This document shows positions 1 through 32,483 of a DNA stretch of 32,483 nucleotides, piece after piece. The stretch comes from an uncultured Oscillospiraceae bacterium (lineage in GTDB: Bacteria; Bacillota; Clostridia; Saccharofermentanales; UBA5734): the NCBI GenBank assembly GCA_964492455.1, contig CAZBKR010000003.1, positions 1-32,483 of the forward strand. The letters are read 5' to 3'. The number at the start of each line of letters is the position of its first letter. Position 1 is the stretch's first letter. The notes below the pieces were generated by a model. That model made no database searches. It was not told where the DNA came from and was given only the letters and a program-made list of their open reading frames with translations. A program made the position numbers and the translations under genes.

Positions 1-2
1 AG

Positions 3-923
3 GACGGATACCGTGAAAAGGTGTTCCTCGCGACCAAATGCCCCGTCTGGAACGTGAAGACGCCGGAGGATTTTGACCGCCTGCTCAACGAACAGCTCGC
101 CAAACTGGAAACCGACCACATCGACATGTACATGTTGCATGCGATCAGCGGAGACCGCTGGAATGAGCTCCAGGAGCTCAAAGCCTTCGAGTTCCTGCAA
201 AAGGCGAAAGCAGACGGCCGCATCCGGTATGCGGGGTTCTCGTTCCACGACAACGTCACGGTATTCAAAGAGATGATCGATGCGCACGACTGGGATTTTT
301 GCCAGATCCAGTACAACTACATGGATCAGACCAACCAGGCTGGTACCGAAGGCCTCCACTATGCGGCGGCCAAGGATATCGCGGTTATCGTGATGGAACC
401 GCTGCTGGGTGGCAAACTGGCCAAACCTGCCCCTGCCGCGGTAGCAAAGATTTGGGATTCGGCTCCGGTTCGCCGTTCGCCGGCTGCCTGGGCACTGGCA
501 TGGCTCTGGGATCAGCCCGAAGTTGCCTTGCTGCTCAGCGGCATGAATGCACAGGATCAGCTGGACGAGAACATGGCGGTCGCTGAATATGCAACACCCG
601 GATTCCTCACGGATGATGAGCGTGCGCTGGTCGAAAAAGCACGGGTTGCGTTCGAGGAACTCGCCGCTGTCCCCTGCACCGGTTGCGAATACTGTATGCC
701 CTGCCCGTTTGGAGTCGATATTCCCGGTATCTTCCGCACCTACAACCAGGCGGTGATCTACGACGACTTCAAAGGATCCGGCGCGCATTACCGCAACAAC
801 TTCCCTGAAAGCGAAAAGGCTACCAGCTGCACCGCTTGCGGAGCCTGTGAAGCAGTATGCCCGCAGAAGATCCAGATCATCGAAAAACTCAAGGAAGCCC
901 ATGCCGCGCTGATGGGCGGTTGA
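3..923 (+). CDS. Aldo/keto reductase with C-terminal 4Fe-4S ferredoxin-type tail (5' end outside the window)
   Basis: The reading frame is open to the window edge, and the track ORF at 21 begins at an internal GTG. The translation DGYREKVFLATKCPVW...IDMYMLH...GFSFHD matches the AKR TIM-barrel pattern. Two Cys clusters (CTGCEYCMPCP and CTACGACEAVCP) match the Fe-S tail of COG1453-type AKRs. Confidence 0.85.
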   Translation, partial: DGYREKVFLATKCPVWNVKTPEDFDRLLNEQLAKLETDHIDMYMLHAISGDRWNELQELKAFEFLQKAKADGRIRYAGFSFHDNVTVFKEMIDAHDWDFCQIQYNYMDQTNQAGTEGLHYAAAKDIAVIVMEPLLGGKLAKPAPAAVAKIWDSAPVRRSPAAWALAWLWDQPEVALLLSGMNAQDQLDENMAVAEYATPGFLTDDERALVEKARVAFEELAAVPCTGCEYCMPCPFGVDIPGIFRTYNQAVIYDDFKGSGAHYRNNFPESEKATSCTACGACEAVCPQKIQIIEKLKEAHAALMGG

Positions 924-964
924 CTGCCGTCCCATTGAGGACGAAAGTTTATGACAGGGAAATG

Positions 965-998
965 GGAACCGGCCTTTGTTGGACGGTTCTCTTTTATT
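965..998 (+). terminator. Putative intrinsic terminator after the AKR gene
   Basis: GGAACCG (965-971) pairs with CGGTTCT (984-990), with 2 further inner GC pairs. The stem is followed by the T-rich tract TCTTTTATT. It overlaps the track start at 976, which argues against that start for the next gene. Confidence 0.4.
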
Positions 999-1065
999 CG
1001 TATGGATCAGGAGGTCCGGGTGGTTTGCTCAAAACGATGTAACCCGGACGGAAGGAATGTGTGAT

Positions 1066-2172
1066 ATGGAAAAGACATTGCTTCGGAACGTGTGGATCCC
1101 GGACGCAAAGATGGAGTGGCATGCCGGCGAAGTTCTGTTTGTCGGGGCCAGGGTCGCTGAGGTGTCCGTGGTTCCGTTAGAGGCAGACGCGAATGCAGTC
1201 GACGGGAAAGGCGGATTCCTGCTGCCGGGGTTCATCCATACCCACGCGCACCTGATGGAAAACAACGACGGATTCAATACGGAAAATCTACACCGCTGGC
1301 TGCGGTCCGGGATCACTCACATCCGGGACCAGGGGATCTTATCCCGGCATACTGCTGAGGACGCGGTCGCGTGGCGGGATAGCCTGCCATCCGCGGAGGG
1401 ATACCCGTCCCTGTCGGTCTGCGGCCCGTTTCTTTCCGCCCCGGGAGGGTATGGCGGGTTCTCTCCGATCGGGGTCTCCTCTCCGGCAGAGGCCCGGGAA
1501 GCGGTTCGGCGTCTGGTGGACACCGGTGTGGACCATCTGAAACTGGCTTACGATGAGGGATACGACGAATCCACCCGCAATCTCCCGATGCTGGGACCGG
1601 ATTGTATGGATGCGATCTGCGATGAGGCACACCGATTGGGATACACAGTCTCAGCGCATGTCACGCGGGTAGCCCGGCTGGAAACTCTGGTCGACTGCGG
1701 CATCGATGAATCCGCGCACACCTGCATAGATCCAATGCCGGATTCCCTGATCGAACGGATGGTGCGAAATGGCGTTGTTATGACTCCGACCTTGTCGATG
1801 TTTGCGATGTTCGCGGACCGGACGCATCTGCCACTTCTGGATGCCGCGCTCGACAACACCCTTCGCTTTGTTCGAGCTGGCGGCGTGATCGGTTTGGGCA
1901 ACGACTACCTGGGAGAGGAGCCTCCCTGGGCGCCGGTCGGCATGCCCTTTCTGGAGATGGAATGTCTCTTGCAGGCCGGGTTGACGATGCCGGAAGTGAT
2001 TTGGGCGGCTACCCGCGGGGGCGCTTCTCTTCTGGGTCGACAGGATCTTGGACGCATCGAGCCGGGATGCCGCGCGGATCTGTTGCTGCTGACCGAAGAT
2101 CCGACTGTTGGCCCGGAGGCATTGGCCTCGGTGCGCCAGGTGGTCAAAGACGGAGTGATTTACTATACGTAA
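1066..2172 (+). CDS. Amidohydrolase-superfamily metal-dependent hydrolase
   Basis: An HxH metal-binding motif (GFIHTHAHL) lies near the N-terminus. The length and the C-terminal pattern (GNDY..., ADLLLL..DP) are typical of amidohydrolase family proteins. GGAAGGA lies 10 nt upstream of the ATG at 1066. The alternative ATG at 1057 and the track start at 976 are less likely. Confidence 0.8.
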   Translation: MEKTLLRNVWIPDAKMEWHAGEVLFVGARVAEVSVVPLEADANAVDGKGGFLLPGFIHTHAHLMENNDGFNTENLHRWLRSGITHIRDQGILSRHTAEDAVAWRDSLPSAEGYPSLSVCGPFLSAPGGYGGFSPIGVSSPAEAREAVRRLVDTGVDHLKLAYDEGYDESTRNLPMLGPDCMDAICDEAHRLGYTVSAHVTRVARLETLVDCGIDESAHTCIDPMPDSLIERMVRNGVVMTPTLSMFAMFADRTHLPLLDAALDNTLRFVRAGGVIGLGNDYLGEEPPWAPVGMPFLEMECLLQAGLTMPEVIWAATRGGASLLGRQDLGRIEPGCRADLLLLTEDPTVGPEALASVRQVVKDGVIYYT

Positions 2173-2203
2173 GCTATAACGACGATAATCGGGAGCACGA
2201 GGT

Positions 2204-2548
2204 GTGGCTATGCAAGACGAGCAAACGAAAGCACGGTTCATGGAATTGCGGGAAATGATGAAAGGGTATACCGCTTCTTCCGTCCTGACATCGTCTCGCC
2301 CGTATCCGATCGTTAATAAAAGCCACGGACCGGATCGCCGAAGCGACCTTGGGGCAGGTGTTTATGGACAGCACCGCAGTCGACTTTGTCTGAACGGTGG
2401 TCCCCTACCGCAGCGAATGGAGGTATGTCACCAAAGCCCAGAAGTGCGCGCTGCTCGATGCAGGGCACGTGTGCCGGAATCTGTATTTGGCTTGCGAGGC
2501 GGTCGGGCGGCCGGTTTGACCCGTTCGGAGATCTACGCAGTTCCATAA
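2204..2548 (+). pseudogene. Decayed nitroreductase-fold gene (frameshifted, internal stop, internally deleted)
   Basis: Homology is spread over different frames. The frame of 2343..2519 reads ATLGQVFMDSTAVDFV(TGA at 2391)TVVPYRSEWRYVTKAQKCALLDAGHVCRNLYLACEAVGRPV(stop). This matches the conserved C-terminal core of nitroreductase/SagB-type proteins (..YR..llDaGHv.qNlyLaaeAlGl..). An N-terminal-like piece RFFRPDIVSPVSDR sits in another frame near 2270. The 114-aa track ORF itself translates to low-complexity Arg-rich sequence. Confidence 0.45.
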
Positions 2549-2701
2549 GCAATCGAATAACATAGAGGGCTCGCGAAACCTTGTTTCGATCGATACAATG
2601 AAGGCAAGAGCCGCACCGGCCAGTCCAGGGGCGGCGGTGTTGATTGGCCCGCGGCAGCAAGCCGCTCTCAAGCCGCCGGATGTGCGGCGAGGAGGATTCC
2701 T

Positions 2702-3490
2702 ATGCGCAAAGAAATCACGCTTCCCTCCCTTCGCCGGTTCAATCTGATCATGGGCATTCTGCATTTCATTCAAGGGGCCCTGATGCTGGGGTTCAGCATC
2801 GCCATCGACAAAATATCCGCATTTCGCCCGCCGCTGCGCACTTATTTCCTCACTTTCGATACTACACAGATGCGTCTCGTGACCGAACCCCGCGAAGCGG
2901 GCAGTCTGCCGTTCGGCATTCTGGTGGCCTGCTTCCTGCTGTTGTCGGCTTTGGCTCATTTCATCATCGTTCTGCCTGCAGGCAACCGGGTTTACAACCG
3001 CTCGATCGAGCAGGGAATCAATCCCTTCCGCTGGTATGAGTATGCGCTGAGTTCTTCCGTTATGATCGTGCTGATCGCATCGGTGTTCGGGGTCTATGCG
3101 GTAGATACGCTGATCGCCATCTTTCTGCTCAACGCCGGCATGAACCTGTTCGGGCTTCTCATGGAACAGATGAACGCGGGCAAAGAGAAGGGAAAGGTGC
3201 GGTGGGTATCCTTTGTGTTCGGGTGTGTGGCCGGGATCGGCCCCTGGATCGTGATTCTGCTGAACGCCTTTGGCAATTCCGATCCGGCGGAAATCCCCTG
3301 GTTTGTGATCGCGATCGCTGCTTCCTACTTTGTGTTTTTCAATCTGTTCCCGATCAATATGGTGCTGCAGTACAAACGGGTTGGCCGCTGGGCGGACTAC
3401 AAATACGGGGAGCGCGGTTACATCGTCTTGAGCCTGGTTGCCAAGACGGTACTTGCGTGGCTCGTGTTTGCGGGTGTCATGCAGCCATGA
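2702..3490 (+). CDS. Heliorhodopsin (7-TM retinal-binding protein, inverted topology)
   Basis: The 262-aa polytopic protein has blocks NPFRWYEYALSSSVMIVLIA, FGCVAGIGPWIVIL and YGERGYIVLSLVAKTVLAW. These correspond to the TM3, TM5/6 and TM7 signatures of heliorhodopsin 48C12 as I recall it. Schiff-base Lys is K248 (AAG 3443-3445), counterion Glu is E113, and the conserved His residues are H21 and H86. A strong RBS (GAGGAGGA) lies 6-7 nt upstream of the ATG. Confidence 0.9.
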   Translation: MRKEITLPSLRRFNLIMGILHFIQGALMLGFSIAIDKISAFRPPLRTYFLTFDTTQMRLVTEPREAGSLPFGILVACFLLLSALAHFIIVLPAGNRVYNRSIEQGINPFRWYEYALSSSVMIVLIASVFGVYAVDTLIAIFLLNAGMNLFGLLMEQMNAGKEKGKVRWVSFVFGCVAGIGPWIVILLNAFGNSDPAEIPWFVIAIAASYFVFFNLFPINMVLQYKRVGRWADYKYGERGYIVLSLVAKTVLAWLVFAGVMQP

Positions 3491-3546
3491 CGGCAGATAC
3501 CCGGAAAGACGCGTACCGGGTTCGGTCCGGGAAGCGCGTGGACTAG

Positions 3547-4008
3547 ATGCCGTCCGGGCACAAGATCCTTGCGATCCTGTTTTATGTCGGCCAATGGACC
3601 TGGGGGATTCCGGTTAATCTCGTCGGGGGATTGGGATGGCTGTATGGACATGCGCGTGGATTTCATCAGGAACGTTTTCTCCTCGCGCAGGTCACCTATC
3701 TTCCGACACGGCTGTCGGGCGGACTGTCGATCGGGATGTTTCTGTTTGTACCGGATCGCTACCGGATGCGGGAGACAAACGGGTGGGACCGTTCTCACAT
3801 GGTGCATGAGTACGGACATACATTCCAGGCTTTGATTCTGGGCATTCTGTACTGGCCGTTGATCGGGCTGCCTTCCCTGTTGTGGTATGCGCTTCCCCGT
3901 AACGCGCGGTTTCGCGCCAGGCGGGGGCTGTCATACTACTGGCTGTACACGGAGGCCTGGGCCAACCGTCTGGGAGCACGCGTGACCGGTTGGAATGCCC
4001 CGGTGTAG
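3547..4008 (+). CDS. Small polytopic membrane protein with HExxH (HEYGH) zincin motif; putative membrane metallopeptidase of an uncharacterised family
   Basis: The protein is 153 aa with about 3-4 hydrophobic segments (ILAILFYVGQWTWGIPVNLVGGLGWL, GGLSIGMFLFV, ALILGILYWPLIGLPSLLWYAL). HEYGH lies at residues 87-91 (nt 3805-3819). A possible third ligand, Glu in YTEAWAN (E136), lies downstream. The gene is on the same strand as the heliorhodopsin stop, 56 bp downstream, with no T-tailed terminator between them. Confidence 0.7.
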   Translation: MPSGHKILAILFYVGQWTWGIPVNLVGGLGWLYGHARGFHQERFLLAQVTYLPTRLSGGLSIGMFLFVPDRYRMRETNGWDRSHMVHEYGHTFQALILGILYWPLIGLPSLLWYALPRNARFRARRGLSYYWLYTEAWANRLGARVTGWNAPV

Positions 4009-4043
4009 GCGCTATGCGTCGATCATCGGGACGCGCTGCCTGT

Positions 4044-4382
4044 CTAGTCCTTGATGTACACCGATACACGTAAAACGCCTGCGGTAAAGGTGACATCCGC
4101 CTGATCCACCATCGCACCCAGCAGATAGTGATTGTCTCTGCCGGAGCCCATGTCGAGCAACTCGAGATAGTACGACTCCATCTCGGGTTGCACTCCGTCT
4201 GTGAGAGCCTGCCGGAAGGTGTCAAAATCCGATGGCACGTTCTGCGCGGATCCGCTGAGTTCGATGAGGTGGCCCCCGCCGTCCGGTGTCACCCGGAGAT
4301 GAACATCCAGGATCTCATGGTCCAGATAATAGCCGAGGAGTTCCGCCAGGATACGTTTGACTTTTTGTGTGGCTCCATTCAT
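4044..4382 (-). CDS. Hypothetical soluble protein (112 aa), translationally coupled to the upstream DUF1576-like gene
   Basis: Its ATG overlaps the stop of the upstream gene (ATGA at 4382..4379). Codon usage is consistent with its neighbours. I recognise no family. Confidence 0.6.
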   Translation of the reverse strand: MNGATQKVKRILAELLGYYLDHEILDVHLRVTPDGGGHLIELSGSAQNVPSDFDTFRQALTDGVQPEMESYYLELLDMGSGRDNHYLLGAMVDQADVTFTAGVLRVSVYIKD

Positions 4383-5656
4383 GGTTCCGGTTTTCCCTTC
4401 TTCCGCTGGGCGATGATCTCTTTCAGAGCGTCGAGGATCGGTACCATCGCAGCCGCGATGAATCCGCCCGAAAACCCGTTGTTGTAGAGGTTCATACCGG
4501 CATGGAGATCCCCGATGTTCATGACCATCGCTGTATGCAGCATGCCGGCCAGGATGCCGACGAGAGGACCGTAGTGGCCGCTGATCGGCGCGAGGGTGGT
4601 CCCGAACAATGCTGCCAGCAGCATAACAGTTGAATCAACTTCATAATGGTTGACCAGACCCATCAGGAAGACACCGAGCAGAATCGGCAGCACATTGCGC
4701 GGGTGCTTGCCGAACGCACCAAAGCCTACCACGGTAAAGATGCCCCCGATCACGGGTCCGGACAGATGCCCTCCCACCAGAAGAACGTACCCGGTCGATA
4801 AAAAGCCGAGCACTGCCATATTGACCAATGTCAAACCAAATCCCGATATGGTCACAAAATCCGCGGCCAGACGGCCGGACTGCCGCAACAGACTTCCGTA
4901 TCCGGCAAGCCGCCAACCCGAAATCCGGAGCCCTGCCACCAGCATCCCAAGGAAAAGAATGCCCAGCAGCAGTATGTAGGGGAGGTTGTCTGCGGAGGAG
5001 ACTTGATTGACCAGCCCGATCTCGATGCCGAAATTGCGTAGGACGGCGATGAAAAACATTCCGACAATCCCGGCGGTGAATCCGATATTGTAAAGATTAA
5101 AGCCCTGATGGAAGCGAAGCATGTGCATCGACAGCGGCGTCAGTACAAATCCCGCAAAGAGGCCCGCAGCGAAGCCCAGCAGTAACCCGATCGGTTGCAC
5201 AAGACCAAGATGAAAGGCCACTTCGCTGAACAGCGGCCCCAGCGCAGTTCCAAACAAGGCCTGCAGAAGATAGCGATCGAACGATGTGCGTGAGACCAGG
5301 GCATACAGATACACCCCGGCCATGATCGGGATGGAATTGAGCAGATTCTTCCCGAACAACGAGAATCCCGCCATCGTGAACACCGCAGCCACCAGTGGAC
5401 CCGTGATCCGGACCCGGCTCAGGCGGATGATCAGTATGGCGAGATAGGTCATGAGTCCGGCGTTCAGCAACGCCGCGCCCGGACTGGCCAGTGCAAAGTA
5501 ATCTGTGATGAGATTGGCCGGAGAAGTCAGGATGGTAAGGCTCCCGCGGAAGATTTCATCCGCGGGACTCAATAGAAAAGCGGCAGCGGTCAGCAACGTG
5601 GCAAACGCCAACAGAAACGGGGTCCTGTTTCTGTCTGTTGCTTCCGCCGCCGCCAT
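4379..5656 (-). CDS. Polytopic membrane protein, DUF1576-like (two-repeat architecture)
   Basis: The protein is 425 aa and hydrophobic throughout. It has an internal duplication about 200 aa apart (FNLYNIGFTAGIVGMFFIAVL versus MNLYNNGFSGGFIAAAMVPIL), as I recall for DUF1576 proteins of Firmicutes. The start lies 5 nt after the stop of the upstream gene. Confidence 0.7.
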   Translation of the reverse strand: MAAAEATDRNRTPFLLAFATLLTAAAFLLSPADEIFRGSLTILTSPANLITDYFALASPGAALLNAGLMTYLAILIIRLSRVRITGPLVAAVFTMAGFSLFGKNLLNSIPIMAGVYLYALVSRTSFDRYLLQALFGTALGPLFSEVAFHLGLVQPIGLLLGFAAGLFAGFVLTPLSMHMLRFHQGFNLYNIGFTAGIVGMFFIAVLRNFGIEIGLVNQVSSADNLPYILLLGILFLGMLVAGLRISGWRLAGYGSLLRQSGRLAADFVTISGFGLTLVNMAVLGFLSTGYVLLVGGHLSGPVIGGIFTVVGFGAFGKHPRNVLPILLGVFLMGLVNHYEVDSTVMLLAALFGTTLAPISGHYGPLVGILAGMLHTAMVMNIGDLHAGMNLYNNGFSGGFIAAAMVPILDALKEIIAQRKKGKPEP

Positions 5657-5661
5657 TCGTA

Positions 5662-6039
5662 TTACCTGCCGGCTCGAGCGGGGCCTTTCCGCCGGGAAGC
5701 CGGCGGACCGAGGATGACGGAGAGGACCATGCCTTGTGCCAGATGCTGCGATGTCAGACTGGACAGCGCTCGCTGTACTTCCTTTTCATGCATATGCGAG
5801 GATTCGGTTGAGATCTGGTAGGACAGATCTTCCGCATACTGCTGCTCCGGGGCACCTTCTTCCCCGGGACCGCCCGGACCGGTGGAAGCCGGCTCCCGCA
5901 GAACCGGTACCGGGAATACAGTATCGCGCCAGCCGTGTTCGGATGAAGCGCTTTGTGAGCGTTCAAGCGCCTGCGTGTAAAGATTCGCTGCTTCGAGTCG
6001 TTCCATCATTGCCTTGAGTTGTTCAGTCAGGGCTGCCAA
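5662..6039 (-). CDS. Hypothetical acidic, Pro/Gly-rich protein at the position of B. subtilis yqfB, downstream of floA
   Basis: A TTG start is preceded by GGAGGTGA with a 6-nt spacer. The gene lies 34 bp downstream of the floA stop on the same strand. The N-terminus is coiled-coil-like (LTEQLKAMMERLEAANLY). The family call is positional only. Confidence 0.55.
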   Translation of the reverse strand: MAALTEQLKAMMERLEAANLYTQALERSQSASSEHGWRDTVFPVPVLREPASTGPGGPGEEGAPEQQYAEDLSYQISTESSHMHEKEVQRALSSLTSQHLAQGMVLSVILGPPASRRKGPARAGR

Positions 6040-6073
6040 GCGCTGTCACCTCCCTCCCGTCGTGCGGACCGGA

Positions 6074-7066
6074 TCACTTCTGCTCCGGTCCGGCGGCGTC
6101 CGCTTTGCCGGTGCCCGCGATCGAACTGCGCATCTGCGTGTCTGAGATGATGTTCTGCATGTTGTAGTAGTCCATCACTCCGAGTTTTCCTTCACGGAGA
6201 GCTTGTGACATCGCCTTGGGCACTTCAGCTTCCGCTTCGACGACCTTAGCGCGCATCTCCACGACTTCCGCTTTCATCTCCTGTTCGCGGGCAACTGCCA
6301 TCGCGCGGCGCTCTTCGGCTTTGGCCTGGGCGATACGCTTGTCTGCTTCCGCCTGGTCGGTCTGCAGCTGGGCGCCGATGTTGCGGCCGACGTCGACGTC
6401 CGCGATGTCGATCGAGAGAATCTCGAACGCGGTACCGGCATCGAGCCCTTTGTCCAGGACGGTCTTGGAGATGCGGTCCGGGTTCTCAAGCACGTCTTTG
6501 TGGGTCATGGCCGAACCAATCGTGGTGACAATACCCTCACCGACACGTGCGATGATGGTTTGTTCACCGGCGCCGCCGACCAGCCGGTCAATGTTCGCGC
6601 GCACGGTTACGCGGGCTTTGGCTTTGAGCTCGATCCCGTCTTTGGCGATGGCCGCGACCAGCGGCGTCTCGATGACTTTCGGGTTGACGCTCATCTGTAC
6701 CGCTTCGAGTACGTCGCGCCCTGCCAGGTCAATGGCTGCGGCGCGCTCAAACACCAGCGGAATCTCGGCACGCTGTGCTGCGATCAGGGCGTTGACCACC
6801 TTATCGACGTTGCCGCCGGCGAGGAAATGGGCTTCCAGTTGGTTGATATTGACATTGAGTCCGGCCTTGGTCGCCTTGATCTGCGGATTCACGACCCGGG
6901 CGGGGATGACACGCCGCAGGCGCATACCGATGAGGTTGAAAATGCCGACTTTGACACCGGCCGCCGCGGCCGAAATCCACAACCGGACCGGAACAAAGCT
7001 GAAGAGCAGCGAGAGTACAAACACGATCGCCGCAGCAAGCAACGCATACCAGAAGAAATCTTCCAT
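6074..7066 (-). CDS. floA: Flotillin-like protein FloA (UPF0365/YqfA family, SPFH domain)
   Basis: An N-terminal TM segment is followed by [27 protein letters not shown]..., [19 protein letters not shown] and [24 protein letters not shown], which matches the FloA pattern. AAAGGAG lies 7 nt upstream of the ATG at 7066, so the track start at 7084 adds 6 unlikely residues. Confidence 0.9.
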
Positions 7067-7103
7067 ACCTTGGACTCCTTTCATACCGCCTGTCAGGCGA
7101 TGG

Positions 7104-7625
7104 TCACTCGATCGGCCGGACCACGATCCGGCGGCCTTCCGTCCGGATCACGAGAATCCGGGTTCCTTGCGCGATAAACGCACCTTCTGTCACGACATCC
7201 ATACGCTGTCCGTCGAAATCGCCGGTACCGGCCGGCCGGAGCACTGTGATTGCCACGCCCTCTTTCCCGATCAGGGACGAAGCGTCCGAAGTCGCTGAAA
7301 AACCGTCTTCCTTTCGTGAGGATGACCAGAGAATAAGCTTCTTCGACAGCTTGCCTTTCTTCGCAGACCGCAGAATGATCCACAGAACGATCGCCACAAG
7401 CACAAGAAGAAGGACGATCATCACGGCGGCTTCGAACAGCGATTCGGCGGTGAGCACAATCCCGACCACCAGCAGCAGCAATCCCGTTCCCCCTGCGACC
7501 CCGAACCCAGCCGTAAAGATCTCGGTTATGAGCAATAGAATCCCGACGATGAACAGGATGGCCGGAAGCGTTTCAATGTTGTCGACAAAACTGAACAGTC
7601 CTGTCGCAAGCAGCAATGTCCCCAA
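7104..7625 (-). CDS. NfeD-family membrane protein (short form: TM region plus C-terminal OB-fold, no ClpP-like protease domain)
   Basis: The C-terminus [54 protein letters not shown] fits the NfeD OB-fold pattern. The position upstream of floA is classical. AGGAGG (7639..7634) favours the TTG at 7625 (8-nt spacer) over the track TTG at 7631 (2-nt spacer). Confidence 0.8.
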
Positions 7626-7792
7626 ATACAATCCCTCCTGCCTGTGCCATGTTTCCGGTTGGATGGTTCTTTCATTATAGTCCTACCGGGAGATCAAAAG
7701 GTAACAGGGGCGTCATATCGGATTCGTGTTGTAGGAATTGGTTCATGTGTGGTATAAGCACAGGAAGTATGGTTTTTATAAGGAGTGGTGAT

Positions 7793-8362
7793 ATGCAGCT
7801 GATTCACGTGTTCGGAGCATCCGGATCCGGTACGACGACAATGGGGCGGGCGATCGCATCCGCATACGGGTATATCCACCTGGATTCCGACGATTTTTTC
7901 TGGGAACCGTCCGATCCGCCGTTTCAGCGGACCCGTACGGTGGAGGAGCGGGCCGAACGGTTGCGCGATGCGGTCGGGCAGGACGGCTTTTATGTCTTGT
8001 CCGGATCCCTGTGCGGCTGGGGGGATTTTCTGATCCCCCGGTTTGATCTGGCCGTCCGGCTCGTGACCCCCACCGACATCCGGATCCAACGGTTGGCGGA
8101 GCGGGAAAAAGACCGGTTTGGCGCCCGGATTCTCCCTGGCGGAGACATGTACGACAACCACCGTGAGTTCCTGGATTGGGCGGCCACCTATGACATCGCG
8201 GGACCCGACCAGCGAAGCCGTGCGTTGCACGACCAATGGTCGCTTCACCTGCGTTGTCCGTGTCTTGTCGTGGACGGTTCCCGTCCGGTGTCCGATTTGC
8301 TCAAAGAACTGGAACCTCATATCCAGAAAAATCCCGCCGCGGAAGCGGGTATAGGAGAATGA
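7793..8362 (+). CDS. P-loop NTPase/kinase, adenylate-kinase or FlaR-like (AAA family ATPase)
   Basis: A Walker A motif (GASGSGTTT) lies at the N-terminus, followed by IHLDSDDFFWEP as in topology-modulation/adenylate-kinase-like small kinases. AAGGAG lies 7 nt upstream of the ATG at 7793. The track start at 7616 overlaps nfeD and is rejected. Confidence 0.75.
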   Translation: MQLIHVFGASGSGTTTMGRAIASAYGYIHLDSDDFFWEPSDPPFQRTRTVEERAERLRDAVGQDGFYVLSGSLCGWGDFLIPRFDLAVRLVTPTDIRIQRLAEREKDRFGARILPGGDMYDNHREFLDWAATYDIAGPDQRSRALHDQWSLHLRCPCLVVDGSRPVSDLLKELEPHIQKNPAAEAGIGE

Positions 8363-8397
8363 GGGCTTGAACGGCCTGACAGAAAGGCACTGATAAC

Positions 8398-9141
8398 GTG
8401 ATGGGAAATCAACGAGTGTACCTTTACGAAACACATCTGCACACTTCGGAAGCCAGCGCTTGTGCGCGCTGGACCGGAGCGGAGGCGGCACGCGCCTGCC
8501 TGGCAGCCGGATATGCGGGCATCGTGGTGACCGATCATTTTGCCGGCGGCAATACCGGGATCGATCGGTCGCTCCCCTGGACTGCCTGGGTGGACGCGTT
8601 CGAACAAGGGTATCTCCATGCGAAAGAAGAAGGCGACCGGATCGGGTTGCAGGTGTTCTTCGGATGGGAAGCCGGCTATCAGGGGACCGAGTTTCTCGTA
8701 TATGGTCCGGACGCGAACTGGTTACGCGCACATCCTGAAATCCGAGACGCAACGATAGAGGAGCAGTTCCGGCTGATCCGGACAGAGGGCGGCCTGGTGG
8801 TGCACGCGCATCCCTTCCGGGAGGAACCGTACATTCCCGCCATCCGGTTGTTTCCGGACCTGGTCGATGCGGTCGAGGTCTGCAACGCGACTCACAGCAG
8901 CCCCAAAAGCTTCAGCCACAACCAGCCGTCCTATGACCGGCTGGCATTGGCATACGCACTGAAGCACGGCCTGCCGATGACTGCGGGATCCGATATTCAC
9001 AACAGTGTGATGCTGGACGGCGGCATGGTGTTTCATCGACGGTTGAATGATCTTCGGGATTTTATCCGGGCGGTTCGGGAGCGGGAACCCTGCTTCCTGC
9101 TGGATGGGAGTGCAGGCAGGTCAATCTGGTCCGGAAGATAG
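8398..9141 (+). CDS. PHP-domain metal-dependent phosphoesterase
   Basis: The translation YETHLHTSEASAC...GIVVTDHF...VHAHPFRE...AGSDIHN shows the His/Asp-rich PHP motif series. The start is GTG 8398 or ATG 8401. Confidence 0.8.
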   Translation: MMGNQRVYLYETHLHTSEASACARWTGAEAARACLAAGYAGIVVTDHFAGGNTGIDRSLPWTAWVDAFEQGYLHAKEEGDRIGLQVFFGWEAGYQGTEFLVYGPDANWLRAHPEIRDATIEEQFRLIRTEGGLVVHAHPFREEPYIPAIRLFPDLVDAVEVCNATHSSPKSFSHNQPSYDRLALAYALKHGLPMTAGSDIHNSVMLDGGMVFHRRLNDLRDFIRAVREREPCFLLDGSAGRSIWSGR

Positions 9142-9180
9142 ACTGCCATCGTGCAGCATCGCGGAAGAGGAGATAAGCTC

Positions 9181-10089
9181 ATGCGCGATTTCATCACCAT
9201 GCTGGACTACACACCCGCAGAATTGACCGCTTTGCTGGATCGGGCGGATGAGCTGGCTGCGGCCTGGCAGGCGGGAACGATGCCCCGCAGTCTGACGGGA
9301 CGCCAGGTAGGGCTGTGGTTTTACGGACATGGGTTCCGCAATCGTGTCGCGTTTGAAATCGGCGCCCGTGCGATGGGGGCTTCGGTGTCCTGTATTCCCG
9401 GGGAACTCGGGGTTCACGAACCCCTCGAGGACATGGGCGGATATCTGGACAACTGGTACGACGTGCTGGTCGCGCGTGCCAGGGATCACGATCAGTTGTG
9501 CGCTTTGGCGGACAGCATGTCCGCACCGGTCATCAGCGCGCGGACCGATCGGGGACATCCCTGCGAAATCCTCGGAGACCTTCAATACATCCGGCGGTGC
9601 CGGGGATCACTGGAAGGACTCGAAGTGGTCTTTTTTGGCGAAGTGACCAACCTGTGCGTGAGCTGGTTCGAAGCGGCCGCCCGGTTCCCGATCCATGTGA
9701 CCCAGATCGCACCGCCCGGTTGGCTGGCAACGCCGGATAGTCTTGTGCCCTGCAGGACGGCTGCTGTCGGTACGATCGAAACCCGGGAGGAGGAAGGCGA
9801 TCTTCTGGATCGCGCGGATGTGCTGTACACTGATTGCTGGCCGCGAGGCAGGGATGACACAGATAACGACCGGATTGCGGCCGCATTCCTGCCCTACCGG
9901 ATCACAGGTGAGAGGATGTCCCGGATGCGTGCGGAGGCATTTTTCCTCCCTTGTCCTCCTGTCACGCGAGGCCAGGAGGTGTCCGTGGACGCGATGCGGT
10001 CTCCGCTGTGCCGCAACCGGGAAGCAAAGGCATATTTACTGCACGCGCAGAACGCCGTACTGGAAGCAGTACTCACGTTGGATGCATAA
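9181..10089 (+). CDS. Aspartate/ornithine carbamoyltransferase-fold protein with non-canonical active-site motifs
   Basis: The protein is co-linear with ornithine carbamoyltransferases, but its motifs differ. It has GFRNR instead of STRTR (nt 9331-9345) and HPCE instead of HPTQ (nt 9556-9567). It has DCWPRG instead of DxWxSMG, and LPCPP...RGQEV instead of HCLP...RG.EV. GAAGAGGAG lies 8 nt upstream of the ATG at 9181. Confidence 0.8.
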   Translation: MRDFITMLDYTPAELTALLDRADELAAAWQAGTMPRSLTGRQVGLWFYGHGFRNRVAFEIGARAMGASVSCIPGELGVHEPLEDMGGYLDNWYDVLVARARDHDQLCALADSMSAPVISARTDRGHPCEILGDLQYIRRCRGSLEGLEVVFFGEVTNLCVSWFEAAARFPIHVTQIAPPGWLATPDSLVPCRTAAVGTIETREEEGDLLDRADVLYTDCWPRGRDDTDNDRIAAAFLPYRITGERMSRMRAEAFFLPCPPVTRGQEVSVDAMRSPLCRNREAKAYLLHAQNAVLEAVLTLDA

Positions 10090-10114
10090 AAAACGGTGAA
10101 GAGGTATTCGCTTT

Positions 10115-10609
10115 ATGGTATCTGATTATGGAAACTCTGCAGCGCTGTCTCTCCGTCCGATCGACGCGGACAATTTTTGGGACATTATCGGGCTGGAAGT
10201 CGCAGACGGACAACAGGATTTTGTACTGTCCAACGCGGTCTCGATCGCGCAGGCCAGAGTACAGCCGGAATGTGTGCCGCTGGCTATATACAACGGGGAC
10301 ACACCGGTGGGGTTTGTCATGTATTGTCTGGATCGCGATGACGGCGAGTACTGGATATACCGGTTGATGATCGACCAGGTACACCAGGGGAAAGGACTGG
10401 CGAAAGAGGCAATGCGATATGTCCTGCGGGAGATCGCGCTGGACAGGTCCCGGGACAAAGTCTATCTCGGCGTCCGGCAGGAAAATGAAAACGCGGTAGA
10501 ATTGTATCAGAAGCTCGGATTCCGGTTCGACGGACGGGTCTATGGGCATGAACACATCATGGTGTTGCCGTCGCTTGAACCATTCAGAGAAAGGTTGGAC
10601 GGGAAATGA
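10115..10609 (+). CDS. GNAT family N-acetyltransferase (diamine/spermidine acetyltransferase-like)
   Basis: An acetyl-CoA binding motif (MIDQVHQGKGLAKEAM) and the C-terminal NENAVELYQKLGF match the typical GNAT core. Confidence 0.85.
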   Translation: MVSDYGNSAALSLRPIDADNFWDIIGLEVADGQQDFVLSNAVSIAQARVQPECVPLAIYNGDTPVGFVMYCLDRDDGEYWIYRLMIDQVHQGKGLAKEAMRYVLREIALDRSRDKVYLGVRQENENAVELYQKLGFRFDGRVYGHEHIMVLPSLEPFRERLDGK

Positions 10610-11295
10610 AAAAGTACCTCGCGGAATTTGTCGGAACGTTCGTGCTGGTGTTCTTCAGTTGCGGGGCTGCTGCGATTTCCGGCGGAATCGAAGGGGTGTT
10701 GGGGGTGCTCGGCATCGCGATGGCGTTTGGTCTGTCCATCGTCGCGATGGCCTATGCCGTCGGACACGTCTCCGGATGCCATATCAACCCGGCTGTCTCC
10801 CTGGCGATGTGGATGGACGGGCGATTGCGCAGCAGCGAATTCGCTGGATATCTGGTTGCGCAGTTCGCAGGAGGGATCGCTGCCGCGGGCGTTCTCCGCG
10901 CGGTTATTGTCTTGTCGGATCTGGATATCGCCAAAACCGGGTTGGGCGCGGATGGATATGGTGCGCTGTCGTATGTCGGGCTCGGCCTGTGGGGCGCGCT
11001 CCTTGTGGAGATCATCCTGACCTGTATTTTTGTTTTGACGGTTCTGGGTGTCACATCCAGCGATAAAACAGCGGGCATCGCGGGCATCGTGATCGGCCTG
11101 ACCCTCACGTTTGTGCACATTCTCGGTATTCCTCTGACCGGCACCTCAGTCAACCCCGCGCGCAGCTTTGGTCCGGCGCTGCTCACCGGCGGAGAAGCTT
11201 TGTCTCAGGTCTGGGTTTTCCTGGTAGCTCCGATGATCGGCGCGGTCGCGGCTGCGCTTTTGTGGAAACTGTTTAAGCCTGCGAAGACAGGTTGA
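10606..11295 (+). CDS. aqpZ: Aquaporin Z
   Basis: The translation shows EFVGTFVLVF, two NPA boxes (HINPAVS and VNPARSFGPA) and six TM segments. The ATG overlaps the GNAT stop (ATGA at 10606-10609). Confidence 0.92.
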   Translation: MKKYLAEFVGTFVLVFFSCGAAAISGGIEGVLGVLGIAMAFGLSIVAMAYAVGHVSGCHINPAVSLAMWMDGRLRSSEFAGYLVAQFAGGIAAAGVLRAVIVLSDLDIAKTGLGADGYGALSYVGLGLWGALLVEIILTCIFVLTVLGVTSSDKTAGIAGIVIGLTLTFVHILGIPLTGTSVNPARSFGPALLTGGEALSQVWVFLVAPMIGAVAAALLWKLFKPAKTG

Positions 11296-11302
11296 CCCGA
11301 TT

Positions 11303-11944
11303 ATGGAGGAGCTCTCTTCTGGCGATATGATCTATTTCAAGTACGGAAATCTGGAAACCGACTTGCTGAAAGCGCAGGATCCTGTGCTGGGAACCCTGAT
11401 TGACCGGATGGGGCCGCTGCAGCGCGAGGTATATCTCGATCGGTTTCAGGCACTGGTCGACAGCATCGTAAGTCAGCAGATTTCGGGAAAAGCGGCACAA
11501 TCCGTCCTCGCCAGGCTTGAGCGTGTCACAGAAGGCATCTCTCCCGAGGCACTTGCAGGTGTCCCGGGAGAGATACTGCGTACCTGCGGTTTGTCGGAAC
11601 GAAAAGTCGGCTGGATCCAGAACCTCGCACGAGAGGTCACGAACGGGCGGTTGGATCTCGATGGACTGGATGCGCTGGGGGATGACGAGGTAGTGGCACG
11701 TTTGGTCACACTCCCCGGGATTGGGACCTGGTCCGCAGAGATGTTCCTGATCTTCGCGATGCAAAGGCCGGATGTGGTGAGCTGGGGGGATTTCGGAATC
11801 CGCCGTGGCATGTCGCTGCTGTACGGACTTGAAACGCTCGATCGAAAAGAGTTTCTGGTCCGCCGGCAAGCATACTCTCCCTGCGGGACGGTCGCATCGC
11901 TGTACCTTTGGGCCGTTCCGACGCGGGAAGGGGCTATCTCGTAA
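11303..11944 (+). CDS. DNA-3-methyladenine glycosylase II-like (HhH-GPD superfamily, AlkA/Mag type)
   Basis: The translation shows SQQISGKAAQSV, a helix-hairpin-helix (LVTLPGIGTWSAEMFLIF) and a catalytic-Asp region (VVSWGDFGIRRG). Confidence 0.8.
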   Translation: MEELSSGDMIYFKYGNLETDLLKAQDPVLGTLIDRMGPLQREVYLDRFQALVDSIVSQQISGKAAQSVLARLERVTEGISPEALAGVPGEILRTCGLSERKVGWIQNLAREVTNGRLDLDGLDALGDDEVVARLVTLPGIGTWSAEMFLIFAMQRPDVVSWGDFGIRRGMSLLYGLETLDRKEFLVRRQAYSPCGTVASLYLWAVPTREGAIS

Positions 11945-12114
11945 TAACCCTTTCGGGATTGCCCTGTATTCCGGCTTCTATATGACTTTTTCCTTTACTG
12001 CGCACATAAACCGGCTTTTTGTGAATGAATTCTGCCCTGTGCTGGTTTCCGCTTCTTCGCCGTGCCGGTACACTCTTTGTACCTCGAATAAGACACGCGA
12101 AGGAGTATGAAAAC

Positions 12115-13371
12115 ATGGATCAGGCCGCCACTGTATGGACGACCTCACGATCAAACCGATGGATCCCGGTGATTGCAAGTATTTTTATTCAGCTGTGCCT
12201 TGGAACCGCTTATATCTGGAGTGTGTTCCAGTCCCATCTGATCATCGGACCATCGACCCCTGACGCATTGTTTCACTGGCCCGCTACACACGGAACGCTG
12301 GCCTACTCGCTATTGATCGGCGTTCTGGCCATCGGCAGCACGGTCGGAGGTCGGTTGACCTCGCGTTTTAGCATGCGGGCGATCATCGCAGCCGCGGGTG
12401 TCATTCTGGGCGGTGGTTTCTGGCTGGCACAATATACGACGGAATCCACTCCCTGGGTGCTGTGGCTGTCCTATGGCATTCTGGGAGGATTCGGTATGGG
12501 AATGGCATATACGACCACCATTGCCTGCTGTCAGAAATGGTTTCCCGATAAGCGCGGTCTGATCACCGGGATCATCGTATCGGCACTCGGATTCGGTGGG
12601 CTGGTCTTTACCCCGGTCGCGGAGACACTGATCGCATCGCGCGGGGTGCTGTCCTCGTTTGGTGTCTTCGGATTGCTTTTTGTCGCGGTCTGTTTCATCG
12701 GATCGTTTTTCATCCACAATCCGCCAGAAGGATTCCGGCCGGAAGGATGGATCCCTCCTGTGCCGCGGGACGGCATATCCGTACAGACTTTTACGGTGCG
12801 GGAAGCGATCCGGACGCCCCAGTTCGCCATATTAGCGATCGCATTCATGTGCGCGACCGCAGCGGGATCGATGATGATTCCGATGGCAAAGATTCTGGGA
12901 CTCCAGCCCGACAGTGGTCTGTCCCGGCAAGCAGCTGTGTCCGGCGTCATGATCATCACCGGGTTCAATTCGTTCGGCCGGCTTTTCTGGGGGTGGGTAT
13001 CAGACCGCCTCGGTAGAAAGCGGACCATTCTGGTTCTACTTGTAATCGCCGCCGCCTCCATCGTTGGGGTGTCGTTTGCAAAGTCCTATCTGATGCTTGC
13101 TTTCATTGCTGCGATCGGATTCTCTTACGGGGGATTTCTCGGGGTGTTTCCTGCGCTGACCGCTGATTACTGGGGAGCACGGCATGTCGCGACGATCTAC
13201 GGCATCCTTCTGATCGGATTCGGTGCGGGTGCCGTGGCTTCTTCCTACACAGTCGCCTGGTTCAGTGCCGCCAAGGCATATGGTACGGCTTTTGCCATCG
13301 CCGGTGGTGCCGCATTGCTTGGGTTTGTGATTATGTCCCTTCTCCGGCCCCCGCGGCGCAAACCGGACTGA
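12115..13371 (+). CDS. MFS transporter, oxalate/formate antiporter (OFA) family
   Basis: The protein has about 12 TM segments and the N-terminal signature CLGTAYIWSVFQ typical of the OFA subfamily. AGGAG lies 9 nt upstream of the ATG at 12115, so the track start at 12025 is rejected. Confidence 0.85.
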   Translation: MDQAATVWTTSRSNRWIPVIASIFIQLCLGTAYIWSVFQSHLIIGPSTPDALFHWPATHGTLAYSLLIGVLAIGSTVGGRLTSRFSMRAIIAAAGVILGGGFWLAQYTTESTPWVLWLSYGILGGFGMGMAYTTTIACCQKWFPDKRGLITGIIVSALGFGGLVFTPVAETLIASRGVLSSFGVFGLLFVAVCFIGSFFIHNPPEGFRPEGWIPPVPRDGISVQTFTVREAIRTPQFAILAIAFMCATAAGSMMIPMAKILGLQPDSGLSRQAAVSGVMIITGFNSFGRLFWGWVSDRLGRKRTILVLLVIAAASIVGVSFAKSYLMLAFIAAIGFSYGGFLGVFPALTADYWGARHVATIYGILLIGFGAGAVASSYTVAWFSAAKAYGTAFAIAGGAALLGFVIMSLLRPPRRKPD

Positions 13372-13377
13372 CCACTG

Positions 13378-13423
13378 CGGCGGCCATGCGGGACAGTTGT
13401 CTTGCATGGCCGCCGTTTTCTTT
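13378..13423 (+). terminator. Rho-independent terminator downstream of the MFS gene
   Basis: CGGCGGCCATGC (13378-13389) pairs perfectly with GCATGGCCGCCG (13404-13415). Further pairs extend the stem to an AGTT tetraloop. TTTTCTTT follows immediately. Confidence 0.8.
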
Positions 13424-13477
13424 GGATGTGAGGTAGAATGGGAACAATATCATTCGGCCATCCAGAAGGAGTTTCGT

Positions 13478-14251
13478 ATGTCCCCACCCTCTTATGCGGC
13501 CGACTGGCCGGTACTCTGCTTTGGTGACAGCCTGACTTACGGCCCACCAGGCATCCCATTTATACGTTATTTCCGACACCGGGAAAGATATCACAATCTG
13601 GGGGTCGGCAGTGACACTCTGACCGGTATGACACAGCGCATTCTGCCCTGTCTGGGAGATCCGGACAACAGGGAGTTCATCATCGGGATCGGCACCAATG
13701 ATCTGTTGCTGCCACATATGGAAAAGCGTTCGGAGCCATGGCGGCTCACGGTCGAGCTGATGGTTGCGCACGGCAAGGTCATCCTGAGGGATCTGGACTC
13801 TTTCATCGATGGATACACATATCTGATGGATCGTGTCGTCGACGCCGGGAAACAGGCGACCGTATTCGGGATGCCCTGCATCGGGGAAGACATCACCACC
13901 GAACTCAACCGGCAGGCAGATATCTACAATCAGGCGATCCACACCATCTGCCGGGAACGCGGGATTCCGTTTGTCGATTTCAAACGGTTTCAGCAGAGGA
14001 AAATCCGCCAGAGGGGCGGGAATAATCCTTATCTTCTATCGGAGGATCCGTCAAAAGCGATTCGCGATTCCGTCTGGACGACGTTGCTTCCGCTAGCGGA
14101 CAAAGTCTCGGACCGCAGAGGTCTGGTGATGACAGTAGACGGGGTTCACCTCAATCACGCATCCGCCCGGCTGCTGGCCCGGCTGCTCGAACGGGCAAGG
14201 GGAATTCGCGGCCGGTCGGGATCCGAACGAAACCAGAACGGGGACGCGTAA
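13478..14251 (+). CDS. SGNH/GDSL-family hydrolase (esterase/lipase-like)
   Basis: Block I (VLCFGDSLTYG) carries the nucleophile Ser, GIGTNDL is block III, and a late DGVHLN carries the catalytic His. GAAGGAG lies 6 nt upstream of the ATG at 13478. The track start at 13397 lies inside the terminator hairpin. Confidence 0.8.
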   Translation: MSPPSYAADWPVLCFGDSLTYGPPGIPFIRYFRHRERYHNLGVGSDTLTGMTQRILPCLGDPDNREFIIGIGTNDLLLPHMEKRSEPWRLTVELMVAHGKVILRDLDSFIDGYTYLMDRVVDAGKQATVFGMPCIGEDITTELNRQADIYNQAIHTICRERGIPFVDFKRFQQRKIRQRGGNNPYLLSEDPSKAIRDSVWTTLLPLADKVSDRRGLVMTVDGVHLNHASARLLARLLERARGIRGRSGSERNQNGDA

Positions 14252-14267
14252 GCTTCGTAGACCGGGA

Positions 14268-15632
14268 ATGCAGGAAAGGAATCTCATCGTGGTGCCCTGG
14301 AACATCGTCTATCTGCACACGCATGACAGCGGACGGTATTGGAGCCCCTTCGGACATGCCTTGCCGACCCCCCGCATCCACGCGTTTGCACGGGAGAGTA
14401 CGCTCTTCCGGCAGTGTTACAGCGCCGCTCCCACCTGTTCCCCCAGCCGTGCAGCGTTGCTGACCGGAATGAGTGCTCACGCCTGTGGAATGACCGGACT
14501 TGCTCACCGCGGATTCCAGCTGGATGACTACAACCGGCATCTGGTCCGTTTTCTGGGCCGAAGCGGATGGAAAACCGCGCTGTGCGGGATCCAGCACGAA
14601 GCACCCGAAGCAGCGCGTATCGGATACGGAGAAATCCTGGCTGGTATCCACGACGATATGGGAAAAACCGCGCAGTCGCTCGAAGAATGGGATCGCGCCA
14701 ACACCGGTGTGGCCTGCGAGTGGCTGGCAGCACAACAGGGACAGCAGCACCCTTTCTTTTTATCGATGGGTTGGTTCAATACACACCGCACCTACCCGAA
14801 AGCCGGAGCCGATATCGATCCGGATACCCTGCAGGTTCCCTGGCCATTGACTGACAGCAAAGAAACGCGGAAAGACTTTGCGGACTACCATGCATCCGTG
14901 CGTGTGGTGGACGATTGTGTGGGGCGTATTCTCGACACTTTACATGAAACCGGGTTGATGGATCGGACGGTAGTACTCCTGACCACCGATCACGGAATTG
15001 CGTTTCCGCAGATGAAGTGCACCCTCTACGACACCGGCATCGGCGTCGGACTATTGCTGCGATTTCCGGGAAATCCTTCTGCGGGAAGCGTTACTGATGC
15101 GTTGGTCTCCCATCTCGACGTGTTTCCCACCCTGTGCGATCTGATCGGCCTGCCACCTCCCCCCTGGCTGGAGGGACATTCACTGGTTCCACTGCTGGAA
15201 GGCAGGAAAAAGAAGGTCCGGGAAGCGGTGTTTGCGGAGATCAACTACCACGCGGCTTACGAACCGGCCCGATGTGTCCGCACAGAACGATTCAAGCTGA
15301 TCCGCCGGTACGGCGACCGGGATCTGCCGGTGGTGTGCAACGTGGACGGTAGCCTGAGTAAAACCCGCCTGCTGGCAGATGGTGGACTGCGCACTCCGCA
15401 GGATCGGGAAGCGCTCTACGATCTCCGGCTGGATCCGGTCGAGCGGATCAATCTCGCCGCCGACCCGGCCTATCGAACGGTTCTCGCGTCATTGTCATCA
15501 CGCATGGACGAATGGATGCGCCGGACAGGGGATCCGCTGCTGCCGGAAGGGGTGCGCGTCCCAAAACCCGCGGGTGCCCGCATCAACCGGCAGGACTGCG
15601 AAGATGCCACCTTGCCGGAATGGGAGGAGTAG
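14268..15632 (+). CDS. Cys-type sulfatase (formylglycine-dependent arylsulfatase family)
   Basis: Sulfatase signature I (CSPSRAALLTGM) and the downstream LLTTDHGIAFP are present. The start may instead be GTG 14289, which has GGAAAGGAA 7 nt upstream. Confidence 0.88.
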   Translation: MQERNLIVVPWNIVYLHTHDSGRYWSPFGHALPTPRIHAFARESTLFRQCYSAAPTCSPSRAALLTGMSAHACGMTGLAHRGFQLDDYNRHLVRFLGRSGWKTALCGIQHEAPEAARIGYGEILAGIHDDMGKTAQSLEEWDRANTGVACEWLAAQQGQQHPFFLSMGWFNTHRTYPKAGADIDPDTLQVPWPLTDSKETRKDFADYHASVRVVDDCVGRILDTLHETGLMDRTVVLLTTDHGIAFPQMKCTLYDTGIGVGLLLRFPGNPSAGSVTDALVSHLDVFPTLCDLIGLPPPPWLEGHSLVPLLEGRKKKVREAVFAEINYHAAYEPARCVRTERFKLIRRYGDRDLPVVCNVDGSLSKTRLLADGGLRTPQDREALYDLRLDPVERINLAADPAYRTVLASLSSRMDEWMRRTGDPLLPEGVRVPKPAGARINRQDCEDATLPEWEE

Positions 15633-15649
15633 CATACAGGGAGCCTCTA

Positions 15650-16087
15650 TCACGGGACATCTCTGCTTTGCACAATCGGGTCGGATGCTGCACTTCCGGT
15701 CGAACCCCGGGCAGGATCCAGCACCTTGAGCCGCAGAAGATGAATCGTTACCCCGATGCCGACGGCGGCTGGAATCAGCCGGAGGTGCAGGGAGTCGATC
15801 AGGAGAGCGGAGATCCCCAGCGAGAGCCAAAGCAACAGTAATGTCCGGCGGCGCGCCTGCCTCCGGATCGCATGATGCTCCACATAATCCCGCACATATC
15901 CTCCGAGAACCGGGTGAGCGAGCACCCGCGCGTGCATGCGGGGGGAGCTGCGCAAAAAGCACCAGAGCGCTGCCAGAAGCAGAGGTGTGGTAGGAAGCAA
16001 AGGGACGAAGAGCCCGACGACAGCCACTCCCAGTGATAGGGAGCCGATTGTGAGCAATGCGGCTTTCTTGACGGATTTGGATTTCAT
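15650..16087 (-). CDS. YbaN/DUF454 family inner-membrane protein
   Basis: The translation GVAVVGLFVPLLPTTPLLLAALWCFLRSSPRMHARVL matches the conserved YbaN N-terminal pattern. The gene is convergent with the sulfatase gene (17-bp gap). Confidence 0.8.
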   Translation of the reverse strand: MKSKSVKKAALLTIGSLSLGVAVVGLFVPLLPTTPLLLAALWCFLRSSPRMHARVLAHPVLGGYVRDYVEHHAIRRQARRRTLLLLWLSLGISALLIDSLHLRLIPAAVGIGVTIHLLRLKVLDPARGSTGSAASDPIVQSRDVP

Positions 16088-16168
16088 ACCCTTTATTGTA
16101 AGCGAAGCGGGGTACCTGGATGAAGTCCTGTGTTACAAAGAGGCAGATGGATCGGGGAGGAGCGCGAC

Positions 16169-17044
16169 ATGGATTTTCGGACGGGAACATGGGCAAGAGC
16201 TATTCTGGAAACCCAGCGACCTAACGGCAGCTGGGGCCAGTTTCATTCTCGTGTGGCACCCTACAAAGAGCAAACGACCGAGCAGGCACTTCGCAGACTG
16301 CACATACTCGGATTTACCCGTGAAGATCCGCCCGTCCGGCGTGCACTTGCCTATCTCCGGGACTGTCTTCAGGGGCGGCAGACCATCCCGGACCGCCGGG
16401 AGAAAGGAGCAGGCTGGGACTGTTATGTTACGTTGATGTTGGCGGCGGCGATCCGGATCTTCGATCCCTCCGATCCGGCGATCCGCAGGGTAGTGGACCA
16501 GTGGCGCAGGGTGGCGGCGGAGACGTTTGCGGCAGGGACATTCGATGAGATCGTTTACAGGCGGATATTTACGGACACATTCGGGATCTCTCCTTGTGTC
16601 CATTCCCGGTACGCGGATTTTAGCTGCCGATATCCGGTCGAACTGCTGGCCGGTGTTCTCGACGCGGCTACCGGAGCTGCTTTGGTCCGGCATGTGCTGG
16701 ACCATCCTTCCGGCCTGTACTATGTCTGTGACGGTCCGATCAGGACGCCGCCCGCCTTCGGGACCGAACGACGTACGAGCGCGTGGATCGGCGCCATTGA
16801 GCTCCTGTCCCTCCACCCGGGTGAGGCAACGGGGCGGGAACTCCGGTTTGCCGAAGCCTGGCTGGAGGGGATCCGGGATCCGGCCGGGGAATGGGACCTG
16901 GGGCCCGCCGCACGCGATGGAATCTATCTGCCGTTGTCTGATTCCTGGCGCTCGCCCGACTTGCGGCGTGCAGACTGTACACTCCGTATCGGAACGCTGG
17001 TGGAAAAGCTGCGGGCTATGTCCGGGGATGCGGAACCGAAATAA
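16169..17044 (+). CDS. Hypothetical protein with prenyltransferase/terpene-cyclase-like alpha-alpha toroid repeats
   Basis: Repeat-like elements are QRPNGSWGQF and DPAGEWDLG. GGGGAGGAG lies 7 nt upstream of the ATG at 16169. The family call is weak. Confidence 0.55.
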   Translation: MDFRTGTWARAILETQRPNGSWGQFHSRVAPYKEQTTEQALRRLHILGFTREDPPVRRALAYLRDCLQGRQTIPDRREKGAGWDCYVTLMLAAAIRIFDPSDPAIRRVVDQWRRVAAETFAAGTFDEIVYRRIFTDTFGISPCVHSRYADFSCRYPVELLAGVLDAATGAALVRHVLDHPSGLYYVCDGPIRTPPAFGTERRTSAWIGAIELLSLHPGEATGRELRFAEAWLEGIRDPAGEWDLGPAARDGIYLPLSDSWRSPDLRRADCTLRIGTLVEKLRAMSGDAEPK

Positions 17045-17149
17045 TCAATGCTGACGGGTTTTCTTCCCTGCTCACCTGTTGTATAAATAAAACAGAAGCA
17101 TACATTCACTGGCAGTTCTGTTGCATACAACCATGAAACGGGTGAATTC

Positions 17150-17608
17150 ATGAACCACATCCTCGATCTGAGAGGACTGCTTCACAGGTCGGATGTCCGT
17201 GCGCTGCTGGCGGAAAGCCTGTACCGCCCGGGCAAGGACCGGCTGGATCGCTGGATCGGTCAGCTGGCAGACGACGTGGACGTCTACACATACGGATTTC
17301 TGGAAAAGGATGCGCTGGTCGGTGTACTGGCGGCACGGCGTTCCTGGTTGTCCGATAAAACGGCCGAAATGGAAATTTTGGCGATCTCGGTCGATCCTCT
17401 GTTTCGTGGACAAGGCATCGGCCGCGAACTTCTGCAGGCTTTGATCCGTGCCCATGACCCGTTGCGCATTGTAGCCGAAACGGATATCGATGCCATCGCG
17501 TTTTACCGCCGTTGCGGATTTTCGATCCGGTCTCTGGGAGAAAAATTTCCCGGTGTCGTCCGCTACCGCTGTGAATGGCAGCGACCGGATCCATTGGTGT
17601 TGCACTAG
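17150..17608 (+). CDS. GNAT family N-acetyltransferase
   Basis: The translation shows EILAISVDPLFRGQGIGRELLQALI and AIAFYRRCGF. Confidence 0.8.
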   Translation: MNHILDLRGLLHRSDVRALLAESLYRPGKDRLDRWIGQLADDVDVYTYGFLEKDALVGVLAARRSWLSDKTAEMEILAISVDPLFRGQGIGRELLQALIRAHDPLRIVAETDIDAIAFYRRCGFSIRSLGEKFPGVVRYRCEWQRPDPLVLH

Positions 17609-17663
17609 AAGATCGATTTGAGGCTCCTACGACACTCCGTCCGAAGCAATTGTGTGTCAGAGG

Positions 17664-17692
17664 GTGACGGTGTGTCAAAAACGATCTACAAT
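17664..17692 (+). promoter_or_regulatory. Candidate sigma-A-type promoter for the diguanylate cyclase gene
   Basis: GTGACG (17664-17669) and TACAAT (17687-17692) are separated by a 17-nt spacer. The region is embedded in two copies of GTGTGTCA (17652-17659 and 17670-17677). Confidence 0.3.
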
Positions 17693-17754
17693 GATGCCCA
17701 TAAGCAGCGCACACCAGACAGTGGTTGCATCTTTATTTGAAATGGAGCCGCATC

Positions 17755-18903
17755 ATGCCGATGCCCATGATCAGTTATTTCCAGATCAACGGCCTGGCAC
17801 TTGCCGTACTGGCCGTTGTTTTTTCCGGTTCCTGGCGCCGGTCCACCCGGTATCCACGAGATCAGCGGCTGTTCAGCACGCTGGTGATGTTCAATGCGTT
17901 CATGTTGATTGTAGATACCGGTATGTGGGTGTTCTCCGGACATTCGGGAGCCACTGCCGGTATTTTGCTGCGGACATCAACCGTGCTGTATTTCCTGATC
18001 CATCCCGTGCCCTGCATGCTATGGTCGCTGTATGCGGATTTACAGCTCAACAGAGGTGTTGTGCGCAGCAGATCCCGTCTGGCTTTGCTTGCACTGCCGG
18101 TTTTTCTTCACGCGGCATTGGTGTTATTGAGTCTCAGAAACGGATTCCTGTATGAATTTACCGATCGCAACACCTATGCCCGCGGACCGGGCATCTTTAT
18201 CACGTTTATCGTCTGCTATGGCTATCTGCTGGGGACCGCCATCCAGACACTGCTGTTGCGGAACAGGGTCCGGCGGGAGGAATTCCGGTCATTGCTCTTT
18301 TTTGCGTTGCCCCCCTCTATCGGCGGTGTGATCCAGATTTTATCTTTCGGTGTGGTTTTGATCTGGCCCGGTATGACGCTTTCGCTGCTGCTCATCTATT
18401 TGCGCATCCTGTACCGTCGTCTTCGGACCGACCACCTGACCGGGCTGCACAACCGCAGCCAGCTCGAGGAATATCTGTCCCGCAAGTGGAATGAACGCGG
18501 CCGCAGACAACTGATTGCGGGCGTCATGATCGATGTGGACTCATTCAAGCAGATCAATGACCGGTTTGGACATGCGACGGGGGATGAGGCGCTGGAAAGG
18601 ACCGGCGACATCTTGCGGTCCAGCTTGCGCAACGACGATTTCATCTGCAGATATGGTGGTGACGAATTCGCGGTCATCCTGCTGATTCACCGACCGGAAG
18701 ACCTGGAGGTGGCGGTGGCCCGGATTCACGAGACCGCCGAACGGTTCAATCAGACCGGGGAGACCCCGTACGACATTCATCTGAGCTGCGGATATGACAT
18801 TCTGAATCCGGACAGGACAAAAGAGGCAGAGGGCTTTATCGCCCACCTGGACCGGTTGATGTATGAGAACAAGAAAGCGAAGGTCTCCACGCATCACCCG
18901 TAG
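17755..18903 (+). CDS. Membrane-anchored diguanylate cyclase (GGDEF domain with RxxD I-site)
   Basis: The C-terminal domain reads LTGLHNRSQLEEYL...DVDSFKQINDRFGHATGDEAL...RNDDFICRYGGDEFAVILL. GGDEF is intact, and RNDD lies 5 residues upstream (I-site). The N-terminal ~220 aa forms about 6 TM helices of no family I recognise. The start could be 17755 or 17725. Confidence 0.88.
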   Translation: MPMPMISYFQINGLALAVLAVVFSGSWRRSTRYPRDQRLFSTLVMFNAFMLIVDTGMWVFSGHSGATAGILLRTSTVLYFLIHPVPCMLWSLYADLQLNRGVVRSRSRLALLALPVFLHAALVLLSLRNGFLYEFTDRNTYARGPGIFITFIVCYGYLLGTAIQTLLLRNRVRREEFRSLLFFALPPSIGGVIQILSFGVVLIWPGMTLSLLLIYLRILYRRLRTDHLTGLHNRSQLEEYLSRKWNERGRRQLIAGVMIDVDSFKQINDRFGHATGDEALERTGDILRSSLRNDDFICRYGGDEFAVILLIHRPEDLEVAVARIHETAERFNQTGETPYDIHLSCGYDILNPDRTKEAEGFIAHLDRLMYENKKAKVSTHHP

Positions 18904-18945
18904 ACCCGCATCCAGGCCGGCCGCACCCGACAGGAGGGGATTGCC

Positions 18946-19545
18946 GTGCGTGAGAACAGATTGCAAAAGGCATGGGACAGGCTGGATCGAAGCCTGTTTG
19001 TAGATCCGGTACTACAGTCGGTTGCCCACATCGACGCTCCGCTCCCGATCGGTTGCGGTCAGACCATTTCCCAGCCTTCGCTGGTCTTCGAAATGACCCG
19101 TATGCTCGACCCGGAACAGGACGATATCGTGCTCGAAGTGGGTACCGGTTCCGGATTCCAAACTGCGTTGCTCGCGATGCTGGCTTCCCACGTGTATACG
19201 ATCGAACGATTGTCCCTGCTGGGAGAGAGTGCGCGCGAGCGTCTCCGTACGATGGGTCTGGGTAATGTCTCCCTGCGGATCGGCGACGGTGGCACTGGAT
19301 GGCCGGAACACGCGCCTTATAACCGGATCATGGTCACGGCGGGGTGTGCCGTACTCCCTCCGCCGCTGCTTGCGCAACTGGCACCCAAAGGTCGCATGGT
19401 TGCTCCGGTCGGGCCGCGTATGGAACAGGATTTACTGCTGGTGACCCGACCGCTGGACGGTCCGCTTCGCATCGAGTCCTTGATGAAAGTGGTCTTTGTG
19501 GAACTGGTCGGGCCCTATGGATGGGGTCCTGCCGACAAGAGGTGA
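18946..19545 (+). CDS. pcm: Protein-L-isoaspartate O-methyltransferase
   Basis: The translation shows GQTISQPSLVFEMTRML and a SAM motif (VLEVGTGSGFQTALLA). The GTG start has AGGAGGGG 6 nt upstream. Confidence 0.9.
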   Translation: MRENRLQKAWDRLDRSLFVDPVLQSVAHIDAPLPIGCGQTISQPSLVFEMTRMLDPEQDDIVLEVGTGSGFQTALLAMLASHVYTIERLSLLGESARERLRTMGLGNVSLRIGDGGTGWPEHAPYNRIMVTAGCAVLPPPLLAQLAPKGRMVAPVGPRMEQDLLLVTRPLDGPLRIESLMKVVFVELVGPYGWGPADKR

Positions 19546-19549
19546 TCAG

Positions 19550-21113
19550 GTGGCAGATAGCGGCGATCCCTTAAAATCAGAGCGGCCGAAGGGATCTCTT
19601 TGCGGACAGAATTTCGAACCTGCCAGTGTACAGAGCTGGCAGCTGTGGTGTTTTTGCTTCCTGATAGCGGCTTCTCATCTAGCAATTGCCACCAGGAGTT
19701 CTCCATTGTATCCCACCAACGACTGGGTAGATACCAACGCGTTTTTCACGGTTGGACGCGGTATGGCGCGGGGGCTGGTGCCCTATCGTGATCTGTTCGA
19801 GCAAAAAGGGCCGCTTGTTTATGCGCTCCATGCGTTGGCGAGTTTGATTTCCCGGCAGACGTTTCTAGGTGTCTATTTGCTGGAGATCATCTCGCTGACG
19901 GTATATCTCGTTCTGATGTGGAAAACCATCCTGCTATGGTCCGAACGTCACGATCACTTCTTTGCAATGTTTCCCGCCCTGATCATTCCCCTGGCGTTTC
20001 TGACTGTGAACACGCATGCTTTTGCGCTGGGAGGCAGCGCGGAGGAGTGGTGCCTTCCGTTCATGGCTGGGGTGGATTTTGTCGGTACTTTGCGAACTGC
20101 GCGGCCGAAGTCCGGGTATCAAGTTGACGGTTACCGGACTTTTCACGGGAGGGATACTGCTTGCTTCGCTCCCTTGGCTGGTTTATTTCGGAATCCATCA
20201 TGCGATCGCGGTGTGGTTGGAGGTCTATTTCTGGATCAATCTTCGCTATTACCCGAATCATTTTCCTTTTTGGACTCGCCCCTTTATATCCATGGGGTTG
20301 TTTATGTATAACGGATTTCGGAATCTGCCCTTGTTTTTGGTTTCATTCGCCGGATTGTGGCCAATCGTGCGAGAAATCCGCGGCAATCGTCGAATGCTGC
20401 ATGAAACACAATGGAACCGGAATACCGGACGGGAAGTCATGAGGCGTGTCCTGAGGGCAGTCATGTTGTGTCTTGGATTCCAGATTGCGGGAAGTTATGC
20501 CGGAGGGCACTCCTACGCATACTACTATCTTGTGTTTGCGCCTTTTGCGGTGATCGGTTTTGTGGAGTTACGACCGTGTTTGGAGAGCTGGATTCATCGG
20601 TGGGTGGTACCGGAGAGAATCCGATCCGGTGCAACTGGACATCCTGCGATGCGCCGGCGCAATCGTGTGGCCGTGATCCTTTTGTTTGTGCTCGCTCTTT
20701 CACTGACAGTCTTGTACCATCCGAATGCGGAGGCGATGACACTGCACCACGGGGAGCGGGTACAGGACCGTTTTGCTGCTATCATTTCGGCTAGTGAGAA
20801 TCCGTCCCTGTTGAATTACGGTTACCTGGATCATGGGTTCTATCTGGCGGCGAACCTGCTCCCGACGGTCCGTTTTTTTGAAAATCAGAATATCCCCAGA
20901 TCGGTGTACCCACAGATTCTGGACGAACAGGAGCGGTATATTTCGGAATGTCTTACCGAATTCGTCGTTGTGCGCCGAGACGTAAATGATTCCGGTGCGA
21001 CCGGTTTGCCGGATGTACTCCTTCGCAATTATCGATGGGTGGCAACCGGATGTCAGGAATACCGGAACGTGGTCTACCGCTATGACCTGTTTGAAACAAT
21101 CAAAAGTGGATGA
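19550..21113 (+). pseudogene. GT-C-fold polytopic membrane glycosyltransferase (ArnT/PMT-like), split by a 1-nt frameshift
   Basis: Two overlapping ORFs (19496..20311 and 20016..21113) together encode one ~520-aa polytopic protein. Frame A reads ...PLYPTNDWVDTNAFFTVGRGMARGLVPYRDLFEQKGPLVYALHAL...GGSAEEWCLPFMAG. Frame B continues WILSVLCELRGRSPGIKLTVTGLFTGGILLASLPWLVYFG.... The switch maps to the GGGG run at 20069-20072. The GTG start at 19550 has AAGAGGTGA 6 nt upstream. Confidence 0.6.
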
Positions 21114-21152
21114 GTATCCGGATGCCGCAGTGCTACCGGCCTGTGGCCGGCC

Positions 21153-21182
21153 TTGTCCTGCAGGGGATCGGGCGGATACAAT
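21153..21182 (+). promoter_or_regulatory. Candidate promoter for the ferredoxin / GNAT-HIT pair
   Basis: TTGTCC (21153-21158) and TACAAT (21177-21182) are separated by an 18-nt spacer, about 50 nt upstream of the ferredoxin ATG. Confidence 0.25.
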
Positions 21183-21231
21183 AAAGCGAGAACAGATCGA
21201 CAGAAGAACAGCAGATGAGGAGAGAGTCGCA

Positions 21232-21423
21232 ATGAAAGCAACGGTGGATCGGGATCTTTGTATCGGGTGCGGACTGTGCGCGGCCATTTGTCCGGACGTG
21301 TTTGAAATGGATGGGGAGGGAAAATCCGTTGTCATCGCGGATCCGGTTCCCCCCGCTTCCGAAGCCGAAGCGCAGGACGCCGCGGATCAGTGTCCGGTCG
21401 GCGCAATCACGTTGACCGACTGA
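21232..21423 (+). CDS. Small monocluster ferredoxin (Thermotoga/Pyrococcus-type, 63 aa)
   Basis: The sequence MKATVDRDLCIGCGLCAAICPDVFEMD....DAADQCPVGAITL has a CxxCxxC...CP cluster pattern. GAGGAGAG lies 7 nt upstream of the ATG at 21232. The track ORF from 20986 is an unsupported 5' extension overlapping the previous gene. Confidence 0.85.
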   Translation: MKATVDRDLCIGCGLCAAICPDVFEMDGEGKSVVIADPVPPASEAEAQDAADQCPVGAITLTD

Positions 21424-21433
21424 GTCATCCCAT

Positions 21434-22387
21434 ATGCTGATCCGATGGATGGAGCCGCAGGATATCTCCGCGTGGCTCGGACTGGCTGCTCAGGTCGCGG
21501 TGTTGTTCGAGTCCCCCGGTATGGCGGAAGACCCCGTATTTCTTGCGTTTGCCGACAGGAAGATCGCTCGCAGGGAAGCGCTGGGGGCATTCGATCGCCC
21601 GACTGGCACATGCCTGGGAGTGCTGGCGTTTTCCCGCCGGGCCAATCGGATCGCCTGGATGGCAGTCTTGCAGGAGAGACGTGGACAGGGGATCGGTACC
21701 CGGTTGCTGCAAACCGCCATCCGGCAAATGGACGGCAATCGTCCGGTCGATGTGATCACGTTTCTGCCGGATCACCCCGGTGGTGCCCCGGCACTCGCGT
21801 TATATCTGTCCGCCGGGTTCTGCGACACAGGGAAAACCTGTACCGACGATGACGGTCGTCTGCGAAGCTGCCTGGTCCGGCCCCCGGACGGAACACCCCG
21901 CGGTCACAGCTTCCATTACGATTATCCGCAGTATGAATCCTTTTCGGACCCGGCCGCCTGTCCGGTCTGTCTGGGGCAATCGTCCCCTGATCCTCCGGTC
22001 CTGCTCGCCATGCTTCCGTATGGTTGGGTCGAGTGTTACGCATCCGCACAGGGTCGGCTGTTTGGCAAATGTCATGTGCTGGCGCGCGACCACGGGCTCC
22101 ATTTTTCCGCGATGCCGCCAGAGCGCGCGGCCGGGTTCATCCGGGATGTGCAGCGGGCGGGGGAAGCGCTGTTGCGCGTATCCGGCGCGGTGCGGATCAA
22201 CTATGAGATTCACGCCAACTCCATGCCGCATCTGCATGCGCATCTTTTCCCGCGTTATCTGGACGATGATTTTCCGTCTGCCCCGATCGACTATCGACTG
22301 CTTGACCCTTCCCCCTACGAGCCGGGTGAATTTGACTGGTTTGTAGCGCATATGCGTACAGCACTCGCGGAGTTGTCTGCGGAATAA
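21434..22387 (+). CDS. GNAT acetyltransferase - HIT (histidine triad) hydrolase fusion protein
   Basis: The N-terminal ~150 aa has a GNAT core (IAWMAVLQERRGQGIGTRLLQTAI, LYLSAGF). The C-terminal ~140 aa has CPVCLG and the histidine triad MPHLHAHLFPR (H266/H268/H270, nt 22229-22243). The gene starts 10 nt after the ferredoxin stop and has no RBS of its own. Confidence 0.8.
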   Translation: MLIRWMEPQDISAWLGLAAQVAVLFESPGMAEDPVFLAFADRKIARREALGAFDRPTGTCLGVLAFSRRANRIAWMAVLQERRGQGIGTRLLQTAIRQMDGNRPVDVITFLPDHPGGAPALALYLSAGFCDTGKTCTDDDGRLRSCLVRPPDGTPRGHSFHYDYPQYESFSDPAACPVCLGQSSPDPPVLLAMLPYGWVECYASAQGRLFGKCHVLARDHGLHFSAMPPERAAGFIRDVQRAGEALLRVSGAVRINYEIHANSMPHLHAHLFPRYLDDDFPSAPIDYRLLDPSPYEPGEFDWFVAHMRTALAELSAE

Positions 22388-22434
22388 AGAGCTATGGCCG
22401 GTTCCTCAAAACCGGCACAGGAGAAGGAGACCCC

Positions 22435-23640
22435 ATGACACAAAACCACCGCTTTGTCATCTTTGATATCCTGGACAACGATCCGGCCGCCCGCGCGATG
22501 GCGGAAGGAGACGAGACCACGGCACTCCGGAGACTGGTCTCGTTTGCGGAGGAGCACGGAATCCGCGGTAATGTATGGCCTGCTTATTTATGCAGATTGT
22601 TGTCCGGTGCTGACAACGTCTTTACACGCACCATTGAAAGGGATGGACGATGCGGGCTGTCGCTCGAACGGCTTGCCCGTTCCGATTTGTCCGCGGTGAC
22701 CACCTGGGCAGACTCCGGTCCTGCGGTGCTGGCAGCGTATGAGCCTTCCTCGCCGTCTGGATGCAAAACCGCATCCACTGGTGTTTCTCCTTGCGAACAA
22801 GCCTATCTCGCATCCCTGAAGGGAATGGAACAGGCGCTGCACACCGGAGGATCCCCGTTGTACGACGCACTGGTCCGGCACCTATCGACACTCGGACGCG
22901 GCGTATCAGCCCGTTATGCCGCGCTTGCGTGGTCGGACGGTCTGGTCGGGATTGAAACCTTCGACCCGATCGATCTGGACCAGCTGGTCGGCATCGACAC
23001 CCAGAAACGGATGCTGATCGAAAACACAGAGCGGTTTTTGCGGGGAGAAGGGGCCAACAATGTACTGCTGTTCGGTGATAGCGGCACCGGCAAATCCTCC
23101 TCGGTCAAAGCATTGGTCAACCGTTACTGCGGTGACGGGTTGCGGTTGGTCGAGCTCACAAAACACCAATTGGGTGAACTCGAAAAAGTGCTGATGCGGC
23201 TGGCCGCCAGCCGGCACCGCTATCTGGTGTTTCTGGACGATTTGTCTTTTGAAGAGGGCGAGCTGGGTTACAAGCGCCTGAAGGCCGCCCTTGAGGGGAA
23301 AGCCGCGGTGACCCCTGCCAACGTCCTGTTTTACGCAACCTCCAACCGGCGGCATCTCATACGCGAGTCCTGGAGTGACCGGACTGCCGGCGACGAGGAT
23401 GTCCACCTCTCGGATACGATGCAGGAAAAACTATCCCTGTCAGACCGTTTTGGTCTGCGGGTCGTATTCCCCTCTCCCTCCCAGCAAACGTACCTGGCGA
23501 TTGTGGAAAGTTATCTGGATCGTTTGGGGATTCCCTTTACCGAGGCGCTGCGGATGCGTGCCCTGCAATGGGAACTGGCCTACAATGGCCGTTCCGGACG
23601 CACTGCCCGCCAGTTTGTACAGTCGATCGGACGGATTTAG
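22435..23640 (+). CDS. DUF815-type AAA/P-loop ATPase
   Basis: The translation shows LIENTERFLRGEGANNVLLFGDSGTGKSSSVKAL (Walker A) and LVFLDDLSFEE (Walker B), with the overall DUF815 pattern. GAAGGAGA lies 5 nt upstream of the ATG. Confidence 0.8.
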   Translation: MTQNHRFVIFDILDNDPAARAMAEGDETTALRRLVSFAEEHGIRGNVWPAYLCRLLSGADNVFTRTIERDGRCGLSLERLARSDLSAVTTWADSGPAVLAAYEPSSPSGCKTASTGVSPCEQAYLASLKGMEQALHTGGSPLYDALVRHLSTLGRGVSARYAALAWSDGLVGIETFDPIDLDQLVGIDTQKRMLIENTERFLRGEGANNVLLFGDSGTGKSSSVKALVNRYCGDGLRLVELTKHQLGELEKVLMRLAASRHRYLVFLDDLSFEEGELGYKRLKAALEGKAAVTPANVLFYATSNRRHLIRESWSDRTAGDEDVHLSDTMQEKLSLSDRFGLRVVFPSPSQQTYLAIVESYLDRLGIPFTEALRMRALQWELAYNGRSGRTARQFVQSIGRI

Positions 23641-23708
23641 CGACGGTGTTTGTATCCGATTTGTAATGAAAAACCGCTTTGTCCCCCGGGTTTCGCAACC
23701 GAAGTGCG

Positions 23709-23756
23709 ATACAATATCTGGTATTGGAACCAGCATCCGAGTACCATATATCGTTC
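23709..23756. promoter_or_regulatory. Two NrdR-box-like AT-centred palindromes upstream of nrdD
   Basis: Box 1 is ATACAATATCTGGTAT (23709-23724; 12 of 16 positions self-complementary). Box 2 is GTACCATATATCGTTC (23741-23756; core ACCATATATCGT, 10 of 12 self-complementary). Their centres are 32 bp apart, which matches the phased tandem arrangement known for NrdR operators. Confidence 0.5.
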
Positions 23757-23772
23757 GTCAGGGGGATCTGTC

Positions 23773-25872
23773 ATGATTACGCAAATCCGAAAACGGGATG
23801 GACATATCGCAGCATTTCAGCCGGATAAAATCACACTGGCCATTTTCAAGGCCGCCGTCGCGGTCGGCGGCGACAACTGGGAGAGAGCCGAATCGCTGAT
23901 GAGGCAGGTCTCCGAGATCGCGGACCGGCGCTATCTGGACGGTCTCGCGGAGGTCGAAGGGATCCAGGACATCGTCGAAAAAGTCCTGATCGAAAACGGA
24001 CATGCCAAAACCGCCAAAGCCTATATTCTGTATCGGGAGAAAAGGCGCACGGCCCGCGAGGCGAGTGCGCTGGTCGGTGCGACGGTCGACATGTTCTCCC
24101 AATATCTGGGGGACCGCGACTGGCAGATCCAGGAAAACGCCAATACACAGCGCTCGATCAACGGTATGAACAACTATATCCGCGAAGCGTTTACCAAACA
24201 GTACTGGCTGCATGAAATCTATCCGGCTCCCATCCGCGAGGCCCACCAGTCCGGAGACCTGCACCTGCATGATCTCGGATTTTTCGGGCCCTACTGTGCG
24301 GGCTGGGATCTGCGTCAGCTTTTGATGGACGGCTTTGGCGGTGTTCCGGGAAAAGTGGAATCCAGTCCGTCCCGACACCTGCGTTCCTTCCTGGGACAGA
24401 TCACCAACTCCACCTTTACCACCCAGGGCGAGACTGCGGGGGCACAGGCCTGGTCGTCGTTCGACACCTACTGCGCTCCTTTCATTCGCTACGACCGCCT
24501 CACCTATACCCAGGTCAAACAAGCTCTGCAGGAATTCATCTTCAACATCAATGTGCCGACCCGCGTCGGATTCCAATGCCCGTTCTCCAACCTGACCTTC
24601 GATATCGTGCCGCCCCGCACTCTGAGGGAGGAGCCGGTGATTCTCGCCGGCCAGTACACAGGAGACAAATACGGCGATTTCCAGGCGGAAATGGATCTGT
24701 TTAACCAGGCGTTCTGCGATGTCATGCTGGAAGGCGATGCCAAGGGAAGGGTGTTCACATTCCCGATTCCGACGATCAACATCACCAGAGAGTTCGACTG
24801 GGACTCCCCGGTGGTCAACCGGTTTATGGAGATCACCTGCAAATACGGCATTCCGTATTTTTCCAACTACGTCAATTCGGATCTGTCCCCTGAAGACGCG
24901 GTCTCGATGTGCTGCCGGCTGCGGCTCGACACCTCCGAATTGCGCAAACGCGGAGGCGGGCTGTTTGGATCCAACCCGCTGACCGGATCCATCGGGGTGG
25001 TCACGATCAACCTGCCCCGGATCGGATATCTGGCTGAGACGGAAATAGATTTCTTTGCCCGGCTCAAACACCAGGTGGAACTCGCGCGGGATTCGCTGGA
25101 GATCAAGCGCAAGACGATCGAGGAGCAGACCGCGCGAGGGCTGTATCCGTATTCCGCCCACTATCTGCGCGCTATCAAGGAGCGCACCGGGCAGTACTGG
25201 TACAACCACTTCAACACCGTCGGTCTGGTCGGGATGAACGAAGCCTGCATCAATTTCCTGGGGGAGGACAGCGATCTGACAACACCGGAGGGGCAGGCAT
25301 TTGCTGCCCGCACACTGGACTGCATGCGGTCACTGCTCCAGGAAATCCAGGAGCAGACCGGACATTTTTATAACCTCGAAGCCACACCGGCCGAAGGAAC
25401 AAGCTATTCTCTCGCGCGAAAAGACAGAGATCTGTATCCGGACATCCGCACCGCCGGTGAGAACGTGCCCTATTATACAAATTCCTCCCAGCTTCCGGTC
25501 GGCTTCACGGACGACATTTTTGAGACACTGGATCTCCAGGACGAGTTGCAGTCCCGTTATACCGGAGGTACCGTGCTGCACCTCTACCTCGGCGAGCGGA
25601 TCCCGGACATCGAAGTGGCGAAGAAACTGATCCGCAAAACATTTGAAAACTATAAATTGCCTTATATCTCACTGACTCCCACGTTTTCGATCTGCCCGAC
25701 GCACGGCTATCTCGTTGGAGAGCACTTCACCTGTCCCGAGTGCGGAGCGGATGCCGAGGTATGGAGCCGGGTCGTCGGCTATCTGCGGCCGGTGCAGAAC
25801 TTCCACAAGGGAAAGAAAGAAGAATACCGTCAGCGGACAAAATATGTAATGCGCAAATCCGAACTCGCATGA
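23773..25872 (+). CDS. nrdD: Anaerobic ribonucleoside-triphosphate reductase (class III), with N-terminal ATP-cone
   Basis: An ATP-cone (MITQIRKRDGHIAAFQPDKI) lies at the N-terminus. The C-terminus has a Zn-ribbon (CPTHG...CPECG) and the glycyl-radical motif SRVVGYLRPV (Gly codon 25777-25779). GGGGGA lies upstream of the ATG at 23773. Confidence 0.95.
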   Translation: MITQIRKRDGHIAAFQPDKITLAIFKAAVAVGGDNWERAESLMRQVSEIADRRYLDGLAEVEGIQDIVEKVLIENGHAKTAKAYILYREKRRTAREASALVGATVDMFSQYLGDRDWQIQENANTQRSINGMNNYIREAFTKQYWLHEIYPAPIREAHQSGDLHLHDLGFFGPYCAGWDLRQLLMDGFGGVPGKVESSPSRHLRSFLGQITNSTFTTQGETAGAQAWSSFDTYCAPFIRYDRLTYTQVKQALQEFIFNINVPTRVGFQCPFSNLTFDIVPPRTLREEPVILAGQYTGDKYGDFQAEMDLFNQAFCDVMLEGDAKGRVFTFPIPTINITREFDWDSPVVNRFMEITCKYGIPYFSNYVNSDLSPEDAVSMCCRLRLDTSELRKRGGGLFGSNPLTGSIGVVTINLPRIGYLAETEIDFFARLKHQVELARDSLEIKRKTIEEQTARGLYPYSAHYLRAIKERTGQYWYNHFNTVGLVGMNEACINFLGEDSDLTTPEGQAFAARTLDCMRSLLQEIQEQTGHFYNLEATPAEGTSYSLARKDRDLYPDIRTAGENVPYYTNSSQLPVGFTDDIFETLDLQDELQSRYTGGTVLHLYLGERIPDIEVAKKLIRKTFENYKLPYISLTPTFSICPTHGYLVGEHFTCPECGADAEVWSRVVGYLRPVQNFHKGKKEEYRQRTKYVMRKSELA

Positions 25873-26585
25873 AAATCGCCGGGCTGGTTCGGCTTTCCAC
25901 CGTGGACTTCCCCGGACGTCTGGCGGCTGTCGTGTTCACGGCGGGCTGCGATCTGGATTGTTTTTATTGTCACAACCGTTTGCTGCTTGGAGCCGGGGCA
26001 CCGGAAATGGCACTCGCGGACGTCGTTGCTTTTCTGGACAAACGCCGCGGTGTGCTGGATGGTGTGGTCGTGTCGGGAGGAGAGCCGACGATCCAGCCGG
26101 GGCTCCCGGCGTTTCTTCGTTTACTGCGTGATATGGGGTACGCAGTCAAACTGGACACCAACGGCGGTCACCCGTCGGTACTGGAACAGCTGATCCAGGC
26201 CAGACCTTCGCCGCTGGTCGACTATATCGCGATGGACATCAAAGCTCCCTGGTCGCGATATCCCGATGTCTGCGGAGGGGAGCCGGAAGTGGCGGAGAAT
26301 GTTCAGGAATCGGTTTCGATCCTGTCGCGGCTTGCTGCCGGTGCAGGTATCGCTTGGGAACTGCGCACGACAGTCGTCCCCCAATTGTCGGAGGACGACC
26401 TCGTGGAGATGGGCTCTTTGCTCCCTCCGGTTCCGATCTATGCGCTGCAGCAGTATCGACGTCCGGAGGTCTTTCGTCCGGAGGACCGTTTTCGCGTTGC
26501 TGCCGCCGCTTTGACACCGGAGGGGCTGGAACGTGCTGCTGTCCGGATGCGCGCATTCCAGCCCAATGTGGTTGTGAGGGCCTGA
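25869..26585 (+). CDS. nrdG: Anaerobic ribonucleotide reductase activating protein (radical SAM)
   Basis: The N-terminus MKIAGLVRLSTVDFPGRLAAVVFTAGCDLDCFYCHN carries the CxxxCxxC cluster motif, and GVVVSGGEPT follows. The ATG overlaps the nrdD stop (ATGA at 25869-25872). Confidence 0.9.
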   Translation: MKIAGLVRLSTVDFPGRLAAVVFTAGCDLDCFYCHNRLLLGAGAPEMALADVVAFLDKRRGVLDGVVVSGGEPTIQPGLPAFLRLLRDMGYAVKLDTNGGHPSVLEQLIQARPSPLVDYIAMDIKAPWSRYPDVCGGEPEVAENVQESVSILSRLAAGAGIAWELRTTVVPQLSEDDLVEMGSLLPPVPIYALQQYRRPEVFRPEDRFRVAAAALTPEGLERAAVRMRAFQPNVVVRA

Positions 26586-26648
26586 ATCGTGCCATGAAGT
26601 CGGATTGTCCCGGAAAGGTGATCCGATGTTACCAAATCTCATCGCAGG

Positions 26649-28160
26649 ATGGCCTATACTGATTCTATGGATAAGAGGATTGTTCTCGCTCCGGCCCTGT
26701 TGATCCTGTTCGGGACCACCGGGGATCTGGCGGCTAAAAAATTATTTCCTGCTCTCCGGTCCCTGCACGACAGCGGTGATCTGCCGGTGAATGCAACGAT
26801 TCTGGGCATCGGACGACGTCCCTGGGACGATGTGACCTATCGCGCGCAAGTCGCCGAAGCGGTTGCCGAAGCTTCGAACGGTGCGGCGGCACCGGATCCG
26901 GCCTTTCTGAACCGGTTCTACTACCACCGTATGGATATGTGGGACACAAACGCCTATGACGAACTCCGCAGCCGCGCAGACGCGTTGGCACGTGCGCGAA
27001 ACCTGGGCGACAACCGGATCTATTTCCTCGCGACCGCCCCCGACCTGTTTCCTGTGATCGCGGAACATACCGGCCGGACAGGACAGGTTGTGAACGGAGG
27101 TTTCCGGCGTCTGATGGTGGAAAAGCCGTTCGGACGGGATCTCACGAGCGCACAATCCTTCAACGAAGGGTTGTACCGGCGGTTCTCGGAACATGAAATC
27201 TACCGGATCGATCACTATCTGGGCAAAGAAATGCTTCAGAATATCCTTGTACTGCGGTTTGCCAACCGCCTGTTTGAACCGGTATGGAACGCGGAACACA
27301 TCGATCACATTCAGATCAGTGTTCGGGAGTCGGGCGGTGTGGACCAGCGGGGCGGTTATTACGACCAGGCCGGTGCTTTGCGCGATATGGTACAGAACCA
27401 TCTTCTACAGTTGCTGGCCTTGCTGGCGATGGAGAAACCGGACTGTTTCGACACTGAGTGCGTGCGGGACGAGAAAGTGAAGGTTCTCCGCGGGCTGCGG
27501 ATGTTCCACCCGACTGAAACGGATCCCGGCATCCTGCTGGGTCAGTATGGCGCTACAGGTCCCCGGCCGGGGTATCGGGACGAAAAGGGAGTCAAACCGG
27601 ACTCCGAAACCGAGACCTTTGCCGCGCTTCGCCTGGAGGTGGATAATCCCCGGTGGCGGGGGGTTCCGTTTTTCCTGCGGACGGGCAAAGCGCTGGACCG
27701 CAGCGCGGCGGATATCGCAGTGGTGTTCAAACCGGTTCCATATGGCAGGAAAGATCCGTTCGAACAGCCCAACGTGCTGTTGCTGCGGATCCAGCCGCAG
27801 GAGGGGGTCAGTCTGCAGTTCAATATCAAGCAGCCGGGAACGGTTTCGACCGTCACACAGGTTGATATGGATTTTTGTCAGACCTGCCGGTTTCCGGGAC
27901 AATCTCCCGATGCTTATGTACGGCTGCTGCGTGACGCGTGGGCCGGCGACCTCAACCTGTTTACGCGCTGGGATGAAATCGAAGCAGCGTGGACACTGGT
28001 CGACAGTATCCAGGCGATGCGGGCCGGGATCGAACTCACAACCTATCCGCGCGGATCTGCGGGACCGGACGCTGCCCGCCGGTTGCTGGAGCAGGACAAC
28101 CGGTTCTGGATCGAACCGGAAGACAAGATACCCGGTTCATGTGGATCCTGTTGTTTGTGA
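26649..28160 (+). CDS. zwf: Glucose-6-phosphate 1-dehydrogenase
   Basis: A dinucleotide motif (LFGTTGDLAAKKLFPAL) and the active-site signature RIDHYLGKE are present. The start is uncertain (ATG 26649 or 26667, neither with a good RBS). Confidence 0.93.
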   Translation: MAYTDSMDKRIVLAPALLILFGTTGDLAAKKLFPALRSLHDSGDLPVNATILGIGRRPWDDVTYRAQVAEAVAEASNGAAAPDPAFLNRFYYHRMDMWDTNAYDELRSRADALARARNLGDNRIYFLATAPDLFPVIAEHTGRTGQVVNGGFRRLMVEKPFGRDLTSAQSFNEGLYRRFSEHEIYRIDHYLGKEMLQNILVLRFANRLFEPVWNAEHIDHIQISVRESGGVDQRGGYYDQAGALRDMVQNHLLQLLALLAMEKPDCFDTECVRDEKVKVLRGLRMFHPTETDPGILLGQYGATGPRPGYRDEKGVKPDSETETFAALRLEVDNPRWRGVPFFLRTGKALDRSAADIAVVFKPVPYGRKDPFEQPNVLLLRIQPQEGVSLQFNIKQPGTVSTVTQVDMDFCQTCRFPGQSPDAYVRLLRDAWAGDLNLFTRWDEIEAAWTLVDSIQAMRAGIELTTYPRGSAGPDAARRLLEQDNRFWIEPEDKIPGSCGSCCL

Positions 28161-28179
28161 AGCCATACTGGCCGGCTGA

Positions 28180-28878
28180 TTACCGGATTGTCTCACTGAC
28201 ATCACCGGTTACTTCAAACTTAGCGGTAGAGGTCTGACGGATCCGTTTGACAGGACGGATCGCGAGTCGTTCCAGCACCGGCACACGACCCTTGAGCCCG
28301 TAATGCGCGATCAACGTGAACACGATCGATCCGAGCGTGTTGAGCAGGATGTCGGTCATGGTGTCCAGCAATCCGCCGCCGTCCAGATTGCGCTGCATAT
28401 TCATACCCAGCACAGAATCCAGTGTATATTCCACGATTTCCCAGATCGTGCCGATGGTCATGATAAAGCAGAAAATCAGCAGTAAGGAGACGCCGTGAGA
28501 TAGGCCCCGGTTCTCCGGCGCACGGTTACGCGCCGCTTGCACAATGGAGTAGGCTGCAATCCCGATGGCGGGAGCCGATAAAAAATGAAGCATCGCGTCC
28601 CACCACCAGAACCGGTAATACCATTCGTTTACGCTGCCTAAAAACATCCCGATGAAGATAAAAAGCATCATCACGGTTTTGGTGACCGGGGGAACATGGA
28701 GTCTTTTACCGATTTCAAACAGGAACGGAGCGATCAATGCGATCGCTGTGGTCATCCCCTGGTTGAAGTATACCCACCGGTCGCTCCGGTCCGACAGCAG
28801 AACTGCGATACAGATGCCGGAAATGATCAGAAACAGCAATAGAAAAAGAACGCGCACGGCTCGCTCGTTTCGGTCCAA
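28180..28878 (-). CDS. Polytopic integral membrane protein (possibly VanZ-like or YjdF-like; family uncertain)
   Basis: The protein is 232 aa with about 6 hydrophobic segments. Motifs WWWDAMLHFLSAP and LLDTMTDILLNTLGSIVF are reminiscent of VanZ-type membrane proteins. The gene is convergent with zwf (19-bp gap). Confidence 0.65.
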   Translation of the reverse strand: MDRNERAVRVLFLLLFLIISGICIAVLLSDRSDRWVYFNQGMTTAIALIAPFLFEIGKRLHVPPVTKTVMMLFIFIGMFLGSVNEWYYRFWWWDAMLHFLSAPAIGIAAYSIVQAARNRAPENRGLSHGVSLLLIFCFIMTIGTIWEIVEYTLDSVLGMNMQRNLDGGGLLDTMTDILLNTLGSIVFTLIAHYGLKGRVPVLERLAIRPVKRIRQTSTAKFEVTGDVSETIR

Positions 28879-29074
28879 AGCACTGTCCTCCGCACGGGAT
28901 GGCCGGAACCTGTGTATCCGGCCGGCTGGTTACCGTCTTCCTGATTATGGCACAATTTTCGGGAATACAGGGAAAGAATGTAAACCAGAAAGAACATTTG
29001 TTTTTTGCTGTACAATGAAGGCATCGGCTGTTTTTGTTCATGCAGAACGGATGAGGACACAACGGGAGACGGAC

Positions 29075-30307
29075 ATGGGTGGACACCACGAACATTCCAT
29101 CACCAGGGAACAGGCGGGCGACTTTCTCGCCTGTCTCCATTTTCGCGACAGTGCCATCAGCATCGATCCAAAGACCGTCTCGGACTCGTCAGTGGTCAGC
29201 GACAAGATCCTGGATACGGTCCGTCGTCTGGGATGCATACAGTACGACCCGCTCGATGTCGTCGGTCGCAACCACGACCTCGTGCTGCAAAGCCGCGTAC
29301 CGGGCTACCGGCCGGCGTTGCTGGGACAGGTGCTGTATACCCCGACTCCCCGGCAACTGGTCGAAGGCATCGACAAGATGCTCGCGATATTTCCGGTCGA
29401 AGACTGGCCGCATCTTGTGCGCACAAGGCGCAGATTGTTTGCGGAGTTCGGAACAAGACCCGCTGTAGAAGCCGTGCTGCCCAATGTGAGGCGGCATTTG
29501 GAGCAGACGGAAGGTCCGATCTCATCGGAGGATCTGGACTACGACGAGAAAGTCCGGTGGCCCTGGGGCGCGACCCGTCTGTCCAGAGCGGCACTCGAAG
29601 CGCTCTGGTACGGCGGAGAGGTCATTTTGCACCATCGGGAGAGGACGCGGCGTTTTTACGGGTTGACGTCCCGATTGCTGCCGCCTTCCGTTTGGGATTG
29701 CGAAGACCCTTTCCCTGACGATGCCTCTTATTTTCGGTGGCACACCTTGCGGCGGATCCGGGGGGTGGGTATGCTCAGGGACCGGCCCGGCAGCGGCTGG
29801 CTGGGGATCGATGGGTACCATTCCGCCGCGCGGTCGGCTGCGTTTACCGAGTTGATCAACCGCGGCGAGCTGGTACCTGTGCGGATTGAAGGGTTGCCGG
29901 AACAGAAACCGTATCACGTCGCGACACAGGACCTGCCGGTGCTCGAACGGGCGCTCCGGGAAGGGACACCGAGAGAGGTGCGGATACTTGCCCCACTGGA
30001 TAATTTGATCTGGGATCGACGTATGGTGTCGGAGCTCTTTGGGTTTGACTATACCTGGGAGGTCTACACGCCGGTTTCCAAACGCAAATACGGACATTAT
30101 GTGCTTCCGGTCATGCAGGGCAGCCGGTTTGTCGCACGATTCGAGCCGGAACCCCACCGGACAGGCCGGCCGCTGGTGGTGCGCCGCTGGTGGTGGGAAC
30201 CCGGTGTGATCGTCGATACGGAGGTACGCGGTGCCATTGAGTCCGCGCTCATCCGGTTTGCGGCGTATCTGGGTGCCGGAAGCATTGAGATGGAGTCCCC
30301 TTTTTGA
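29075..30307 (+). CDS. YcaQ/AlkZ-family winged-helix DNA glycosylase (interstrand-crosslink/alkylpurine repair, DUF1006)
   Basis: The translation RRLGCIQYDPLDVVGRNHDLVLQSRVPGY carries the Q-phi-D catalytic motif (QYD, nt 29240-29248) of the YcaQ subgroup. The C-terminal YTPVSKRKYGHYVLPVMQGSRFVARFE is also characteristic. GGGAG lies 6 nt upstream of the ATG at 29075. The track start at 28652 overlaps the opposite-strand gene and is rejected. Confidence 0.8.
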   Translation: MGGHHEHSITREQAGDFLACLHFRDSAISIDPKTVSDSSVVSDKILDTVRRLGCIQYDPLDVVGRNHDLVLQSRVPGYRPALLGQVLYTPTPRQLVEGIDKMLAIFPVEDWPHLVRTRRRLFAEFGTRPAVEAVLPNVRRHLEQTEGPISSEDLDYDEKVRWPWGATRLSRAALEALWYGGEVILHHRERTRRFYGLTSRLLPPSVWDCEDPFPDDASYFRWHTLRRIRGVGMLRDRPGSGWLGIDGYHSAARSAAFTELINRGELVPVRIEGLPEQKPYHVATQDLPVLERALREGTPREVRILAPLDNLIWDRRMVSELFGFDYTWEVYTPVSKRKYGHYVLPVMQGSRFVARFEPEPHRTGRPLVVRRWWWEPGVIVDTEVRGAIESALIRFAAYLGAGSIEMESPF

Positions 30308-30341
30308 TATCGTAAAACAATCGGATTCAGGAGGCGGCAAC

Positions 30342-30779
30342 ATGAGTTTTACTTCCGGCATCGAGTTCTCGCAGCATCTGACTGTGGAGGAGTACAACCA
30401 TCTGCGCGTCGCGGTCGGTTGGCAGCCGGTTGCAAACCGCCTGGCTCAGAACAGCCTGCACAACGCGCTGTTTATGACAGTCGCGCGCGAGGACGGTCAT
30501 CCGGTCGGAATGGCACGGGTACTTGGGGACGGGGGATACATTCTCTATATCGCGGATGTGATTGTACTGCCTACCTGCCAGCGTGCCGGCATCGGCACCC
30601 GTATGATGGAAAAGGTCATGACTTTTATCGATGGTTATACGCAACCAGGGGAACGCGTGTTTGTGAACCTTATGGCAGCTGCCGGCAAAGAACCTTTCTA
30701 TACCCGTTTCGGATTTACGGTTCGTCCCGACGAAGGGGCGTTGGGTGCCGGTATGTCGATGTACTGTGGGCGGGATTGA
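30342..30779 (+). CDS. GNAT family N-acetyltransferase
   Basis: The translation shows VLPTCQRAGIGTRMMEKVM and FYTRFGF. CAGGAGG lies 7 nt upstream of the ATG at 30342. Confidence 0.8.
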   Translation: MSFTSGIEFSQHLTVEEYNHLRVAVGWQPVANRLAQNSLHNALFMTVAREDGHPVGMARVLGDGGYILYIADVIVLPTCQRAGIGTRMMEKVMTFIDGYTQPGERVFVNLMAAAGKEPFYTRFGFTVRPDEGALGAGMSMYCGRD

Positions 30780-30816
30780 ATCCAGCCGTCCGTCATGAAA
30801 ACAGGAGGACTGACAA

Positions 30817-31671
30817 ATGAGAGAACCACCGATTCTGCTGGACGGAAGGCTGCTTGCCAGGGAGATCGAAGCCGACCTCACCCGGCGTGTGGCCAGGATC
30901 CTGGAAAAGACCGGCGAGGTGCCCACCCTTGCCACGATCCTAGTGGGCGAGGACCCCGCTTCTGTCACGTATGTACGCATGAAAGGGAACGCTTGCGCCC
31001 GGATCGGCATGAATTCCCGGAAGGTGATTCTGCCCGGCACCTCCACCACGGAGGATGTACTGGCGGCCATCGATTCATTGAACCGCGCGTCGGATGTGTG
31101 CGGTATTCTGCTGCAACACCCGGTACCGCCTCAGGTCGATGAGCAGCGCTGTTTCAACGCGATCGCCCGGGATAAAGATGTGGACGGGGTCAATGTGGAA
31201 AGTTTCGGCGCGATGACGATGAAACTGCCGGCGTTCGGGAGTGCGACACCGATGGGCATCATGGAAATCCTCAACCGGTTTGACATTCCGGTCGCGGGAC
31301 GCGAGGCGGTGGTGATCGGGCGCAGCCCGATTTTGGGCAAACCTGTCGCAATGCTGCTGCTCAATGCGGACGCGACCGTTACGATCTGCCATTCCCGTAC
31401 GCGGGATCTGCCCGGGATTGTCCGTCGGGCGGACATCGTCGTAGCTGCCGTCGGCAAACCCCTGTTTGTCCAGGCGGACTGGATCAAGGAAGGCGCTGTC
31501 CTGATCGACGCGGGATACAACCCCGGCAACATCGGGGACATCGATCTCGTGAACGCCGCGCCCCGCTCTTGTGCATATACACCGGTTCCGGGCGGTGTGG
31601 GGCCTGTTACGATCTCCATGTTGATGAAACAGACCGTACTCTCAGCAGAACGGCACGCCGGACTGGTTTAG
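30817..31671 (+). CDS. folD: Bifunctional methylenetetrahydrofolate dehydrogenase / methenyltetrahydrofolate cyclohydrolase
   Basis: The translation shows LATILVGEDPASVTYVRMKGNAC, LQHPVP, DVDG, GRSPILGKPVAMLL and PVPGGVGPVTISML. AGGAGG lies 8 nt upstream of the ATG. Confidence 0.95.
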   Translation: MREPPILLDGRLLAREIEADLTRRVARILEKTGEVPTLATILVGEDPASVTYVRMKGNACARIGMNSRKVILPGTSTTEDVLAAIDSLNRASDVCGILLQHPVPPQVDEQRCFNAIARDKDVDGVNVESFGAMTMKLPAFGSATPMGIMEILNRFDIPVAGREAVVIGRSPILGKPVAMLLLNADATVTICHSRTRDLPGIVRRADIVVAAVGKPLFVQADWIKEGAVLIDAGYNPGNIGDIDLVNAAPRSCAYTPVPGGVGPVTISMLMKQTVLSAERHAGLV

Positions 31672-31742
31672 TCGGATCGGAGAGGCAGTGTACACCGGTA
31701 TGCGATGAGCGGCCCGGGAGATCACCGATCCACGGTAAGTGA

Positions 31743-32483
<741 letters not shown>

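Follow-up and report, generated by a model that had tools for sequence, protein, structure and literature searches.

An intact heliorhodopsin gene from an uncultured Bacillota lineage and its predicted role in light sensing

Analysis of a 32,483-nt stretch of DNA (hereafter the window) revealed an open reading frame (ORF) at positions 2702-3490 that almost certainly encodes a heliorhodopsin. We put at about 0.75 the probability that this is a genuine, intact member of the clade of heliorhodopsins from Firmicutes anaerobes, with the sensing mechanism proposed below. The protein is most likely a non-transporting green-light sensor that would use exogenous retinal and regulate another protein.

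Sequence, predicted fold and retinal pocket

The gene and its translation signal are as follows:
2702-3490, plus strand: heliorhodopsin coding sequence, 262 aa plus stop codon, assigned from Pfam, NCBIfam and PDB matches and an AlphaFold2 (AF2) model
2691-2695, plus strand: ribosome-binding site GGAGG, read from the sequence, 6 nt 5′ of the heliorhodopsin ATG

The initial annotation of this DNA had described an intact heliorhodopsin gene, and this description was borne out by family profile searches, PDB matches, residue mapping and the predicted fold. A search against the family profile, which had been proposed as a check, gave a match far beyond chance to Pfam PF18761 (Heliorhodopsin; E = 1.7e-96; 322.7 bits, the cut-off being 26.7), spanning positions 1-242 of the 242-position model. 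No other family was found in the Pfam search of the 262-aa protein at E ≤ 1. The NCBIfam equivalog NF038020 (heliorhodopsin HeR) was matched over positions 1-244 of 244 with 302 bits (cut-off 100), and heliorhodopsins were the sole matches in a sequence search of the PDB, led by TaHeR (1.7e-53) and 48C12 (2.7e-48). The four peptide blocks quoted in the annotation are all present in the ORF: MRKEITLPSLRR at residue 1, FRWYEYALSSSVMIVLIA at 109, FGCVAGIGPWIVIL at 173 and GERGYIVLSLVAKTVLAW at 236. The blocks of 48C12 that align with the quoted peptides read frwveyslsssvmivlia, fgciagivpwigll and gerayivlslvaksalaw.

The AF2 model of the protein, built on 21 clade sequences (mean pLDDT 85.3, pTM 0.78), comprises seven long helices and a β-hairpin in the AB loop (strands 44-53 and 58-68), a predicted arrangement like that of the solved heliorhodopsins; K248 lies within the predicted helix 233-259. 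In Foldseek comparisons the model reached TM-scores of 0.87-0.93 with TaHeR and about 0.85 with 48C12, while type-1 rhodopsin structures scored 0.46-0.62 at 10-16% identity. Neither the type-1 family model nor the Asp counterions of type-1 rhodopsins were recognized in the protein, the counterion here being Glu, and the position of bacteriorhodopsin Asp212 is occupied by Ser244. Lysine and arginine residues number 13 in the segments predicted to lie inside, compared with five outside, all five of which are located in the AB hairpin. This distribution of charge is compatible with the inverted topology predicted from the family, with a cytoplasmic N-terminus.

Four residues were expected to form the core of the retinal-binding site:
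3443-3445, plus strand: AAG, codon of K248, the retinal Schiff-base lysine in helix G, aligned with K241 of 48C12
3038-3040, plus strand: GAG, codon of E113, the Schiff-base counterion in helix C, aligned with E107 of 48C12 and E108 of TaHeR
2762-2764, plus strand: CAT, codon of H21, a histidine of the Schiff-base cavity, aligned with H23 of 48C12
2957-2959, plus strand: CAT, codon of H86, a histidine of the Schiff-base cavity, aligned with H80 of 48C12

These residues and the codon of K248 had been placed correctly in the initial annotation, and the residues align with K241, E107, H23 and H80 of 48C12; all four are invariant among 21 aligned clade members. For a wider comparison, a list of 41 residues defined in the 48C12 structure paper (PMC7049168) was mapped by script through the printed 48C12 alignment. 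The 48C12 numbering was taken as valid because the identities of all 41 residues agreed with the list in the paper. Thirty-three of the 41 are identical in the protein encoded by the window, including K241, E107, H23, H80, S237, S76, S111, R104, E230, E149, N101 and P172 of 48C12. The counterion-stabilizing serines S76, S111 and S237 of 48C12 are represented by S82, S117 and S244, and the cavity residues N14, H21, H86, Y98, N107, R110, Y114 and E237 are equivalent to N16, H23, H80, Y92, N101, R104, Y108 and E230 of 48C12. The helix-E proline of 48C12 is conserved as well. Within the retinal pocket two positions have changed, I142 to N148 and Q213 to M220, a pair of substitutions described for ‘subfamily 3’ (PMC7049168). 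By alignment, the full set of residues holding the protonated retinal Schiff base is present, and every feature of sequence and predicted fold by which the family can be recognized in silico was found in this protein.

Some viral heliorhodopsins are reported to transport protons, in work cited by PMC11109279 and PMC12873467, and a light-driven or light-gated proton transporter resembling viral V2HeR3 was considered as an alternative to a sensor. Such an activity is very unlikely here, as the protein is closest to the non-transporting TaHeR and 48C12, its clade is bacterial and chromosomal rather than viral, and the position of 48C12 L202, which is Glu in many viral members of subfamily 2 (PMC7049168), is occupied by Tyr209.

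Conservation of the gene, its neighbours and candidate partners

At least nine metagenome contigs encode a protein identical to this one. Four contigs of the same species that were retrieved differ from the window by 0-2 nt (1-2 nt in two of them), and the protein is unchanged. On a same-species JGI contig (3300045917; L002) the genes for the aldo/keto reductase, FloA and DUF1576 proteins are each split, with the heliorhodopsin gene intact; these splits have the look of frameshift errors from assembly or sequencing, not of a biological difference.

The nearest other species (referred to as the sister species) carries a heliorhodopsin that is 81% identical, within a syntenic locus. Comparison of the two genes by the Nei-Gojobori method yielded a dN/dS of 0.088 with a dS of 1.39, and on this measure the heliorhodopsin gene is under strong purifying selection. 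Recent horizontal transfer was considered and rejected: the GC content of the gene (55-56%) matches that of its flanks (56-60%), the locus is syntenic with that of the sister species, and there is no sign of a genomic island. Judged by its sequence, the gene is a long-resident, constrained component of the chromosome.

The following features were distinguished around it:
2210-2507, plus strand: pseudogene remnant of a SagB-type nitroreductase, delimited by tblastn and by DNA alignment with the sister species
3547-4008, plus strand: ORF for a 153-aa membrane protein with an HEYGH motif, 57 nt 3′ of the heliorhodopsin gene
4044-4382, minus strand: ORF for a 112-aa protein of no family, overlapping the stop codon of the DUF1576 gene
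4379-5656, minus strand: gene for a DUF1576 protein, a 425-aa membrane protein

On the 5′ side, the plus strand encodes an amidohydrolase as well as an aldo/keto reductase that contains a 4Fe-4S domain. In the sister species an intact 261-aa SagB-type nitroreductase, which matches TIGR03605, is encoded between the amidohydrolase and heliorhodopsin genes (L005:7086-7871). A tblastn search of the window recovered residues 1-22 of this protein in one frame and, in a second frame interrupted by a stop, residues 146-218, with no trace of the remainder; since the fragments lie in two frames and contain a stop, we regard the SagB-type gene as a pseudogene in the window.

The 3′ side has diverged as well. 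In the sister species a string of genes, each with a start that overlaps the preceding stop, occupies L005:8786-11536. The first, which begins at the heliorhodopsin stop codon, encodes a 289-aa protein of no known family; the second encodes a 327-aa protein that combines an HExxH membrane domain at its N-terminus with an FMN_bind domain at its C-terminus; and the product of the third, 302 aa long, is a radical SAM enzyme of the Rv2578c/PA0069 type, which scored below the NCBIfam cut-offs and matched the Pfam spore-photoproduct-lyase family at no better than E 0.27. This string is a putative heliorhodopsin operon, and it is missing from the window. Compared with the sister species, genes flanking heliorhodopsin on both sides have disappeared or decayed. 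The persistence of constraint on the heliorhodopsin gene while both flanks decay is a mildly useful comparative point and argues for its own promoter or its own set of partners, rather than for a fixed operon.

The initial annotation had suggested that a GC-rich leader of about 100 nt could be regulatory, a proposal that found no support: the folding energy of the leader equals that of shuffled sequences (z = -0.01), the region is unconserved in a DNA alignment with the sister species, and Rfam returned nothing at gathering score in the whole window and nothing at E ≤ 1 over positions 2450-2760. A regulatory RNA leader was rejected on these three grounds. The hexamer TACAAT that had been noted as a weak promoter element is indeed present at 2594-2599, but a promoter role for it is unsupported, since a scan of positions 2100-4500 detected no promoter of the sigma-70 type (nor any intrinsic terminator consensus). 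The best -35 hexamer at a spacing of 17 nt from TACAAT agrees, by eye, at three of six positions.

The 153-aa ORF is possibly co-transcribed with the heliorhodopsin gene, no terminator consensus being found between the two. Its product shares 58% identity with the N-terminal stretch of 146 aa in the 327-aa protein of the sister species, and it was considered as a truncated remnant of such a protein. This was rejected because the ORF is complete for its family, whose members are 140-170 aa long: it has 157 relatives, and nearly all of the best 120 of these are 130-200 aa long. No Pfam or NCBIfam model covers the family. Three relatives (L168, L170 and L171, at 5001-5470) lie directly 5′ of genes for Peptidase_C11 proteins of 860-890 aa, an arrangement that looks like a possible pairing of a small HExxH protein with a clostripain-like protease.

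This ORF raises the question of a light-regulated pair composed of heliorhodopsin and a membrane metalloprotease-like HExxH protein. The two genes share a strand and are separated by a 57-nt gap with no terminator consensus, the ORF is a real, full-length member of its family, and the homologous HExxH domain (58% identity) is retained in the gene string that starts at the heliorhodopsin stop codon of the sister species. We nevertheless consider such a pair improbable. In a tblastn search of 80 heliorhodopsin loci, a homologue of the 153-aa ORF was found in none of the 79 from other species; in the sister species the 289-aa gene intervenes between heliorhodopsin and the HExxH protein; the three relatives next to Peptidase_C11 genes have no heliorhodopsin nearby; and the assignment as a protease is backed by no family model. 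The 153-aa protein was therefore rejected as a general partner, although it is kept as a weak candidate for a local one.

Beyond this ORF the minus strand encodes, in order, the 112-aa protein, the DUF1576 protein, a 125-aa protein, FloA and NfeD. The 112-aa ORF and the DUF1576 gene look like a conserved two-gene unit, because this small ORF comes after the DUF1576 gene in at least 12 of 80 metagenome DUF1576 loci. As the DUF1576 gene is found a few genes from heliorhodopsin in both the window (two genes away) and the sister species, and is divergently adjacent to it in two other loci (L030 and L085), it was weighed as a conserved partner of heliorhodopsin. The heliorhodopsins of L030 and L085 are 99.6% identical and represent one lineage, so only two independent cases exist, and none of the 80 metagenome DUF1576 loci (908 kb) contains a heliorhodopsin. 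A general association is refuted by this count; the candidate was rejected, and we assign it a negligible probability.

The flotillin-like FloA and NfeD genes form a pair on the minus strand (6074-7084 and 7104-7631, respectively), 2.6 kb from heliorhodopsin. A flotillin-associated type-1 rhodopsin has been described (PMC10308929); no link of FloA/NfeD to heliorhodopsin was found. The remaining genes of the window represent ordinary chromosomal content.

A partner was also sought across the clade. Eighty heliorhodopsin loci from species-representative genomes (60-81% identity) were collected and their neighbouring genes clustered together with those of the window. No gene is common across the 81 loci; the most frequent neighbours, ABC ATPases, occur in 12 of the 81, and such counts are approximate because the simple ORF caller erred in GC-rich loci (for instance, it missed the L005 heliorhodopsin). 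Neighbours specific to particular lineages were an OYE flavin oxidoreductase, LigT, an alpha/beta hydrolase, DUF3159, DUF1475, SDR and DUF4153 proteins, and the ABC ATPases. None of these families adjoins the heliorhodopsin of the window, and the neighbours in the sister species differ from those in the window. The ten recurrent neighbour families reported in PMC11109279 are likewise not adjacent, the flanks being the SagB-type pseudogene and the 153-aa ORF. One of the ten is DUF2238 (PMC11109279); a 232-aa ORF at 28180-28878 on the minus strand, which is 24.7 kb away and on the other strand, has a sub-threshold match to it (24.9 bits, compared with a cut-off of 26.4). Genes for a glutamine synthetase, a photolyase or an ABC exporter neither share an operon with the heliorhodopsin gene nor occur elsewhere in the 32 kb. 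No conserved partner of the heliorhodopsin was found at these loci.

Host, retinal supply and proposed mechanism

The genomic context had been called ‘Bacillales-like’ in the initial annotation, a label that could not be upheld. NCBI lists a protein fragment (NLN45958.1) from a MAG of the same species as ‘heliorhodopsin HeR, partial [Clostridiaceae bacterium]’. The name given to the sister species is ‘Clostridia bacterium isolate Go_SlDig_bin_186’, and the glucose-6-phosphate dehydrogenase (G6PD) encoded in the window provides no support for Bacillales. This enzyme shares only 45-49% identity with that of any cultured organism, and its best cultured matches are a mixture of Clostridia (Fonticella, Moorella, Acididesulfobacillus) and Bacilli (Paenibacillus, Cohnella); MAG matches of 55-57% carry the labels Clostridiales, Eubacteriales or Bacillota. 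Given these labels and a distant G6PD whose matches are divided between Clostridia and Bacilli, the host belongs to an uncultured, deep lineage of Bacillota.

An anaerobic ribonucleotide reductase, NrdD (740-aa ORF), and its radical SAM activase NrdG are encoded by overlapping genes at 23650-26585 on the plus strand, a sign that the host is anaerobic or facultatively so. From the names of related MAGs, rather than from metadata, we presume the habitat to be a sludge digester. Together, the MAG names and NrdD/NrdG point to a dark, anoxic habitat. A light sensor would be hard to rationalize in such a place, and oxygen-dependent cleavage of carotenoids would be unavailable.

The initial annotation had reported a lack of retinal genes, and we likewise found no match to a carotenoid or retinal family among the sizeable ORFs of the 32 kb. 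The full retinal pathway was found in one of 381 heliorhodopsin-only genomes (PMC8612252 and its preprint), and the absence of retinal genes is normal for heliorhodopsin hosts. The same authors reported that heliorhodopsins capture exogenous retinal efficiently. Since the pathway is usually missing in these hosts, the cell may import retinal from outside; the source of retinal is most likely external.

In the proposed mechanism, all-trans retinal would be bound at K248 with E113 as the counterion, and the N-terminus would face inwards. The protein would absorb green light and undergo a slow photocycle, with no movement of ions. The light signal would then be passed to another protein via positively charged cytoplasmic loops (K161, K163, K165, R167, K225, R226 and R229). 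Regulation of partners through charged intracellular loops has been described for other heliorhodopsins (PMC9529153, PMC9769723 and PMC11109279). Taken as a whole, this mechanism has, in our estimate, a slightly better than even chance of being correct.

In a competing reading, the protein acts in an anaerobic and probably dark-living host without need of light or retinal, perhaps as a structural or ligand-binding component of the membrane, and would be retained for that role. The 32 kb contain no retinal genes and do contain an anaerobic ribonucleotide reductase, the MAG names of relatives suggest digesters and sludge, and the members of clusters C8-C10 are largely anaerobes of sediments and activated sludge (PMC8612252 and its preprint); the gene is nonetheless constrained (dN/dS 0.09). 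Against this role, the lysine of the Schiff base, its counterion and almost all of the retinal pocket are invariant across the clade, as would be expected if retinal binding were under selection; capture of exogenous retinal by heliorhodopsins is reported to be efficient; and the habitat is deduced from names and not from metadata. We therefore consider a light-independent role unlikely. A more speculative reading, quite improbable in our estimate, is that the heliorhodopsin of this clade senses a cue other than sunlight, or that it scavenges retinal or serves a redox role, perhaps in connection with the variable downstream genes (for the HExxH membrane protein in the window; for the 289-aa, HExxH+FMN_bind and radical SAM proteins in the sister species). 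Such roles could be considered because the hosts would be strictly anaerobic, probably dark-living Bacillota of digesters and sludge, unable to cleave carotenoids with oxygen, yet the retinal lysine and pocket are constrained (dN/dS 0.09). The reading we prefer is still that of a green-light sensor supplied with exogenous retinal.

Relatives and comparison with known heliorhodopsins

At 60-81% identity, the nearest relatives belong to Clostridia, Syntrophomonadaceae, Alkalibacterium, Jeotgalibaca and Carnobacterium. Many MORN-HeR fusions also match, with 64-68% identity within their heliorhodopsin domain; unlike these, the protein described here carries neither MORN nor any other added part. 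The MORN-HeR proteins are included in clusters C8/C9 of Bulzu et al. 2021, whose sources are for the most part anaerobes, strict or facultative, living in sediments and activated sludge (PMC8612252). By its relatives, rather than by a tree, the protein would be assigned to C8/C9.

Relatives of 60-69% identity were also found on MAG contigs labelled Sphaerochaeta (a 229-kb contig), Spirochaetales, Kosmotogaceae, Thermotogaceae and Muribaculaceae (L016, L015, L019, L021, L029, L033, L069, L070, L074, L077 and L084). These are labels of diderm or toga-bearing taxa, with labels and binning taken as given. Heliorhodopsins have been reported to be nearly absent from diderms.

Genes of this kind are already known, and the same-species copy bears the name heliorhodopsin HeR in NCBI (NLN45958.1). 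The anaerobic Firmicutes clades of heliorhodopsins and their usual lack of a retinal pathway have also been published (PMC8612252 and its preprint). With this gene, a clade that already numbers hundreds of heliorhodopsins in anaerobic Bacillota gains a further intact member, and the significance of the gene extends little beyond correct annotation. The question of the function and partners of the family is brought no closer, because the neighbours are unconserved even in the sister species and two candidates failed reverse tests.

Among characterized proteins, the best solved match is TaHeR of a Thermoplasmatales archaeon (PDB 6is6, 7u55 and 7clj), at about 40% identity. It has the same set of Lys, Glu and two His residues, as well as Asn and Met at the positions of 48C12 I142 and Q213; it differs in its archaeal origin and in the length of the AB loop (six gapped columns). 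The founding member of the family, 48C12 (PDB 6su3, 6su4 and 6uh3), is about 41% identical and its whole Schiff-base cavity is the same, although it is of actinobacterial origin, unlike the protein of the window. Differences from 48C12 affect the dimer interface (D127 to A133, Y179 to N188) and a surface cluster (S242 to T249, Q247 to L254).

Heliorhodopsins with known partners include AbHeR with glutamine synthetase, TfHeR with a CPDII photolyase and OcHeR with the OmrDE ABC exporter (PMC9529153, PMC9769723 and PMC11109279). The protein encoded by the window belongs to the same family and, like them, has predicted cytoplasmic loops rich in Lys and Arg, the kind of surface shown to bind partners in those proteins.

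Follow-up and report, generated by a model that had tools for sequence, protein, structure and literature searches.

When a heliorhodopsin (HeR) gene has, directly 3' of it and co-directional, a gene encoding a small membrane protein with an HExxH motif, do the two encode a light sensor and its effector? This question is raised by a 32,483-nt stretch of DNA from an uncultured Oscillospiraceae bacterium (hereafter, the window), in which an initial annotation proposed that the HeR (ORF1) and the HExxH...E protein (ORF2) form such a pair. If the link were true, proteolysis would join the short list of HeR-controlled processes, and the two genes would make up a compact optogenetic module. We found a real HeR and a real, conserved HExxH...E protein encoded by co-directional genes, but the functional link between them gets no support from comparative genomics, and the light-sensor/effector hypothesis is weakened on sequence evidence.

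The heliorhodopsin gene and its surroundings

ORF1 is a genuine full-length heliorhodopsin, with matches above the curated cut-offs to both PF18761 (E = 1.7e-96, 322.7 bits with a cut-off of 26.7, model positions 1-242 of 242) and NF038020 (E = 3.1e-90, 302 bits with a cut-off of 100). Its key residues, E113 (RWYEYALSSS) and K248 (SLVAKT), are invariant in an alignment of 32 relatives. We take these to be the counterion glutamate of helix 3 and the retinal Schiff-base lysine of the last helix, respectively, with roles assigned after HeR 48C12 and TaHeR. The HeR and ORF2 genes are both real and evolve under purifying selection, with dN/dS values of 0.024 and 0.145, respectively, in comparison with a close relative (locus L084). 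No retinal-synthesis gene was seen within the window.

Table 1. Features of the heliorhodopsin locus, numbered by position in the window
Feature	Position	Strand	Size or remark
SagB-type nitroreductase remnants	2210-2507	+	Pseudogene upstream of HeR; tblastn with the intact L081 gene
Ribosome-binding site AGGAGG	2690-2695	+	6 nt 5' of the heliorhodopsin ATG; read from the sequence
ORF1, heliorhodopsin gene	2702-3490	+	262 aa
Spacer RNA structure	3489-3554	+	7-bp stem around two small hairpins; MFE fold
ORF2, HExxH...E protein gene	3547-4008	+	153 aa
QWTWG motif, residues 16-20 of ORF2	3592-3606	+	Turn joining two N-terminal helices
HEYGH, H87 E88 Y89 G90 H91 of ORF2	3805-3819	+	Putative zinc ligands and catalytic base
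E136 codon of ORF2	3952-3954	+	Putative third zinc ligand, in helix 134-147, within YTEAWAN
112-aa gene of unknown function	4044-4382	-	Convergent to ORF2

The two ORFs and the 56-nt spacer between them lie where the initial annotation placed them (Table 1), and the next gene downstream is convergent, as had also been claimed. We regard this 112-aa gene as real because an orthologue (54% identical) is present in a sister lineage (locus L081). It overlaps the start of a DUF1576 gene (4379-5656) and bounds the HeR-ORF2 unit downstream. The description of the two ORFs as a self-contained unit is accurate for the source genome but not for the sister lineage, in which four genes occupy the same slot. 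Upstream of the HeR gene, the nitroreductase remnants correspond to residues 1-22 and, in another frame, to residues 146-218 of the intact copy of the sister locus, which matches TIGR03605.

The spacer had been described as containing only a 6-bp hairpin with no U-tract. This hairpin exists (3499-3504 with 3516-3521), and neither an intrinsic terminator nor a sigma-70 consensus was found between the two ORFs; however, the hairpin is not kept in the close relative, and the conserved element is instead a 7-bp stem in which GACGGCA (3489-3495), lying over the HeR stop codon, pairs with UGCCGUC (3548-3554), lying over the ORF2 start codon. The spacer has an MFE fold of -35.4 kcal/mol (z = -2.05). 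The stem arms are identical in the close relative, where the spacer sequence between them differs and the MFE fold contains the same stem, a comparison of two sequences with no covariation. The stem is a possible translational-coupling element, and judging from the gene arrangement the two genes are probably co-transcribed. Together, the short spacer, the missing terminator and the conserved stop/start stem suggest deliberate co-expression, which we count against a reading of the pair as neighbours by descent only.

ORF2 and its protein family

The HEYGH motif and the downstream glutamate within YTEAWAN were correctly located at the outset. H87, E88 and H91 are conserved in 100% and E136 in 99% of 264 homologues, and because of this near-absolute conservation the HExxH...E layout is not a product of chance; the QWTWG motif is conserved at 91-97% in 264 sequences. 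The AlphaFold (AF2) model of ORF2 is confident (pLDDT 89.4, pTM 0.83) and contains an N-terminal helix pair (residues 3-18 and 21-36), a long helix (80-115), at the beginning of which HEYGH sits, and a downstream helix (134-147) that carries E136. The claim that the protein is polytopic holds in part: segment 92-115 is clearly transmembrane (TM)-like and the protein has hydrophobic helices, but the N-terminal helix pair is weaker in this respect. It should be noted that the hydrophilic segments on both sides of 92-115 are cationic, which counts against the topology that we propose.

From these features we infer the zinc binding, peptidase chemistry and membrane topology of ORF2 as follows. H87, H91 and E136 would hold one zinc ion, with E88 as the general base; the convergence of E136 on the two histidines as the third ligand is predicted from helix lengths and antiparallel helix-hairpin geometry. 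A four-stranded sheet (residues 41-69) may, like that of gluzincins, supply the edge strand to which substrate binds. Residues 92-115, where the active-site helix is hydrophobic, would anchor the domain at the cytoplasmic face of the membrane together with the Trp-rich N-terminal helix pair.

ORF2 has no match among the Pfam, NCBIfam, PHROG or PADLOC models. A search of 40 aligned family members against Pfam at E values up to 10 gave isolated motif-level matches only (single weak ones, such as M50, E = 0.058, and M3, 0.06), a PDB sequence-profile search returned FtsH only (E = 0.61), and the family has no significant sequence-profile match to MEROPS M56, M48 or M50. In a Foldseek search of the PDB, the top matches of the model are all gluzincins (BlaR1 of M56, M1 aminopeptidases, selecase and abylysin), none of them significant (E of at least 0.14, TM of at most 0.41). 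Viral structure matches are family members and SprT/IrrE-type zincins, the latter with E above 1.

We found 157 homologues of ORF2, which is one member of a large family, as yet unannotated, of small, gluzincin-like HExxH...E proteins associated with membranes. The family comprises 3425 representative clusters at 50% identity. It is present in no fewer than 449 stretches of species-representative genomes and in 402 of viral contigs, and its hosts are mainly rumen and gut anaerobes and their phages. No steady neighbour was found in 80 genome loci, the biggest neighbour cluster occurring in 8 of them. NfeD and flotillin genes are near ORF2 both in the window and in locus P0002, but we dropped this link because only 3 of 86 family loci carry them. 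The commonness of the family on phage contigs, with some copies adjoining endolysins, points to a role that is independent of HeR. ORF2 thereby draws attention to a large family outside all four profile libraries searched, one that merits its own model and a functional test.

Association of ORF2 with heliorhodopsins

Enrichment of the 153-aa family near heliorhodopsins, which the pairing would predict, was not found. HeR is absent from all 86 other ORF2-family loci (1.17 Mb covered), and the family is absent from all 83 other HeR loci, which lie outside the clade (HeRs 52-76% identical, 0.56 Mb of flank), include HeRs that are 73-76% identical and in 73 cases extend at least 500 bp downstream. 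In the viral data, neither of two HeR loci has the family and none of 80 family loci has a HeR. Nor does the family figure among the ten recurrent classes of HeR neighbour that have been published, and a literature search listed no paper joining heliorhodopsin with a metalloprotease or HExxH. A plausible-looking HeR partner thus does not pass the enrichment test. The initial annotation had held that the pairing would fall if the family proved widespread and unenriched beside HeRs and the adjacency unique to the source genome; the former is what we found, whereas the adjacency recurs in the close relative and in a lineage with an 81%-identical HeR. These comparisons show an adjacency that, across the loci sampled, is limited to one narrow bacterial clade.

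The sister lineage is the nearest HeR lineage, and its locus is syntenic with the window but remodelled. Its ORF2 orthologue is 58% identical and fused to an FMN-binding domain of the extracytoplasmic type, within an operon ordered HeR, 289-aa protein, ORF2::FMN_bind and radical SAM, with gene overlaps of 4-8 nt. The 289-aa protein of the operon is kinase-like, its radical SAM enzyme is SplB/Rv2578c-like, and an intact SagB-type nitroreductase gene lies upstream of it. Searching with the fused protein brought up no further fusions and no further HeR-linked relatives. We considered ORF2 as a cut-down remnant of such a fusion and rejected this, as its C-terminus (RVTGWNAPV) matches the ancestral ending of the family and the FMN-binding part has homologues that stand as genes of their own elsewhere.

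The whole block of ~10 genes from AKR to NfeD is syntenic between the window and the sister lineage, and the persistence of the pairing can therefore be explained by inheritance alone. On the other side, the region downstream of HeR has been remodelled in the sister lineage, and the ORF2 orthologue is still within a tightly overlapping HeR operon, which we count against descent as the only cause. On balance we favour, with moderate confidence in the reading as a whole, that the heliorhodopsin of the window is functional, that HeR and ORF2 are operon neighbours by descent and not a dedicated sensor/effector module, and that ORF2 is an autonomous zincin-like hydrolase. The heliorhodopsin gene would be followed by a co-transcribed ORF2, possibly with translational coupling via the stop/start RNA stem.

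A rather unlikely alternative, although the best of those we weighed, is that the two genes are under shared regulation without physical coupling, in one stress-responsive unit (e.g., light, UV or oxidative stress) in which ORF2 maintains envelope or membrane proteins. The SplB/Rv2578c-like radical SAM enzyme, the extracytoplasmic-type FMN-binding domain and the upstream SagB-type nitroreductase of the sister operon are consistent with this, as is the reported enrichment of HeR neighbourhoods in genes of photoprotection, DNA repair and oxidative stress; phage copies adjoining amidase endolysins hint at an envelope-related substrate, but this hint is based on 5 of 27 phage clusters. In the window, moreover, the accessory genes are missing (radical SAM) or decayed (the nitroreductase pseudogene), and neither a regulator nor a promoter was identified at the HeR-ORF2 unit.

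We consider it less probable still that a clade-restricted sensor/effector pair exists, in which HeR is a lateral binding partner of ORF2 within the membrane and illumination alters the metallopeptidase activity of ORF2, resulting in light-modulated juxtamembrane proteolysis. The same-strand arrangement with its short, terminator-free spacer and conserved stem would fit such a pair, as would the precedents of HeRs that regulate an operon-encoded glutamine synthetase, photolyase or ABC transporter. The linkage is found in three lineages despite insertions between the genes, but these lineages have the synteny of the whole block in common. The HeR-linked ORF2s have lost Q23 and S95, which are otherwise 96-97% conserved; however, identical substitutions occur in homologues without HeR, and a V23/A95/W103 subclade was rejected as a HeR-linked subfamily because its remaining members, in unrelated contexts, lack HeR. 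Also against the pair are its absence from all other HeR loci and family loci, non-synonymous change that is ~10 times faster in ORF2 than in HeR, with no sign of co-evolution, and the kinase-like protein and radical SAM enzyme of the sister operon, which are equally good partner candidates. In an evolutionary version to which we give little credence, HeR in a narrow Clostridia clade would have taken on, as its membrane-bound effector, one member of a zincin-like family that otherwise occurs independently of HeR, so that light gates a juxtamembrane zinc hydrolase. In the sister lineage this effector would have further links to a flavin domain of the extracytoplasmic type, to a kinase-like protein and to a radical SAM enzyme.

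Least probable of all is that ORF2 is not a peptidase, its HExxH...E residues binding metal in some other role, or the protein serving as a small lysis or holin-like factor active on membranes, to which its place in phage lysis cassettes may point. Its small size, its hydrophobic helices, the failure of sequence and structure searches to match it significantly to any peptidase family that has been characterised and the location of some phage copies with an endolysin on one side and an N-terminal-TM protein on the other, a place where holins are often found, would agree with this, but the conserved H, E, H and distal E are a catalytic zincin signature, 75 of 80 phage copies retain HExxH and the best fold matches are all zincin peptidases.

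The operon of the sister lineage (HeR, kinase-like protein, zincin::FMN-binding fusion and SplB-like radical SAM) offers a more clearly defined candidate for a HeR signalling or repair module than the two genes of the window.

Comparison with known systems

In three described systems, namely AbHeR with glutamine synthetase (PMC9529153), TfHeR with photolyase (PMC9769723) and OcHeR with the OmrDE ABC transporter (PMC11109279), a HeR binds and modulates the product of a neighbouring gene. As in these operons, a same-strand, probably co-transcribed gene lies 3' of HeR in the window. The partners of AbHeR, TfHeR and OcHeR recur across many taxa, unlike the ORF2 family (0/83 HeR loci). The candidate partner here is a small membrane-associated zincin-like protein, a kind of neighbour that is on no published HeR list.

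Among peptidases, ORF2 would resemble BlaR1/MecR1 (MEROPS M56) in having a gluzincin HExxH...E site at the membrane-cytoplasm interface and an active-site helix that is continuous with hydrophobic helices. BlaR1 (8exq/8exp) is the top Foldseek PDB match, although not a significant one (E = 0.14-0.21, TM 0.37-0.41), and ORF2 differs from BlaR1/MecR1 in its length (153 versus ~585 aa), in having no sensor domain, four-TM architecture or Peptidase_M56 Pfam match. HtpX/Ste24 (M48) are likewise membrane-anchored HExxH...E zinc peptidases, but an hhalign comparison of the ORF2 family profile with E. coli HtpX gave a probability of 1.7% with the HExxH turn alone aligned, and there is no Pfam M48 match. 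The minigluzincins (selecase, projannalysin and proabylysin; 4qhf, 4jiu) are among the fold matches, weakly (E 4-10), and have a similar minimal scaffold of ~100-150 aa, made up of a small sheet, one helix with HExxH and another with the glutamate. Whereas these proteins are soluble and archaeal, ORF2 has in addition to this scaffold a Trp-rich pair of helices at the N-terminus, and its active-site helix is extended by a hydrophobic stretch of 24 residues.

The heliorhodopsin locus and its closest relatives

ORF1 encodes a complete heliorhodopsin, matched by PF18761 over the whole model (E = 1.7e-96) and by NF038020 (E = 3.1e-90). E113 and K248, the positions of the counterion Glu and the Schiff-base Lys, are invariant among 32 relatives. 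A strong ribosome-binding site precedes it, and ORF2, encoding a protein with an HExxH...E arrangement, follows after 56 nt. The initial annotation had placed both ORFs, their shared direction, the 56-nt gap, the convergent next gene, HEYGH and E136 correctly. No terminator-like or sigma-70-like site was found in 2200-4500. The nitroreductase remnants upstream lie in different frames and represent a pseudogene, a sign of decay or remodelling of the heliorhodopsin neighbourhood in the window's lineage. The remainder of the window is ordinary anaerobe chromosome (NrdD and activase, G6PD, FolD, a GGDEF protein, aquaporin, MFS transporters and others). Near-identical proteins carry the names of Clostridia or Clostridiaceae MAGs as their source.

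Features of the window and of the compared loci
Feature	Position	Strand	Remarks
SagB-type nitroreductase remnants	2210-2507		between amidohydrolase and heliorhodopsin; residues 1-22 and 146-218 of intact L081 orthologue
Ribosome-binding site, AGGAGG	2690-2695		before ORF1
ORF1, heliorhodopsin, 262 aa	2702-3490	+	PF18761, NF038020
7-bp stem	3489-3495 with 3548-3554		heliorhodopsin stop region with ORF2 start codon
ORF2, 153 aa	3547-4008	+	same strand as ORF1; family homologues; compared with L084 934-1392
V23, A95, W103 codons of ORF2	3613-3615, 3829-3831, 3853-3855		
HEYGH of ORF2	3805-3819		
E136 of ORF2	3952-3954		
112-aa gene	4044-4382	-	convergent to ORF1/ORF2
112-aa and DUF1576 membrane protein genes	4044-5656	-	overlap by 4 nt
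Sister four-gene heliorhodopsin operon	L081 6001-9536		also L082, L083; GCA_017997315.1 JAGOFF010000046.1
Phage lysis-cassette copies of the ORF2 family	around position 8000		IMG/VR; L205, L211-L215, L218, L228, L230-L232, L235, L239

The initial annotation had named an adjacency unique to this genome as part of what would count against its proposal; ORF2, however, stays with the heliorhodopsin in two other lineages. The first is L084, a metagenome contig with the same arrangement, in which the heliorhodopsin is 97.7% and ORF2 83.7% identical to the window proteins. Purifying selection acts on both (dN/dS 0.024 and 0.145; dS 0.42 and 0.73, respectively) and all ORF2 motif residues are kept, while ORF2 accumulates non-synonymous changes about ten times faster (dN 0.106 versus 0.010). 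The 6-bp spacer hairpin noted earlier exists in the window but has diverged in L084. A 7-bp stem joining the heliorhodopsin stop region to the ORF2 start codon is intact there, again in the predicted minimum-free-energy structure, around a diverged spacer. This stem may be a translational-coupling element, though it is suggestive only, since its arms never vary and thus offer no covariation.

The second is a sister lineage, represented by three independent assemblies including GCA_017997315.1, whose heliorhodopsin (P0140) is the nearest distinct one. Its syntenic block comprises AKR-ferredoxin (76% protein identity to the window), amidohydrolase (67%), nitroreductase, heliorhodopsin (81%), a variable slot, and then the convergent 112-aa gene (54%), DUF1576 (78%), a 137-aa gene, FloA and NfeD. 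The 112-aa and DUF1576 genes, neither with a known function, are thus kept as a pair in the sister lineage. Three genes with 4-8-nt overlaps fill the slot 3' of the sister heliorhodopsin, encoding a kinase-like protein of 289 aa (with weak matches to PD-T4-6 and to phage Ser/Thr kinases), a 327-aa protein matching the ORF2-family HMM (E = 8e-40), and an Rv2578c/PA0069-type (SplB-like) radical SAM enzyme. Residues 1-146 of the 327-aa protein are 58% identical to ORF2, making it the closest distinct relative of ORF2; after these residues come a basic, Arg-rich linker, then a strong TM helix, and finally an FMN_bind domain, a type that is usually extracytoplasmic. The C-terminus of ORF2 matches the usual family ending, and elsewhere the FMN-binding part has homologues encoded by genes of their own in unrelated contexts, so the fusion arose in the sister lineage; the same observations rule out ORF2 as a truncated remnant of it. 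The sister four-gene operon looks like a better-defined candidate heliorhodopsin signalling or repair module than the window pair.

The ORF2 family and its predicted fold

ORF2 has no match in Pfam, NCBIfam, PHROGs or PADLOC, and the family has no sequence-profile link to M48, M50 or M56. Despite the lack of a curated model, ORF2 is not an orphan. A word-indexed protein search returned 157 homologues of about 130-200 aa. In an exhaustive profile search with the family, the representative clusters (50% identity) numbered 3425 at E<=1e-3 and 1861 at E<=1e-10. The word-indexed search missed the 327-aa fusion, which was found only through heliorhodopsin-side locus analysis, and therefore absence from that list is no evidence of absence. 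Nearly all clusters are small stand-alone proteins; rare fusions join the family to an alpha/beta hydrolase (P0374, 470 aa), DUF2809 (P0308 and P0305, 283-335 aa) and an anti-sigma-type HATPase_c_2 domain (P0329, 302 aa). Across 264 aligned members, H87, E88, H91, Q94, G99, S110, Y130 and A139 are 100% conserved, E136 99% and the QWTWG motif 91-97%.

The AlphaFold model of ORF2 is confident (pLDDT 89.4, pTM 0.83) and places N-terminal helices at 3-18 and 21-36, four strands at 41-69, a 36-residue helix at 80-115 beginning at HExxH, and further helices at 117-126 and 134-147, the last carrying E136. Foldseek gave no significant match in the PDB, where the best hits were mostly gluzincin peptidases (M1 aminopeptidases, EryP, selecase, abylysin) and the first was BlaR1 (not significant; E = 0.14, probability 0.6). 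Among viral models, family members of gut phage contigs ranked first (E = 2.5e-10); zincins of the SprT and IrrE types came next, with E above 1. ORF2 thus appears minimal-gluzincin-like and placeable in no curated peptidase family, and its predicted enzyme-like character is supported at the level of motif and fold.

Segment 92-115 is TM-like (Kyte-Doolittle 19-residue maximum 1.79; family median 1.84, with 83% of members exceeding 1.6) and is flanked by cationic hydrophilic segments (net +2.6 and +3.9). The N-terminal region is weaker, at 1.3, with 24% of members above 1.6. This hydropathy, the linker/TM/FMN_bind order of the sister fusion and the requirement that H87, H91 and E136 share one site speak for cytoplasmic-face, re-entrant or monotopic anchoring rather than a simple two-pass topology.

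Phage copies bear on the family's own function. Among 402 IMG/VR stretches encoding it, the best 80 form 27 clusters at 60% identity, and 75 of these 80 copies keep HExxH. In 5/27 clusters the same strand carries an amidase endolysin (phrog_822, E = 8e-58) 41-48 nt upstream, in 5/27 the gene for a 165-aa protein bearing an N-terminal TM helix (phrog_26448) abuts downstream, and tail genes are near. Such placement in a lysis cassette suggests that the substrate is related to the envelope or to lysis, independently of heliorhodopsin.

Recurrence and interpretation of the pairing

The initial annotation had proposed a light sensor and its effector, to be supported by enrichment of the family beside heliorhodopsins. 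Such enrichment is absent from the loci surveyed. Among 6602 heliorhodopsin homologues (E<=1e-20), we surveyed 80 metagenome loci with the closest heliorhodopsins (one 98% identical, the rest 52-70%), together with the contexts of those at 73-76%. Outside the window's clade this gave 83 loci and 0.56 Mb of flank (73 with >=500 bp downstream, 48 with >=2.5 kb), in none of which the ORF2-family HMM found a match, even at E<=10. Conversely, at least 449 stretches in the species-representative genome collection encode the family, mostly in rumen/gut Clostridia, Oscillospiraceae, Lachnospiraceae, Bacteroidales and Coriobacteriia. In the best 80 of these and six more (1.17 Mb, flank up to 10 kb), neither tblastn nor the heliorhodopsin HMM found a heliorhodopsin (0/86). 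The family has no conserved neighbour, the biggest neighbour cluster covering 8/80 loci. On viral contigs, it occurs in 0/2 heliorhodopsin loci, and heliorhodopsin in 0/80 of the best family loci.

We consider it probable that the two genes are co-transcribed neighbours by descent and that ORF2 would act as an autonomous zincin-like hydrolase. The adjacency needs no explanation beyond descent, since the entire syntenic block is common to the three linked lineages. Shared regulation of the two genes without binding appears rather unlikely. Light-gated proteolysis, with heliorhodopsin as sensor and ORF2 as effector, seems less likely still. The tight gene arrangement, the stem kept in L084 and the persistence of ORF2 in the sister operon through remodelling of the slot speak for it, but the shared block, the lack of recurrence at 83 and 86 loci and the faster non-synonymous evolution of ORF2 speak against it, and other genes of the sister operon are equally plausible partners. 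Nor do the unusual substitutions of heliorhodopsin-linked ORF2s (Q23V, S95A/V and L103W, where the family is 96%, 97% and 86% conserved) serve as a mark of the link. The V23/A95/W103 trio of ORF2 and its L081 orthologue also marks a small subclade (P0002, P0004, P0354, P0303, P0376) whose members occur without heliorhodopsin, beside an MFS transporter and NfeD/Band_7, beside GH123 and an acetyltransferase, or alone. The genes and HExxH...E anatomy behind the sensor/effector interpretation are real; the enrichment result weakens it, and within this clade it could still hold. A non-peptidase role of ORF2 is the least probable alternative.

Many of the closest heliorhodopsin relatives (64-68% identity; for example P0163, P0165, P0167 and P0184) are fusions of about 390 aa with MORN repeats (PF02493), and match the MORN-heliorhodopsins already described from haloalkaline Syntrophomonadaceae MAGs (PMC8612252). 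That earlier survey (PMC8612252) emphasised glutaredoxin/GSHPx genes and histidine kinases; it also recorded one class of actinobacterial transcripts with 'a hydrolase, a peptidase and DUF393'. Our literature search found no heliorhodopsin linked with an HExxH protein or metalloprotease. The locus adds a new heliorhodopsin whose lineage-specific neighbour belongs to a zincin-like family that is large and uncurated, a modest novelty.
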